From: Trueperaceae bacterium | Lineage (GTDB): Bacteria > Deinococcota > Deinococci > Deinococcales > Trueperaceae | Assembly (NCBI GenBank): GCA_965213705.1 | Contig: OZ243913.1 | Coordinates: forward strand, 1,760,001 to 1,824,000 | Direction: 5' to 3' | DNA length: 64,000 nucleotides | Part shown: piece by piece, positions 1 through 64,000 of the stretch | Position numbering within the stretch: the stretch's first letter is position 1 | Layout: each line of letters starts with the position of its first letter | The notes under the pieces: generated by a model | Told to the model about the DNA's origin: nothing | Seen by the model: the letters and a program-made list of their open reading frames with translations, nothing else | Database searches by the model: none | Position numbers and translations under genes: made by a program

Positions 1-838
1 GGGTGCGGTGTACGCGGCGCTCGCCGTGTCTTACGACATTACCGAGCGCAAACAAGCCGAAAGACAGCTGCGCGAACTCAACGAGATGTTGGAGACCCGT
101 GTCCAAGCCCGGACCCGGGAGGTACGCGGGCTCGCCAGCCAACTCACCTTGGCGGAAAGCCGCGAACGCAACCGCCTGGCGCAAGTTTTGCACGACGAAC
201 TGCAACAGCAACTGCACGCTTTACAGTTCCCCTTGAGCAGCCTGCAAAAAACAGTGCAAGACGAGGGCTCGAGGGCGCAGGTGGAACGAGCTTACACCGT
301 CTTAAAAGACGCCATTCGCATAGTGCGCGCCGTGACGAGCGAACTGAGCCCGCCGGTGCCGGGCGACAAAGGTTTGGGCGCGGCGCTCAGGTGGCTGTGT
401 GACAGCGTTCAAGAGCGCTTCGGTTTGGTCGTGACCCTGCGGGTGGACGAGGCCGCCGACGCGCTCGATACTACCGACACACTCGATACCACGGCGGCTA
501 CCACCGCCGACGCTACGACTTCGGGCGCAACCGGCGAAGCCCTGCGGACGCTGCTGCTCACCCTGGTGCGCGAGTGTCTTTTCAACGTCACGAAACACGC
601 CGGCGTCGGCGCAGCCGAAGTGTGCTTGTCCAAGACGGCGGAGGGGCTGGAGCTGACGGTCAGCGACCTCGGCAGGGGGTTCGAACCCGACGGACTCCGG
701 GGCGGCAGCGGCCTGGGTCTTCAAAGCGCGGACCAGCGGTTGCGGCTCTTCGGCGGCGAGGTGCGGCTCGAGAGCGCGCCCGGGAAGGGCACGCGGGTAA
801 TGATGGTCGTCCCGGCGACGGCGCTCGGTTCGGCGTAA
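1..838 (+). CDS. Sensor histidine kinase, NarX/UhpB type (HisKA_3 + HATPase), 5' end outside window
   Basis: ERNRLAQVLHDELQQ H-box, RECLFNVTKHA N-box, DLGRGF and GLGL G-boxes; end of a PAS/PAC (DITERK) at the start. Confidence 0.9.
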   Translation, partial: GAVYAALAVSYDITERKQAERQLRELNEMLETRVQARTREVRGLASQLTLAESRERNRLAQVLHDELQQQLHALQFPLSSLQKTVQDEGSRAQVERAYTVLKDAIRIVRAVTSELSPPVPGDKGLGAALRWLCDSVQERFGLVVTLRVDEAADALDTTDTLDTTAATTADATTSGATGEALRTLLLTLVRECLFNVTKHAGVGAAEVCLSKTAEGLELTVSDLGRGFEPDGLRGGSGLGLQSADQRLRLFGGEVRLESAPGKGTRVMMVVPATALGSA

Positions 839-950
839 CCGTGCCCGGCCCTCAGTGCCGGAAAAATCTGCTGGCGGCGTAGTCGGCAAGAGCTGGTTTT
901 GAGGGCTGCACGGTTCTGCGGAGAGTCGGCCGGAAGCTCGAGAAAGTCGT

Positions 951-1959
951 TTACAAGCCGTAGAGCGTGCCCTGTTCGGCACCTTGTTTCATCAGCTCGA
1001 GCAAGCGTTCGGCGAGCTGGACCTCGGGCGCCAAGTCCGGGTCGTCGTGGCTGTCTTCCTTAAACCGCCGAGCGGTTTGACCCATCAAGCTGACGGCTTG
1101 CTCCGGGTCGTTTCCGTAGAGCCGGGCCGACTTTTGCATGTTGCTCACCAGGACGGCCAAAGCCACGGTTTTGGCGACGCTTGGCTGGGCGAAGTAGCGG
1201 CCCTCGGCCAGGGGCGCACCGTCGTAACTGGAGCTTAGGCTGCCCAGTACCGTTTCACCGCTCGGGGTTTGGTAGCTGAGGTCGCCTATGACGCTAAAGG
1301 GAGCCGGCTCGGCCGTCGCCAACCTGACCAGCAGGGCGCCCCGACGCTTGCTCAAGAACACCGTGCTCGTGTTCAGCTCCGCCACGCGCTCGGCGGTGGG
1401 AAAGCCGTAGCCTTCGGCAACTTCAAGCCCGGGTGAAGGCGTGACGGTGAGCCGCAGGTCGTAAGCGACGGGGCTCGCCAAAAAGGGCCAGTCCTCACTC
1501 AAGACCTTGTTGACGTCGCGGCTGCCGAACAGCGTAAACGCGTTGCCCCCCCGGACTTTGCTCAGGGCCGAAAAGGTTTCGGGGCCGAGGCCGACGCCAA
1601 CCCCGAACACCGTCAAACCCACGCCGCCGGACGCGCCTTCGCGGGCCAAGTCCTGAAACTCGGTCGCGCCCGTCGCGCCCACGTTGGGTTGAACGTCGGT
1701 GAAGAGCAGCAGCCGCTTTTCGTGCCCCGGTTTGGCGGACTGCGCAAGCCGGTACGCCGCTTGCAAACCCGCTTCCATGTTCGTCGCGCCTTCACTTTTC
1801 AAGCCTCGCACGCTCAAAAGCAGCTTGTCCTGCGCGCTGCCGGGGGTCAGCGGCAACGCGGTCCTGGCGCTGCTGCCGTAGACCACCATCCCGACCTCAA
1901 GCGCCGAGCAGACAAACGAGTGTTAACACCAAACCGCCGAACAGCGAACGTCTTAGCAT
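951..1959 (-). pseudogene. VWA-domain lipoprotein with internal deletion
   Basis: RBS GGAGGAG, ATG at 1959 encoding signal peptide MLRRSLFGGLVLTLVCLLGA, then TGA (1899-1897). The VWA body (GATNMEAGL, LLLFTD, TVFGVG) at 951-1889 is in another frame and lacks the N-terminal DxSxS MIDAS strand. Confidence 0.75.
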
Positions 1960-2076
1960 GTCTCCTCCAGGCCTCAAAGCGAGGTCATTCGGTCAAGGTG
2001 AGGCTATTGTATTTCAAAAAGACCGTGGTGTCTCTTCACCGTTCGCGTTTCGCCTGTCACCACGAAAAGCTGCACG

Positions 2077-2466
2077 CTAAACTTCCGCCTCTAACCAGTC
2101 CGCAACGTCTTTTATAAAAGCCTCCGCCCAGGCCAACACGTTTGAGACGTCCTCGGCGCTGACCTCGGCTTAGAGGTCGTAGTCTCCCTCGAGCCGCAGT
2201 AGTTCAGCGCGGATAAAGTGTTTGTGATGCTCGCGCCACGTAGGATTTTCTTTAGCAAACTCGCGGCCAAAAGCCGCAATAACCGCGCTGTGGCGTTTGA
2301 ACGACAATCCTTTGTGTAAAAGAAGCGCTGTTGCCCCGTAGAACATAGCGTAGTAAGCGCGTGAAGCGGAGAATTCGGGAAAAGAAGGTGACAATTCTCT
2401 TGCGGCCGACAAGCTAGCCTTTGCCTTTTGAAGTGCGCCAAGCTCGGCGCTAAACGGCGCGCTCAC
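2077..2466 (-). pseudogene. HEPN-domain toxin with premature stop
   Basis: SRAYYAMFY...HSAV...RLEGDY motifs; GTG at 2466 overlaps the MNT stop; in-frame TAA at 2172-2170 is followed by the expected last helix AEVSAEDVSNVLAWAEAFIKDV to TAG at 2079-2077. Confidence 0.8.
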
Positions 2467-2786
2467 AGCGCAACGGCGTCCCGCCTGACGCTTTTTGTAA
2501 AAGGCGTGTCCCATGACCAACGCTCGCTGTCTTGCACTATTACGCTCAAGTACGGTGCGCCCGAACAGACGAGTGACGAAACGACCTCGGCAACCGTCTC
2601 TTGCACCGGGCGCTTTGCTCCTTCAACGATGACGAGCACGTCTACATCCGAATCTGCACGCGCGTTCCCCCTGGCCTTGGAGCCGTACAGGTAGATGCCT
2701 ATAATAACGGCCGAGTGTTTGGCGCGTAACTGCTGCTCAAAGACCTGTAACGCCTTGCGCTCTACCAGGGGTAGTGAAGCGTTCAC
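2463..2786 (-). CDS. Minimal nucleotidyltransferase (MNT) antitoxin
   Basis: YGSKARG...DSDVDVLV (GS-x10-DxD); coupled to the HEPN gene. Confidence 0.88.
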   Translation of the reverse strand: MNASLPLVERKALQVFEQQLRAKHSAVIIGIYLYGSKARGNARADSDVDVLVIVEGAKRPVQETVAEVVSSLVCSGAPYLSVIVQDSERWSWDTPFTKSVRRDAVAL

Positions 2787-2894
2787 AGACCAATGCTAGC
2801 ACGGGCGGACGGCCCCGACCCGCCCTCGAGCCCACCAGCAACGCCGGATAAATCGCATATCGTCACCCTGGACAGCTCATGCTAAGCTGGTGCC

Positions 2895-3215
2895 ATGACG
2901 CAGCGACTAGCCATCACGCCGGAGATACAAAGTCTGGCCGAGCGTGTCGCCAAGGCGACGGGCGCGGTCGCTGTGGTCGCTTTCGGCAGCGTCGCCAGAG
3001 GCGACGCTGCCGGGGAGAGCGACCTCGACCTCCTTTATGTCGTGCCCGATGAAGCTGACGTGATTCAACTCGCTGCTCGAGCCGAACGCGCCGTTTATCC
3101 GCGAACGCGCGCTTTGGACCTTGTTCCTATGCGGCGAAGCCACTGGCAGCAAAAACGTTCAACCTTTGCCAGACAAGTCGCTGAAGAGGGTATCGTTATT
3201 GATGTCACCGGATGA
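2895..3215 (+). CDS. Minimal nucleotidyltransferase (MNT) antitoxin
   Basis: FGSVARGD...SDLDLL motif; overlaps the downstream HEPN gene. Confidence 0.88.
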   Translation: MTQRLAITPEIQSLAERVAKATGAVAVVAFGSVARGDAAGESDLDLLYVVPDEADVIQLAARAERAVYPRTRALDLVPMRRSHWQQKRSTFARQVAEEGIVIDVTG

Positions 3216-3594
3216 CGGCGAGGCGTTGCGCTGGGCAGCGTTCGCCGAAGAAGATTACCAATACGCGCTTCTCGGTATGCGGGAGTACCCGAGAAACGCC
3301 AGTTGGGACTTTCATCAAGCCGCCGAAAAATACCTCAAAGCAATTTTGAAAAGTCGAGGCACCGAGCCGCCGCGCACGCACGACCTTCTGCTGCTTCTGA
3401 CCCTGCTCGTGCCTGAGCTGAGCCCTGACGACGAACTTGTCGAAGCGGCGAGCGGTCTCGCACTGTTCGGCGTCATCCGGCGCTACCCCGCAGACTTGCC
3501 GGAGGTCGGTCAGGAAGATGCGCGACGCGCCAGGACGCTAGCCGAACATATACGCAGTTTCGCGCGCCGTGAGCTGGGGCTCGAGCCGCCGTAA
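3202..3594 (+). CDS. HEPN-domain protein (toxin partner)
   Basis: FHQAAEKYLKA...RTHDL...RRYP pattern; ATG at 3202. Confidence 0.88.
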   Translation: MSPDDGEALRWAAFAEEDYQYALLGMREYPRNASWDFHQAAEKYLKAILKSRGTEPPRTHDLLLLLTLLVPELSPDDELVEAASGLALFGVIRRYPADLPEVGQEDARRARTLAEHIRSFARRELGLEPP

Positions 3595-3630
3595 TACGGA
3601 TTCCGGTCATACAGCTGATAAACTAAAAAG
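3594..3630. repeat. Dispersed repeat terminus ATACGGATTCCGGTC, copy 1
   Basis: 15 bp identical and about 35 bp similar to 17643-17679. Confidence 0.65.
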
Positions 3631-4043
3631 TTTTTCGCTTTCCTCTGTGGCTGGCGGTCACTGCCGAGACCTACGAGCCGACAAACGAGACCCACGCCGC
3701 GCTTTCCGGGTGGCTTTACGCGCAAGCGTCGCAGCCAAAGATGACGGCGGGCGATGTTGTAAAAGCGCTGGATGAGCTGACCGACGCCCACTCATTGCCA
3801 CGAACAAGCTGCACCGGGTGTAGGCGGTCTTTTGGGTAGGGAAGGCTTCAACCAGCACATCACCTTAACGCTGTAGCTGCCGCCCAGCTTGTGTTTGACT
3901 CAGTAAAGGCGGTGGACGTGACTTTCTTGCTGCACGGTGACAAGTTGACAACGACAAACTGCGCGAGGGATTTGGACCTGCTAACGCTGGGGAAATAAGG
4001 TCTCACAGAGTTCTCGCGGCGGAGTTGTGAAAAGAACTAAGCC

Positions 4044-4074
4044 AAAAAAGACCCCGCCAAAAAGCGGGGAAAAG
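4044..4074 (-). terminator. Rho-independent terminator after the pilins
   Basis: CCCCGC/GCGGGG hairpin followed by a T-tract on the minus strand. Confidence 0.65.
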
Positions 4075-4093
4075 TAGATTTTGTGAGAGCGCC

Positions 4094-4453
4094 TTACTGC
4101 TTAGCGACGCCTATCACGTTCGAGAAGTTAAATATAGACGAGCTTTTGCTAGTGGTTGTACCTGCAAAGTCTGTTCCCGTGTTGGTCGTGACGGCCCACG
4201 CGGTCACGGAGTTACAGCTGTTCGGTTCATAGTCTCCCACGAGTTGCGTTTTGGCCGGATAGGTGCTTGTGTCGATATGGTAAATCTCAGCTTGGGTCAG
4301 GATTTCTTTGGAACACGACTGAGCGGCGGCGTCTTGCGCTCGGTTTCGCACGCCCGAAAGGTTGGGTATTAAAACCGCCGTGAGAATGCCGATGATGGAC
4401 AGGACGATGAGGAGTTCGATTAACGTAAAACCGTGGGATGCATGTCGTTTCAT
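4094..4453 (-). CDS. Type IV pilin-like protein
   Basis: Class III signal G|FTLIELLIV; two Cys. Confidence 0.9.
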   Translation of the reverse strand: MKRHASHGFTLIELLIVLSIIGILTAVLIPNLSGVRNRAQDAAAQSCSKEILTQAEIYHIDTSTYPAKTQLVGDYEPNSCNSVTAWAVTTNTGTDFAGTTTSKSSSIFNFSNVIGVAKQ

Positions 4454-4521
4454 AGCGTTCCTCTAAATGTAAGAGGCCGAGTTTCCCCGACCTCTTAACA
4501 ATCTACTAGCTCAGGGGTTGT

Positions 4522-4911
4522 TTAGCTCATGCCGCCTTCAGTGATGGTGTAAAGTTTCTGACCGTTTGCATGTTTGACGGTGTAGGTGTAAGTACCTGTG
4601 GCAGCGGCCGCACCAGTAACAGTGATGTTGGTATCGTTGCAAACACCAGTGCCATAAGTGCTAGCTTTCGTTTCGTCACCGAAGAGGGTGGCGGCGGCGG
4701 GGTAACCACCCTCTTTGGGGTTGTCAATTTTCCAGATAGCAGCGGCGCTAGCTAGCGACTTACCACAGCTCTGAGCGGCGGTGTCATAAGCCCGCTGACG
4801 AGCACCAAGCAGGTTCGGGATGAGAACCGCGGCTAAAATACCGATGATTGCAATGACAATCAGCAGTTCGATGAGGGTGAAACCCCCGTTTTTCTTACCG
4901 GTATTGCGCAT
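4522..4911 (-). CDS. pilA: Type IV major pilin
   Basis: MRNTGKKNGG|FTLIELLIVIAIIGILAAVLIPNLLGAR, typical Deinococcus/Thermus pilin N-terminus; two Cys; hairpin downstream. Confidence 0.88.
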   Translation of the reverse strand: MRNTGKKNGGFTLIELLIVIAIIGILAAVLIPNLLGARQRAYDTAAQSCGKSLASAAAIWKIDNPKEGGYPAAATLFGDETKASTYGTGVCNDTNITVTGAAAATGTYTYTVKHANGQKLYTITEGGMS

Positions 4912-5214
4912 GGTGTTGCCTCTCTGGGACACTCGATAAAGGATGAATGAAAGGCGAGTATCCTGGTTCTGAATTCAGCCTCGGGGATTCCCTGGGGCTC
5001 AGAAGTAAGTTTAGGGTTAAGGTCTTACAAATTCCTTACAAAATTTCATAGTTGCGGGTTTCGCCGTGCCGAACGGCGCAAACGCGGGGGCGGGACGGCG
5101 CAATAATTTTTGGGCTCGTCCTAAAATGCTTTCTTGCGACGAATGTAGGTGAAGGCCAATTTTGCGGCTGTTATACATCAACTTATCCTGTGTGTAACCG
5201 TATATAGTGGCAAA

Positions 5215-5454
5215 GTGACGAAAAAGGCTAAACTCTTAGACAAGGCACGCCGCACCCCGAACGGGCTGCGCTTCGGTGAATTGGAAACCCTGATGCAGCA
5301 ATGCGGCTGGACGCTACGCCGCCAAATCGGAAGCCACCGCGTCTGGTACTCGCCGCAAAACTTTCGACTGCCGGTGCGAGAGGACAAAGGCGGCAAGGCT
5401 AAAGGCTAGCAGGTAAAGCAGTTTTTTGACCAACTGGATACGGAGGATGCGCTA
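5215..5454 (+). pseudogene. hicA: HicA-family toxin interrupted by an amber codon
   Basis: GSH motif; GKAKG-TAG(5407-5409)-QVKQF where the family has Y; -10 TATAGT just upstream of GTG. Confidence 0.8.
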
Positions 5455-5799
5455 GTGACCAAGCAGGACTATGACGGTTTCACGGTAAATATGTTCTTCG
5501 ACGAGGACGACCAGTGGCTCGCGCATTTTGTCGAGTTGCCCAGCGTGTCGGCCTTTGGGGACACGCCGGAGGAAGCCCTGACCGAACTCAAAACCGCGTG
5601 GGAACTTTTGAAAGAGTGTTACCTCGAGGACGGCGAAGCTATACCCGTCGCGCCGGGGAACAAGAACTACAGCGGCAAATTCAACGTGCGGATTGACAAG
5701 CGGGTGCACAAGTCACTGGCAGTAGAAGCGGCACACGCAGGGATTAGTCTGAACGCTCTGGTAGCGCAAAAGCTGGCGAAGAGTGTACACGTGAAGTGA
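5455..5799 (+). CDS. hicB: HicB-family antitoxin
   Basis: AFGDTPEEAL, YSGKFNVRI...H..L...A...GISLN (RHH); RBS GGAGG. Confidence 0.92.
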   Translation: MTKQDYDGFTVNMFFDEDDQWLAHFVELPSVSAFGDTPEEALTELKTAWELLKECYLEDGEAIPVAPGNKNYSGKFNVRIDKRVHKSLAVEAAHAGISLNALVAQKLAKSVHVK

Positions 5800-5974
5800 G
5801 GTTGTCTCGAGCACCAACTCTCCCCACAACGGCGAGGTGTGATGCAAGACGGCTTCGCGGTTGTCCGGGTTTGGAGCCTTCTACCCTGAGCCACAGGTTA
5901 AGCGTGTGTTAGAATTCCCACACTCGGTAACTCGGCACTAAAGTCGGGCTGCCAAGTCCTAACAAGGAGGCACA

Positions 5975-7543
5975 ATGAAGAAACTTTTTTTAAGCGTGGT
6001 GCTTGCGTTCGGCTTGTTGGCCGGAATGACGAGCGCGCAAACCCTTACCTACGCCCGTAGCGGGCTGCCGGTCACCCTGGACTCGGCGGACTCGACCGAC
6101 GGGAACTCGCTCACCGTGAGTTACCAAATCACCGAGCCGCTGCTGCTCTTTGAACTGGGTTCGACCGAGGTCAAACCCGGCCTGGCGACCGAGTGGAGCG
6201 CCAACGAGGACTCGTCGGTGTGGACGTTCAAGCTGCGCGAAGGCGTGACCTTTCAAGACGGCACCGAGTTCAACGCCGAGGCCGTGAAGTTCAACTTGGA
6301 CCGCTGGAACGACCCCGAGAACGAGTACCGCTTTGCCGACGAGGGTAAAACGTACACCGCTTGGGGCTGGGTCTTCGGCGGGCCGAAGGGCGAGGGCGTG
6401 TTGGACTCGGTCGAGGTTATAGACGACACCACCGTGCAACTCAACCTGACCCAGCCGGTCGGCTTGCTGCCGAACATGATTGCCTCGAGCTACTTCGGCC
6501 TCGACTCGCCGACGGCCGTGATGGAAGCGGGCGCGGACTACGGCACCCCGAGCGTCGGCGTGGTCGGCACGGGACCGTTTAAGTTCGAAGAGTGGTTGGA
6601 AGGCGAGCGCGTGGTGCTCTCAGCCTATGACAACTACTGGGGCGGCGAGGTCGGCTTCGACCAGCTCGTCTTCCGCGGCATCGAGGACCCGACCGCGCGC
6701 TTGGCTGAGTTGCAAGCGGGTACCGTCGACATCGCCGTCGACTTGGGCCCCGACGACCTGTCCGTTATCGAGAGCGACCCGAACCTGGTGCGCGTGCCGG
6801 GGCCGAGCTTGAACGTCGGCTACATCGCCATGAACCAGACCAACGAGCCGTTGGGTGACGTGCGGGTGCGCCAGGCCATCGCCCACGCCGTCGACTGGCA
6901 AGCCATCGTCGACGCCTTTTACGGCGGTTTGGGCATCCGCGCGACCGAGTTTATCCCCGACGCTTTCGACTGGGCGCGGGCCGGTGTTGAGGGTTACGCG
7001 TACGACCCCGAACTCGCACGTTCCCTTCTCGCCGAGGCGGGCTTCCCGGACGGCTTCGACACCGAGCTGTGGTACATGCCCGTGTCGCGTCCTTACTTCC
7101 CGACGCCCGAGCCCATCGCCTCCACCGTGGCGACTTACCTAGCCGACGTCGGCATCAACGCCGAACTCATGACCGAAGACTGGGGCATCTACCTAGACGA
7201 CTACCAGACCGGCAAGTTCCCCATGTACATGCTCGGCTGGAGTCCCGACTACGGCGACCCGGACAACTACCTGTACACCTTTTTCGGGCCGTCCGCCATC
7301 AACGACTTGGGTTGGGACGACCCCGAAGTGCGCGACCTGCTCAACGAGGCGCGTCAGGTGACCGGCAACGAGGCGCGCGGCGACCTCTACGCGCAAGTCA
7401 CCCAGGCCGTTTACGACGATGTCGCTTCGATTCCCGTGGCGCACAACAGCGTGCTCTACGCGGCGCGGCAGCGGGTCCAAAACTGGACGCCGAGCCCCCT
7501 GGGTTCGACCGAACAGCTCTACATCATCAACTTAGAGGAGTAA
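5975..7543 (+). CDS. Peptide ABC transporter substrate-binding protein (family 5, DppA/OppA-like)
   Basis: Signal peptide; WTFKLREGVTFQDG, GTGPFKF, VRQAIAHA; RBS AAGGAGG. Confidence 0.93.
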   Translation: MKKLFLSVVLAFGLLAGMTSAQTLTYARSGLPVTLDSADSTDGNSLTVSYQITEPLLLFELGSTEVKPGLATEWSANEDSSVWTFKLREGVTFQDGTEFNAEAVKFNLDRWNDPENEYRFADEGKTYTAWGWVFGGPKGEGVLDSVEVIDDTTVQLNLTQPVGLLPNMIASSYFGLDSPTAVMEAGADYGTPSVGVVGTGPFKFEEWLEGERVVLSAYDNYWGGEVGFDQLVFRGIEDPTARLAELQAGTVDIAVDLGPDDLSVIESDPNLVRVPGPSLNVGYIAMNQTNEPLGDVRVRQAIAHAVDWQAIVDAFYGGLGIRATEFIPDAFDWARAGVEGYAYDPELARSLLAEAGFPDGFDTELWYMPVSRPYFPTPEPIASTVATYLADVGINAELMTEDWGIYLDDYQTGKFPMYMLGWSPDYGDPDNYLYTFFGPSAINDLGWDDPEVRDLLNEARQVTGNEARGDLYAQVTQAVYDDVASIPVAHNSVLYAARQRVQNWTPSPLGSTEQLYIINLEE

Positions 7544-7550
7544 CACCCGG

Positions 7551-7580
7551 CGGGGGCGTTTCTGAACGCCCCCCTTATTT
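7551..7580 (+). terminator. REP-like or terminator hairpin after the SBP gene
   Basis: GGGGGCGTT-TCTG-AACGCCCCC followed by TTATTTT. Confidence 0.6.
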
Positions 7581-7700
7581 TGCCATTTGGGTCAACGAGA
7601 TTTTTTATGCAAAGGTTTTAGCTGAGGAGCAGGGAAGGAGCAAAGAAAAACTTATGATGTCACTTTCTACTTTCAGCTTGGTACTCGGTACCTTCAAACC

Positions 7701-8756
7701 TTGACGATTTATATTTTTCGGCGTTTGTTGGGGCTTTTCCCGGTGCTGCTCGGCATCAGCCTGCTCGTTTTCGCCATTCCCAGGAGCGTGCCGGGCGACC
7801 CCGCGACCATCATGTTGGGTCAGCGCAGCACGCCCGAACAGCAAGCGCGGTTGCGCGAGAACCTGGGCCTGAACCGGCCCCTCTTTTTTGACGTGGTGGG
7901 TTTCCGCGAGAGCGGCGAGGTGGGGCGGCTGTTTCAGTCTCAGTATTTCTTTTTTATCGGCAACGCCCTGCGCGGCGACTTGGGCCGTTCGGTGTTCACG
8001 CGCGTGCCCGTGGCGACGACGCTGGCGCGGCGCTTTCCGGCAACCCTGGAACTGACCCTGGTGGCGATGCTGTTCGCGCTCCTCGTCGGGATTCCGGCCG
8101 GGGTCTTTGCGGCGCTCAACCGGGGCAACTTTACCGACACGTTGGTCGTCGTCGTCGCGCTGACGGGGGTGTCGTTTCCGGTCTTTTGGCTGGCAATTAT
8201 CCTCAAGTACATTTTCTCTATCAACCTGGGCTGGCTGCCGCCCTCGCAACGCCTGGACATCGCCTACACCATCTCGCCGATTACGGGGATGTACGTGCTG
8301 GACGGGCTATTGCGCGGCCAGTTCGGGGCGGTCCTGGACGCGCTGCGCCACCTGGTCTTGCCCGCGATTGCCCTCGGCACGATTCCCCTAGCCATCATCG
8401 TGCGGATGACCCGGAGCAGCATGTTGGAAGTGTTGGGCCAGGACTACATCCGCACCGCGCGGGCCAAGGGCGTGCTGCGCCGCAGCGTGGTCAACAAACA
8501 CGCCTTTCGCAACGCGCTCATCCCGGTCGTCACGGTCGTGGGGTTGTCGTTCGGCACGCTGCTCTCGGGCGCGATTCTCACCGAGACCGTGTTCGACTGG
8601 CCGGGCGTGGGCAGTTGGGTGTACAGCGCGATTACCTCGCGCGACTATCCCATCATCCAGGGCGGCGTGCTGTTCGTGGCGTTCGTGTTCGTCATCGTCA
8701 ATTTGCTGGTCGACCTGTCCTACGCGGTCATCGACCCCAGGATTCAGTATTCATGA
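7701..8756 (+). CDS. Peptide ABC transporter permease (DppB-like)
   Basis: PGDPA, RFPATLEL, YIRTARAKG EAA loop, IDPRI. Confidence 0.93.
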   Translation: MTIYIFRRLLGLFPVLLGISLLVFAIPRSVPGDPATIMLGQRSTPEQQARLRENLGLNRPLFFDVVGFRESGEVGRLFQSQYFFFIGNALRGDLGRSVFTRVPVATTLARRFPATLELTLVAMLFALLVGIPAGVFAALNRGNFTDTLVVVVALTGVSFPVFWLAIILKYIFSINLGWLPPSQRLDIAYTISPITGMYVLDGLLRGQFGAVLDALRHLVLPAIALGTIPLAIIVRMTRSSMLEVLGQDYIRTARAKGVLRRSVVNKHAFRNALIPVVTVVGLSFGTLLSGAILTETVFDWPGVGSWVYSAITSRDYPIIQGGVLFVAFVFVIVNLLVDLSYAVIDPRIQYS

Positions 8757-8933
8757 GGGCGGGGCACGGTCGTCATGGTGAGGTGCTCGGATGTGCTCAC
8801 GTCGTAGTGGAAGGTGAGGGAGTGGGAGGTAGGGGAGTTGGGGAAAAGGGAAGTAGGGAAGAAAAAGCTTTCTGTTTTACACCCTTCTTTTTCCACTTTC
8901 CCACCTCCCGGGTTCGCTCTGAAAGAGTCCCCC

Positions 8934-9860
8934 GTGGCTAGCGCCGCGCCCCGCGCGGAGCAACCCAAGGGCCGCTCGCTCTTCCAAGACGCCTTTCGGC
9001 GCTTTTTCCGGCACACGACCGGGGTGGTGGGTTTAAGCATCATCGTGTTTTTGCTGCTTGCCACGTTTTTAGCCCCCGTGTTGCAGCCCTACAACGCCCA
9101 GCGCGACCGCAACTTGCAGTTGCGGCTGCTGCCCCCGACCTGGACCCTGAACGAAACCGAGTTGGCGGCTCGAGACCTCTCCCCGACGAGCTACGTCTTC
9201 GGCGCGGACGAACTCGGCCGCGACCTGTTCGTGCGAGTCTGGCACGGCGGGCGTATCAGCTTGCGCGCCGGGCTGTTGGCGGTCGCCATCGCCTTTGTGG
9301 TGGGGGTGTCGCTGGGCCTGGTGGCGGGCTACTTCGGCGGTTGGCTGGACATGTTTCTGGTGTGGCTGGTCGACATCATGCTGGCGTTTCCGGGAATTCT
9401 GCTCGCCATCGCCATCGTCGCGGCCTTCGGGCCGAGCCTCACCAACGCGCTCATCGCGGTGAGCATCACGCAGATTCCCATTTATATTCGCATCACGCGG
9501 GGCGTCGTCATCGGGATGCGCGACTCGGAGCACGTGCAGGCGGCGCGCTCGCTGGGCTCGGGCTCGACGCGCATCATCCTGGCGCACATCTTGCCGAACG
9601 TGCTCTCGCCGATTATCGTGCAACTGACCCTGTCCATCGGCACGGCGATTCTGGACATCGCCGCGCTCGGGTTTTTGGGCCTCGGCGCGCAGCCGCCCGA
9701 CCCCGAGTGGGGCGTGATGATTCGGGACGGTTACCGCCAGTTCTTAAAAGCGCCGTGGCTGTCCATCTTTCCGGGCCTCGCCATCTTTTTGGCGGTGCTG
9801 GGTTTCAACCTGCTCGGCGACGCCATCCGCGACGTGCTCGACCCGCGCTTGCGGGAGTAG
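8934..9860 (+). CDS. Peptide ABC transporter permease (DppC-like)
   Basis: FGADELGRD, HILPN, LGFLGLG, GDAIRDVLDPR; start adjusted to GTG 8934. Confidence 0.92.
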   Translation: MASAAPRAEQPKGRSLFQDAFRRFFRHTTGVVGLSIIVFLLLATFLAPVLQPYNAQRDRNLQLRLLPPTWTLNETELAARDLSPTSYVFGADELGRDLFVRVWHGGRISLRAGLLAVAIAFVVGVSLGLVAGYFGGWLDMFLVWLVDIMLAFPGILLAIAIVAAFGPSLTNALIAVSITQIPIYIRITRGVVIGMRDSEHVQAARSLGSGSTRIILAHILPNVLSPIIVQLTLSIGTAILDIAALGFLGLGAQPPDPEWGVMIRDGYRQFLKAPWLSIFPGLAIFLAVLGFNLLGDAIRDVLDPRLRE

Positions 9861-9974
9861 GGTGAGAAGCAGGAAGCAGGGAGTCGGAAGGGCAGCCGTT
9901 GTGTAAAGAGAAAAGTGTGTAACGAGAAAAGCGGTGTTGCTCGGGACGGGCTGTAGCGGACGGTGGCGGGCGGA

Positions 9975-10063
9975 CCTCCTAAATCCCCCTAAAAGGGGAT
10001 TGGAAACTTTTTGCTGCTCTCTTTGTCTCCTTTTAGGGGAGATGCCCGAAGGGCAGAGGGGTC
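9975..10063. repeat. REP-like intergenic palindromic element
   Basis: CCCCCTAAAAGGGGA...CTCCTTTTAGGGGGAGATGCCCGAAGGGCAGAGGGG with nested hairpins. Confidence 0.6.
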
Positions 10064-10190
10064 TTACGGTGAAGCGCCCCTGTAGCAAGCTCGAGCCTGT
10101 ACCCTACCGGCCTTGAAAGTGCTCGTCATGCCAACGCCGACTTTGAGAGGAGCGCTCGAGCCGTGCCCGAATGAATGCTAAACTCTGAGC

Positions 10191-11573
10191 ATGACACCTA
10201 CAACCGAAGTGCCGTGGCTGGACGAGTTGTTTTCGCTGTTGCAGCCCGACCAGGTAAGTACGGGGGCGTCGGTGCTCGAGACCCATTCCAAGGGCGAGTC
10301 CTACGACGAGGCCACCCTGCCCGAGGCGGTCGTGTTCCCCGAAATGACCGAGGACGTGCAACGGGTGATGCGCTTTGCCTATCAGCACGGCGTACCGGTC
10401 ACGCCGGTCGCGGTGAACTCGTCGTTGGAAGGCCACACGGTGCCGGTCAAGGGCGGGATTTCGCTCGACCTGACCCGCATGAACCACGTCGTGGAGTTTT
10501 GCGCCGAAGACCTGCTCATCGTCGTGCAACCGGCGGTCACTTACCCGCAGGTGAACGAACACGTCGGGCGCAGCGGGCTGTTTTTCCCCATCGACCCCGG
10601 CGCGCACGCGTCCATAGGCGGCATGGTGGCGACGAACGCGTCGGGCACGATGGCGGTGCGCTACGGCGTCACCGCGGACTTCGTGCTCGGTTTGGAGGTC
10701 GTCACGCCGACGGGCGAGATTATTCGCACGGGCTCACGGGCGCGCAAAAGCTCCTCGGGCTACAACCTCACCCGACTTTACTGCGGCTCGGAAGGCACGC
10801 TGGGCGTGGTCACCCAAATCACCCTGCGCCTGACCGGTCTGCCCGAAGCCTCGAGCGCGGCGCGGGTGCCGTTCAAAGATGCCGACAGCGCGACCGCCTT
10901 TGTCACGAGCCTCATCCAGGCGGGGCTGCCCGTGGCGCGCTGCGAAATCGTCGACCCTGTCAGCATCCGCGCGGTGAACGCCTACCAGAACACCGTCTAC
11001 CCCGAAGAGATGACGATTTTTTTAGAGTTTCAGGGCAACCCCGACGGCGTGCGGGCGGACGCGGCGCTGGCCCGGGAGTTGGCGCACGAGCACGGGGCGC
11101 TATCCTTCGACGCGAGCAGCGACCCGGCGGAACGGGCCAAGCTGTGGGAAGCGCGCCACAAGATGTTCTACGCCGCCGTCGCCGCCAACCCGGGGCGGCG
11201 CAGCGTCGTCACCGACGTAACCGTGCCGATTTCCGAACTACCCGAAGCGGTGCAGGTCGCTCTGGACGCCTGCGAAACCCACCACCTCACGGCTTACATG
11301 GTCGGGCACGTCGGTGACGGTAACTTTCACCTAGCCATCTTTTTCGACCGCGGCGACGCGGACGCCCTGACCCGGGTAGAAGCGGTCGGCCACACCATGA
11401 TCAAGCACGCCCTTTCGGTCGGCGGCACGTCGACGGGCGAGCACGGCGTGGGCCTGCGCAAGCTCAAGTACATGGTTGAAGAACACGGCGCGGCCCTGGA
11501 CGTGATGTGGGCGCTCAAAAACGCGCTCGACCCGAAAGGAATCATGAACCCGGGTAAAAAGTTGCCCGCGTAA
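10191..11573 (+). CDS. FAD-linked oxidase (D-lactate dehydrogenase/GlcD family)
   Basis: DPGA..SIGGMVATNASG, GHVGDGNFH, GEHGVG, DPKGIMNPGK. Confidence 0.92.
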   Translation: MTPTTEVPWLDELFSLLQPDQVSTGASVLETHSKGESYDEATLPEAVVFPEMTEDVQRVMRFAYQHGVPVTPVAVNSSLEGHTVPVKGGISLDLTRMNHVVEFCAEDLLIVVQPAVTYPQVNEHVGRSGLFFPIDPGAHASIGGMVATNASGTMAVRYGVTADFVLGLEVVTPTGEIIRTGSRARKSSSGYNLTRLYCGSEGTLGVVTQITLRLTGLPEASSAARVPFKDADSATAFVTSLIQAGLPVARCEIVDPVSIRAVNAYQNTVYPEEMTIFLEFQGNPDGVRADAALARELAHEHGALSFDASSDPAERAKLWEARHKMFYAAVAANPGRRSVVTDVTVPISELPEAVQVALDACETHHLTAYMVGHVGDGNFHLAIFFDRGDADALTRVEAVGHTMIKHALSVGGTSTGEHGVGLRKLKYMVEEHGAALDVMWALKNALDPKGIMNPGKKLPA

Positions 11574-11588
11574 AAACCCGGTTTCAAG

Positions 11589-12263
11589 CTAGTCACCCTC
11601 GTCCCTTTTTGGGTTCGGCGGGGAAACGGTGTGAGTGGCGGGCTGAGGAACGGGGCGGGCGACGGGGCGGGCGACAGGAACTCCGGGACGTTCGGTGCCG
11701 CGTTCAGAGAGGGCGACGAAAAGGCGTTGCAAACGGGGGCGCGCCCTGCCGAGCAAAAAAGCGAGCGGTAAAACGAGCGCGAGCGACATCACCAAAAGCG
11801 CGTCCGACTGCAAAAAGGTTTCTCCGAACCAAGCGCTGGCGACGAGCCACGGCAGCCGGGCCACCATCGCCGCGAGCCACAACTGGCCGATGGGCAACGC
11901 GCTCAGACCCGCCGCGGCGACGGCGAAGTCCAGGTTGAGGACAAAAAAGAGCAGCCCCCAGACGAACACTGAGCGAATACCGAGCAACTCTTCCCACTGC
12001 TTCCACGCTTCGGGCCGCACGAGCCTGAGCAGCAAAGGCCGCCCGACGAGCCGCGCTAAGCTCAAAGCGGTCAGCGCGCCGATGCCGAGCCCGATGACGC
12101 CGTAACCTACCGCCGGAAGGAAACCGAAGGCCGTACCGCCGAGTGCGCCGATGAGGGGCGTAGGGATAAAGGGCAGCAGCGCCGCCATCACAAAGCTGAA
12201 AATATAGTAAAGCGGCCCGTACAGCCCCGCGCTGGTGATGAAAGTCGTCAAAAGGTCGGTCAT
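11589..12263 (-). CDS. TVP38/TMEM64 (VTT/DedA superfamily) membrane protein
   Basis: Hydrophobic; PFIP...GGTAFG...AR.VGR pattern. Confidence 0.8.
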   Translation of the reverse strand: MTDLLTTFITSAGLYGPLYYIFSFVMAALLPFIPTPLIGALGGTAFGFLPAVGYGVIGLGIGALTALSLARLVGRPLLLRLVRPEAWKQWEELLGIRSVFVWGLLFFVLNLDFAVAAAGLSALPIGQLWLAAMVARLPWLVASAWFGETFLQSDALLVMSLALVLPLAFLLGRARPRLQRLFVALSERGTERPGVPVARPVARPVPQPATHTVSPPNPKRDEGD

Positions 12264-12392
12264 GGTTAGGTTTGGGGGGTTCCGGGGGCGGTGAACATAA
12301 GGGGCAGTCTACCGCCCAGTGTAGTCGGTCGCGTCCGCCCGACGTATGAAGAAGCGTAAAGGCGTCTTAACCCTGTGCTACGCTGGGCTCCC

Positions 12393-13364
12393 ATGAGCGT
12401 TTATCCCCTGAAACTGCGGCCTACGCCGAGCGAACGACTGTGGGGCGGCGACCGTCTGAAGCGGTTCGTGCCGGGTTTTGCCAATTTGACGACGAGGGAG
12501 CCCCTGGGCGAGGCGTGGCTCGTCTACGCCGAGAACGAAGTCTTGAACGGGCTGCACGAGGGGCGCACGCTGCAGGCGGTCGCGGACGAACTGGGGGAGC
12601 GGTTGCTGGGCACCCACAGCGTCGCCCGCTACGGTACCCAAGTCCCGCTGCTGGCAAAGTTTTTGGACGCTGCCGACAAGCTTTCGGTGCAAGTCCACCC
12701 CGACGACCAGTACGCTCGAGCGCACGAGGCCGACACGGGCTACTTGGGCAAGACCGAAGCCTGGTACATCCTGGCCGCGGAGCCGGGCGCGAGCATCGTC
12801 TGGGACGTCAAAAAAGACGTCACCAAAGAGGCGATTCGCGCGGCCGTCGCAGAGGGCACGCTGGAAAACCTGCTGAGGGTCGTTCCGGTCCAGGCGGGCG
12901 ACGTGGTCTACAACCCGGCGGGGACCCTTCACGCACTTGGGGCGGGCGTTTTGCTGTTCGAAATCCAGCAGTCGAGCGACCTCACCTACCGACTTTACGA
13001 CTACGGACGCACGGACGCTTCGGGCAAGGAGCGCGAACTGCACGTCGACAAAGGCTTGGAGGTGCTGACCTTCCAAACCGACCGCGACGCCAAGGTGCCA
13101 CCCCGGCAACTGTCCGAACACGTCACGCAACTCGTACGTTCGAACTTTTTCGTGATGGAAAAGTGGGAGGTCGTCGAAACCTTGCGGAGTGCGACCGCGC
13201 CGACGAGTCTGGAAACCCTGACGGTCCTCGAGGGCGAAATAACCGTGACGGCGGCGGGCGAAAGCGTCACGCTTGCCCGTGCCGAGTCGGCGGCGCTGCC
13301 CGCACTGCTGGGGCCGTACCAACTTGCGGGCCGCGGGACGCTGCTGCGCTGCTATCTACCGTAA
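12393..13364 (+). CDS. manA: Class I mannose-6-phosphate isomerase
   Basis: WGG, LSVQVHPDD, GKTEAWY, EIQQSSDLTYRLYDYGR. Confidence 0.9.
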   Translation: MSVYPLKLRPTPSERLWGGDRLKRFVPGFANLTTREPLGEAWLVYAENEVLNGLHEGRTLQAVADELGERLLGTHSVARYGTQVPLLAKFLDAADKLSVQVHPDDQYARAHEADTGYLGKTEAWYILAAEPGASIVWDVKKDVTKEAIRAAVAEGTLENLLRVVPVQAGDVVYNPAGTLHALGAGVLLFEIQQSSDLTYRLYDYGRTDASGKERELHVDKGLEVLTFQTDRDAKVPPRQLSEHVTQLVRSNFFVMEKWEVVETLRSATAPTSLETLTVLEGEITVTAAGESVTLARAESAALPALLGPYQLAGRGTLLRCYLP

Positions 13365-13598
13365 CTGACAGCGTTCCAAAGTTTTTCGTTGTTCGCTTGA
13401 TAAACTAGCAGTTCTGCAAGTAGAGATGCAGCGCCGAATGAGGGCCAAGACGGGATGAGTTCTCCTCGCTCGTCGACAAGGGGTTGCAACCCCTCGTTCG
13501 AACTTCGGGGCTTTTTCGAGTGAGTTGTTACCCGCTCTCAGGCTCACGTGTGGCGCGGACGGCACGGCGTCGGCGTTCAGGGGGCTACCCTTGACGGT

Positions 13599-15392
13599 AT
13601 GACCGAAGACCGCGCCGAAACCTCACCCAGCCGCGTCTCAGGCGCAGCCGGTCAATCCCTCGCCGACAGCCTCAGCAAGCTGTGGACATTGCTCCGGCCC
13701 AGAAAGTGGCAGGTGCTCGGCTTGTCGCTGTTGCTGTCGCTGACGGCGGTGCTGGCGCAGTTGAGCCCGCAGTTCGTCCGCATCGTCATCGACGACCTCA
13801 TCCCGCGTGGCGAGCCGCGCTTGTTTTTGCTCATGGCGGCGGGGCTGGTTTTGTTTTACCTGGTGAGCGCCGCTGTCGGCTACGCGGCGATGTACTACAG
13901 TTACGCGTTTACCCAAGCGGTCATCAGCGACGTGCGTTTGAAGGCGTACGGGTCGCTGCTCGCTTTGCCGCTGGAACGCTTTACCAAGGAGCGCTCCGGC
14001 TCGCTCGTGTCGCGGGTGGTGTCGGACGTGAACGCCCTCGAGACCATGATTCAGTCGGGGGCGTCGCGGCTGCTGGGCCAACTGTTCAGCGTGCTTGTCG
14101 TGCTCGGGATTTTGTTCTGGATGAACTCCTCCCTCGCCCTGGTGAGCATCGTCATTGTCGCGGTGATGGTGGTTATCACCGCGCTGTTCCAGGGGCCGCT
14201 GCGCGCCTCGGCGCGGCGCATCCGAGCCCGCGTCGGCGACCTCACCGCGACAGCGACCGAGGCTATCGGCAACATCGCCGTCGTGAAAGTATTCGCCAAC
14301 GAAGCGTTGGAACTGCAGCGCTTTCGGCGCGACAACGACGACTACGTCCGGCTCAACTTGGGCCGCCGCAAACAGGTCGGCGCGATGGAGGGTTTGGTCG
14401 AACTGGGCTCGCAACTCGGCCTGGCGGGGTTGCTGCTGTTGGGCGCGTGGTTCGTCGTCGGCGGGAGTTTGAGCATCGGCGAACTGTCGGCGTTTTTGCT
14501 GTATTTACGCAACCTCATCGGGCCGGTGATGTCGGTGATGTTTTTCAACAACGCGCTGCAGAGCGGTCTGGCCGCGCTCGAGCGGGTGACCGAGTTGCTG
14601 GAAGACCGTCCCGAAACCGAGGGCGACGCGGTCGACATTGCCGACACGACCCTGGCGTTCGATGACGTCCGCTTTACCTATCCCGGCGACGAGACCGAAG
14701 CGCTCCGGGGCTTGAACTTGAGGCTCGAGCCGGGCGAGACCGTCGCCCTGGTGGGGCCGTCGGGCGCGGGCAAGAGCACGGTGACCAAACTCCTGAGCCG
14801 CCTGTACGACCCGTCGGGGGGCCGGGTGACCCTCGGGGGCCGCGACCTGCGCACCTACCGGCTGAAAACGCTGCGCCAGACCGTCGCCCACGTGCCCCAG
14901 GAACCCACGCTGTTTTCGGGCACGGTGGCGGAGAACATCCGCTACGCCAAACCCGACGCGACGCCCGCCGAGGTGCGCCGCGCCGCCGAACTCGCCAACG
15001 CGCACGCCTTTGTCGAGGCCTTGCCGAGCGGCTACGACACCGAAATCGGCGAGCGCGGCGTCAAACTCTCGGGCGGCCAAAAACAGCGCGTCGCCATCGC
15101 CCGCGCCATCCTCAAAGGTGCCCGAGTCCTGGTGCTGGACGAAGCGACGTCGAGCCTCGACAGCGAGTCCGAGGCGCTCATCCAGGACGCGCTCGAGGGG
15201 ATATGGCAACGCCAGGGGGCGACGAGTCTCGTCATCGCCCACCGGCTGTCGACGGTTCAAAACGCCGACCGGATTTTCGTGCTGGACCAAGGCCGCGTGG
15301 TCGAGGCGGGCACGCACCGGCAACTGCTGGCGCGGGGCGGGCTGTACCGGACGCTCTACGACTTGCAGTTTAAAGAGGAGAAAGCGGCTTGA
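13599..15392 (+). CDS. ABC exporter, fused permease/ATPase (MdlB/MsbA-like)
   Basis: 6 TM; GPSGAGKST, LSGGQKQR, LDEATSSLD, IAHRLST. Confidence 0.93.
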   Translation: MTEDRAETSPSRVSGAAGQSLADSLSKLWTLLRPRKWQVLGLSLLLSLTAVLAQLSPQFVRIVIDDLIPRGEPRLFLLMAAGLVLFYLVSAAVGYAAMYYSYAFTQAVISDVRLKAYGSLLALPLERFTKERSGSLVSRVVSDVNALETMIQSGASRLLGQLFSVLVVLGILFWMNSSLALVSIVIVAVMVVITALFQGPLRASARRIRARVGDLTATATEAIGNIAVVKVFANEALELQRFRRDNDDYVRLNLGRRKQVGAMEGLVELGSQLGLAGLLLLGAWFVVGGSLSIGELSAFLLYLRNLIGPVMSVMFFNNALQSGLAALERVTELLEDRPETEGDAVDIADTTLAFDDVRFTYPGDETEALRGLNLRLEPGETVALVGPSGAGKSTVTKLLSRLYDPSGGRVTLGGRDLRTYRLKTLRQTVAHVPQEPTLFSGTVAENIRYAKPDATPAEVRRAAELANAHAFVEALPSGYDTEIGERGVKLSGGQKQRVAIARAILKGARVLVLDEATSSLDSESEALIQDALEGIWQRQGATSLVIAHRLSTVQNADRIFVLDQGRVVEAGTHRQLLARGGLYRTLYDLQFKEEKAA

Positions 15393-15422
15393 CGGCGGGG
15401 CGGGCTTAGGACCCGCCCCTTT

Positions 15423-16295
15423 TTACGGCAGGGTCGCGGGTGGACGGGCTCGAGCCTTGAGCGCCCGCAGCACGTCGGCCGGGTCCTCATAAACACGGTG
15501 CCGTTTGAACGAGGTGCAGAGCGACACCACGTCGCGCTCCAGCAATTCCCACGCGTGGCTGTTTTCTTCGACGCTCACCACCTGCGGAAAGTCGATGACG
15601 ACGACCCTGCCCTGCCACCACAGCAGGTTGTAGGTCGAAAAGTCGCCGTGAACCTTGCCGAGGTCCAAAAACTTCACCAGGATGTCCAAGCTTTGTGCCC
15701 AAGCTGCCTGCGCCTCGTCGGGCGGCAGCCGGGTGTCGGAGAGTCGGGGTGCGGCGTGGTCGCGGGTGCCGATAAACTCCATCAGCACGGTGTGTCCCGA
15801 CTCGATAATGTCGCTCGAGTCGGGGCCGACGGCCGGTTTGGGCACGGGTAAACCCGCCTCGAACAGTTCCCACATCTGCCGATACTCCTCGTACACCCAC
15901 ATGGCTTGTTGGGCTTGCAGGCCGTTCAGGGAGCGCTGGTTGATGGCTTTTTTGATGCGCGCGTCGGCAACGTAGCGGCCCTGGCGGTAGACGTTGTCCT
16001 TGCGAAACGACCGCACCGCCAAGTCGCTGTAGACCTTGGCCGCGAGAAGTCCCTGCGGACCTTCGGCTAAGTACACGGTCGCCTCTTTGCCGCTTTTGAG
16101 TTCGCCCAGGACGGCGTTCAAAAAACCGCGCTCGAGCAGCCGCTGCAGACTGGCGTCGCTAAAGGTCGCGTCGCCCGGCGCGTCCGCGGGAGCGTGGAGC
16201 TGTTTGACCGAGCGCTTACTTTTGGGTTTGCGCCGGTCTTTGCGGCGGCTGAAACTCTCTTCGGCGTCGGCGTAGTCGTTGCGGACTTTCTTCAA
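15423..16295 (-). CDS. RIO1-family atypical kinase/ATPase
   Basis: LKSGKEATVY, AAKVY, VHGDFSTYNLL, IDFPQ; GGAGG before TTG at 16295. Confidence 0.9.
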   Translation of the reverse strand: MKKVRNDYADAEESFSRRKDRRKPKSKRSVKQLHAPADAPGDATFSDASLQRLLERGFLNAVLGELKSGKEATVYLAEGPQGLLAAKVYSDLAVRSFRKDNVYRQGRYVADARIKKAINQRSLNGLQAQQAMWVYEEYRQMWELFEAGLPVPKPAVGPDSSDIIESGHTVLMEFIGTRDHAAPRLSDTRLPPDEAQAAWAQSLDILVKFLDLGKVHGDFSTYNLLWWQGRVVVIDFPQVVSVEENSHAWELLERDVVSLCTSFKRHRVYEDPADVLRALKARARPPATLP

Positions 16296-16494
16296 GGTTT
16301 CCTCCGGGGAAGTGAGTAGCGTGGTTGCAGGGCGTGTCCGTTCCAAATCGGCTCATGACGGCCACCTCACGCCGAGCAGGTTCTCAAGACCAAGTTAACT
16401 GGGAGTTGTGCAAACTAGACACTGCGGACCGTACCCGAGACGAACTAAACCTCGCAACGTTGGGGGTGTCGCCCTTGATAAGTTGTCACCGGAG

Positions 16495-16551
16495 TCAAAG
16501 GCTGAACTTCAGGGCAGACGGGCGTGCGGCTGTGCGCATAAGTTGGACCAT
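16495..16551 (-). CDS. Putative 18-aa leader peptide (uORF) MVQLMRTAARPSALKFSL
   Basis: Strong SD GGGAGGTG about 9 nt upstream, just downstream of a sigma70-like promoter. Confidence 0.5.
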   Translation of the reverse strand: MVQLMRTAARPSALKFSL

Positions 16552-16583
16552 ACGACCATCACCTCCCTGGATTCGGTAGGGTC

Positions 16584-16613
16584 AGTATGCACGCCCTCGC
16601 ACGCTTTTGTCAA
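16584..16613 (-). promoter_or_regulatory. Sigma70-like promoter for the RIO kinase leader
   Basis: TTGACA-N18-CATACT on the minus strand. Confidence 0.6.
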
Positions 16614-16635
16614 TCTCGGCGGCTTATACTTGGCT

Positions 16636-17583
16636 GTGCTCGAGCTTGTCCAAGATGACATCCAGGAATTCGAAAGCCGGTTGCTGCAAGAACTCAGGTC
16701 CTCGGTCGAGTTTATCGAGGCCATCGGCGAAAACTTGGCGAGCGCGGGCGGCAAACGCCTCCGGCCCGGCCTCGCCTTTTTGGCGGGTCGCCTGCTCCGC
16801 ACCGACTTAGAGACCGCCATGAAGGTCGCGCTGTCGGTCGAACTGCTGCACTCGGCGTCGCTGCTGCACGACGACCTCATCGACGACGCCGACACGCGCC
16901 GCGGCCACGAAGCCGCCTTCCGGCGCTACGGCAACGTGGTGAGCGTGATGTCGGGCGACTACCTCCTCGCCAAGGTGCTGGGTTTGCTCGCCAAGGCCGA
17001 CACGGCCGCGTTCACGGCGCTCATGTCGGACACCGCCGCGCACATTTGCGAGGGCGAGGTGTTGCAGTTTCAAATGGCGACTTTAGAGACCTACTCGTTC
17101 GAGGATTACTTCCGCATCATCGAAGGCAAAACGGCCGCGCTGTTTGCCGCGGCGCTTACCGGTGTGGCGCTGCTTGCGCAGGCCCCGGTCGAGGCGCAGA
17201 ACGCCCTACGCACCTTTGGGCTGAGTTACGGGCGCGCGTTTCAGCTGCAGGACGACTACCTGGACTTGCTCGGCGACGAGGCCACGTTGGGCAAACCCGT
17301 CGGCGGCGACCTGCGCGAGGGCAAGGCGACCTACCCGACCCTGGTGCTGCTCGAGCAAAACGTGCTCGAGGCCCGCACCATCTTGTCGCGGCACGCGCAA
17401 AAAGAGGGCGACGTGGCGCGCATGGTCGAACTCGTTACGGAGTGCGGGGCCGACCGCAAAACGCGCGAGCGCATCGTGACCGAAGCTCAAACGGCTGTCG
17501 ACGCGCTTGCGGTGTTCCCCGACGGCGCGGCCAAAACCCAACTTGTGAAGTTGGCTGAGCGGGAGATAGGGCGGGCCAAGTAA
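16636..17583 (+). CDS. Polyprenyl diphosphate synthase
   Basis: GGKRLRP, LHDDLID...RRG, FQLQDDYLD, GKPVGGDLREGK; TATACT just before GTG. Confidence 0.93.
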   Translation: MLELVQDDIQEFESRLLQELRSSVEFIEAIGENLASAGGKRLRPGLAFLAGRLLRTDLETAMKVALSVELLHSASLLHDDLIDDADTRRGHEAAFRRYGNVVSVMSGDYLLAKVLGLLAKADTAAFTALMSDTAAHICEGEVLQFQMATLETYSFEDYFRIIEGKTAALFAAALTGVALLAQAPVEAQNALRTFGLSYGRAFQLQDDYLDLLGDEATLGKPVGGDLREGKATYPTLVLLEQNVLEARTILSRHAQKEGDVARMVELVTECGADRKTRERIVTEAQTAVDALAVFPDGAAKTQLVKLAEREIGRAK

Positions 17584-17642
17584 GGGTCCAGCGTTTTTCG
17601 GTAGACATCTTCAACCCTACGACCAACCCGGCGGCACACCTG

Positions 17643-17679
17643 ATACGGATTCCGGTCCTACACCTACCGAACTCAAAGG
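17643..17679. repeat. Dispersed repeat terminus ATACGGATTCCGGTC, copy 2
   Basis: Matches 3594-3630. Confidence 0.65.
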
Positions 17680-17809
17680 GGCTTTTACCTTCAGTCCGCA
17701 AAAGTTTATTCTCGCCCTGCTTGGACTAACAGAGGTCATGAACCGAAAAGGCTACTAGCGGCTATCTTTTTTTGAGACAAATTTTACGCCCTCCTGGTAT
17801 CATTATAAC

Positions 17810-17825
17810 TAACATATATATGTTA
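17810..17825. promoter_or_regulatory. Perfect 16-bp palindrome, putative operator
   Basis: TAACATATATATGTTA 24 nt upstream of the GGDEF-RHH start, flanked by CTGGTA copies. Confidence 0.6.
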
Positions 17826-17849
17826 CTGGTACTACCTAGGAGGCAAGAC

Positions 17850-18461
17850 ATGACCGCAAAAATTTCTCTCCTCTCTCGCCCCGCTTTCGAGGAAAAGTTT
17901 GCAGCCTTTGCCGACCAGCAGGTCAGCGTCGCCATGCTCGACCTCGACCATTTTATGCAAATCAACGAGGACTACGGCCACGCCGCCGGGGACGATGTTT
18001 TGCGGAGTTTGGAAAACGTCCTGACCGGCAGCTTGCCGAATGACGCCCTCGTCGGCCGTTTCGGGGGCGACGAGTACGCGGTCGCGCTGCCCGAAACGCC
18101 CGCCGAGGGTGCGCTTATCTTGCTGGAAGAAATCCGCAGCCACTTCTCGAGCCGCCAACCCGCTGCCAGCGTGCCGCGCAAGGTTCACCTGTCGGTCGGC
18201 ATCGCCAGCCGCCCGCCCCACGCCGAAACGGTACCCGAGTTGCTGCGCGCCGCTACCGAAGCGCTCTACCGCGCCAAGCGCGAGGGCAAAAGCCGCATCG
18301 CCATCTACACCGAGTCCAAGATGACCCTGAAGAGCAACTACTATTCCAAAGCGAGCTTAGAGCGCCTCACCAAACTCTCCGCCGCCCTCGACCGCACCGA
18401 GGCGAGCCTGTTGCGCGAGGCGCTGGACGACCTGTTTATCAAACACCGGGGCGAGTTGTGA
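17850..18461 (+). CDS. GGDEF-domain protein with C-terminal ribbon-helix-helix-like domain
   Basis: DLDHFMQINEDYGHAAGD, RFGGDEY, ALYRAKREGK; tail KMTLKSNYYSKASLERLTKLS...EASLLREALDDL; RBS AGGAGG. Confidence 0.85.
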   Translation: MTAKISLLSRPAFEEKFAAFADQQVSVAMLDLDHFMQINEDYGHAAGDDVLRSLENVLTGSLPNDALVGRFGGDEYAVALPETPAEGALILLEEIRSHFSSRQPAASVPRKVHLSVGIASRPPHAETVPELLRAATEALYRAKREGKSRIAIYTESKMTLKSNYYSKASLERLTKLSAALDRTEASLLREALDDLFIKHRGEL

Positions 18462-18685
18462 CCTATACCGAATTGCCGTCGCCCTGGCAGCTTTGTTCAG
18501 ACCTGGCTTGGGAGGCTTATCAGTCGGGTTCGCTGCCTATCGCGGCGGTCATCGTGGACGCCGAAGGTAAAGTGGTGGCGACCGGGCGCAACCGCATTGC
18601 TGAAAAACCGCGCCGCACCCGCAGGTTTGTAACGCCTCCCTGGCATACTCTTCCCTTGCGCGGCCCCACAACGAGCCGACCCTAG
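18458..18685 (+). pseudogene. Truncated nucleoside deaminase (TadA/guanine deaminase-like)
   Basis: LAWEAYQSGSLPIAAVIVD...GRNR N-terminus, but no HAE or PCxxC motifs before homology is lost. Confidence 0.7.
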
Positions 18686-18870
18686 ATACTTTCGGCGTCG
18701 GCGCGGTATGCTCGCCAGACAGGGCTACACCGTTGTAAAGACTGGATTGATGTAGAGCGGTGTGGACGAAGCTTGAGTAGCGGGGTTGCTGGCTGAGCAT
18801 TTGCTCGCCGTCGTTGGAGGTTCATGTCAGCTTCACAAACATCTGAAAAACCTTTAGGGCGTGTACGTTC

Positions 18871-19398
18871 ATGACGGAGGTGACCCCCGACGAGTCTCTC
18901 GTGCAACGCATGGCCGCTCGAGACGAAGACGCCCTGAGAGAGCTTCACCAACGCTACGCCCCTTACCTGAGCGCCGTTGCCAGGCGAATGCTGAAAGACC
19001 CCGACGAAGTTCAGCAGTGCGTGCAAGACGCGTTCGTCAACGCCTGGGACTACGCCGAACGCTACGACGTGGACAAAGCGAGCGCCAAAACTTGGCTCGT
19101 CACCATCTGTCACCGCCTCGCTATCAACCGCATTCGCGGCGGCAAACTGGACACCCTGCCGCTGCAACATTGGGACGCTCCCGTCCGCCATCCCGACCAC
19201 GTAGAAAGACTGTACGTCCAAGAAGCCGTCGCTACTTTGAGCGACGAGGACAGAGAACTTATCGAACTGGCTTTTTACCAGGGCTACTCGCACAGCCAGG
19301 TTGCCAAAGCCACCGGCAAACCGCTCGGCACCGTCAAGACGAAGCTGCGTAACGCGCTGCAAACGCTCCGTGAACACCTGACAGGAGGTGAGGCATGA
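18871..19398 (+). CDS. ECF RNA polymerase sigma factor (SigK-like)
   Basis: VQDAFVNAW, WLVTICHRLAINRIR, ELAFYQGYSHSQVA...PLGTVKTKLR. Confidence 0.93.
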   Translation: MTEVTPDESLVQRMAARDEDALRELHQRYAPYLSAVARRMLKDPDEVQQCVQDAFVNAWDYAERYDVDKASAKTWLVTICHRLAINRIRGGKLDTLPLQHWDAPVRHPDHVERLYVQEAVATLSDEDRELIELAFYQGYSHSQVAKATGKPLGTVKTKLRNALQTLREHLTGGEA

Positions 19399-20108
19399 CC
19401 GTCGACCGCGACTTACTTTTGGATTACGTCATGGGCAGCCTTACCCTGGAGCAAGAGTCCGAGGTGGCCGCTTACCTGAACCGAAACCCCGCAGAGGCTG
19501 CTTGGGTACGCGACATGTTCGAGACGTTGGCAGCGGTGGCGTTGGCCCAGGACCCGGCCGAGGTTGCCGCCGGTGCGGAGGACGCGCTGTTGGCGCGCAT
19601 TCGCGCCCGTCCTGAGTCGTCCGACGCCGCGCCCGAGCCCGCGCCGGTCGTGACCTTGCCGCGTGAAGCCGCGCCGCGCCGCTCACGCGGTGGCCCCTGG
19701 CTCGCCCTAGCTTTGGCCGCAGCCCTCGCCGTCGTTGCCTGGGTCGGTTTGCGGCCCGCGCTCGAGCGGTATCAGGTCGCGCAGCGTCTGGACCAGCTTT
19801 GCAGCGAAGCGGGTGTAAGGTGTGAAACGCTCGCAACCGACAGCAACCAGCCGCTCGGTACCTTGGCGCTCAAAGCCGACAACACGCTCTACGTCGTATT
19901 CGACCGCGACCCGCCCGCCGGGCAGGTCTACCAAGCCTGGGAAATCGTCGGCGGTACGCCTCAGTCTCTCGGCGTGTGGGACGGGCGCGCCCTGGCTATC
20001 GAACAGGCCGTGAGTACGGACAGCACTTTCGGGGTGTCTGTGGAGCCGCCCGGCGGCAGCCCGCAGCCGACCAGCACGCCCATCGTGGTGTTGCCCCTGG
20101 CCGGCTGA
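19395..20108 (+). CDS. Anti-sigma factor, RskA family
   Basis: Coupled to the sigma gene (ATGA overlap); one TM; YQAWEI, FGVSVEPPGGSPQPTS. Confidence 0.9.
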   Translation: MTVDRDLLLDYVMGSLTLEQESEVAAYLNRNPAEAAWVRDMFETLAAVALAQDPAEVAAGAEDALLARIRARPESSDAAPEPAPVVTLPREAAPRRSRGGPWLALALAAALAVVAWVGLRPALERYQVAQRLDQLCSEAGVRCETLATDSNQPLGTLALKADNTLYVVFDRDPPAGQVYQAWEIVGGTPQSLGVWDGRALAIEQAVSTDSTFGVSVEPPGGSPQPTSTPIVVLPLAG

Positions 20109-20354
20109 GGACACCCCCGAGTTTTCCGGCAAGTCTTCCAGCAAGTCTCCTAGCGGGCGCTCGAGCGAGAACCCGTCTGCTTTAGCGCCCGGAGCACAAT
20201 TTCAGCCCGGAGATTTTGCTAGCCTCAAAATACTGCGCTGCGAGAAACATCCAGTTCAGTTGTAGACGTGTAAGTACGGTTTGAAAAGGCGGAAAACGAA
20301 TCCGGTTCGTTCCGCCCCGACTGCAACAAAATTTGCGAATCGAAAGGAAAAAAC

Positions 20355-21746
20355 ATGAAAAAAGGGTTACTGATTTTAAGCCTGATGCTTATGCCCGTCG
20401 TGGCATACGCACAAGACACCGGCGGCGAGACCGGTGGCGCCATGATGGGCGACATGATGGTGACGGACGGCACCTACGAGGTTCAGTTGTCCGGCAGCCA
20501 AGAAGTGCCCCCGGTGATGACCGACGCGACCGGTTCGGCAACCTTTACCCTGACGGGCGACGCTTTGAGCGTCACAGGTGACTTTGAAAACCTCAGCAGC
20601 ATGGCTATCGAAGTTGCGGGCACACCCGCTCACATCCACATGGCCCCGATGGGTGAAAACGGCCCCGTCGTCATCCCCTTGAACGTGACCCTGGCCGAAG
20701 ACGCCATGAGCGGCATCTTTAGTGTCGACGCCACGCTCACGCCCGAGCAAACCGACGCCGTCATGGCGGGCAACTTCTACATCAACGTCCACAGCGAAAT
20801 GCACCAGGGCGGCGAGCTGCGCGGTCAACTCGTCTCGAGCATGATGGGCATGGACCAGATGGGCATGAACCAGGGCATGGGTATGGCCTTCGCCGACCTA
20901 GACACCGACATGAGCGGCTCGCTGAGCGAAGACGAGTTCAACGTCGGCATGGAGTCGGGCGGTATGATGGGCGCGTTCACCGACTTCGACACCGACATGA
21001 GCGGCGACATTAGCGAAGACGAGTTCAACAGCATGTCCGGCATGATGGACATGGACGGCGGCATGATGGGTTCCGGCCTGACGGTGGTCGACCCGGACGG
21101 CAACATGGCACCTATGGTTTTCAGCGACCTCGACACCGACATGAGCGGCACCGTCGACGAGAACGAGTTCAACGCCGGTATGGAGATGTCGGGCGGCAGC
21201 ATGATGGGCACACTGGCCGACTTTGACACCGACATGAGCGGTGACTTAAGCGAAGACGAGTTCAACGCGATGAACACCGGCATGATGGACACTGGCATGA
21301 CGGACATGGGCATGATGGGCGAAACCGGCGGCGCGATGATGGACGGCATGATGGGCATGACCTTTGCCGACCTCGACACCAACGCTGACGGCGGCATCGA
21401 CCAGATGGAGTTCGACACTGCGATGGGCATGATGGACGGCATGAGCTTTGCCGACCTCGATACCGACGGCAGTGGCATTATCGACGAAATGGAATTCGAC
21501 GCCGCGATGGGCATGATGAACGACAACATGTCGGGCGACGCCCTGACGGTCGTCGGCCCTGACGGTATGCCCCTTATGACTTTTGCGGACTTTGACACCG
21601 ACATGAGCGGCACTATCGACGAGGACGAGTTCAACGCCGGTATGGAGATGTCGGGCGGCACCATGACCGGCACCTTCAGCGACTTTGACACCGACATGAG
21701 CGGCGACTTAAGCGAAGACGAATACAACGCGATGAGCCAACCGTAA
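20355..21746 (+). CDS. Secreted CHRD-domain protein with eight EF-hand loops, Met/Asp-rich
   Basis: Signal peptide; LSGSQEVPPV...AHIH...FYINVHS...GELRGQ (CHRD); 8 DxDxSG/DxNxDG...E loops. Confidence 0.88.
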   Translation: MKKGLLILSLMLMPVVAYAQDTGGETGGAMMGDMMVTDGTYEVQLSGSQEVPPVMTDATGSATFTLTGDALSVTGDFENLSSMAIEVAGTPAHIHMAPMGENGPVVIPLNVTLAEDAMSGIFSVDATLTPEQTDAVMAGNFYINVHSEMHQGGELRGQLVSSMMGMDQMGMNQGMGMAFADLDTDMSGSLSEDEFNVGMESGGMMGAFTDFDTDMSGDISEDEFNSMSGMMDMDGGMMGSGLTVVDPDGNMAPMVFSDLDTDMSGTVDENEFNAGMEMSGGSMMGTLADFDTDMSGDLSEDEFNAMNTGMMDTGMTDMGMMGETGGAMMDGMMGMTFADLDTNADGGIDQMEFDTAMGMMDGMSFADLDTDGSGIIDEMEFDAAMGMMNDNMSGDALTVVGPDGMPLMTFADFDTDMSGTIDEDEFNAGMEMSGGTMTGTFSDFDTDMSGDLSEDEYNAMSQP

Positions 21747-21763
21747 AACACGGTTAGGCAGGC

Positions 21764-21801
21764 AAAAGCGGGACTCGGCACGTGCCGAGTCCCGCTTTTT
21801 T
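21764..21801. terminator. Bidirectional rho-independent terminator
   Basis: AAAAGCGGGACTCGGCACGTGCCGAGTCCCGCTTTTTT. Confidence 0.85.
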
Positions 21802-21914
21802 GTCTTGTTTTTGCCAAAGGGTTCTGCACAGGTTGTATAAGTTTGACTCGCACAAGCTCGAACCTGTCCCCAATAAAAAGGTCTCACGGGATTGTAATTG
21901 AGTCTCGGTACAAC

Positions 21915-22056
21915 CCAAAACCCAGACGAAACTCAATTCGTACCGTTGTGGACGAGCGTACTGAAAAAAGTTTTGAGGCGTCGGGTTGGGCGCGTAGGAA
22001 CTGGGCTTCTCAGGTTCTGGGAAAAGGACTATTACAGAGTTTCGTCCGGGTTTCAG
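21915..22056. mobile_element. 142-bp MITE related to the adjacent IS
   Basis: TIRs CCAAAACCCAGACGAAACTC / GAGTTTCGTCCGGGTTTCAG (17/20), similar to the IS ends. Confidence 0.75.
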
Positions 22057-22062
22057 TGCAAG

Positions 22063-23422
22063 CTGAGATCCGGACGAAATTCATCTTTGTGGAAAAAGAC
22101 GATGTGCAAGGGATAATAAGGCATCGTCACCGCCGACGAGAGGTGCGTACTGAGTGACTACAAGAAAAGAAGCGAGGTGCTCAAGCGCGGTTGAGAAGGT
22201 TCGGGGTCCGGGTCTACCCTTGGTATGGGTTTGACCCAACCGGGTAAGAAAGTCGAGCGCTTCATCCTCCTCGGCTACACCCAGGTCGTGCAAGAACGCC
22301 GCGGCTATCCAGGCGAAAGCTACAAGCGTCTTCAAAGCTTCAAACGACATGAGTTGCACAGTTTCCCAACCAAGACTCGACTTCGACCAGGCGAACAGGT
22401 CTTCTATCGCCCAGCGCTGCCGGTAGGTTTTCAAGAGACGTTCGAGCAGTTGCTGCTCTTCACCCTCGCGCAGCGTGAGGTTGGTGATGAGCACCCAACC
22501 TTTAGTTTTAAGCTTGGAGCGGACTTGCGCCACACATACCTCAAGCCCGAGCGCGTCTGCAAGCTCAACTTGAACCGCCGCTATAGCAACCGGCACAGGC
22601 TCGTGTTTGTGGCGTTTAGCGCTCGGGTCGAGCAAGCGTTTTTCGAGACTGGCGTTCGCCAGTAAAGGTGCAGACCCTAGCACCTTTGTAAGGTTGCTGG
22701 GGCGGTTGTTGAGCAGACACTTACGTTTCATGTGCTGCACGCGGGTCACGAAGCAGTCCCCCTTTTGGTGAATGTGCCGCATCAGCTTGAGGTTGTCGCC
22801 GGCCCTGTCGACAACCCACAGCAACCTACCTACCCCTTGAGCACGGAGCGCAGCCGTAACAGCGTCGATGGCTTGGCAATACGCTACGTTTGCGCTTTTG
22901 AAGCCCGGTTCCAGGGTAGAAAAGCTGTGGTGATAGACAATCGCCCTGACGCCACTCTCGCCGATAGCCAGCACGTTCAAGGTGTGAAAGCCTGAGACGG
23001 GTTCGCCTTCCAAACTTCTGACCGTGTCCAGGTGTTCCAAACAGCTTGCAAACGGTTTACGCAGGTCGCTTTCGTCCATAATCAGTAGCACCTCGTGTTC
23101 ACCCTGCAGGCGTTTAGCACCTTCTTTTGTCAACTGAGTCGTAAGACGGTCTGCACTCAGGTCAGCCCGGTCATTCTGGTTATGCACCAGGCGACGGACG
23201 CGCCTTTCGGCGTGCAAGCTCGTTCCCAAGCTGCTACTGCTTTTGGCAATTCGGCTAACCCTCAAATCCCCGCTGCCGATAATGCCCTGCAACGTACCCA
23301 CAAAACCATCGAATAACCTTCTGTCCTTGAACAAGTCTTTGTAACCAGCAGCGAACGTTTCCAGTTTGGATAGCTTTGTTTGCATAATGCTCTGGTTATA
23401 CAGACTTTTGTCCGGTCAACAG
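22063..23422 (-). mobile_element. IS4-family insertion sequence
   Basis: Imperfect TIRs CTGAGATCCGGACGAAATTC / CTGTTGACCGGACAAAAGTC (14/20); flanks TGCAAG / TGCAAC. Confidence 0.8.
22081..23385 (-). CDS. DDE transposase, IS4-like
   Basis: IMDESD, VVDRAGD, YRQRWAIEDLFAWSK (YREK-type). Confidence 0.9.
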   Translation of the reverse strand: MQTKLSKLETFAAGYKDLFKDRRLFDGFVGTLQGIIGSGDLRVSRIAKSSSSLGTSLHAERRVRRLVHNQNDRADLSADRLTTQLTKEGAKRLQGEHEVLLIMDESDLRKPFASCLEHLDTVRSLEGEPVSGFHTLNVLAIGESGVRAIVYHHSFSTLEPGFKSANVAYCQAIDAVTAALRAQGVGRLLWVVDRAGDNLKLMRHIHQKGDCFVTRVQHMKRKCLLNNRPSNLTKVLGSAPLLANASLEKRLLDPSAKRHKHEPVPVAIAAVQVELADALGLEVCVAQVRSKLKTKGWVLITNLTLREGEEQQLLERLLKTYRQRWAIEDLFAWSKSSLGWETVQLMSFEALKTLVAFAWIAAAFLHDLGVAEEDEALDFLTRLGQTHTKGRPGPRTFSTALEHLASFLVVTQYAPLVGGDDALLSLAHRLFPQR

Positions 23423-23506
23423 TGCAACCTCTTGACGAATGCTGCATACCGGGCTACACTATCTTTTATCAGCGCTCACGAGGCGCTTCTTTTTTTGCCT
23501 ATTTTT

Positions 23507-24259
23507 CTAAAACGTGTAGCGTCCACCCTCTTCTGCCTTCGTGGTGTTGGCGAAAAGTTCTCGAGCCTTTTCTACCGCAGCGGCGGTCAGCCTGTCTTCG
23601 GGGGGTAGGTGAACGAGCAGCAGGCGCTGGGCTCGAGCTTGGGCGGCGGCTCGAGCTGCGTCCGCCGCACCGCTGTGGCCGGGGCCGTCGCCGGTCGCCT
23701 CGTGAACGAAAATAGCTGCGCCGGTGCCGAGCCGGACGATTGCCTCGGTGGGTTCGGTGTCGCAGGAGTAGGCGACGGTGTTGCCGCCTTGCCGGTCTGT
23801 GACGCGCAAGCCGATGACGGGCACCGGGTGAACGCCGGGCGCGGCGGTAACCTCCCAGTGCTCGTCGCTGAAAACCACGGCACCCTCTTCGTGGGCCACT
23901 TCGTTCCAGACGATACCCGGGTAACCCGTCCAGTCGCTCGTGTCGAAGGTGTCGTGCATCCGCCGCGCCTGGGACAGGGCGGCGGCAATCCCGTAGACGG
24001 GCAGCGGGTCGCGGCGGCCGAGCAGCCAGATTTTTTCCATAAACAATGGAAAGCCGCTGACGTGGTCGGCGTGTTCGTGGGTGACGACGAGGGCTGAGAG
24101 CTTGTCCAAGTCCGCCCCGGAAGCCATGAGTCGCTGCACCGCGTCGCCGCCGCAGTCTATGACGATAAGCGAGCGTTCGTTCTCGAGCGCCAACATCGTG
24201 GTGGTGCGGTGCGGGTCGCTCACCGCCGCGCCGGTGCCGAGGGTGTACAAAACGGCCAT
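23507..24259 (-). CDS. MBL-fold metallohydrolase (RNase Z-like)
   Basis: LGTG, IDCG, THEHADH, SCDTEP, HEAT, LLLVH. Confidence 0.88.
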   Translation of the reverse strand: MAVLYTLGTGAAVSDPHRTTTMLALENERSLIVIDCGGDAVQRLMASGADLDKLSALVVTHEHADHVSGFPLFMEKIWLLGRRDPLPVYGIAAALSQARRMHDTFDTSDWTGYPGIVWNEVAHEEGAVVFSDEHWEVTAAPGVHPVPVIGLRVTDRQGGNTVAYSCDTEPTEAIVRLGTGAAIFVHEATGDGPGHSGAADAARAAAQARAQRLLLVHLPPEDRLTAAAVEKARELFANTTKAEEGGRYTF

Positions 24260-24308
24260 GTTCAAGACCTCCTGTAGCTATCTTAAGGCTCGAGCCTTGT
24301 TTTGTCCG

Positions 24309-24378
24309 CAACCAAGTTTGGACAGCCAAGTTTGGACAGCCAAGTTTGGGCGGACAAGTTTAGGCAGCCAAGTTTCGT
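24309..24378. repeat. Tandem repeat, 5 x 14 bp, consensus CAGCCAAGTTTGGA
   Basis: Five contiguous imperfect units, intergenic. Confidence 0.85.
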
Positions 24379-24415
24379 CGGATGTGGGGGCGGTTAGTCC
24401 GAAACGGCCTTGGCG

Positions 24416-25192
24416 CTACGTTCGTTTTCCGTAGCGGTTCAGGGCCAGTTCGAGCCCTTCGGGGGTGCCGACGTCGAGAAACGTTCCCGTCTCGAACACC
24501 TGGGTTTGCAGCTCGAGCCCCGCCGCCAGCGCCGCCAGAAAGACGGGCGCGAGTTGCGCTTCCGGTACGTCGCCCGTGAGAGCGAGGTTTTCGAGATGAG
24601 CGTGCAAGAACTCCGTGAAGCGCGGCGACCACAGCGCCAAACCCCAACTCAGGGTGAGACGGGTCTCGAGCGGCTTGACGACGATGTCGTGCACGCGGCC
24701 GTTCGCGTCTACCGCAACCATGTCGGAGCGTTCGGGCGCGCTGGCGGGAAACAGGCCGAGCACGACGTCGGCTCCGGTCGCGGTAAGCCGGTCGCGCAAG
24801 CGCCGAAACACGTCCGGGGGTTCGTAGACGATGTCCGGGAATCCGAGGGCTATGTGCGCGTCTTTGACAAACCCGTAGGCCGAGTCGAGGCTGTAGGGTA
24901 CGCCGTGGGGCAACTTGGCGAGCGTGTAAGCAATGTCGAGGTCGAAGTCGCCGCCGTCCCGGTAGTACGCCGGAATGTCCCACTTGCCCGGCCGCAGCAC
25001 CATCACGACCTTGTGGATGCCGGCGTTGCGGAAGGTCTCGAGCAGGTAGTGGCTCACCACTTTGGCCTGGAGCGTGCCGTCCGGCAGCGCGCGAAAGCCG
25101 AGCGGCAACAACTCTTTGCTGCCCGGTAAACGCCCCAACCGCGTCGCCCGCCCCGCCATCGGGACGAGGCCGATGATGTCGGTTATTGCCAT
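24416..25192 (-). CDS. Sugar-phosphate nucleotidyltransferase (RmlA-like)
   Basis: PMAGRATRL...SKELLP, GFPD, DVGTPE. Confidence 0.85.
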   Translation of the reverse strand: MAITDIIGLVPMAGRATRLGRLPGSKELLPLGFRALPDGTLQAKVVSHYLLETFRNAGIHKVVMVLRPGKWDIPAYYRDGGDFDLDIAYTLAKLPHGVPYSLDSAYGFVKDAHIALGFPDIVYEPPDVFRRLRDRLTATGADVVLGLFPASAPERSDMVAVDANGRVHDIVVKPLETRLTLSWGLALWSPRFTEFLHAHLENLALTGDVPEAQLAPVFLAALAAGLELQTQVFETGTFLDVGTPEGLELALNRYGKRT

Positions 25193-25259
25193 ACCTCATT
25201 CTACGCAGTACCGACCAAAAAGGCCGAGCGCGAACTCGGCCTTTTCAAAACTCTTGTGC

Positions 25260-26069
25260 CTACTCGTTCTCGGCCGCCGTGGTGCCCGTAAACGAGGGTG
25301 CGTCACTGGCGGGAAAACTCTCTAAACTGGCTTCGGTGACCTCGTTGGGTTGGTCCTCCAGCGACGTTTTCAAACGGTTCAGGTCGTCGCGGATTTGCAC
25401 ACTCGGGGCTTCGCCGAACAACCGCGCCACGGCCGCGCCGAGCCGTCCTGCGGGCGGGTTGTAGGTGAGTTTGACCTCGACCTCGGTGCCGCCCGCCACT
25501 TCTTTGAAGCGCACCGCGCCCGCGTTGGCAACCGTCGAGTGCGGCAAGGAGCGCCAACTGATGAGTTCGCCGCGCTTGTCGCCGACAATCTCGGCGTCCC
25601 AGGTCACGTCCAGACCTGCCGGACCCTTGGCCCGCCAGTGCGAAGTGCCGTTGGGCAGCGTCTTGACCGACTCCAGGTGACTCATGAACTGCGGCAGGTT
25701 TTCAAAGTGTCGCCAGAAGTCGTAGAGGTCTTCGGGGCTGCGGTTAATCGTCACGCTTTCCTCAACGTGGACACCCTGATGCTGCGAAACCGCGTAGGGC
25801 CGCCGCGTGGGGCGCGAGCCGGTGTCGATACCGAGCGCGTTGTAGAGTTCGCAGTGACCGCTCACGCCCCGGTAAACGAGGTAACCACCGAGCGCGCCCA
25901 GCAGCACGCTCGATGCGGAGCGTTGCCGCAGAGCCGACACGAGCAGCGCGCCCCCCGCCGCCGACGACAGCAAGCGCTCGGCCCCACCAACGTTACTGTC
26001 CATGACCGCCGGATTGGGGTCGTTCTCCCTAGCCCACTGGCGAAAAGCTCTGTCCGGTTCTTGCATCAT
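25260..26069 (-). CDS. SRPBCC (cyclase/dehydrase) protein with N-terminal DUF2892-like segment
   Basis: NVGGAER...RGVSGHCELY; WRHFENLPQFM, ISWRS, YNPPAG; tail EASLESFPASD. Confidence 0.85.
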   Translation of the reverse strand: MMQEPDRAFRQWARENDPNPAVMDSNVGGAERLLSSAAGGALLVSALRQRSASSVLLGALGGYLVYRGVSGHCELYNALGIDTGSRPTRRPYAVSQHQGVHVEESVTINRSPEDLYDFWRHFENLPQFMSHLESVKTLPNGTSHWRAKGPAGLDVTWDAEIVGDKRGELISWRSLPHSTVANAGAVRFKEVAGGTEVEVKLTYNPPAGRLGAAVARLFGEAPSVQIRDDLNRLKTSLEDQPNEVTEASLESFPASDAPSFTGTTAAENE

Positions 26070-26219
26070 TGGTTTGCCCCGTTCCGCTCAGCGCTTTGAG
26101 GCCGAGCCCTTTGAGTCGAGCATAGATTAAGGCCGGTGGATAAGTTTGTTCTATGTGGCACGAAGTGAAAGTTGTGTTGCATTTTGAACAGCGTAACAGT
26201 ACAGACGGCTAAATACACT

Positions 26220-26522
26220 TCATAACCCGCTGTTTAAGAAGTGAGAAAATCTTTGCCAAAAAGTAGGGTCATACATACTCGCTTTATTCTCAAAATCCAA
26301 CTCTGTGCCGACTTGTTCTATCTTTTTGACCAAGCTGTGACTCAATGTCAGTTTTTCCTCCAGCAGGTACAGACCAAAAAGCTCGTAAGCTATTTCTAAC
26401 TCCGCGTGATTGATGTAATGCTGGACGCTCGAATTTAAATCGGCGGGTAATTCGAGCATTAGGTTGTCAAGTATGATTCCACTTCGGTTTTCTATCTCCT
26501 TATAGTGTTTGGAACTTAACAC
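26220..26522 (-). CDS. Small AT-rich protein, MafI-like immunity protein
   Basis: YINHAELEIAYE motif, about 100 aa, low GC. Confidence 0.55.
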   Translation of the reverse strand: MLSSKHYKEIENRSGIILDNLMLELPADLNSSVQHYINHAELEIAYELFGLYLLEEKLTLSHSLVKKIEQVGTELDFENKASMYDPTFWQRFSHFLNSGL

Positions 26523-26551
26523 GGTTTCCTCTCGAGTCCCAACGACTTGCC

Positions 26552-27310
26552 TCAGCCCCCTAACCGCTTCACCTCCACGGCCGCCCCCACCATCCCCGCC
26601 TCGTTGAGCAAAATAGCGGCCACGACCGGCGTTTTGGTGTCTAAGTAGGGGAAAAACTGGTCGCTCTTTTTGCTCACGCCGCCGCCGATGATGAACAGGT
26701 CGGGGGAGAACAAGAATTCTAAGTGGTTGAGGTACTTGTTGACCCGTTTACCCCACTTTTTCCAGCTCATGTCTTTGTCTTCTCGAGCCTTCGCCGAGGT
26801 GCGCGGCTCGACCTCTTTGCCGCCGAGTTCCATGTGGCCCAGTTCGGTGTTGGGGACGAGCACGCCGTCGTTAAACAGCGCCGTGCCGATGCCGGTGCCG
26901 AAGGTCAGCATGAACACGACGCCCTCTTGGTCCTTGCCCGCGCCGAAGGCCATCTCGGCCACGCCCGCCGCGTCCGCGTCGTTGAGGACGTGGACTTTTT
27001 GGCCGGTCACTTTCTCGAACAGCGCGTCGGCGTCGGTGCCTATCCAACTCTTGTCGACGTTGGCAGCGCTGTAGACCACGCCGCGCCGCACCACCGCCGG
27101 AAAGGTGCAGCCGACGTCGCCCGTGTAGTCGAAGTGCCCGACGATTTCTTTGACGGTTTCGGCGACGGCCTGCGGGGTGGCGGGTTGTGGCGTCGGGATG
27201 CGGTGGCGGTCGGTGGTTAGCTCACCCTTTTCGGGATTCACGAGCGCACCTTTGATGCCCGAGCCGCCGATGTCGATGCCGAGAAGAACAGAAGGTTTTT
27301 TGCGTGCCAT
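26552..27310 (-). CDS. ppgK: Polyphosphate glucokinase
   Basis: [39 protein letters not shown]. Confidence 0.92.
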
Positions 27311-27456
27311 GAGTTGAAGTGTAGCAGATTGACCGCTTTGGCCCGAGGTCGTGTCAAAAAGCGTGCTTTGTCTTGCAAGGTGTTGCGCCGGTCACGCAAA
27401 CACGCCCCGATAAGGGCACGCAGTTTTTCCAAGCCGGCAAGCAGGGGAGGGCGGTG

Positions 27457-27729
27457 TCAGCTCCGCGCGTTGTCCTGGAGCATGGCCGACAGGGTTTGCT
27501 CCTTTTGCTCTTTGGGGTGAACCTGCAGCTCGAGCCCCAACGCGTCCAAAACATCGAGAAGCAAACCCGGTACTTCTCCTTCCAACCCGGACTGAAGGCG
27601 GTCGATTTGCGTTTGGTCGACGCCCAAGTCTTGGGCCAGCTCGCGAGCGGTCTTGTTTTGCGAGGCGAGCGCGGACTTAATGGCGTTTCTCACGGCTTCG
27701 TTGGTCGCGTTCCCAGCTGCGTTTTTCAT
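27457..27729 (-). CDS. XRE-type HTH regulator
   Basis: TARELAQDLGVDQTQIDRL...LDALGLEL. Confidence 0.75.
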   Translation of the reverse strand: MKNAAGNATNEAVRNAIKSALASQNKTARELAQDLGVDQTQIDRLQSGLEGEVPGLLLDVLDALGLELQVHPKEQKEQTLSAMLQDNARS

Positions 27730-27921
27730 TGGACCATCATAAGCCGTCCGCACAGCAGAGCGTGGCGAAGCAAGGGTCGTATCGCGGTACAGGGTGTGGT
27801 GAAGTGTGGGACTCAGGCCAACCTTCAGCGCCGCCCTGAGGTTTAGACTATGTTTCGAGTTGGGTATGGCAGCAAGTTCGGTATCTCCACTACTTCATCT
27901 TCACCACTTCGAGAGGACGAC

Positions 27922-28293
27922 GTGAGCGCCAAAAACGTACTTGGGAACGACCTAGAACCCTGTTCTAACAACCCCGTGACGGGCTTTTACCGCACCGGCA
28001 GCTGCGAGACGGGGCCGGAAGACCGCGGCGTCCACGTTGTTTGTGCCCGCGTGACGAAAGAGTTTTTGCAGTTCAGCCTCGCGCAGGGCAACGACCTCGT
28101 CACCCCGCGCCCCGAGTTCGGCTTTCCGGGTCTCGAGCCCGGCGACCGCTGGTGTCTTTGCGCCGAGCGTTGGCGCGAGGCGTTGAGCGCAGGCGTCGCG
28201 CCGCCCGTCGCGCTCGCCGCCACCCACGCTGCGGCGCTGCGGGTGGTTTCGCTCGAGGACCTACAAGCTCACGCAGCGCCCGACGAAAGCTAG
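27922..28293 (+). CDS. DUF2237 family protein
   Basis: NVLG..L..CS..P.TGFYR.G.C, GNDLVTPRP, PGDRWCLCA.RW. Confidence 0.9.
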   Translation: MSAKNVLGNDLEPCSNNPVTGFYRTGSCETGPEDRGVHVVCARVTKEFLQFSLAQGNDLVTPRPEFGFPGLEPGDRWCLCAERWREALSAGVAPPVALAATHAAALRVVSLEDLQAHAAPDES

Positions 28294-28445
28294 CCTTCGC
28301 TCGAGGTTTGCACTTCTCCGGCCCAGCACGGTATCGGCACTACTTCGACGTTTTCCGGTCTTGGCCTCGTCAAAGCTTGTGTGCTACACTGGCAAGGTTG
28401 ACTTTACGGGCTCCGCACAGGTGCTCACCCAGAGGTGATTGAAAA

Positions 28446-28673
28446 ATGGCGAAAGTATGTTCTATCTGCGGCAAAGGCCCCATCGTCCGCAACCAACTCG
28501 TGCAGTCGGGCAAAGCTAAAAGCAAGGGCGGCGTCGGTCGCAAGACGACCGGCATCACCAAGACCTGGAAGTACCCGAACCTTCAAAAAGTCAAGGTGTG
28601 GCGCGACGGCAACGCCCAGGCGCAGCGCGTCTGCACCTCGTGTATCCGCGAGGGCAAAACGCTCGCGGCTTAA
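28446..28673 (+). CDS. rpmB: 50S ribosomal protein L28
   Basis: [10 protein letters not shown]...[11 protein letters not shown]...PNLQ...VCTSCIR. Confidence 0.95.
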
Positions 28674-28818
28674 ACCCTGTACAAATCAAACCCTGTACAA
28701 AAGCTTAAAGACCAAAGCGAGCCGAGGTGAACGCCTCGGCCTTCGCTTTTCAGGGCGGGCTGCGAGCGGCGTGCTAAACTTTTTTTGTGGCCCGTCCATT
28801 TAAAAAAAGGTTTACCGT

Positions 28819-29544
28819 GTGAACCGCTTGCGCAGCGTAAAACCGGGTTGGTACGTGTTGCTGTTTTTCGTCCTGTACAGCCTCGTCGTCACCGTTGCGC
28901 TAACCCGCACCGAGCGGGCCAACCGCGCCCTGCGCACGCCGAACGAAAGGGCGGTAGACCCCGAACCCGCCAGGGTCGCGCCCGCAGGGCTGTGGTTCCC
29001 GGTGCCGGGCGCGTCCGTGCCGCAAAACCCGGCGTACTTACCGGGCGCGCCGCGCGTTTACCGGCGCGGCGTCAACCAAGGTTTCGACTTTTACGGCGAA
29101 GACGCGGGCGTTCCCATTTCCTACGGTACCCCGGTCGTTGCCGCGGCGGACGGCGTGGTGACGCGGGTCGACACGGACTACACCGAACTCGGCGCTGAGG
29201 CCTGGCAAACCCTTCTAAACGAGGTTTTCGAAAACGGAGCGGGCGAAGAACAACTCAACTTGTTGCGCGGTCGGCAGGTTTGGCTCCAAACCGAAGACGG
29301 CCTGAGTTTGCGTTACGGACACTTGTCGGGCGTGGCTCCGGGCTTGACGCCTGAAGAGCCCGTCTACCGCGGCCAAGTCATAGGTTTTGTCGGCAATTCG
29401 GGCACCGACGACGGCGTGGCCGGCTCTGTCCGCGGTGCGCGGCTGCACTTCGAAGTGTGGCAACCCGACGGTACTTTTTTAGGTCAAGAGTTGGACACGG
29501 AAACGCTGCGCAGTGCCGCCGCCGCGCTCTTTACGGGTCCCTGA
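28819..29544 (+). CDS. M23-family peptidase-like protein
   Basis: GTPVVAAADGVV, YGHL, GFVGNSG, LHFEVW; N-terminal TM. Confidence 0.85.
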   Translation: MNRLRSVKPGWYVLLFFVLYSLVVTVALTRTERANRALRTPNERAVDPEPARVAPAGLWFPVPGASVPQNPAYLPGAPRVYRRGVNQGFDFYGEDAGVPISYGTPVVAAADGVVTRVDTDYTELGAEAWQTLLNEVFENGAGEEQLNLLRGRQVWLQTEDGLSLRYGHLSGVAPGLTPEEPVYRGQVIGFVGNSGTDDGVAGSVRGARLHFEVWQPDGTFLGQELDTETLRSAAAALFTGP

Positions 29545-29545
29545 C

Positions 29546-30772
29546 GTGCCGAGCCCCGACGGCCCGACCGCTTTCGAAGTCGTGTGGCGCAACCCCTGGG
29601 TGCGTGCCCTAACCTACCTCGCACTCGCCGCCTTTGTGCTGTGGTTGTTGGTGCGCTACCAGTCCGGCTACGCCTTCGCGCTGCAAGTCGCCATCATCGG
29701 CTTCGTCATCGCCTACATCCTCAACCCGCTCGTGCTGCTGTTGGGGCGTGTCCGGATTCGGCGGGCGCTCGCGGTCGTCATCATTTACGTGCTGCTGCTG
29801 TTCGTGATTGTGCTCGGCTCGGTGCTGATTACGCAAGTGGTCACCGAACTTGGGCGGTTTATCACCCTTATTCCGACGGCGCTGACCAACATCGGTGACC
29901 TGACCGGCACCGTGTCCACCTGGGCGACCGGGCTGGTCGAGCGCCTGCCCGCCGTGTTGTCCGACCGGCTGGGTTTGGGCGGCTCGAGCGAGGCCATAAG
30001 CGTGCAGGTTCAAGAGCAGTTCGCCGAACTGGTCGCGGACACCACCGCCAGCATCACGGTGTTGTTGGAGAGGTTGGTGCGGGAGGGTCCGAGCCTGCTG
30101 CTCTCCGGCGGCACAACAATCGTCTCGACGACTTTGCAGGTGTTTTTGATTTTGCTGGCGAGCGCTTACTTTCTTTACGACTTTCCAAAGTTCACGGCGG
30201 CTTTTCGCCGTGCGGTGCCGGTGCGGTGGCGGCCCCTCTACGCCGACCTCATCGAAAAGGCGGACGCGGCGGTGGGCGGCTACCTGCGCGGGCAACTCCT
30301 CATCACCTCCGTTTTGGGCATTTTTATTTTTATCGGCCTGACTCTTATCCGCGTGCCGCTGGCCCCGGCCATCAGCTTCTTAGCGGCGCTGTTCAACATC
30401 GTGCCGTACCTGGGGCCTATCATCGGCGTGATTCCAGCGGTGCTGCTCGGCTTTACGGTCAGCCCGCTCACCGCGCTCCTGGCCGTCGTCGTGTTCGTGG
30501 TGGCGAACCAGTTGGAAGGCCACTTTTTGGCACCTTACATCTTGTCCAAAAGTACCGACCTGCACCCGGTCACGGTGCTCCTGGCGATTTTGGCGGGCGC
30601 GGGGCTGTTCGGCTTTTTGGGCGCGCTCTTGGCCGTGCCGACGGTCGCGCTCGTCAAGCTGGTTTTAGAAGAATACCTGTACCGGCGCTCCGCTTACCAC
30701 GAGGTTCCGGTCGCGCCGCCGACCGAAGAAGCGCTCGACACGCCGCTGTTGGCGCGGTCTGAAGGAGACTAG
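29546..30772 (+). CDS. AI-2E family transporter
   Basis: AYILNPLV, YLRGQ, VPYLGP, LHPV. Confidence 0.9.
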   Translation: MPSPDGPTAFEVVWRNPWVRALTYLALAAFVLWLLVRYQSGYAFALQVAIIGFVIAYILNPLVLLLGRVRIRRALAVVIIYVLLLFVIVLGSVLITQVVTELGRFITLIPTALTNIGDLTGTVSTWATGLVERLPAVLSDRLGLGGSSEAISVQVQEQFAELVADTTASITVLLERLVREGPSLLLSGGTTIVSTTLQVFLILLASAYFLYDFPKFTAAFRRAVPVRWRPLYADLIEKADAAVGGYLRGQLLITSVLGIFIFIGLTLIRVPLAPAISFLAALFNIVPYLGPIIGVIPAVLLGFTVSPLTALLAVVVFVVANQLEGHFLAPYILSKSTDLHPVTVLLAILAGAGLFGFLGALLAVPTVALVKLVLEEYLYRRSAYHEVPVAPPTEEALDTPLLARSEGD

Positions 30773-30834
30773 CGTAGCGCGACGGGTTTTCCTTTGCTAG
30801 CGGGCGCAGGGCGCAACGCGGTACAGTAAGCCAC

Positions 30835-33798
<2,964 letters not shown>

Positions 33799-33880
33799 TG
33801 AGGTGGTGTGTTGGGCTTGGCGTTCTTTTTTGACATTATAACGATAGCCAAACTGCTATCATATATGCTATCATCCTTGT

Positions 33881-34309
33881 GTGGGCAAACGTATCGTGCT
33901 AGACACCAACGTTCTCGTTAGCACAGTGTTGAGTCCACAAAGTTCCAATCGTGAGCTTCTGAGACGCTGCTTCAGGGGAAGCTACCAGCCCCTCATCAGC
34001 CACAAGCTTTTTCTCGAGTACGAAGACGTGTTTGCTAGAGACGAGCTGATGCAAAAGTCCCCCTTCAGTGCGCAGCAGCGTGAGCGCCTGTTAAACGATG
34101 TTTTGAGTGTGTCCTTATTTGTCCCGGTATATTACCTGTGGCGACCCAACAGCCCCGACGAAGGTGACAATCATCTTTTGGAGCTTGCCGTAGCAGGTAA
34201 TGCCGACAGCATCGTGACCTACAACGTCCGCGACCTAAAACGCGCCGAACTTCGCTTTCCCGTGTCTGTCCTCACGCCTGCCGGGCTACTGAAAGGAGAC
34301 CCACCATGA
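33881..34309 (+). CDS. PIN-domain toxin
   Basis: VLDTNVLVS, EYEDV, DEGDNHLLELAVAG, IVTYN.RD; TGCTATCAT direct repeat in the promoter. Confidence 0.92.
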   Translation: MGKRIVLDTNVLVSTVLSPQSSNRELLRRCFRGSYQPLISHKLFLEYEDVFARDELMQKSPFSAQQRERLLNDVLSVSLFVPVYYLWRPNSPDEGDNHLLELAVAGNADSIVTYNVRDLKRAELRFPVSVLTPAGLLKGDPP

Positions 34310-34554
34310 GCGTTCTTACCATCCGCGTACCCGAGGAGAAACACCAACGCCTCAAACAACTTGCCGAGGCCAAGCAAATGAGCCTCAACAAACTCTTCGA
34401 CGAGATGAGCACCCGGCTCTTGACTGAACACGACGTGACGCAGCGTTTCAAAGCGCGCGCCGCCCTCGGGTCTGCCGAAGACGGGCTGGCGCTGTTGGAC
34501 GAGTTCGAGCGCTACGACCGAGAGCACGGTTTGGGAAATGAAGAAAGCTACTGA
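34306..34554 (+). CDS. RHH/HicB-like antitoxin
   Basis: LTIRVPEEKHQRLKQLA...SLNKL; overlaps the PIN gene. Confidence 0.88.
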   Translation: MSVLTIRVPEEKHQRLKQLAEAKQMSLNKLFDEMSTRLLTEHDVTQRFKARAALGSAEDGLALLDEFERYDREHGLGNEESY

Positions 34555-34573
34555 GTCCGTAAGCGGCTTTATA

Positions 34574-34636
34574 GGCAGCAAGCCGCGCGACGTGCTGGTG
34601 GAGTTGGACGAGTTACCGAATATATTTGGGAAATAA
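34574..34636 (+). repeat. Orphan alternative ftsK 3' end, direct repeat copy 2
   Basis: Encodes [20 protein letters not shown] versus [20 protein letters not shown]. Confidence 0.9.
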
Positions 34637-34666
34637 TTCTTGATATACTTTGAGATAAGGAGATAT

Positions 34667-35838
34667 ATGCATACGAAAACATGTCTCTGGTTTATAACAA
34701 TGATGATTTCTGGAATCGCTTCAGCTGCTTGTCCTAATGTTCCAGTTCCTTATGAACCTTATAAAGTGGGAACATTTGAGCTAGCCATTGATGGCAATGT
34801 TATTACTTCTTGTGCTGCTTACAGTCTTCTTCTTGACCCCAAAACTTATCAAGAGGACATGAACGAAAGTCTTTTTTATCCCTTGGTTGAGAGCGTAGCG
34901 TCAGAACTCCAGGTTTCACCTGAGCAGGCTTCGCCTCTCTTTCTGGAGGCAAATGAAATCTCGGGTCCTATGGCATTGGACGACGTTTCGGCATTAAAAA
35001 TGTTTGGTGTTGATGAGGGTTACGTGGTAGCTATCAGTTTGCAGGTGGATAGACTCTATGACCTAGTTAGGATAGTCGGTATTTTGTTTCCAATACCTGG
35101 GCCCCCACAGACGGTCAGTCCTGTACCTGCACCTTTCAATCAGCCAGATGTAACCATACAGGAGCAGCAGCGATATGTTTGGGAAAACCTAGCCATAATA
35201 GTTGAAACCGTTGAAGATGGTAGTTACCTTGAAGAACAAGTTCGCGTTGTGGATGGTAACGGTTCAACCCTTGTCGAACTTGAGGATTATCGTATCACTG
35301 ATGTTTCTTTTCATGAGCTTGACGGTCAAGGTGCGAAGGAACTGGTGGTAAGTACATGGAGTGGCGGCAATCACTGTTGCTTTATGCAGTACATTTACAC
35401 TTCTGGCAATCCGATTCAAGAAATATATGCCCATGAAACGACCGCAACGTTCGAGGATTTAAATGGAGACGGAAAAGAAGAGTTGGTTCAAAGTGGAGTA
35501 GTGTACTTGGGAGACCTTCCCATGTGTTGCTACCCCAGCTACAACAGGGTAGACGGGTGGAACGGTGAAGAGTTTGTCGATCAAACAAACCTCTATCCAA
35601 TACTGGCTGAACGTAATATGGAGAAGAACCGCATGGACTTTCTCGATGCCAGTGCGAAGAACGATGAGATAAGCCAATACTCTGCTGAATTGGGTTTTAT
35701 GCCAACGCGTTAATCCTTAACCAAGGTCAACAGGCTTGGGAATGGCTCGAGCAAAACGCATCCAGTGATGTTTTAGCGTGGTTAATTCCACTCAGGTCAG
35801 ACGTTGACAAAAGATTTGAAAAATTTGTCAGCGATTGA
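34667..35838 (+). pseudogene. AT-rich secreted hypothetical protein, frameshifted near the 3' end
   Basis: AGGAG-ATG at 34667, signal peptide, SGGNHCC, FEDLNGDGKEE. One extra T at about 35695 would restore LGFYANALILNQGQQAWEWLEQ... to TGA at 35838. Confidence 0.6.
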
Positions 35839-35849
35839 CTTTGGCTTGG

Positions 35850-36641
35850 TCAATAAGGCGCTGGCGTATCTAACTCCTCAGCACTATCCTTAAACCCGTC
35901 CACAACCTCCTGCGCCGCCCCGACCAAAAAGCCCAAGTCCGACTGCACCGTGACGAACTGAAACCCTTTGTCTATCATCTTTTGAGAATAGGCGACCGAG
36001 GCGTTGTGCAGCCCGGCCTTGACGCCGTGGCGCTTGGCGGCTTCTATAATGGTGTCCAGCGCCTCCGGCACCGGCCCATCCGCAAAGTCCGCGCCCGGCG
36101 GCCCGCCGAGCGACTGGCTCAGGTCGGCCGGCCCGACGTAGATGGCGTCCAAACCCGGCACGCTCAGGATGTCGTCCAAGTTCTTCATGGCTTCCGCCGT
36201 TTCAATCATGGCGAAGGTCAGCACGGTCGCGTTGGCGTTCGGCGCGTAGTCCTTCCCGGCGTACAAGGTGGCCCTGGTCGGCCCGAAGCTACGGTAACCC
36301 TGCGGCGGGTAGCGGCAGGCTTGCACGAACGCCTCGCACTCGGCGCGGCTGTTGACCATCGGACAGATGATGCCGTAACAGCCCGCGTCGAGCATTTTCA
36401 TGATGATGCCGGCTTCGTTCCAGGGAACGCGCGCTAAGGGCGTGGTGTCGGTCGTGGAGATGGCCTGGAGCATCGGCAGCGCGGCGTCGTAGTGCAGGGG
36501 GCCGTGCTGCAGGTCGAGGGTGAGGCTGTCGAAGCCCTGGTGCGCCAGCGCCTCGGCTGCGACCGACGAGGGGATGTGCAGCCAGCCGTTGACGGCAGCT
36601 TGACCGTTCTCGAGCTTCGTTCTCAGCTTGTTTTCGCGCAC
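35850..36641 (-). CDS. HpcH/HpaI aldolase family protein
   Basis: DLQHG, ARVPWN, YPPQGYRSFG, MIETAEA, YVGPADL. Confidence 0.92.
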   Translation of the reverse strand: MRENKLRTKLENGQAAVNGWLHIPSSVAAEALAHQGFDSLTLDLQHGPLHYDAALPMLQAISTTDTTPLARVPWNEAGIIMKMLDAGCYGIICPMVNSRAECEAFVQACRYPPQGYRSFGPTRATLYAGKDYAPNANATVLTFAMIETAEAMKNLDDILSVPGLDAIYVGPADLSQSLGGPPGADFADGPVPEALDTIIEAAKRHGVKAGLHNASVAYSQKMIDKGFQFVTVQSDLGFLVGAAQEVVDGFKDSAEELDTPAPY

Positions 36642-36651
36642 GGTGCCTCCC

Positions 36652-37335
36652 TTAATTTGTCAACCAGTATCTCATGACGGCCGTGACCGCTTGGGGTTGC
36701 TCGAGCATACTATAGTGCCCGCTGTCCTCAATCGGCACCAGCGCCGCGTTCGGGATGAGGCGGGCCATTTCCTCGTGGAGTTCGAGCGGTGTCACCCTGT
36801 CTTGTCGCCCGACGAGGAGCAGGGTGGGGCAGGCGATAGAAGGCAAATGCGGGCGGCTGTCGACGCGGCTGGCGAGCATGTCGAGCTGAGTGACGAAGGT
36901 GTCGACGCCCGTCTCGAGGGCCATCTGCTCGAGCACCACCCGCAAACTCGGGTCGGCCTGGGGGTGCAGGCCGTTCGTGAACCCCTCGACAATGGTTTTG
37001 AACCCGCCCGCTCGAGCCTCCTGTTGCCAACGCGCCCAGGTGTCCAACTGCGCCGCGGTGCTGCCGCCGGGGTTGGCGTCCAGCAGGGCGAGTTTGACGA
37101 CGCGTTTCGGGGCCTGACGCACTATCTCGAGGGCGACGATGGCCCCTTGCGAAAACCCGGCCAGGGCGAAGGTTTCCGGCGCTTGCGCCAGCACCCAGGC
37201 GGCGCAGGCTGCAACCGTCTCACCCACGCTGAGCGGCAACACGAACATGTCGGCAAAGTCGGCAAGGTGCGTGGTTTGATGGTCGAACACTGCCGCGGTG
37301 CAGAGCGTGCCGGGAAGAAGGACGAGGGGCGTCAC
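36652..37335 (-). CDS. Alpha/beta hydrolase
   Basis: LLPGTLC, GFSQG nucleophile elbow, GRQD, SGH. Confidence 0.88.
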   Translation of the reverse strand: MTPLVLLPGTLCTAAVFDHQTTHLADFADMFVLPLSVGETVAACAAWVLAQAPETFALAGFSQGAIVALEIVRQAPKRVVKLALLDANPGGSTAAQLDTWARWQQEARAGGFKTIVEGFTNGLHPQADPSLRVVLEQMALETGVDTFVTQLDMLASRVDSRPHLPSIACPTLLLVGRQDRVTPLELHEEMARLIPNAALVPIEDSGHYSMLEQPQAVTAVMRYWLTN

Positions 37336-38756
37336 GCGCCGACCTTTTGGTACGCTTCGAAAAGTGCGGCCTCGCCGCCGACGTTGCCCGGAAAGACGAC
37401 GTAGGGCAGGCCGGGGTAACGCGTTTCCTCGCCCAAGCGCCACACGGGCACGCCGGGCAGCAGCTGCCCCAGCACCAGCGCGCGCCGCATCCCCAGCGCT
37501 TTCGTGGCGACGTCGCTGCTGGTAATGCCGCCCTTGGCGATGATGAAGCGCGGCGCGTCGTCGAGCCCTTTTACAAGCGCCACAAGACCCGCCGACACGC
37601 GCCGGTTGACGTCCAGATGAACGTCCAGGCTTCCCGCGGCCTCGTCGGCGTTCCCGGCGACGAGGCCGCGGCTGGTGTAAAGGACCACGTCTCCCTCACG
37701 CAACCGCTCGTTTAAGACCGCGCGAACGCGCTCGAGTTCAGCCTCACGCGCCTCCAACAAGTTTTCAACCCTGAGTTCGACCGCTGCCACGTCGCTGTGC
37801 CGGGTCAAGTAAGCGAGTTGCGCGCTGCTTTGGGGCACGTACGAGCCGACGACGACGAGGCCGCCGCGAAGGCCGCCCGTTCCCTTCCGCGCGTTGAAGT
37901 CGCGCTTTGTTAGCAGCGGCCGCTCCGAAATGCCCGCCCGCAGGGGCACAAACGAGGCGGCGGTGCGGTAGAGAAAGCGTTTGCCCGCGGCCTCCGCGGT
38001 CATCAAAGCCAGCGTTACGACCTCGAGGTCGCGTTTACAGAGCGCGTTGACGACGCACACCGCGTCCGCCGGGAGCGACAGCACCTGTTTCAGCACCTCT
38101 TCCGGCCCGGACCTGACGAGGTTCAAAGAGAGCGAGGCGACCTCACCCGCCCGGCGACGCCCCGCGGTTTTTTCCTCGACCCAGGCTTTGAGGTCGGCGT
38201 GCCGGTAGCCGAAGCTCGCGTCTCGCGCGAAGGGCGTCTCGGCGGCGGGGATGAGGGTATCACCCTCGAGGACGTAGTGAACGTCCGCCGCCGTGTAGCG
38301 CCCGCCCTCGAAAAAGGCGGGGATGAGAAAGGTGGCGTCGAAGCCGCCGAAGGTTTCCGCCAGGGCGTCCGTCTCGGCGGGGTAGTGGCCGCGCAGCGTC
38401 GAGTCGCTCCGGCTGACGAGGGTGAAGCGCGTGCCGCTGCGTTCGCCCGCCTCGAGCAGGGCGGAGCCGATGTCACGGTTCAAGGCTCCGGCTTCCTCCG
38501 CGGTCACGCTGCGGCTGTTGGTCAGGATGTAAAACGCTGGGTGGGCGCTCCCGAACTCGCGCACCAGGCTCTGAGCGGTCCACTCGCTCAGCACCGGAAC
38601 GCCGTGGACGCTCTGGGTACCGGTCGGGTCGTCGTCCAGCACGACGACCTTGCTACCAGCGAGCGCGACCCTGACCTGCTCGAGCGCCGTGTCCAAGGGG
38701 TGCGGCCAGGGCGGCGGCAGGGCGGCGTTGAGTGTGGTCAGGGTCTGGTTCGGCAC
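37332..38756 (-). CDS. Four-carbon acid sugar kinase family (DUF1537)
   Basis: LDDDPTG, RSDSTLRGH, VGSYV, AKGGITSSD, FPGNVG. Confidence 0.92.
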   Translation of the reverse strand: MPNQTLTTLNAALPPPWPHPLDTALEQVRVALAGSKVVVLDDDPTGTQSVHGVPVLSEWTAQSLVREFGSAHPAFYILTNSRSVTAEEAGALNRDIGSALLEAGERSGTRFTLVSRSDSTLRGHYPAETDALAETFGGFDATFLIPAFFEGGRYTAADVHYVLEGDTLIPAAETPFARDASFGYRHADLKAWVEEKTAGRRRAGEVASLSLNLVRSGPEEVLKQVLSLPADAVCVVNALCKRDLEVVTLALMTAEAAGKRFLYRTAASFVPLRAGISERPLLTKRDFNARKGTGGLRGGLVVVGSYVPQSSAQLAYLTRHSDVAAVELRVENLLEAREAELERVRAVLNERLREGDVVLYTSRGLVAGNADEAAGSLDVHLDVNRRVSAGLVALVKGLDDAPRFIIAKGGITSSDVATKALGMRRALVLGQLLPGVPVWRLGEETRYPGLPYVVFPGNVGGEAALFEAYQKVGA

Positions 38757-38798
38757 GGCTCGAGTTTCAGGTACACAGCTCTCGAGGTTGGTCGGCGT

Positions 38799-39452
38799 TC
38801 ACTCGTGGCTGCCGATGCGCTTCAAGATGTCCTGGCCCAGGGCGTCGAACCCGTCCGGCACCTTGACCATTTTGCCGGTTGCGTCCGCCTCGTAACCCAT
38901 GCGTTCGGCGGCGCTGACGACGTAAGGTGCCCAGTAGGGGTCTTTGCCCTTGAAGACTTCGTGCGGCTCGAGCACCGCGAACAGCCAGGCCGTGCCCTCT
39001 TGCCCCGGCAGCACCTCGAAACCGCGCCACAGTTTGGGCGGCAGGCTGATGAGGTCCCACTTTTCCAAATTTGTCTCGCCCGTGACCGTGTCCTCGCTGT
39101 CGCCCCAATAAAAGCGCCACTTGTGCTCGGTCAGCGGCACGAAGCATTCGATGTAGTCGTGCGTGTGGTAGGCGGGGCCGTTGCCGGGCTCGGCCTTGAC
39201 CATGCCGATTTGAAAGCCGTGCGGCGTGGTAATCATCGGTTCGAAGTTCGGGTTTTCGCTCGCGGTGTCGCCGATGACCGCGTAGTTGAGGCGCTGGTGA
39301 TGCTCCAAGGGACTGTCGATGAACATGAGGGGGATGGGCTGCTGCAACAGAGCCTGAAAACGGCTGATGCGCCCCTCCATCGCGCCCAGACCGCTGTCGT
39401 CGCCTCGTTGTTCACGTGGGTCGGTCATGTCTGACTCGATTATGTCTGCCAT
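38799..39452 (-). CDS. Cupin-domain protein
   Basis: GNGPAYHTHDYIECF; WDLISLPPKLWRGF. Confidence 0.85.
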   Translation of the reverse strand: MADIIESDMTDPREQRGDDSGLGAMEGRISRFQALLQQPIPLMFIDSPLEHHQRLNYAVIGDTASENPNFEPMITTPHGFQIGMVKAEPGNGPAYHTHDYIECFVPLTEHKWRFYWGDSEDTVTGETNLEKWDLISLPPKLWRGFEVLPGQEGTAWLFAVLEPHEVFKGKDPYWAPYVVSAAERMGYEADATGKMVKVPDGFDALGQDILKRIGSHE

Positions 39453-39720
39453 CGTTGCTCCTCTCGAGGCTGTCCATTGAACGCTTCCGGCCCTGACTTT
39501 GGGGATGACCGGGCCAAATGTGCTCGCACGAGTTTAACGCATCCACCGCCGAGCGTGCGGACCAGGTGCAGGGATTGACGGCTCTATCGCGCCCATAGTA
39601 CGGTGTTTTCCCAAGGTACTGCACAACCCGCAACGCTCGACGGGGTTTTTGCCCGGCCCCTTCAGGGCGAGACGAAGCTCCCACCGACCCCGACTTTATA
39701 CCCCCGAAACGGAGAAACGC

Positions 39721-40839
39721 ATGGCGAAAACGGCCGAAACGGACGCCTCTCCCCAAGACGTCGTGGCGAACCGCAAACCTGTTACCGACGTCCCCGGCAC
39801 CGACGTCAGCGTCTTGATGAACCCTGGTGGTGAAAAACGCCAGAGCATGACGGGGTTCGACGAAGACTACGTCGACATCGTCGACTACATCGTCCGCTGT
39901 ACGCACAAAATCTGGGAGGAGCGCGGGCTCGGCCTCATCTACAGCCATTACCAGCACAACGTCCTCATCCACACCTCGGACGGGCAGACGATGGAGCGCG
40001 ACAAGGTCATCGCGGACAGCGCCAAGACGATGGCGGCGTTTCCGAACATCCGACTCTATGCCGACGACGTGATTTGGTCGGGCGACGCCGAGCGCGGTTT
40101 TCACTCGTCGCACCGCATCACCTGGACCGGGCGCAACACGGGTTACAGCATCTACGGCCCGCCGACCGGGCGCAAGGTGGTGCGCCAGGGCATCGCCCAC
40201 TGCTTTGTGAAAAACAACCGCGTGGTCGAGGAGTGGATTTGCCGGGACGAGTTGGCGCTGGTGCAGCAGCTCGGCCTCGAGCCCGTCGCCCTCGCTAAAA
40301 AGATGGCCCTGCGGGACGCCCTCAGCGGTGGCCGCCCGCCCGTTTGGGCGACCGGCGAGGTCGAACGCTTGCGCGGGCAGGTCCAGCCCGAGCGCCTACC
40401 CGATGTAGATGCAGACAATCCTGAGTTGTTCATCAAAACGATGCTCCACAACGTCTGGAACCGCCGCATGATTGGCGATACAGACCGCTACTACGCGCCG
40501 CACCTCTACGCGCGCACGCCCGGCCACCGGATGAGCTACGGTTTGGGTGACTACAAGGCGTTCGTCGTCGGGCTTATCGCGGCTTTCCCAGACCTGGCGC
40601 TCGTCGTCGACCACCAGTGCCACGTTGAAGATGCCAGCGGCCACCGCGTGGCGACGCGCTGGTTTTTGAACGGCACCCACGACGGCCCCGGCCCTTACGG
40701 CGAGCCGAGCGGCAAGCCCGTCACCGCCTGGGGCATCTCGCACCACGAAATCCGCGACGGCAAGATTGAACGCGAGTGGCTGATTTTTGACGTGTTCGCG
40801 CTTCTCAAGCAAATCTACTGGCCCGCGGGCGAGGCGTAG
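39721..40839 (+). CDS. Tandem SnoaL-like (ester cyclase/NTF2) protein
   Basis: Two AAFP(N/D)...G.H/N.G...YG.P(T/S)G(R/K)...EW repeats. Confidence 0.85.
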   Translation: MAKTAETDASPQDVVANRKPVTDVPGTDVSVLMNPGGEKRQSMTGFDEDYVDIVDYIVRCTHKIWEERGLGLIYSHYQHNVLIHTSDGQTMERDKVIADSAKTMAAFPNIRLYADDVIWSGDAERGFHSSHRITWTGRNTGYSIYGPPTGRKVVRQGIAHCFVKNNRVVEEWICRDELALVQQLGLEPVALAKKMALRDALSGGRPPVWATGEVERLRGQVQPERLPDVDADNPELFIKTMLHNVWNRRMIGDTDRYYAPHLYARTPGHRMSYGLGDYKAFVVGLIAAFPDLALVVDHQCHVEDASGHRVATRWFLNGTHDGPGPYGEPSGKPVTAWGISHHEIRDGKIEREWLIFDVFALLKQIYWPAGEA

Positions 40840-41973
40840 ATGTACGACGTCATCGTCCTCGGTGTGGGTGGGATGGGCAGCGCGACGGTGTACGAACTCG
40901 CCAAGCGCGGAAAAAAAGTGCTCGGGCTGGAGCGTTTCGACATCCCGCACGAACTGGGCTCGTCCCACGGCACGACGCGCATCATCCGGCTCGCCTACTA
41001 CGAGGACGGCGCGTACGTGCCCCTCTTGCGCCGGGCGTACGAGCTGTGGCGGGAGTTGGAAGAGGTTACGGGCGAACGGGTTTTGCACGTCACGGGGTCT
41101 ATCGACGCCGGCCCCGAAGACGACTGGGTATTTAAGGGCTCGCTCGAGTCTTGTGCCCAGCACGGCATTCCCCACGAGGTTTTGGACGCTAGCGCCCTCC
41201 ACGAACGCTTCCCCGGCTACGAGTTGCCCGACGGACACTTCGCGCTGTTACAAGAAGAGGGCGGCTTTTTGACGCCGGAGCGGTGCATCGTCAACTTTGT
41301 CAGTGCAGCGCAAGCGTTAGGCGCGGAGGTGCGGGCGCGGGAGCGGGTGCTCGAGTGGCGCGAAACCCCTCACGGCGTCACCGTGCGCACCGAGCGCGGC
41401 ACCTTCGAAGCTGCCGAACTCGTCATCACGGCGGGCGCGTGGGCGGCGCAGCAGGTGCCTGGTCTGGGCGGCAACGCGCAGGCCGAGCGGCAAGTGCTGA
41501 GTTGGTTTCAACCCCACAAACCTCAGCTGTTTACGCCCGACCGTTTTCCGGTTTTCAACTTAGCCGTAGACGAGGGACGCTACTACGGCTTTCCGGTTTA
41601 CGGAATTCCCGGTTTCAAAATCGGGCTCTATCACCACCTGCACGAAACGGTCGACCCCGACCGGCTCGAGCGGGACGTTCACCCCCAGGACGAGGCGGTA
41701 CTGCGCGAGTGCGTGGCCCGCTATTTCCCCGCGGCGAACGGCCCCACGATGACGCTGAAAACCTGCCTGTTCACCAACTCCCCCGACGAGCACTTCATCA
41801 TCGGGCGACACCCGGATTTCGCGCACGTGAGCTTCGCGGCGGGGTTCTCGGGCCACGGCTTCAAGTTTTGCAGCGTGGTGGGCGAGGTGCTGGCCGATTT
41901 AGCCGTGCAGGGAGCGACGCGTCACCCTATAAAGCTGTTCAACCCACAGCGTTACTTGGCCGCGGTTCGTTGA
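40840..41973 (+). CDS. solA: N-methyl-L-tryptophan/sarcosine oxidase family flavoprotein
   Basis: GVGGMGS, GSSHG.TRIIR, TCLFTNSPDEHF, GFSGHGFKF. Confidence 0.88.
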   Translation: MYDVIVLGVGGMGSATVYELAKRGKKVLGLERFDIPHELGSSHGTTRIIRLAYYEDGAYVPLLRRAYELWRELEEVTGERVLHVTGSIDAGPEDDWVFKGSLESCAQHGIPHEVLDASALHERFPGYELPDGHFALLQEEGGFLTPERCIVNFVSAAQALGAEVRARERVLEWRETPHGVTVRTERGTFEAAELVITAGAWAAQQVPGLGGNAQAERQVLSWFQPHKPQLFTPDRFPVFNLAVDEGRYYGFPVYGIPGFKIGLYHHLHETVDPDRLERDVHPQDEAVLRECVARYFPAANGPTMTLKTCLFTNSPDEHFIIGRHPDFAHVSFAAGFSGHGFKFCSVVGEVLADLAVQGATRHPIKLFNPQRYLAAVR

Positions 41974-42009
41974 AACAGGGCGACCACAAAGTCAGCTTGC
42001 ACTGTAGGT

Positions 42010-42107
42010 TGTCGTTGCGAGCGAATGCGAAGCAATCCTGATGTTTGAAGTGCGCTGGCAGTGAAGCGTGAGGTTGCTTCGTCCGCTTACGCTCCCTCGC
42101 AATGACA
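42010..42107. repeat. Palindromic intergenic element
   Basis: TGTCGTTGCGAG..GAAGCAATC ... GGTTGCTTC..CTCGCAATGACA nested inverted repeats. Confidence 0.75.
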
Positions 42108-42150
42108 AGTGTGGATGAAGGCTGACTCTGCTATAACCCATTCGTTAAGC

Positions 42151-42336
42151 CAGCAATTCAAGATGAGCAGGAAAAGCCCCCCCTTAACAAGGGGGGTTGG
42201 GGGGATTTGCTTCTGTAAAGACACTGTAGAGGTTTTCACAGAAGCAAACCTCCCCTAACCCCTCCTATTAGGAGGGGGATTTATTCCCCTCATTTAAGCT
42301 TCCTGCACGTGTAGTTGCCTTCATCTTGAATTGCTG
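42151..42336. mobile_element. 186-bp MITE containing REP-like hairpins
   Basis: Perfect 16-bp TIR CAGCAATTCAAGATGA / TCATCTTGAATTGCTG; 9-bp TSD TCGTTAAGC / TCATTAAGC (8/9). Confidence 0.8.
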
Positions 42337-42362
42337 TCATTAAGCGTGAGGGCTTGCACTTC

Positions 42363-43376
42363 ATGCAACTGAAACCCACCATTCAGCACATCGCCCGGCA
42401 AGCCGGGGTCAGCGTGACCACCGTGTCGCGCGTGCTGAACGAGCACCCGAACGTGCGGTCCGGCACGCGGGCGCGGGTCGAGGAGGTGATGGCGGCTCTC
42501 GAGTACCGCCCCAACTTCGCCGCGCGGAGTATGCGCACGCAGCGCTCGCAGGTTATCGCCTTTGTGACCGACCAAATCGCCACCACGCCCTTCGCGGTGC
42601 GCACCGTCGAGGGCGCGCAGCGGCTCGCCTGGGAGCACGGCAAGCTGCTGTTCGTCGTCAATACCTCCGGCGACGCGTCCTTAGAAGAAGCGGTGTTGGA
42701 GAACCTGCTCGAGCGCCAGGTCGAGGGCGTCATCTACGCCGCACTCTACCACCGCCGGGTCGAGCCGCCCGCGCTGCTCAAAGAGGTGCCGACCGTTTTA
42801 ATCGACTGCTTCAGCGACGACGGGGCGTTCACCTCGGTTGTGCCGGACGAGGCGAAGGCGGGGTTTACCGCGACGCAGACGTTGCTCGAGCTGGGCCACC
42901 GCCGCGTCGCGCTGCTGAACTTGCGCCGCGGCACGGTCGCCGCCGAGCAGCGTCAAGTGGGCTACGAACAGGCGCTGGCGGAACACGGCGTAGAACTCGA
43001 CAAAAAACTCGTCCGCTACGGCGACTGGACGGCGAGCGGCGGCTACTTACACACCCTCGCGGTGATGCAGTTGCCGGAGCCGCCCAGCGCGCTTTTTTGC
43101 GCCAACGACCGAACTGCGATGGGCGCGTACGACGCGCTGCGCGAACTCAACCTCAGAATTCCCGAAGATGTCTCGGTCGTCGGCTTCGACGACCAGGAGG
43201 TCATCGCCGCTTACCTTCGTCCCGCGCTCACGACGATGGCCTTGCCGCACTATGAGATGGGGCGCTGGGCCGTGAACGCGCTGCTCCGGCAGGACAAACC
43301 CGTTCAGGCGAAACTCGAGTGCCCGCTCGTCCCGCGCGCCTCGGTCTCGTTCAGGAGGGAGGGCGCTTTACCTTAA
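42363..43376 (+). CDS. LacI-family regulator
   Basis: TIQHIARQAGVSVTTVSRVLN, YRPNFAAR, SVVGFDD. Confidence 0.93.
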   Translation: MQLKPTIQHIARQAGVSVTTVSRVLNEHPNVRSGTRARVEEVMAALEYRPNFAARSMRTQRSQVIAFVTDQIATTPFAVRTVEGAQRLAWEHGKLLFVVNTSGDASLEEAVLENLLERQVEGVIYAALYHRRVEPPALLKEVPTVLIDCFSDDGAFTSVVPDEAKAGFTATQTLLELGHRRVALLNLRRGTVAAEQRQVGYEQALAEHGVELDKKLVRYGDWTASGGYLHTLAVMQLPEPPSALFCANDRTAMGAYDALRELNLRIPEDVSVVGFDDQEVIAAYLRPALTTMALPHYEMGRWAVNALLRQDKPVQAKLECPLVPRASVSFRREGALP

Positions 43377-43412
43377 TCCGGCACAAGCCACTTTTCAGAA
43401 AGGGAGAACACC

Positions 43413-44696
43413 TTGAAACGAATCCTGTTGATTGCACTTTTAGGTTTTAGCCTCGTCGGCGTCGCCAGCGCCCAAGAAGAGGTCACCATCTGGTTTCACT
43501 CGTCGGGCGCGGCGGACATTTACGCCCAGCAAATCGAGCGCTTCAACGCCTCGCAAGACCAGTACCGCGCGACGATTACCGAGATTCCCGGCGGGGCCAC
43601 CTCGGGCTCGGGCTACAACGACGCCGTAAACGCCGCGGCGGTCGCGGGCGACTTGCCTTGCATCCTCGACCTGGACGGCCCCAACCTCTACAACTACGCC
43701 TGGGCGGGCTTTTTGGAGCCGCTCGACGTTTACCTGCCCGAAGGGTACATGGACGACTTTTTGCAGTCAATCGTCGACCAGGGCACCTACAACGGCCAAC
43801 TTTACGCCATCGGCCCGTCGGACTCGGCCACGGGCCTCGTGTCGACCCGGCAGGTTTTGGAAGAAATCGGCGCGCGCATTCCCGAAGGCTATGACGACGG
43901 GTGGACCTGGGACGAGTTCAACCAGTACCTCACCGCCGTCCGCGACCTGCCCTCGACCGAGTACGCCATCGACACCCGGATGAACTTCGGCGCGGGCGAG
44001 TGGTACACCTACGGCTTTTCGCCCTGGCTGCAGTCCTACGGCGGCGACCTCATCGACCGCAGCGACTACCAAAGCGCCGAGGGCGTGCTGAACAGCGAAA
44101 AGTCGGTCGAGTTTATGACTTGGCTGCAGAACTTGTACCAAGACGGCTACTCCACCCTGACGCCGCCGGACAACTTCGAGTTCGTCAACGGCAAGGCGGG
44201 CATGGGCCTGTTCGTCAACTGGATGTACAACGACTACAAAGAGAAGTACGGCGACGACCTCGTGGTCATGCCCGCGCCGAACCTGGGTGAGGGGGCCGTG
44301 TCCGGCATGGGCTCCTGGGCCTGGGCGATGAGTTCGCAATGCGACAACAAAGAGGGCGCTTGGGCGCTTTTGGAGTACCTGCTTCAGGGTGAAAACCTCA
44401 ACGAGTGGACCTCGCAGTTCGGCTCGATGCCCGCGCGCATCTCGGTTCTTGACAGCCAAGAGCGCTGGCAAGAGGGCAGTGACATGTACGTGTTGCGGCA
44501 ACAGCTCGAGCAGGGCGTCGGCCTGCCCCGCCCCATCACCCCGGCTTACCCGACCATCACCACGGCCTACGCCACCGCGATGGACAACATCATCAAAGGG
44601 GCCGACGTCGAAACCGAACTCGACACCGCGGTTGACAAAATCGACCAGAACATTCAGGACAACCAGGGTTACCCGAACACGAACGAAGGACAGTAA
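43413..44696 (+). CDS. Sugar ABC transporter substrate-binding protein
   Basis: Signal peptide, family 1 SBP features, operon context. Confidence 0.9.
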   Translation: MKRILLIALLGFSLVGVASAQEEVTIWFHSSGAADIYAQQIERFNASQDQYRATITEIPGGATSGSGYNDAVNAAAVAGDLPCILDLDGPNLYNYAWAGFLEPLDVYLPEGYMDDFLQSIVDQGTYNGQLYAIGPSDSATGLVSTRQVLEEIGARIPEGYDDGWTWDEFNQYLTAVRDLPSTEYAIDTRMNFGAGEWYTYGFSPWLQSYGGDLIDRSDYQSAEGVLNSEKSVEFMTWLQNLYQDGYSTLTPPDNFEFVNGKAGMGLFVNWMYNDYKEKYGDDLVVMPAPNLGEGAVSGMGSWAWAMSSQCDNKEGAWALLEYLLQGENLNEWTSQFGSMPARISVLDSQERWQEGSDMYVLRQQLEQGVGLPRPITPAYPTITTAYATAMDNIIKGADVETELDTAVDKIDQNIQDNQGYPNTNEGQ

Positions 44697-44702
44697 GCCG
44701 TC

Positions 44703-44730
44703 GTAGGGGCGGGTTTCAAACCCGCCCTAC
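44703..44730. repeat. GTAG-type REP hairpin
   Basis: GTAGGGGCGGGTTTCAAACCCGCCCTAC. Confidence 0.75.
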
Positions 44731-44766
44731 CCCAAAAACCTACCCCTTAAAAAGAGAGGTGAGGGT

Positions 44767-45840
44767 ATGGCCCTGAACTACCGCGCTCGAGAGCGCCGCG
44801 CCGCTTGGCTCATGAGCGCGCCCGCCGTGGCGCTGTTGCTGATGTTTTTCGTAACGCCCCTGGTGCTCGGCTTCGGCTGGAGCTTTACCAACAAGCGGCT
44901 TATCTCGCCGTTGCCGACGCAGTTTATCGGCCTGCAAAACTTCGACCGGCTGCTGAGCTTGAGCGTCCTGACCCTGCAACCCGAGCGGGACGCGTCCGGT
45001 GAAATTCTGCGGGACGCGGCTGGGAACCCGGAGTACCCCCGCATCCGCAGCTTGACGCGGGGGGATGAGAGGCTCGAGGGCTTCCGCGAGTGGTTCCGCT
45101 TTTCTGTAGGGGGTGCGCCGCGCGTGGTGCTCGCCAAAGACCCCGCCTTTATGCAGTCGCTCGTCAACACCTTTATTTTCGTGCTCTTTATCGTGCCGGG
45201 GCAGGGGGGACTGGCGCTCCTGCTGGCGCTGCTGGTCAACCAGCGGCTGCGCGGCATCCAGTTTTTCCGCACCGCCTACTTTTCGCCCATCGTCACCTCG
45301 ATGGCGGTCATCGCGGTGGTGTGGACGTTTCTCTACAACCCCACGCAGGGTTTGGTGAACACGTTTTTGGAGACGGTGACGTTTGGGGCGGTGCAAAACG
45401 TGCCCTGGCTCATCAGCACCGACACCGCGCTCGCCGCGGTTATCGTCATGTCGATTTGGCACTCGGTCGGGTTGCAGATGATTATTTTTCTGGCGGGTCT
45501 CCAGGGCATTTCCGAAGCGCTTTACGAGGCCGCCCGCATTGACGGGGCGAACGCGCTGCAACGCTTCCGCTTCGTCACCGTGCCGCAGCTGCGCAACACC
45601 ATCATCTTCGTGCTCGTCAGCACCACCATTCTGGCTTTTCGGGTGTTTACCCAAGTTGACGTGATGACGCGCGGCGGCCCCGAAGACGCGACGCGAACGG
45701 TCGTGTTTCACGCGGTCGATACCGGGTTTCGGCAACAACAAATCGGCTACGGCTCGGCGGTCACGGTGGTGTTTTTCGTCATCGTCTTGACCATCGCCCT
45801 TGTGCAGCGTCGGCTGTTGCCGCCGGAAAGCGCGGTGTAG
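44767..45840 (+). CDS. Carbohydrate ABC permease
   Basis: FIGLQNF, LYEAARIDGA, GGP. Confidence 0.92.
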   Translation: MALNYRARERRAAWLMSAPAVALLLMFFVTPLVLGFGWSFTNKRLISPLPTQFIGLQNFDRLLSLSVLTLQPERDASGEILRDAAGNPEYPRIRSLTRGDERLEGFREWFRFSVGGAPRVVLAKDPAFMQSLVNTFIFVLFIVPGQGGLALLLALLVNQRLRGIQFFRTAYFSPIVTSMAVIAVVWTFLYNPTQGLVNTFLETVTFGAVQNVPWLISTDTALAAVIVMSIWHSVGLQMIIFLAGLQGISEALYEAARIDGANALQRFRFVTVPQLRNTIIFVLVSTTILAFRVFTQVDVMTRGGPEDATRTVVFHAVDTGFRQQQIGYGSAVTVVFFVIVLTIALVQRRLLPPESAV

Positions 45841-45842
45841 CC

Positions 45843-46781
45843 GTGGCACAGCGGACTTTGACGAGCGTGCCTAGCCACGTCGACTCGAGCGGCGTCGGAC
45901 CGAAACGGCCCTGGCTGCGCGTGCTCGACTACCTGTTGATGACCCTCCTGGCCGCCTTTTTTCTGTTCCCGATGGTGTTCATGATGGTCTCGGCGTTCAA
46001 GCCCGACAAGCAGATTTTCGACGACCTGCAAACGCTTCTCTACGCCTTTGTGCCGCGCAACGCGTCCTGGGACAACTTCCGCTTCGTGTTCGGGCGGGTG
46101 CCCTTTTTGCGCTACATGTTCAACTCGGCGCTCATTACCATCGTGACCGTCGGTTTGGGCCTGTTCGTCAACAGCATGATTGCCTACACGCTGGCGCGGC
46201 TGCGCTGGCCGGGGCGCAACCTCGTGTTGGCGGCCGTTATCGCGCTCATCATCGTGCCTTTAGAGGCGATTTCGATTCCGATGCTCGTGGTGGTGAACGA
46301 GCTGCCCTGGCTCAACATCGGCTGGGCGAACGGCCCGACGTTTACGTGGGTGACGAGTTGGCTCGACTCGTACCAGGTGCAGATTATCCCCTTTATCGCC
46401 TACCCGTTCGGGATTTTCTTGTTTTACCAGTTCTTTTTGGACATTCCCAGGGAGTTCGACGAGGCGGCGATTGTGGACGGGGCGAGCCCGTTCGGGATTT
46501 ACTGGCGAATTATCGTGCCGCTGGCCCGGCCGGCGTTCGCGACCGTGGCAATCTTGCACTCGCTGGTGATGTGGAGCGCTTACCTATGGCCGCTGATGAC
46601 CACGCGCGGCACCGCGTACCGGCCGCTGACCATCGGCATTACACAGATGTACTTAGAAGACATCGAGTGGGGCGCGATTATGGCGTACGCGTCGATGGCG
46701 ACGCTGCCGCTGCTGCTGATTTTTTTGATTTTCCAGCGCTGGTTCATCCGCAGCGTGGCGTCGTCGGGTGTGAAGGGGTGA
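45843..46781 (+). CDS. Carbohydrate ABC permease
   Basis: DEAAIVDGA, YLWPL, SSGVKG. Confidence 0.92.
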   Translation: MAQRTLTSVPSHVDSSGVGPKRPWLRVLDYLLMTLLAAFFLFPMVFMMVSAFKPDKQIFDDLQTLLYAFVPRNASWDNFRFVFGRVPFLRYMFNSALITIVTVGLGLFVNSMIAYTLARLRWPGRNLVLAAVIALIIVPLEAISIPMLVVVNELPWLNIGWANGPTFTWVTSWLDSYQVQIIPFIAYPFGIFLFYQFFLDIPREFDEAAIVDGASPFGIYWRIIVPLARPAFATVAILHSLVMWSAYLWPLMTTRGTAYRPLTIGITQMYLEDIEWGAIMAYASMATLPLLLIFLIFQRWFIRSVASSGVKG

Positions 46782-48235
46782 CGTTCAAGCTCGAGCCCCT
46801 TTTGACGCGCCGCCTGGAGCACAGCCGCCACCGCCCGCGCTACCACTTTTTGCCGCCCGCCAACTGGATGAACGACCCGAACGGGCTCATCCGCTGGGGC
46901 GACGAGTATCACCTGTTCTACCAGTACAACCCCGTCGACGCCGCCTGGGGCGGTATCCACTGGGGCCACGCGGTGAGCGGCGACCTCGTTCACTGGCGAG
47001 ACGAGGTCATCGCCCTGTCGCCCCAACCCGGCACGCCCGACGAGGACGGCTGCTGGTCGGGCTGCGCTGTCGACGACGACGGCACGCCGACTCTCTTTTA
47101 CACCGGGCTGAGGGGCGACTCGGCCCGGACGGGCAGCCAAAACGTCTGTGTAGCGACCGGCTCAACTGACCTGAAAGTTTGGAAGAAATTCGAAAATAAT
47201 CCTATCCTCGAGCCCCCCCCTCACCTCCCCCTGACCGCCTTCAGGGACCCGAGCGTGTGGCGGCAGGACGGGGTTTGGTACCTCTGCATCGGCGCAGGCA
47301 TCGAAGGGCGGGGCGGGGCTGCGCTGCTCTACCGTTCTGAAAACTTGCGCGCCTGGGACTACCTCGGCCCGCTGCTCGTGGCGGACGAGCTAGGAGATGA
47401 CCTGACCCGCGCCGACGTTTGGGAATGCCCGCAACTGCTCGAGTTCGGCTCCAAACAGGTTCTCCTGTTCAGCGTGCTCAGGCGGGACGAGACGCCCCGG
47501 ACGCGCTACTCGGTCGCGCTGGTGGGTGAATTCAGGAACGCGAAGTTCGACGTCGAAACGGTTCAAAAACTCGACCACGGCGACTTTCACTTTTACGCGC
47601 CGCAAACGTTGCGTGACCGTGACGGCCGCCACCTCGTCTGGGGTTGGGTCCAGGAGGGCCGGAGCGCCGCGGCGCAGCGGGCGGCGGGGTGGTCGGGGGC
47701 GATGTCCTTGCCGCGCGTGGTGACGTTTCAGCGGGGCGGCCTCCACTTTTCTCCCGCCCGTGAAATAGAGACCCTGCGAGACACCTGTCTGACGCTGGCC
47801 GGGGAGCAGGCTGTTTCCGGTGACCAGTTGGAAGTCGTCGCGGTTTTTTCACCCAAATACGCGTGTGGGCTGACCCTGGCCCACGGCGGGACGGAGCAAA
47901 CCCGCATCGTGTACGACCCGGCCCAGGGCTGTTTGAGTGTAGACCGCGCGCGCAGCAGTTCGGACGCGAGCGGGGCACCGCACACGCACCCCAACGAAGG
48001 CGCGTTGGCGCTTCAGGTGGGCGAAGCTTTGACCCTGCGGGTGTTCGTCGACCACTCGGTCATCGAAATTTTTGCCAACGACCGCTTTTGCCTGACCACG
48101 CGAGTGTATCCCCAGGGTCGGGACCGTTTGAACGTCCAGCCGTTTTTTAGCGGCGGGGCGAGGTTGCTCGAGTTCCAGGCCTGGACGATGCGCTCGATTT
48201 GGCAGCCCGCCCGAACACCCGAAGTCGGTAAGTGA
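46778..48235 (+). CDS. GH32 beta-fructofuranosidase
   Basis: WMNDPNG, WSG, FRDP, WECP, DHSVIEIF. Confidence 0.93.
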   Translation: MTFKLEPLLTRRLEHSRHRPRYHFLPPANWMNDPNGLIRWGDEYHLFYQYNPVDAAWGGIHWGHAVSGDLVHWRDEVIALSPQPGTPDEDGCWSGCAVDDDGTPTLFYTGLRGDSARTGSQNVCVATGSTDLKVWKKFENNPILEPPPHLPLTAFRDPSVWRQDGVWYLCIGAGIEGRGGAALLYRSENLRAWDYLGPLLVADELGDDLTRADVWECPQLLEFGSKQVLLFSVLRRDETPRTRYSVALVGEFRNAKFDVETVQKLDHGDFHFYAPQTLRDRDGRHLVWGWVQEGRSAAAQRAAGWSGAMSLPRVVTFQRGGLHFSPAREIETLRDTCLTLAGEQAVSGDQLEVVAVFSPKYACGLTLAHGGTEQTRIVYDPAQGCLSVDRARSSSDASGAPHTHPNEGALALQVGEALTLRVFVDHSVIEIFANDRFCLTTRVYPQGRDRLNVQPFFSGGARLLEFQAWTMRSIWQPARTPEVGK

Positions 48236-48256
48236 GGGGCGTCGGTTGAGGAACGC

Positions 48257-49630
48257 TTAGCCTGTCCTAGAGCCCTCCCCGTCGTCCTCACTCGTCGTCG
48301 CCACGCGTGTCCGGGTGGCGGCTTCGCCGGGGATTTTGATGTTGCTGGCGATGGGCGGGACGAGGTGTTTCTCGCGGTAGGCCAGGCGCTCGGCGGCGGC
48401 GCGGTAGCCGCTCAGCAGCGCGCCGTGGACGGTCGCGGCGCGGTGTTCGGGCTCGGTCGCCTCGCCCGCCCAATAGAGCGGCGGGGTCGGGGCCGCGAGG
48501 CGTTCGCGTGCGCCGTCGTGACCGGGCAGCACAAAGCTGTAGCCGCCCCGCGTGTAGGGGTCGTCTGGCCAGTTGACGAGGTGCGTGGCGGTAGCTTTTA
48601 GGTCGGGCCGGCCGAGTTCTTCGCGCAGGGCGGCCAACCCGCGTTCCAGCGCGCCCGCCTCGCCCGCGGCGAGCAAGTCCACCGCTCCGTCACCCGACAC
48701 GAAGGCGGTCCAGACGGTTTCCGCGCCGGCGTGCCCGAAGCTCGGCGACCACCACATGGGCGGGTTGAGGCGGCTGTAAAGCGCCATAATGCCCTCGTCC
48801 AAAATCGGCTCGGCAAACTTGTAGACGAGTTTGATGACCGGCCCCATGCGCAAGCCCGCCAGGGCGAACTGTTTCGTGTCGGGCAGGGCGGGCGCAAAGT
48901 GGACGGCGTCGGCCTGCAACACGCCCAAAGGTAGCGCGACGACGGCCGCGTCGGCGTCATGGGTTTGACCGTCCAGGGTTGTCACGCGCACGCCGCCATT
49001 AGCGACCCACTCGAGTCTCACCACGGGGTCGCCCGCGTGAACCTCTAAGTTTGTAGCCAAATGCTCGACGAGCGTGTCGTAACCGCTCATCAGCCGGTAG
49101 TCGCCCAGGCCGCCCTCCTCACCCTTGCCGCGCAGCGCGGCGAGCATGGCCTTGGCGCTCAAAAAGCGCATACTCTCGCCGCACGCGTTGGCGTAGGAGC
49201 GTTTGACGTAGCGCAGTTGCGTCGCGTCGAAGCCGATGCGGCTCAAGTAGTTGCGCCAATTTTCAAAGGGCAACGGCTCGACCTCGGGCAGCGCCCAGGA
49301 GCGCGTTATGTCGAAGTCGGGGTGGGTGGCGCGGGCGTCCGCCATCGTCAGCAGCGCACCGTCTTCAAGCCTCACCAGCGAGTCGTCTTGCTTGTTCCAG
49401 TGCAGCGTCGGCAGCTTGAGGTCGCGGATGAGTTCCCAGGTTGCGGCCCGTTCGCCGTGGATAAATTCGGCTCCGAATTCGACCGGTACGTCGGCGAACG
49501 TCCGGTCGGTGTAGGCGCGACCGCCGAGGCGGTCTTTGGCCTCCAAAACGACGACCTCTTCCCCGGCTTCTCGCAGCGCTTTGGCGGCGGCTAAACCTGC
49601 GACACCCGCCCCTAGGACCAACGTGCTCAC
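48257..49630 (-). CDS. Flavin monoamine oxidase family protein
   Basis: GAGVAGL, EAKDRLGGR, GAEFIHG, WAGEAT, TVHGALLSG. Confidence 0.9.
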   Translation of the reverse strand: MSTLVLGAGVAGLAAAKALREAGEEVVVLEAKDRLGGRAYTDRTFADVPVEFGAEFIHGERAATWELIRDLKLPTLHWNKQDDSLVRLEDGALLTMADARATHPDFDITRSWALPEVEPLPFENWRNYLSRIGFDATQLRYVKRSYANACGESMRFLSAKAMLAALRGKGEEGGLGDYRLMSGYDTLVEHLATNLEVHAGDPVVRLEWVANGGVRVTTLDGQTHDADAAVVALPLGVLQADAVHFAPALPDTKQFALAGLRMGPVIKLVYKFAEPILDEGIMALYSRLNPPMWWSPSFGHAGAETVWTAFVSGDGAVDLLAAGEAGALERGLAALREELGRPDLKATATHLVNWPDDPYTRGGYSFVLPGHDGARERLAAPTPPLYWAGEATEPEHRAATVHGALLSGYRAAAERLAYREKHLVPPIASNIKIPGEAATRTRVATTSEDDGEGSRTG

Positions 49631-49679
49631 AAACTAAGTTTCATGCTCGAATCACGCCGCAACCCTCACAAACCCAACC

Positions 49680-50357
49680 TCATACCAAAGCAACCCTGAA
49701 AGCAGGTTGGGGAGCGGGGCGCTCGAGCCGTGCGGGCGTTTCCCAGACGATGAGCATTCCGGCGTGCTCCGCCTGGTGGTCCCATGAGTAGTTTTCTATC
49801 AGGGTACGGGGCGTAAAGCCTTTGCGCATCTGTACGCTCACGGTGGGGTCGAACAGTTCACCGCGCATCACCTTGCCCGCATATTCGCGCAACGACATCT
49901 CGTGTTTGAAGTTCTTGTACCCTTTCAACATACCGCCCGCGTAAATGCCTTTGAGGTTCAGGCCTTGCGCCAGGTCGAACTGCGCTTTGTACAGCGCGGA
50001 GCCCACCCCCATCCCCTGGTAGTCGGGGTGGACGGCCTTTTCGACACCGTAAAGCCAGGCACCCTCGGGCGCGTGGTTGACGATGTTCAAGTCGCCAATC
50101 ATCTCGCGCCAGCTCAAGGGTCTGGCCGACGGGGCGTAGTCGGTGCGCATCGCCACCGCCACGCCGATAACTTTTTCGCGGCCGTCCACGTTGGCAACGG
50201 CGACAAACTGGCCTTCCGGAAAACGCCGCACCTGTTCGGCCAGCTCTTTTGAACCGATACAGCCTTGGGTTCCCACGGGAAAATCGTTGGCGAGGCACAC
50301 GACCTCGTGTACACCGTCGCCGTGGCACCTGCTCGGATTGACAATCCGGTACGACAT
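49680..50357 (-). CDS. GNAT acetyltransferase (YkwB/YhcX N-domain-like)
   Basis: FPEGQFVA, VHPDYQGMGVG, GGMLKGY, GELFDPT. Confidence 0.85.
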   Translation of the reverse strand: MSYRIVNPSRCHGDGVHEVVCLANDFPVGTQGCIGSKELAEQVRRFPEGQFVAVANVDGREKVIGVAVAMRTDYAPSARPLSWREMIGDLNIVNHAPEGAWLYGVEKAVHPDYQGMGVGSALYKAQFDLAQGLNLKGIYAGGMLKGYKNFKHEMSLREYAGKVMRGELFDPTVSVQMRKGFTPRTLIENYSWDHQAEHAGMLIVWETPARLERPAPQPAFRVALV

Positions 50358-50504
50358 GCTATCTCTATGGCCTCTCATAACGTCGTTTGGACACCCGCCT
50401 CTAACGTTGGTTTGAGGTGTATGAGTTCGTTACAAATTGGGAAAAACGAGAAACTATCTTGGGGCGGCGGGGGTGACTTCGACTTGGTCAATCTTTAGGT
50501 TGGA

Positions 50505-50722
50505 GGCGTTACCTCTAAAACCTTCAAGACGACTGTAAAACTTTGTCGAGAGTTGTACCTCTAAAACTCGTTAGAGATACTTCTGAGGTCTCCCCGTACC
50601 GGTTTCTGCTTCTCCACAACCTTCACGCGAGAGTTTTAGCCTCCCGAAACCCCAAGGTTTCTTTTGGTTAACTCACCACTTTAGGGCTGTCTTGAAACTT
50701 TCACGCTCCCTTTCGCTCGTCT
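50505..50722 (-). ncRNA. Putative structured 5' leader or sRNA
   Basis: Extended -10 TGCTACACT at about 50729-50737; nested helices UUCAAGAC/GUCUUGAA, GAGUU/AACUC, CUAAAACUC/GAGUUUUAG, GAAACC/GGUUUC. Confidence 0.45.
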
Positions 50723-50934
50723 TGCTCCAGTGTAGCACAGCCTGGGGGTTTTGGGCAGTCGCACGTTCTCAAGATTCAGCGCAGCTACGGGAGTAGCCGA
50801 GGCGGGCTGTCAAGGTAAAAGCGAAGTTGATTTCCGCAGCGCGGCTGCTACCCCCTGAGGCCACCCCTAAGACGGTGCGACTAAACGGTGCGAAACTGTG
50901 ACCTTTTTAACAACCTGTGTTAGAGTAAACCCTG

Positions 50935-51690
50935 ATGTTTGCAACCGTGCGCATTTTGTCGGATAGTGGTCCTGTGCGCGTTGAACTGGCGAGGTGGCGT
51001 GACCAGCTTGTGGTGGTCAAACGGCTCAAGTCGCACTCGGTGTTTCTTGCCGAGCGCATTCGGCGTGAGGCGGAGGTCCTGAGCAAGCTCGAGCATGAAA
51101 ACATCGTTCCTTTGCTCGGCACCGAGGCCGACGCCATTATCTACGCCTATTACCCGGGCGTCAACTTAGCCGAAGCGCTGGACCTCGGGCCTATCCCCAT
51201 GACCCGCAGCGTCAAAATCGTCGCCGACGTGCTGAACGCGCTCGCTTACGCACACGACCACGGCGTCATTCACTGCGACGTCAAGCCGAGCAACATCTTG
51301 GTGCGCGGCGAAAAAGCGCTGCTCGCCGACTTCGGGTTTGCCAAAGACCTGGCCCTGACCGCCATCACCGACCAAAACGTGCTGCTCGGCACGCCCAACT
51401 ACATGGCGCCTGAGCAGTTTCGCGGCGACCGCAGCGACCCGCGCAGCGACCTGTACGCAACCGGCGCAGTGCTCTACCACATGCTGTCGGGTTCGCCGCC
51501 GTACGGGGGGCAAGTTATCCGCTTTTTGATAGGCGACGACAGCGTCGTGCTCGAGCCCCTGCCGCGCGAGGTCGGCGACGTTGCCGAAGTCATCTACAAG
51601 TCCTTGTCCCGCCTGCCCGAAGCGCGCTTTCAAACCGCCGGGGCGATGTTGGCGGCGCTCAGCGACGTCGGCTACGCCGTCAGCCGTTAG
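50935..51690 (+). CDS. Ser/Thr protein kinase
   Basis: VVKRL, HCDVKPSNIL, DFG, GTPNYMAPE. Confidence 0.92.
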   Translation: MFATVRILSDSGPVRVELARWRDQLVVVKRLKSHSVFLAERIRREAEVLSKLEHENIVPLLGTEADAIIYAYYPGVNLAEALDLGPIPMTRSVKIVADVLNALAYAHDHGVIHCDVKPSNILVRGEKALLADFGFAKDLALTAITDQNVLLGTPNYMAPEQFRGDRSDPRSDLYATGAVLYHMLSGSPPYGGQVIRFLIGDDSVVLEPLPREVGDVAEVIYKSLSRLPEARFQTAGAMLAALSDVGYAVSR

Positions 51691-51830
51691 CCGGGTCGCG
51701 CGAGCCGTTTGTGGGTGGTCGCCAGGATGTCATGTTCTCGCGCCGACGCCCGAACGGCCGGTGGTTCTGTAGCGACAAACCGCGAACCACGCCACCCGCT
51801 CACGCGACGAACACTGTGTAAGCGGACGCC

Positions 51831-52775
51831 GTGATTCTCGCGTTTAGCGGTGACCCGTTTTTAGCTCCTCGAGCGGCGCAACGCGCCCTCAAAGCCCGAG
51901 GCTTTCACGCCGAGGAGGTGACCGAACTCGGCGAAGGCATGACGGCGGGCGAAGTCGCGCAACTTGCCGCGCAGTCGGGTTTGTTCGGGCAAACGGCGCT
52001 GCTGCTCGACTTAGACGCGGCCTTTAAGGGTCAGGGCGGCGTCAAGCCACGCAACGACGTCCTCAAGGTTTTGGAAACGGTGCCCGCCGAGACGTTTTTG
52101 GTCGTGATTGACTTAGGCGCGACGGCCGCGCGGCAAAAAACCTACAAGGCTTTGGGTGAACACAGCGCTCACCCGACGCCCCGTTTCGACGCGCTCACGC
52201 ACTGGATACGCCAAGAACTCAGCGAAGCGGGGCTGCGGTTTGAAAAAGACGTGCCGCAAACCCTCGCCGACCTGTTCGGCGAGGACCTGCCCGGCATCGC
52301 CAGCGAGGTGCAAAAGTTGGCAGCGCTGGACGAAGAACTCTCACCGGACCGCGTCCGCGAGGTTGCAAACCGCCCGGCGGCCCGCGACGCTTTCGACTTT
52401 ATCGAGGCGACGGCCCAGGGCGACGCGGGCGCGGCGCTGCTGGTTTGCAGGAGCCTGCTCGCCCAGGGCGACGCGCCGCCGCGCGTGCTGGGCGCGCTCA
52501 CCTGGCAGTACGGCCTCGTCGCGCGCTGCGTCGGTCTGCGCGAAGGTCGGGCTCGAGTCGACCCCGCTTTGGTCACCCATACCCTCAAAGTCAAACCCTT
52601 CGTTGCCAAAAAAGCTCTGTCTATCGCCCAAAAGCTCGACGAGGCGAGCCTCAAAAAAGTCCTTACCGCTATCTTGGACGCCGACGTGGCGATGAAGACG
52701 GGCAAAGACGAAAACTGGGCGTTGGAGGCTTTGGCCGTCACGTTGTCGGGCTTTTTTAAGCTTGTCCAACGCTGA
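51831..52775 (+). CDS. holA: DNA polymerase III delta subunit
   Basis: FSGDPFL, QSGLFG, SEVQKL, PFVAKK, DVAMKTG. Confidence 0.85.
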   Translation: MILAFSGDPFLAPRAAQRALKARGFHAEEVTELGEGMTAGEVAQLAAQSGLFGQTALLLDLDAAFKGQGGVKPRNDVLKVLETVPAETFLVVIDLGATAARQKTYKALGEHSAHPTPRFDALTHWIRQELSEAGLRFEKDVPQTLADLFGEDLPGIASEVQKLAALDEELSPDRVREVANRPAARDAFDFIEATAQGDAGAALLVCRSLLAQGDAPPRVLGALTWQYGLVARCVGLREGRARVDPALVTHTLKVKPFVAKKALSIAQKLDEASLKKVLTAILDADVAMKTGKDENWALEALAVTLSGFFKLVQR

Positions 52776-52840
52776 ACCCGGCCGACCCTCGGATTTCTCG
52801 CGTCCGGTTCGTCTCCAGGGCGAGCTATACTTGCGAAGGT

Positions 52841-53341
52841 TCAGAAATTTTCGTCGTCCCACAGGTCGGCTTTTGACAGCGCTTCTTTCACCACGTCGCC
52901 GGTAAAGCCGCGCCGCGCCAAGTAAGCGTAGGCCTTGGCGCGGTTTTTGCGGGGGTCGTCCTTTTGAAAGCGCCAAGCGTTTTTCTCGAGCAATACTGTC
53001 GCCGCCTCGACTTGGCCCGCCAGCTCCAAGGGCTCCAAAGTTTTGTCGACAACCTCTTCCGCTACGCCCTTTTGGTACAGGTCGCGGCGCAGGGCAATGC
53101 GGCCCTTTTGTTTTTGGCGGCTGCGCACGTAGGCTTCGGCGAACGCTTCGTCGTCGACGAAGTGCAAGTCCTCGAGTCTCAGCATCACCCGCTCGACGAC
53201 CTCGGCTTCGGCCTCTTTTTTGACGAGCTTTTCGCGTAGCTGCGCTCTCGTGTAAGACTTGCGGCCCAGCAACCACAAGACGTAGTTCCAACTGCGTTCG
53301 TAGGTGTAGGGCTTGCTCGGTTTGCGCTTTTGCCAGGCCAC
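52841..53341 (-). CDS. recX: Regulatory protein RecX
   Basis: LLGRKSYT..LREKL, VDDEAFAE, L.QKGV, YLARRGF. Confidence 0.9.
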   Translation of the reverse strand: MAWQKRKPSKPYTYERSWNYVLWLLGRKSYTRAQLREKLVKKEAEAEVVERVMLRLEDLHFVDDEAFAEAYVRSRQKQKGRIALRRDLYQKGVAEEVVDKTLEPLELAGQVEAATVLLEKNAWRFQKDDPRKNRAKAYAYLARRGFTGDVVKEALSKADLWDDENF

Positions 53342-53403
53342 ATGTCCATTTTACCGCGCGTACACCCGCCTTGAAACGTCCCAGGCTGCGTTATGCTGGG
53401 CGG

Positions 53404-54336
53404 GTGACGGTAGCGAAAGCATCTTTAGAGGAACGTTTTTTGGCGCAGGAGGAGCGCGCGCTGGCGCGGGCGATTACGCTGCTCGAGGCCGGCCGGGATG
53501 AGGGGCAAACCCTCCTTAAAAATGTCAGGGCGAGGGGCGGGCGCGCTCGAGTCGTCGGCGTGACGGGGTCGCCCGGCAGCGGCAAGAGCACCCTGGTCGA
53601 CAAGCTCATCGGCGTGGCGCGGGGGCGCGGTTTGAGGGTCGCCGTGGTCGCCATCGACCCGACGAGCCCCTACAGCGGCGGCGCGATTCTGGGCGACCGC
53701 ATCCGCATGGGTCGCTGGCACTTGGACGACCACGTCTTCATCCGCTCGATGGCGACGCGCGGGCACCTGGGCGGCCTCGCCGCGGCCAGCTTGCAGGTTG
53801 TGGCGCTCCTGGACGCTTTCGGCTTCGACCTGGTGTTTATCGAAACCGTGGGCGTCGGCCAGTCCGAGGTGGACGTTGTGAAGGTCGCGGACACCACGCT
53901 CCTCATCCTTACACCCGGCCAGGGCGACGGGGTGCAGGCGTTCAAGGCGGGCATCATGGAGATTGCCGACGTGTTCGCCATAAACAAGTTCGACTTACCC
54001 GGCGGGCCGCGCTTGAAGCGCGAAATCAAGGCAGCCCTGGAACTCGGCCACGCCCACGACGAGGACTGGTGGCCGCCGATTCAAGCGACGACGGCGTCGG
54101 AAGACGAGGGCGTCACCGAGCTGTTCGCGCAACTGGACGCACACTTCGACTACTTGGAAACGTCGGGCAAGTTGGCGGCGCGCAAGCGGGCGCGGGCGCG
54201 TTTTGAGATTACCGCCCTTCTCACCGAAGCCCTGCGGCACGCGCTGAGCGAGCGAGAAGACGCCTTTATCGACGCCGTGTTGCGCGGCGAAACGACGCCT
54301 GCCGAGGCCGTCAGGACGCTGCTCTCGAGCCTGTGA
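53404..54336 (+). CDS. meaB: Methylmalonyl-CoA mutase-associated GTPase
   Basis: LARAIT, GSPGSGKST, GGAILGDRIRM, ETVGVGQSE, NKFD. Confidence 0.93.
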   Translation: MTVAKASLEERFLAQEERALARAITLLEAGRDEGQTLLKNVRARGGRARVVGVTGSPGSGKSTLVDKLIGVARGRGLRVAVVAIDPTSPYSGGAILGDRIRMGRWHLDDHVFIRSMATRGHLGGLAAASLQVVALLDAFGFDLVFIETVGVGQSEVDVVKVADTTLLILTPGQGDGVQAFKAGIMEIADVFAINKFDLPGGPRLKREIKAALELGHAHDEDWWPPIQATTASEDEGVTELFAQLDAHFDYLETSGKLAARKRARARFEITALLTEALRHALSEREDAFIDAVLRGETTPAEAVRTLLSSL

Positions 54337-54340
54337 TTGA

Positions 54341-54883
<543 letters not shown>

Positions 54884-55020
54884 TTAAAGGCCGACGCCTC
54901 GGTCGGAGGTTGGGGCGAGGTGCGCGCGGCACCGGCCCGCTTTGCTCTAAAACGAGATGCTCTAAAACGAGACGAGGGGGGCGTCACGGCGGAGCTTCGA
55001 ACCCAGTTGGGAGGAAAACC

Positions 55021-55224
55021 ATGCCTTACGTCAACATCAAAATCACTCGAGAAGGTGCCACAGCGGCGCAAAAAGCGGCGCTCATCAAGGGGACGACGCA
55101 ACTTTTGGCCGACATCCTCGGCAAAAATCCCGCGACGACCGTGGTGGTCATCGAAGAAGTCGACACCGACAACTGGGGCATCGCCGGCGAAACGGTGACC
55201 GAAAGGCGCAACCAGGGCCGTTAG
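55021..55224 (+). CDS. 4-oxalocrotonate tautomerase family protein
   Basis: Pro-1 (MPYVNIK), QKAALI, NWGIAG; RBS GGAGG. Confidence 0.92.
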   Translation: MPYVNIKITREGATAAQKAALIKGTTQLLADILGKNPATTVVVIEEVDTDNWGIAGETVTERRNQGR

Positions 55225-55601
55225 CTGTCGTTTTGAGCTGGATGGGCCTCGAGCACGACCACCGCCGCCGCGTAGTTGCGTTCGTTGGTAAGGCTCAAGT
55301 GGGCGCTCAAGTTGCGCCGCGTCATTTCGGCGGCGATGGCTTCGGCAAAGTGGAGTTTGGGCTTGACGCCGTCCATCTCGACCCACACGTCTTGCCAACC
55401 GTGGTTTTCGAACCAGCATTTTTGAAACGCCTCTTTGGCCGCAAAACGCGCGCCGATTGACGGCAGCGGGTCGGCCTTGGCGCGACAATAGAGAATTTCT
55501 TCGGGTGTGAAGTGCCGGTACAACAGCCGCTCCGGGTGGCGCTGCCAGATGTCTTTGATGCGCTTGAGTTCGACGATGTCGATGCCGACGGCGACAATCA
55601 C
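55221..55601 (-). CDS. acpS: Holo-ACP synthase (4'-phosphopantetheinyl transferase)
   Basis: VGIDIVE, ARFAAKEAFQK, HLSLT. Confidence 0.92.
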   Translation of the reverse strand: MIVAVGIDIVELKRIKDIWQRHPERLLYRHFTPEEILYCRAKADPLPSIGARFAAKEAFQKCWFENHGWQDVWVEMDGVKPKLHFAEAIAAEMTRRNLSAHLSLTNERNYAAAVVVLEAHPAQNDS

Positions 55602-56302
55602 GGCGTAAGTCTCGAAGGCGGTGCCCGGAACGTGAGCACCTCGTCGGCGGTGGCTATGTAAGCGAGTGCGGCCATGCCCAAGAATAACCCGTGTTCGACG
55701 ACGCCGGGCACCCCCGACAAGGCGGCGGCGAGCGCGTACACGTCGTGTCGTCGCTCGGTGTAGCAGTCCAGGATGTAGTTGCCGTTGTCGGTCACAAAGG
55801 CTTGTCCCTCTGCCTCGCGGCGGCTCGGGCGGCAACCCAACGCGCCGAGGTGTTTGGCCGTCGCCTGCCAGGCGAAAACTACCACTTCGACCGGAACGGG
55901 GGCGCGCTCGCCCAGGTAAGCGACGCGCTTCGTTTCGTCGCCGACGAGGATGAGGGTGGCGGCGCAGGTCTCGACGATTTTCTCGCGCGTGAGCGCGCCG
56001 CCCAATCCTTTGACGGCGTTCAGGTGCGGGTCGAGTTCGTCCATGCCGTCGATGGCTAAGTCGAGGCTTTGGCCGGTGAACTCGAGCACCGGAATACCGC
56101 AACGCGTCGCCAGCGCGCCACTCGCCTCGGAGGTGACGACCGCGCGCACGCCGCGCACGCGCCCCTCGGCCAGCGCCGCGCCCAGCCCCTCTATCGCGTA
56201 CCTGGCCGTGCTGCCCGTACCGAGGCCGACGAGCATCCCGCTTTCGACGTGGTTCAGGGCGGTCAGCGCCGCCCGTTTTTTGAGGGTTTCCAAGTCGGCC
56301 AT
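55598..56302 (-). CDS. rpiA: Ribose-5-phosphate isomerase A
   Basis: GLGTGST, IDGMDE, KGLGGALTREK, TDNGN, GVVEHGLF. Confidence 0.95.
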   Translation of the reverse strand: MADLETLKKRAALTALNHVESGMLVGLGTGSTARYAIEGLGAALAEGRVRGVRAVVTSEASGALATRCGIPVLEFTGQSLDLAIDGMDELDPHLNAVKGLGGALTREKIVETCAATLILVGDETKRVAYLGERAPVPVEVVVFAWQATAKHLGALGCRPSRREAEGQAFVTDNGNYILDCYTERRHDVYALAAALSGVPGVVEHGLFLGMAALAYIATADEVLTFRAPPSRLTP

Positions 56303-56310
56303 TTTGAGTC

Positions 56311-56772
56311 TCAGGCTTTGAGGTCCAGCAACTTTTGGCGTACCGCGTCGGCGTGGCCTTCGGCCTTGACGTCGTACATCGCCTCGGCCACGTCTCCTTC
56401 GGGGTCGATGATAAAGGTCGCGCGCAACACGCCCTCGTAGGTCTTGCCGGAAAAGGTTTTCTCGCCGTACGCGCCGTAGGCCTTGGCGACCGCCGCGTCT
56501 TCGTCGACAGCCAAGGGAAAAGGGAGGCTGTACTTCGCCTCGAACTTGCCGTGGGACTTTAAGTTGTCCGCGGACACCCCGACGACGTGCGCGCCCAAGC
56601 CCGGCAGCGCGTCGCGGAACTCGCACGCCTCTTTGGTGCAGCCGGGCGTGTCGTCTTTGGGATAAAAGTAGAGCACCACCCACTCGCCCGCGTAGGCTTT
56701 GAGGTCTTGGGTACCTTGGGTAGACTCGAGTTCGAACGGCGGCGCTTTGTCCCCTGCTGTTAAGGTTGCCAT
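56311..56772 (-). CDS. bcp: Thioredoxin-dependent peroxiredoxin Bcp
   Basis: YFYPKDDTPGCTKEACEFRD. Confidence 0.93.
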   Translation of the reverse strand: MATLTAGDKAPPFELESTQGTQDLKAYAGEWVVLYFYPKDDTPGCTKEACEFRDALPGLGAHVVGVSADNLKSHGKFEAKYSLPFPLAVDEDAAVAKAYGAYGEKTFSGKTYEGVLRATFIIDPEGDVAEAMYDVKAEGHADAVRQKLLDLKA

Positions 56773-56907
56773 GCTGCAGTTTAACAAACAGTCCGGCAAA
56801 AAGCGTCCAGCGACCGAGGTTTTGCGCGCAGGGGCTTTGCGTGCAGGGGTTGCGGGCACTTTGGGCGTCGTCACGTTTCGCCCTCAACGAACGCACGCGT
56901 TACACTT

Positions 56908-57498
56908 ATGAACGTGGTCTCTTCTTCAAACATACGCGTCGTCCTCGCCAGCGGCTCCCCGCGGCGGCGAGAGTTGTTGCGGGGCTTGAACGTGGTGTTT
57001 GACGTCGTTCCCGCCGACGTCGACGAAACGGCGGTGCCGGGTGAGACGCCCGAAGCGCTCGTCGAGCGACTGAGCCTGGCGAAAGCCGAGGCGGTCGCGG
57101 TCGCACACGCCGGCGCGCTCATTATCGCCGCCGACACGGTCGTCGCGCTGGACGGTGACATACTGGGCAAACCGAGGGATGCAGCGGAGAACGAACACTT
57201 TATAAGGCGCTTGGCCGACCGAACCCACCACGTACACACCGGGCACGCGCTCGTCTACCGGGGACGTGTCGACGTGACGGTGAAATGCACTGAAGTTACG
57301 TTCCGCGCCCTGAGCGAACAAGAAGTCGAGGCTTATGTAGCGACCGGCGAAGGCCTGGACAAGGCCGGGGGCTACGCTATTCAAGGCTACGGGGCGGCCC
57401 TGGTTCCTCACCTAAAGGGTTGCTATTTCAACGTGGTCGGTTTGAGTGTGGCGACCCTGGTCGAACGGGCCGCCGCGTTGGGCGTGCGACTTGTCTAG
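56908..57498 (+). CDS. maf: Maf nucleotide pyrophosphatase
   Basis: LASGSPRRRELL, ADTVV, DKAGGYAIQ, NVVGL. Confidence 0.94.
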   Translation: MNVVSSSNIRVVLASGSPRRRELLRGLNVVFDVVPADVDETAVPGETPEALVERLSLAKAEAVAVAHAGALIIAADTVVALDGDILGKPRDAAENEHFIRRLADRTHHVHTGHALVYRGRVDVTVKCTEVTFRALSEQEVEAYVATGEGLDKAGGYAIQGYGAALVPHLKGCYFNVVGLSVATLVERAAALGVRLV

Positions 57499-58273
57499 CT
57501 TGCTGCGCGCTTGGTACGTGTTTTTGGCCCTGGGGCTGGTCACTTTTATGTTTACCGCTTTTATCGGCCGGGTACCCTACGTCCTGACGAGCGCCGTTGC
57601 GCCGCCGACGCAGCTTTTTTACCGGGTGGGTGTGTCGCTGCGCGACGCCGCCGCGAGCGTGGTCGACCGCCGTGACTTGCGCACCGAAAACGCCACCCTG
57701 AGCGCGCGTTTGGCGGCTTTGCAAACTCGGAACCGGGCGCTCGAGATAGACGTACAGCGGCTGCAAGACCTCTTGAAAGTGCGTGAGGTGCAGAGTCCGG
57801 GCGCGGTGTTGAGCGCTCCGGTGCTGGAGGTGAGTCCGAGCCCGCTCGTGCGGCGCGTAACCCTGGCGAAGGGTTCGGCCGCCGGGGTGGTGCCGAACAT
57901 GCCCGCGACCACCCCGGTTGGTTTGGTCGGCATCGTGACCGACGTGAGCGCGGGGCGGGCCACGGTGCGCGCCGTCACCGACCCCGAGTCGGCGGTCGGG
58001 GTAACGGTGCGCGGTGGCGGTGGGCAAGGTGTCGCGGTGGGCATTCCGGGCGGTTTGGTCCGGGTCGAGGGTTTCAAAGAAGACGAGCCGGTCAAGGTCG
58101 GCGACACGGTCGAGACCAACAGTCGTGGCGGCTTTTTCCCGCGCGGGATTACGGTGGGTACCGTTGTCGAGGTGCCTCCCAGGGACCCCAACGGTCTACG
58201 CATTCAGTTCACCGTGCGCCCGGCGGTCGACGCGACCTTGCTGACCGACGTCGTGCTGCTCGAGCCCCTATAG
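57491..58273 (+). CDS. mreC: Rod shape-determining protein MreC
   Basis: N-terminal TM, coiled coil, GLVG.V, VGD.V.T...GG.FP.GI.VG.V; follows maf. Confidence 0.88.
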   Translation: MSSLLRAWYVFLALGLVTFMFTAFIGRVPYVLTSAVAPPTQLFYRVGVSLRDAAASVVDRRDLRTENATLSARLAALQTRNRALEIDVQRLQDLLKVREVQSPGAVLSAPVLEVSPSPLVRRVTLAKGSAAGVVPNMPATTPVGLVGIVTDVSAGRATVRAVTDPESAVGVTVRGGGGQGVAVGIPGGLVRVEGFKEDEPVKVGDTVETNSRGGFFPRGITVGTVVEVPPRDPNGLRIQFTVRPAVDATLLTDVVLLEPL

Positions 58274-58579
58274 AAACTCCTGTAACGAGCACCCCGTAAC
58301 GAATGCCCCACAACAAACAGTGTTTCCACTCAACACCGAGACGCAGAGCCGAGACGACCGCACCGAAACGACCGAACGGGCAGCCTCGTTTTCGCGTCCG
58401 CCTGCGCGGGTTTGAAAAGCGCCGCAAGCGCGTAAAGGTGCTCCGGGCTCAAAAAGTAGCTGCGAGGTTCGGTTTACGCTTCACCTTATTCTCGCTCGCC
58501 GGCCTTTTTACGCTGGAGCCTGTTTACACCGAAGCAACTTTTCACAAAACGTTCAGTTGTCAGGCTGTAAGCTGTAGCC

Positions 58580-59653
58580 GTGGAGGACGCAGCCCCCGCT
58601 CGAGGCTCTTTGACGGACGGTGTCAGGTGGCGGACCTACCAGCTTATCTTCGTCGTGACCGCGGTAGGTATGGTGCCTTTGATAGTGGCAGGCCAGGACT
58701 ACCGCTGGGAGACGGTCGGCGTCCTCGTCTTTGTGTGTGTGGGCTTCTCGGGGTTGGCCGTGGCTCAGGGCGTGGTGCGCCGGGTATCGTTTTTTATCGA
58801 GCGGTTCGGGTTGGCGCTGGCGGTGTCGCTCTACCTCGCTCGTTACGTGCAGGTCTTGAGCGGCGTCGCCGCGGGTCGTTACCCGAGCGAGGCCTTGGCC
58901 GACATGTTTCCCTGGGTCGCCGTCGTTCTTACCGCCGTCTTCGTCGTGCTGCCCTTGAACCGGGCTTTGGTCTGGGCCGTTTTGCTGCTGGCTTTCGTTT
59001 CGGTCTTCGGCTTTGCCGTTTTGCCGAACGGCGAACCCGTCAAGGGGTTCGAGCCGATGGTCGACCTCACCGTGTCGGGGGCGGTGATGATTTTGCTCCT
59101 GTCGATGTTTCGCCGCCTCGTCGAAGCGGGCGCGCGCGCCGAGGCCAAGGCCGAGGCGCTGGCAGAACTCGCCAACCGCGACAGCCTGACCGGGCTCTAC
59201 AACCGGCGCTACCTGGACCAAAAGCTCGCTGAGGAGTTCAAACGGGCGACTCGCTACGGCCGTCCTTTGAGCGTGGCGGTCTGCGATATCGACCGTTTCA
59301 AAAGTGTGAACGACCGCTTGTCGCACTCTGTCGGCGACCGTACCCTGCAACAGGTCGCCCGGCTCATCCGCGCCAACACCCGCGACGTCGACGTCGCGGC
59401 GCGTTACGGCGGTGAAGAGTTCGTTATTCTTTTTGTCGAGACGCCCAAACCCGACGCCGTGCAGATTTGCAACGTGCTGTGCGAGCTTATCGAGGCTTAC
59501 GCTTGGCACGAACTGCACCCCGACCTGGCGGTGACCGTCAGCATCGGCGTGGCCGCCGAGACGAACCCCGAGAACTTTGAGAAGTTGTTGCACCGCGCCG
59601 ACCTCAACTTGTACGAGGCCAAACGGCGGGGCAGAAACCGTGTGGTCCATTGA
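58580..59653 (+). CDS. Membrane-bound diguanylate cyclase
   Basis: TM helices; DSLTGLYNRR, RDVD I-site, RYGGEEF. Confidence 0.9.
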   Translation: MEDAAPARGSLTDGVRWRTYQLIFVVTAVGMVPLIVAGQDYRWETVGVLVFVCVGFSGLAVAQGVVRRVSFFIERFGLALAVSLYLARYVQVLSGVAAGRYPSEALADMFPWVAVVLTAVFVVLPLNRALVWAVLLLAFVSVFGFAVLPNGEPVKGFEPMVDLTVSGAVMILLLSMFRRLVEAGARAEAKAEALAELANRDSLTGLYNRRYLDQKLAEEFKRATRYGRPLSVAVCDIDRFKSVNDRLSHSVGDRTLQQVARLIRANTRDVDVAARYGGEEFVILFVETPKPDAVQICNVLCELIEAYAWHELHPDLAVTVSIGVAAETNPENFEKLLHRADLNLYEAKRRGRNRVVH

Positions 59654-59771
59654 GCTGGTCCGTTAAACTCTCGGGCGCCGCAGGCGACCGTGAGGCCGGC
59701 TCGCGTCACCTGGACTTGAAACTAAGGTTGCCGAGCGGTGTAGAACTGCTCGAGAAAGGCGGGCCTGAACC

Positions 59772-60467
59772 GTGCGCGTAATCGTCTTCGACGTCAACGA
59801 AACCCTCCTCGACTTAAAAGCGCTCACGCCCGATTTCGCCCGGGTGTTCGGCGCGGGTGAAGCGGCCCAAACCTGGTTCGCGCAACTCCTGCAAAACGCC
59901 CTCGTCGCCACGGTGACCACGACCTATCGCGACTTCGGCGTGCTGGCAGGAGCGGCCCTCGGCACGTTGGCGGAGCAACGCGGCGTGTCGCTGCCGGACG
60001 CGGACAAAAACGCCATCTTGGAGAAGCTGCGCCACTTGCCGCCCCACGACGACGTGCGACCGAGTTTGGAGCGTCTACGCGCGGCGGGTTTTCGCCTGGC
60101 GGCGCTCACCAACTCGCCCTACCGCACCTTGCACGAGCAGCTTGCCAACGCCGGTCTGCGCGACTTGTTCGACGCTACTTTGTCGGTCGACGAGGTCGGG
60201 CTGTTCAAACCTCACCGGAAGGTTTACGAGATGGCGGCGGACCAGCTCGGCGTGGAGCTTGGGAACATCCGCATGGTCGCGGCGCACGCCTGGGACACTA
60301 CCGGGGCGATTCGGGCGGGCTGCAAGGCCGCTTTTTTGGCGCGGCCCGGCAAGGTGTTGGGCGCGTCCGACGAACAACCCGACATCGTCGCCGACACGCT
60401 TTTTGCCGTAGTAGACCGAATTGCCGAGCTGGGCGCGCTCGAGCGCGCCCAGCCGGTCACGCTTTAA
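59772..60467 (+). CDS. Haloacid dehalogenase type II
   Basis: FDVNETLLD, LTNS, FKP, AAHAWD. Confidence 0.9.
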   Translation: MRVIVFDVNETLLDLKALTPDFARVFGAGEAAQTWFAQLLQNALVATVTTTYRDFGVLAGAALGTLAEQRGVSLPDADKNAILEKLRHLPPHDDVRPSLERLRAAGFRLAALTNSPYRTLHEQLANAGLRDLFDATLSVDEVGLFKPHRKVYEMAADQLGVELGNIRMVAAHAWDTTGAIRAGCKAAFLARPGKVLGASDEQPDIVADTLFAVVDRIAELGALERAQPVTL

Positions 60468-60786
60468 AAAGCGTTCAGCTGTCGAAGACTTACTTTCCCA
60501 GGCTGTTAGCGCGGCTTTGAGAGCGGCGTGAAAGGACCTTGTCCCGAGCGATACGTCGTGAGGCTGAGAAGACCTGCTGCGAAACGACTTCGAGTCGGAG
60601 GTGTGCGGCCCCTCTCCGACGGCTAAGGACGGGTTTTTGCAGGTTCGACGTCAAGAGTTGTCTTCGCCACTGCCAAATTCCGTTGTTAAAATGGCGTCGG
60701 GTATCATGCAAGTCGGGTTGGGGCTGTCCCGACCCGGTTGCGACCGAGAAAAAGGTGTGAGAACGAAAAAACGTAAGGAGCCAAGC

Positions 60787-61185
60787 GTGGGCATACAAGT
60801 ACAAGTCAACCAGACCGGGCCGACGAGTTCGGAAAGCCTCATTCGGGACCACACGGTGCCCGTCGACCGCCCCGAGGCCAAGGGCGGCGCGGACACGGGC
60901 GCGATGGGCGGCGAGTTGCTGCTGGCGTCTTTGGGCGGCTGTTTCATGAGCACGCTGCTCGCGGCCGTGCAGGCTCGAGCCGCCGACGTGAACAACGTCC
61001 GCGTACAAGTCGAGGGAACTTTGGACGGCAATCCGTCACGCTTTACCGCCATTCACATGACGGTCGCTGCCGACGCGGGCGACAAGGCGCAGTTGGAGAA
61101 GCTGGTCACCATCGCGGAACGTTCTTGCATCGTCGCCAACACGCTCAAAGACGCGCTCGAGTTGTCCGTTACGCTTGACAACTGA
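60787..61185 (+). CDS. OsmC-family protein
   Basis: DRP...GG.D.G, LLASLGGC, SCIVANTL; RBS AAGGAG. Confidence 0.88.
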   Translation: MGIQVQVNQTGPTSSESLIRDHTVPVDRPEAKGGADTGAMGGELLLASLGGCFMSTLLAAVQARAADVNNVRVQVEGTLDGNPSRFTAIHMTVAADAGDKAQLEKLVTIAERSCIVANTLKDALELSVTLDN

Positions 61186-61307
61186 GCGACGTTCTCACCG
61201 TGTTCAGGTTTGGCAAGATGCCCGGGTTCGAGCTTGCGAGAAGGTCACAGGGGGGATAGGGGCGCGGGTCCGGGCGCGGCGCACCTGCAAATTATGTCGG
61301 GTCGTAC

Positions 61308-61919
61308 ATGTTGAACTTTATCGAGTCCACCCTCAACGCGCTCGGTCACCCGGGTATCGCTTTTTTGATGTTTCTGGAGAATGTTTTCCCGCCTATCCCT
61401 TCCGAAATCATCATGCCGCTGGCGGGTTTCACCGCCGCGTCGGGCGAGTTGTGGTGGTGGGGGGTTGTCGTAGCGGGCACACTGGGTTCACTTTTGGGTC
61501 AGCTACCGCTTTACTACCTGGGCCGGTTCGTCAACGAAAAACGTCTCAAGGGTTGGGCGGACCGTTACGGCAAGTGGCTCGGCCTGACGAGCGACGACGT
61601 CGCCAAGGCCGACGCCTGGTTCGGCCGCCACGGACCCAAAGCGGTGCTGTTTTGCCGCCTGATTCCGGGCGTGCGCTCGCTCATCTCGGTGCCGGCCGGG
61701 ATGAGCGGCATGTCGCTCTTGCCTTTTTTGCTCTACACCTTGGTCGGGACGGCGGTCTGGACGGCGCTGCTCGCCTTTCTGGGCCGCCTGCTCGGGCAAA
61801 ACTACACGGCGGTCGAAAGCTACTTGGGTCCGGTCAGTTACGTCGTTTTGGGCGCGGTCGCGCTGGCCGCCGTTTTTTGGGTGCTGCGCCGCCGAGCGCA
61901 ACGCACCGGGTCGGAGTGA
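61308..61919 (+). CDS. DedA-family membrane protein
   Basis: LENVFPPIPSE, RLIPGVRSLISVPAG. Confidence 0.92.
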   Translation: MLNFIESTLNALGHPGIAFLMFLENVFPPIPSEIIMPLAGFTAASGELWWWGVVVAGTLGSLLGQLPLYYLGRFVNEKRLKGWADRYGKWLGLTSDDVAKADAWFGRHGPKAVLFCRLIPGVRSLISVPAGMSGMSLLPFLLYTLVGTAVWTALLAFLGRLLGQNYTAVESYLGPVSYVVLGAVALAAVFWVLRRRAQRTGSE

Positions 61920-61922
61920 GCT

Positions 61923-62906
61923 ATCAAATACCTTAAATACTTTCTTCACGTCGCCGTGTTGGTGGGCGTCGGGCTCGCCGCGGCGCGCTACCTGAACGGC
62001 GAGGAAGTTCTCACCGCCCTCGGAAATTTTGACTATGTCTACGCGCCCTTCGCCCTGTTGTTGTCGGCGACCTACCTGGGTCTCAAAAGCTGGCGCTTCG
62101 TGCTGCTCATGCGGCCCCTGAGTAAAGTGGCGGCCAACCCGATTTTCCGGGGCTACGTGGCCGGTCAAGCGGCGACGCTGCTACCCGGCGGGGTGGCGGC
62201 GCGCGCCGGGTTGATGCGTCAGCTCGGGATTCCGCTGGCCGTGAGCAGCGCGCCGGTCTTGTTCTCGAGCCTGCTCGACCAAGTCGTTTTTATCCTTTGT
62301 TCACTGGTTGCCGCGCTGTGGTTTGAGGCGGCGCGGACGCCCGCCCTCATTCTGGTCGGTGTTTTGGCGGTTTTGGTGCTGGTCTTTCTAGTTCCCGCCA
62401 GTCGCCGTGGGTTGGCGAGGGTGGCGGGTTGGCTCGCCGAGCGCTTCGGGGTGCGTGCGCACTGGCAGAACTTTTTAACGGCGGTCGGTGAGCTGGCGAC
62501 CTGGCGCGTCATGGGGTTGACGCTTCTCGTCACGGTCCTCGCCTTCGCCCTAAAAGTCGTCACGCTCGACCTGTGTTTGCGGGGCGTCGGGGCGGCGCTG
62601 CCTTACCCGACGCTCTTTCTCGCCTATATCTTGCCGACGATGCTGGGGCGGCTGTCGGCCCTGCCGGCGGGCGGGATAGGCGTGACCGAGGCGGGCATGG
62701 TCGGCTTTTTGGCCTCGACTTCGGGGCTTGACCCGGATACGGCGACGGCGGCGGTGGCGGTGTTCCGCATCGCGACCGTCCTGTTTGCAGCGTTGCTCGG
62801 CGCGCTCGTTTACAGTTTCGCCTGGCGCGGCGAGAACGAGCCGCAGGCGCAGCCCCTCAGCGAGGCGGACGTCCCCGCGTCGGGTCGTCGGGCCGAGTCT
62901 CGGTAG
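61923..62906 (+). CDS. Lysylphosphatidylglycerol synthase TM / UPF0104 flippase-like protein
   Basis: LLPGG, PAGGIGVTEAGM, VFRIAT; start uncertain (ATC 61923 or GTG 61956). Confidence 0.82.
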   Translation: MKYLKYFLHVAVLVGVGLAAARYLNGEEVLTALGNFDYVYAPFALLLSATYLGLKSWRFVLLMRPLSKVAANPIFRGYVAGQAATLLPGGVAARAGLMRQLGIPLAVSSAPVLFSSLLDQVVFILCSLVAALWFEAARTPALILVGVLAVLVLVFLVPASRRGLARVAGWLAERFGVRAHWQNFLTAVGELATWRVMGLTLLVTVLAFALKVVTLDLCLRGVGAALPYPTLFLAYILPTMLGRLSALPAGGIGVTEAGMVGFLASTSGLDPDTATAAVAVFRIATVLFAALLGALVYSFAWRGENEPQAQPLSEADVPASGRRAESR

Positions 62907-63048
62907 CAACGGCCAAGAGCGCGAGCGCCAGGCCGCTGAAGTAAGCGGTCAAAACGAGCAGGTCGCAATGAGCGTGCCACAGCAACGAACCCAGAAAGAC
63001 CGCGCTGAGCGTCAGCGCGGCAGCGACCTGAGTACGCGGCGCGTCCAC
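62857..63048 (-). CDS. Small two-TM hypothetical protein
   Basis: Two hydrophobic stretches; TAGCTT about 6 nt upstream of GTG (leaderless pattern). Confidence 0.4.
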   Translation of the reverse strand: MDAPRTQVAAALTLSAVFLGSLLWHAHCDLLVLTAYFSGLALALLAVATETRPDDPTRGRPPR

Positions 63049-63128
63049 CGATTCAAGCTAAACTGCAAACGTCACGGCGGCGTCAGCCCGCCAAGGTTGC
63101 AAGCCGACCGGCGCGATTTGGAGGCGGC

Positions 63129-64000
63129 GTGTCACAAAAAATCGTTTCGTTGGGCGAAGTCCTGGTCGAGGTCATGCGACCCGAGCGCGGCCAGCCGCTG
63201 AACCGGCCCGGAACGTTTCGCGGCCCCTTCGCAAGCGGCGCGCCGCTGATTTTCGCCGCCGCCGCCGGGCGGCTCGGAGCCGAAACCCGGTTCGCGGGCG
63301 TGCGCGGTGACGACGCTTTCGGCGACTTGTGCGAACACCACCTGCAAGCCTGCGGCGTGACCCCGCACCTCCGCGTTGCCGGTACCCACGCGACCGGCGT
63401 CGCCTTTGTGGCCTACCAAAACGACGGCGACCGCGACTTTTTGTTTCACCTGCAGGCTTCGGCCGCAGCTTTGTTGGAGCCGGGCGACGTCACCGACGAG
63501 CTGGTTGCGGACGCCGCCTGGCTGCACGTCACCGGCTCCACCCTGGCCGTGTCGGCGTCGGCGCGTGCAGCTTGTGAACAAGCCGCCCAAAAGGCAAAAG
63601 CTCGAGGCGCGACCGTCTCCTTCGACCCCAACTTGCGTCCCCAACTTATGAACCCGACCGAAGTTCGGCGAGTTTGCGGCCCGGTGTTGGCGGCGGCCGA
63701 CGTGGTACTGCCGAGCGGGTCAGAGGCCGCGCTGCTCCTCGGGCTGGACGACGCGCGTCGGGCCTGCCGGGACTTGGCAGACAGGGGAAAAATCGTCGTG
63801 TTTAAGGACGGCGAACGCGGCTGCACGCTGTTCGAGGGCGAAAGTGAAACTCAGGTTGCCAGTATCCAAGTCGACGAGCGCGACCCCACCGGGGCGGGCG
63901 ACGCTTTCGCGGCGGGCCTGGCGGTGGCCCGCTTGCAAGGTAGAGGTTGGGCGGACGCCGCGCGCTTCGCCAACGTCGTCGGCGCGCTGTCCACCAGCCA
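63129..64000 (+). CDS. PfkB-family sugar kinase, runs off the window
   Basis: Hand translation: VSLGEVLVE...SGAP...GDDAFG...SFDPNLR...DPTGAGDAF. Confidence 0.9.
   Translation, partial: MSQKIVSLGEVLVEVMRPERGQPLNRPGTFRGPFASGAPLIFAAAAGRLGAETRFAGVRGDDAFGDLCEHHLQACGVTPHLRVAGTHATGVAFVAYQNDGDRDFLFHLQASAAALLEPGDVTDELVADAAWLHVTGSTLAVSASARAACEQAAQKAKARGATVSFDPNLRPQLMNPTEVRRVCGPVLAAADVVLPSGSEAALLLGLDDARRACRDLADRGKIVVFKDGERGCTLFEGESETQVASIQVDERDPTGAGDAFAAGLAVARLQGRGWADAARFANVVGALSTS

Follow-up and report, generated by a model that had tools for sequence, protein, structure and literature searches.

A SigK-like ECF sigma/RskA locus of Trueperaceae encodes an exported CHRD protein with a predicted SOD-type three-His site and likely controls an envelope stress regulon

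In SigK-RskA of Mycobacterium tuberculosis (ECF19) and in ECF18 systems, the gene for an autoregulated sigma factor is followed by that of a one-helix RskA anti-sigma factor; ECF18 promoters carry ATC in the -35 element (consensus TGCATCTT / CGTA), fasciclin belongs to the SigK regulon, and DUF4331 and fasciclin genes are listed as neighbours of the ECF18/19 groups (PMC7826278; PMC7509140). The locus described here, from a Trueperaceae bacterium, resembles these systems in gene order, in predicted autoregulation, in the ATC of its -35 element, and in a fasciclin gene in its predicted regulon. Unlike SigK subgroups and ECF18, its sigma factor has no Cys pair in sigma-4 (the only Cys residues are at positions 50 and 80) and its -10 element is GTGTA; across ECF19 in general, two region-4 Cys do not serve as a defining trait (PMC7826278). 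It also differs from SigK-RskA in its cargo, which consists of a CHRD protein and DRB0118-like proteins; the supplement of that survey, in the portion available, contains no match to 'CHRD' (PMC7826278).

We analysed a 64,000-nucleotide stretch of contig OZ243913.1 (the window), in which all features named below lie on the + strand. The sigma gene (18871-19398, 175 aa) encodes regions 2 and 4 only, as is typical of an ECF sigma, with Sigma70_r2 and r4_2 domain matches; its best NCBIfam matches, PRK13919 and SigK PRK09646, both score below their cut-offs. The anti-sigma gene (19395-20108) is in position +1, its start overlapping the sigma stop in ATGA, and its product has a single hydrophobic helix, read from sequence, and an extracytoplasmic RskA_C domain (E 7e-18; NF052375 151 bits against a cut-off of 100). 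The third gene (20355-21746) encodes a 463-aa protein with a predicted 19-aa Sec signal peptide (20355-20411; AYA followed by Q, no lipobox, read from sequence), a CHRD domain, and a Met/Gly/Asp-rich tail with four EF-hand pairs. It is followed by an intrinsic terminator-like hairpin (21764-21805) of 16 pairs and a T run. These Pfam and NCBIfam matches bear out the original prediction, which had named an ECF sigma, an RskA anti-sigma, and a 463-aa exported CHRD protein at these coordinates. Domains, gene order, and promoter support the assignment of the two regulators as a probable autoregulated SigK-like pair of the ECF18-19 kind. The source genome encodes two further ECF sigmas, one of them RskA-coupled, so that cross-talk is possible.

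A predicted ECF promoter with -35 ACATCT and -10 GTGTA lies at 18837-18865, only 5 nt before the sigma ATG, so the mRNA is predicted to be leaderless; a second predicted copy lies at 20245-20272, 82 nt before the exported-protein start. With a matrix trained on other genera, from which the own-genus locus (L060) was excluded, the two copies score 25.3 and 21.1 bits, respectively. The shared motif originally proposed, AAACATC-N15/16-CGTGTA, is indeed present at both sites; it occurs twice in the window, whereas 100 shuffles gave a mean of 0.00, and nowhere else in the 4.25-Mb genome. Yet it is drawn too narrowly: conservation is limited to the core (A)CATCY-N15/16-GTGTA and does not extend to the C preceding GTGTA. 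This core precedes the sigma gene in 17 of 19 family relatives, in line with the proposed SigK/RskA-like control of an exported stress protein, and lies between the anti-sigma and the next gene in 10 of 20. Computationally it is an autoregulatory promoter, with ATC in the -35 and CG/TG in the -10 element, and is the predicted promoter family-wide; the sigmas of genus g25 use a different one. The promoter of the exported protein is kept in genome G001, with a changed spacer. (Genome G111 was excluded from our own counts and is included in some computed tallies.) Ten sites in the source genome score at least 21 bits, compared with 0, 1, and 0 in three shuffles. The core as a regular expression is close to background (27 matches against 9-17 in shuffles), and we accordingly credit a site only if it scores high or is conserved; the loose pattern MATCY-N15/16-GYGTA scarcely exceeds its control in G001 (45 against 32). 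We looked for a sigma-70-type promoter around the locus and found none.

Predicted sites also precede genes elsewhere in the genome. As an independent test, we trained a matrix on just the 17 sites upstream of sigma genes and applied it ahead of Ferritin_2 loci, in those genomes for which the sigma locus had been read. Sites of at least 16.7 bits were found before 15 of 18 of these DRB0118-like loci; the reverse-strand control peaks at 14.8. One of the four ferritin-like genes in the source genome has no site. Six of 11 loci in a group with no close orthologue carry a site, and this group is not a clean negative because two of its genomes (G142 and G143) have the cassette. Three predicted regulon members, all outside the window, share 46-50% identity with the ferritin-like protein encoded on plasmid MP1 of D. 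radiodurans, and resemble the DRB0118 / pcC13-62 / Tar-fer ferritin-like phosphatases (PMC11616004). Of 22 loci in genus g25, 14 carry a ferritin-like gene no more than 1.5 kb away from the sigma orthologue. By these sites, DRB0118-like ferritin-fold proteins are the most conserved members of the predicted regulon. Loss of DR_B0118 is reported to sensitise D. radiodurans to desiccation (PMC6300522), and DRB0118 is described as a nucleotide/metabolite phosphatase (PMC11616004). The motif was not found upstream of D. radiodurans DR_B0118, as read by eye, and our literature search on this protein group found no paper naming their regulator. The original prediction had overlooked the ferritin-fold proteins as the regulon's most conserved members.

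Two other groups of genes had been named in advance as checks, fasciclin and msrPQ. A fasciclin gene is in the predicted regulon, its product matching MPT70 at E 4e-15. For the other check, the MsrQ family (PF01794) was not found in the source genome, which is 98% complete, while a control search found it in 5 of 14 genomes. The three PF00174 genes, which are candidates for MsrP, are not among the top motif genes. The motif is absent from msrA, msrB, and the three Sod_Cu genes of this genome, and we therefore rejected msr or sodC genes as regulon members. The locus is likely the switch of a desiccation or oxidative-stress envelope regulon in Trueperaceae.

For the CHRD domain, described SOD-fold proteins provide the closest comparisons. 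DR_0644 of D. radiodurans (PDB 8ACA, SDBC) is an envelope SOD-fold domain with an H-x-H...H arrangement and, like CHRD, has no fourth His and little of the Zn site; it has no Arg either, and the SOD Arg appears to be missing from CHRD as well (PMC9823218, PMC12362111). This three-His SOD barrel was proposed to be a Cu-only SOD, its copper being predicted rather than seen and its activity assayed on the whole complex (PMC9823218); the activity has been doubted on grounds that would also apply to CHRD (PMC12362111). Unlike the CHRD protein, DR_0644 belongs to an S-layer complex, and the available text describes no Met-rich or EF-hand tail for it (PMC9823218, PMC12362111). Fungal Cu-only SOD5 resembles CHRD in having neither a Zn site nor a long electrostatic loop, and CCS domain II, which retains three of the four His, is reported to be unable to bind Cu (PMC13017621). 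The CHRD domains of chordin (PDB 9RD6) belong to the same Pfam family (profile match E 2e-14) and have an SOD-like fold; unlike bacterial CHRD domains, which keep the His residues, they have lost them and bind no metal (PMC13382577).

Our CHRD domain (20478-20831, residues 42-159) matches PF07452 at E 5e-30 (105.3 bits against a cut-off of 24.1), and its model, with a pLDDT of 97.6, is a predicted eight-stranded Greek-key barrel of the Cu/Zn-SOD type that has neither the Zn loop nor Cys. In VIA-align, this model matches Cu/Zn superoxide dismutases, likewise extracellular, with Z scores of 9.6-10.1 (rmsd 3.0 over 106 residues at Z 10.1). In a structure search of 48,161 chains, the top 12 are SOD-family proteins (Z 9.6-7.7, rmsd 2.9-3.4, 101-111 residues) and DR_0644 ranks 15th (Z 7.3, rmsd 3.2, 92 residues). 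Foldseek, given the same good domain model, found nothing up to an E of 0.001, and the fold assignment therefore rests on VIA-align. ESM Atlas gave no usable match, hhalign of CHRD against SodC reached a probability of only 3-6%, which is not significant, and DR_0644 was not matched in sequence by the CHRD profile, even with the E limit set to 10, or by two CHRD-like proteins of the source genome.

The predicted metal site comprises His93, His95, and His146 (20631-20792), in the register of SOD1 H46/H48/H120; the three also align with the SodC His residues in a global hhalign, at low probability. They are conserved in 142, 141, and 142 of 142 CHRD sequences, respectively, and together with Y142, N144, E154, R156, and Q158 they are 96-100% conserved across phyla. 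The loop of the fourth, bridging His is missing, and the domain differs from Cu/Zn SOD and SOD5/CSRP in having three rather than four Cu His, no disulfide (the exported protein has no Cys, and thus no intramolecular one), and no identified E110/D113 pair. R156, conserved in 141 of 142 sequences, seems to lie three residues past SOD Arg143 in the low-probability hhalign register; we regard its equivalence to Arg143 as doubtful, as the register points to Cys146, whose position it appears to occupy. From the model, CHRD is likely a stripped-down SOD barrel with a copper-binding three-His site. In the searchable literature we found no function assigned to bacterial CHRD domains; deletion of a fungal CHRD gene is reported to cause no sensitivity to paraquat or H2O2 (PMC12825985). 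The original prediction had overlooked both the predicted SOD-type barrel of CHRD and its three near-invariant His.

The tail (residues 161-463) contains 56 Met, 50 Asp, and 46 Gly and neither Lys nor Arg, and the only Lys or Arg residues of the entire protein are K2, K3, and R156. Within Met-rich linkers are eight canonical 12-residue EF-hand loops (20901-21722) with D1, D/N3, S/D5, G6, and E12, starting at residues 183, 212, 260, 291, 341, 369, 414, and 445 and forming four pairs spaced by 28-31 residues; all eight fit the EF-hand pattern and are matched by Pfam. Composition and loops are both as first described. The tail had been taken as the main point of the protein, and here the comparison across loci leads elsewhere. 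CHRD and EF-hands are combined in only 5 of 44 homologues, and no EF-hands were found in seven scored cargo proteins of other genera within the same cassette. In 8 of 20 family loci the gene after the anti-sigma encodes a CHRD protein, and the sigma-RskA-CHRD cassette recurs in 5 of 38 CHRD loci of other lineages, all Bacteroidota and all with ATCC-N16/17-CGTA in the gap. The proposed search for this architecture and its ECF synteny thus recovered the cassette rather than the EF-hands. Other relatives swap in unrelated cargo, namely DUF7282-like repeats and, named by eye, CAP-like and DUF4331-like proteins. Judged by this conservation, the core of the exported protein is the CHRD domain; its combination with eight EF-hands is rare and seems to be an addition, particular to this lineage, to a module of wider occurrence.

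We propose that an ECF sigma held by RskA drives its own gene and a small envelope-protection set, in which CHRD would provide a predicted three-His copper site and the Met-rich tail would supply or buffer Cu(I); we put this reading as a whole at even chances. Drying or oxidative stress is the likely envelope signal that would inactivate the anti-sigma, by regulated proteolysis if the analogy with RskA holds. The freed sigma would amplify its own expression from the leaderless promoter. Its other targets would be the CHRD gene, two operons that encode DRB0118-like ferritin-fold proteins of Tat type, and the genes for a fasciclin fusion and a DUF3298 protein. CHRD is predicted to bind Cu through H93/H95/H146 and to act on superoxide or buffer copper outside the cytoplasm, and the EF-hand pairs, probably a recent addition, may bind Ca2+ and order or anchor the acidic tail.

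The same regulon might instead deliver a non-catalytic envelope protectant, in which the acidic Met/Gly/Asp tail acts as a hydrophilic, largely disordered filler, binding Ca2+ and protecting the envelope as the cell dries, and CHRD serves as a scaffold or, like its chordin counterpart, a ligand-binding barrel. The full-length AlphaFold model has a pLDDT of 45, too low for interpretation, with the tail mostly below 50 (from an alignment of only five sequences), and [ED]TGG linkers recur in nine proteins of the genome, six of them Met-poor; the swapping of unrelated cargo, the link of low-complexity proteins to desiccation in Deinococcus (PMC6300522), and the metal-free CHRD domains of chordin also fit. 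This alternative leaves the near-invariance of the three His and the five residues conserved with them unexplained, given that chordin has lost its His, and we consider it rather unlikely. The model originally offered, in which the tail is a sacrificial sponge for HOCl, other oxidants, or Cu/Ag and the anti-sigma Cys pair is a redox sensor, strikes us as improbable. Met makes up 15.1% of the exported protein (70 residues; proteome mean 1.73%), which ranks second among 3664 crude gene calls, and the enrichment is kept in the CHRD cargo of three other genera (7 of 7 proteins, 6.7-17.9%), which also favours our own reading. Most single-domain CHRD proteins show no such enrichment (median 2.4%; a Met content of at least 8% in 2 of 120), which counts against our reading. 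MrpX, under the ECF sigma SigF in Azospira, is reportedly a Met-rich HOCl scavenger. Against a recyclable Met sponge stand the missing MsrQ and the absence of the motif from msrA and msrB, which by eye also have no signal peptides; nor does the motif precede the gene for a 193-aa EF-hand paralogue (3.0 bits), which exceeds all other proteins of the genome in Met content. Metal binding, the other half of that proposal, is plausible. The C136-x6-C143 pair (19800-19823) does lie directly after the hydrophobic helix, outside the membrane as described. It occurs in 11 of 21 family orthologues, once with x4 spacing, and all 22 orthologues of genus g25 lack it. Orthologues without it (L074, L075, and L078) keep both promoter and CHRD cargo, and we rejected the pair as an essential sensor, since it is not conserved across the system.

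A sensing loop that signals Ca2+ or Ln3+ to the sigma through the EF-hand protein, along the lines suggested for Caulobacter CaBP/SigV, is very unlikely in our estimate. The eight canonical loops favour it, and CaBP is a described periplasmic EF-hand protein tied to an ECF sigma (PMC13171946). Unlike the present protein, CaBP has 133 aa, three EF-hands, no CHRD domain, and another gene arrangement (PMC13171946), and the scarcity of EF-hands among homologues and same-cassette cargo also speaks against such a loop. Lanmodulin membership was rejected, and the suggested lanthanide binding is unsupported: the LanM model scores 40.7 bits against a cut-off of 135, and all eight loops have Thr at position 2. 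Pro at this position is the lanmodulin signature. The XopAW effector family was rejected as well (NF041410 93.9 against 120 bits, the match confined to the EF-hands).

Extending the copper-site reading, bacterial CHRD could be a widespread class of minimal three-His copper enzymes on an SOD barrel without zinc or disulfide, deployed extracellularly through a SigK-type switch whose conservation spans Deinococcota to Bacteroidota; in the present protein it would be joined to a Met-rich-tail Cu(I) reservoir and a Ca2+-responsive scaffold, in a desiccation regulon that also controls DRB0118-type phosphatases. We offer this wider picture tentatively, as possible though doubtful. For bacterial CHRD domains, the locus offers a regulator together with its promoter, a set of specific residues, and a small domain whose model is of high confidence, and it provides a predicted sigma factor and promoter for the DRB0118-type desiccation proteins of Trueperaceae.

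The sigma locus lies in a Trueperaceae (Deinococcota) genome (G000) of 4.25 Mb and 61% GC, of which the window covers C1:1760001-1824000, and it has the makeup given in the original prediction: genes for an ECF sigma factor (window 18871-19398), an RskA-type anti-sigma (19395-20108) and an exported 463-aa protein (20355-21746), each with the domains proposed. Indeed, the eight EF loops of the 463-aa protein are all canonical and form four pairs, and its tail contains 56 Met, 50 Asp and 46 Gly residues and no basic ones. A terminator-like hairpin (21764-21805) closes the transcription unit, and by eye the CHRD gene may have a hairpin in its 5' leader (20288-20316, +). Directly beyond the terminator is an IS4/IS701-type transposase gene on the minus strand (22037-23385), a region that includes a long inverted repeat (22037-22082). 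Upstream, one gene (17772-18461, +) encodes a GGDEF domain with a fused C-terminal ribbon-helix-helix-like segment; a short open frame (18458-18685, +), by eye like the start of a nucleoside-deaminase-like gene and probably a remnant, stops early, just 5' of the sigma promoter.

The motif proposed to be shared by the sigma and CHRD genes, AAACATC-N15/16-CGTGTA, occurs twice in the window versus 0.00 expected matches and nowhere else in the genome. Anti-sigma relatives are present in 31 of 127 family genomes; we read motif conservation in the 20 best family loci, excluding the unpublished G111 genome. With the own-genus locus set aside, (A/C)ATC(C/T)-N15/16-GTGTA lies immediately 5' of sigma in 17 of 19 loci; in the remaining two, the site is oriented oppositely, toward a ferritin-like gene. 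In the sigma-upstream sites both boxes are fixed and the spacer is free to vary; by eye, 10 of the 17 sites have a start codon 5 or 8 nt downstream, which fits leaderless transcription. Half of the family loci (10/20) have a further copy of the core in the gap between the anti-sigma and the gene after it, and three more have variants. The family motif also agrees with the ECF18/19 motifs, TGCATCTT/CGTA with ATC within the -35, in the PMC7826278 supplement. At the level of sequence, the motif behaves like a promoter.

To define a predicted regulon, we scanned G000 with a matrix built from 29 sites of other genera. Ten sites score at least 21 bits; three triplet shuffles gave 0, 1, and 0 such sites. 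Because the shuffles ignore AT-rich intergenic DNA, chance may account for some of these hits. These sites precede sigma, the CHRD gene, and two Ferritin_2 units, whose three genes have leaders that are twin-Arg-like by eye, as well as genes for a DUF3298/PdaC protein, a cupin, a solute-binding protein, and a broken regulator; one precedes a possible small RNA, and another is probably a chance hit. A lower-scoring site (16.2 bits) precedes a gene whose product joins a fasciclin to a CHRD-like domain. The msrA, msrB, and Sod_Cu genes of G000 have no motif upstream. No MsrQ-family gene was found in the 98%-complete genome, which weakens the idea of a recyclable Met sponge.

The top-scoring site (28.2 bits; G000:C1:4017790, minus strand; locus L084) precedes the gene with in-frame stops, whose counterpart in another genome, G057, is an intact regulator behind the same motif with a C-terminus that is LuxR-like by eye. 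A 27.4-bit site precedes a structured stretch of ~110 nt (z -3.5) at G000:C1:2741015-2741125 (L086:2015-2125, +) that ends in a hairpin and a T-rich run. This candidate sigma-dependent small RNA has no match in Rfam, and its site is kept, with a changed spacer, in the sole same-genus relative (G001, locus L104). G000 also encodes a third ECF sigma (G000:C1:475409-476196; L090) that shares 48% identity with the locus sigma; its anti-sigma frame is short and has no RskA_C match.

As an independent test, we applied a matrix from the sigma-upstream sites alone to 29 of 30 Ferritin_2 loci. For the genomes in which we had read the sigma locus, 15 of 18 loci score at least 16.7 bits, and the reverse-strand control peaks at 14.8 bits; 6 of the 11 other loci also reach 16.7 bits. 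One of the four ferritin-like genes of G000 has no motif site. The G000 Ferritin_2 proteins share 46-50% identity with the ferritin-like protein encoded on D. radiodurans MP1, taken from position and annotation to be DR_B0118, which is required for desiccation survival (PMC6300522) and is a phosphatase acting on damaged nucleotides (PMC11616004). In genus g25, probably Deinococcus, 14 of 22 sigma-orthologue loci have a ferritin-like gene no more than 1.5 kb from the sigma; these orthologues use another promoter than the Trueperaceae motif, and by eye no motif lies upstream of DR_B0118 in D. radiodurans. Also by eye, a motif-led ferritin-like gene in L080 (G000:C1:1494333-1496671, -) has tatA- and tatC-like genes behind it, and a divergent tatA-like gene occurs at sigma loci of g25 (L139, L154), a hint that Tat export is tied to the sigma regulon.

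Of the 20 family loci, 8 have CHRD next after the anti-sigma, and the sigma-RskA-CHRD order also occurs in 5 of 38 CHRD loci of other lineages, all Bacteroidota. CHRD is combined with EF-hands in 5 of 44 homologues (one near-identical to the 463-aa protein) among proteins of 254-811 aa. A tail-only search in that size range gave no additional CHRD fusion. The seven cargo proteins of other genera have 6.7-17.9% Met and no EF loops; the median for single-domain CHRD proteins is 2.4% (n=120). All five Bacteroidota loci have ATCC-N16/17-CGTA in the gap, and each of the four scanned encodes four CHRD domains. Because of how CHRD, Met, and EF-hands are distributed across genera and Bacteroidota, sigma-RskA-CHRD is by all appearances an old module, Met enrichment a Trueperaceae trait, and the EF-hands a recent addition. 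The anti-sigma Cys pair is present in 11 of 21 orthologues, and promoter and cargo are kept where it is absent.

Other exported G000 proteins carry ETGGAMM-type linkers, and these come from genes without the motif: a 193-aa EF-hand paralogue that is 17% Met and has two EF loops (G000:C1:746280-746861, -), a 217-aa Met-rich protein (1415002-1415655, +), and a fasciclin-8xEF-fasciclin protein (136642-138543, -). In Burkholderiaceae (L259:4923-5997; L255, L256, L258, L265, L273), a CHRD gene lies immediately 5' of a Cu/Zn sodC at one locus or close to an egtD-like methyltransferase gene in 6 of 39 loci.

Folded alone from an alignment of 142 sequences, CHRD gives an eight-stranded model (pLDDT 97.6). 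All Foldseek matches listed are Cu/Zn SODs, none reaching E 0.001; VIA-align superimposes the model on SOD end to end (Z 10.1, rmsd 3.0, 106 residues), and the top 12 of 48,161 chains in a wide structural search belong to the SOD family. Three His are nearly invariant (H93 142/142, H95 141/142, H146 142/142), and Y142, N144, E154, R156, and Q158 are conserved at 96% or more; their i,i+2 spacing suggests one shared sheet face. A global profile alignment, with a probability of only 3-6%, deletes the Zn loop and places the three His on the SodC residues matching SOD1 H46, H48, and H120 (copper-ligand numbering from PMC13017621). The domain lacks the fourth His and the disulfide of SOD, and R156 appears to take the place of Cys146; the domain therefore falls outside the SOD families.

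Chordin CHRD shares the SOD-like fold, but the three His kept in bacterial CHRD are lost there and no metal was seen (PMC13382577). The closest known case is DR_0644 of D. radiodurans (structural match, Z 7.3). This barrel has three His and was put forward as a Cu-only SOD, its copper being predicted rather than observed (PMC9823218); the proposal was later doubted (PMC12362111). Domain II of CCS has three His and binds no Cu (PMC13017621). Mutating a CHRD gene in a fungus produces no oxidative phenotype (PMC12825985). The domain may nonetheless work as a copper site, though outside the SOD families. CHRD-like domains with H-x-H...N-x-H and a SOD-like 'ACG' end (G000:C1:2403607-2404512, -; 1003452-1004375, -; 2274782-2275942, +), some with two Cys, match the CHRD profile at 97% in hhalign and look like a transition from CHRD to Cu/Zn SOD.

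CHRD proteins are mentioned as iron/dust-regulated (PMC5776111) and as cold-regulated, adjoining a catalase-related peroxidase (PMC7522526). Our literature search, with subscription papers mostly outside its coverage, found no paper on the CHRD/EF-hand architecture or on metal binding by bacterial CHRD.

Beyond the observed anatomy, conservation and co-occurrence, we propose a mechanism in which envelope stress would release sigma, which would feed back positively on its own gene, and protective proteins would then be exported. Copper is predicted on H93/H95/H146 and Ca2+ on the EF-hand pairs, and the Met clusters of the tail would supply or buffer Cu(I); Met-Cu(I) chemistry is established. 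Regulation by the sigma/anti-sigma pair is very likely. We lean slightly toward drying or oxidation as the inducing stress, and copper binding at the modeled CHRD site is favored by a similarly narrow margin; catalysis by CHRD is doubtful. In sum, the locus holds a genuine SigK-type regulatory module with good support; the architecture of its cargo is rare, and the predicted metal site is open to testing.
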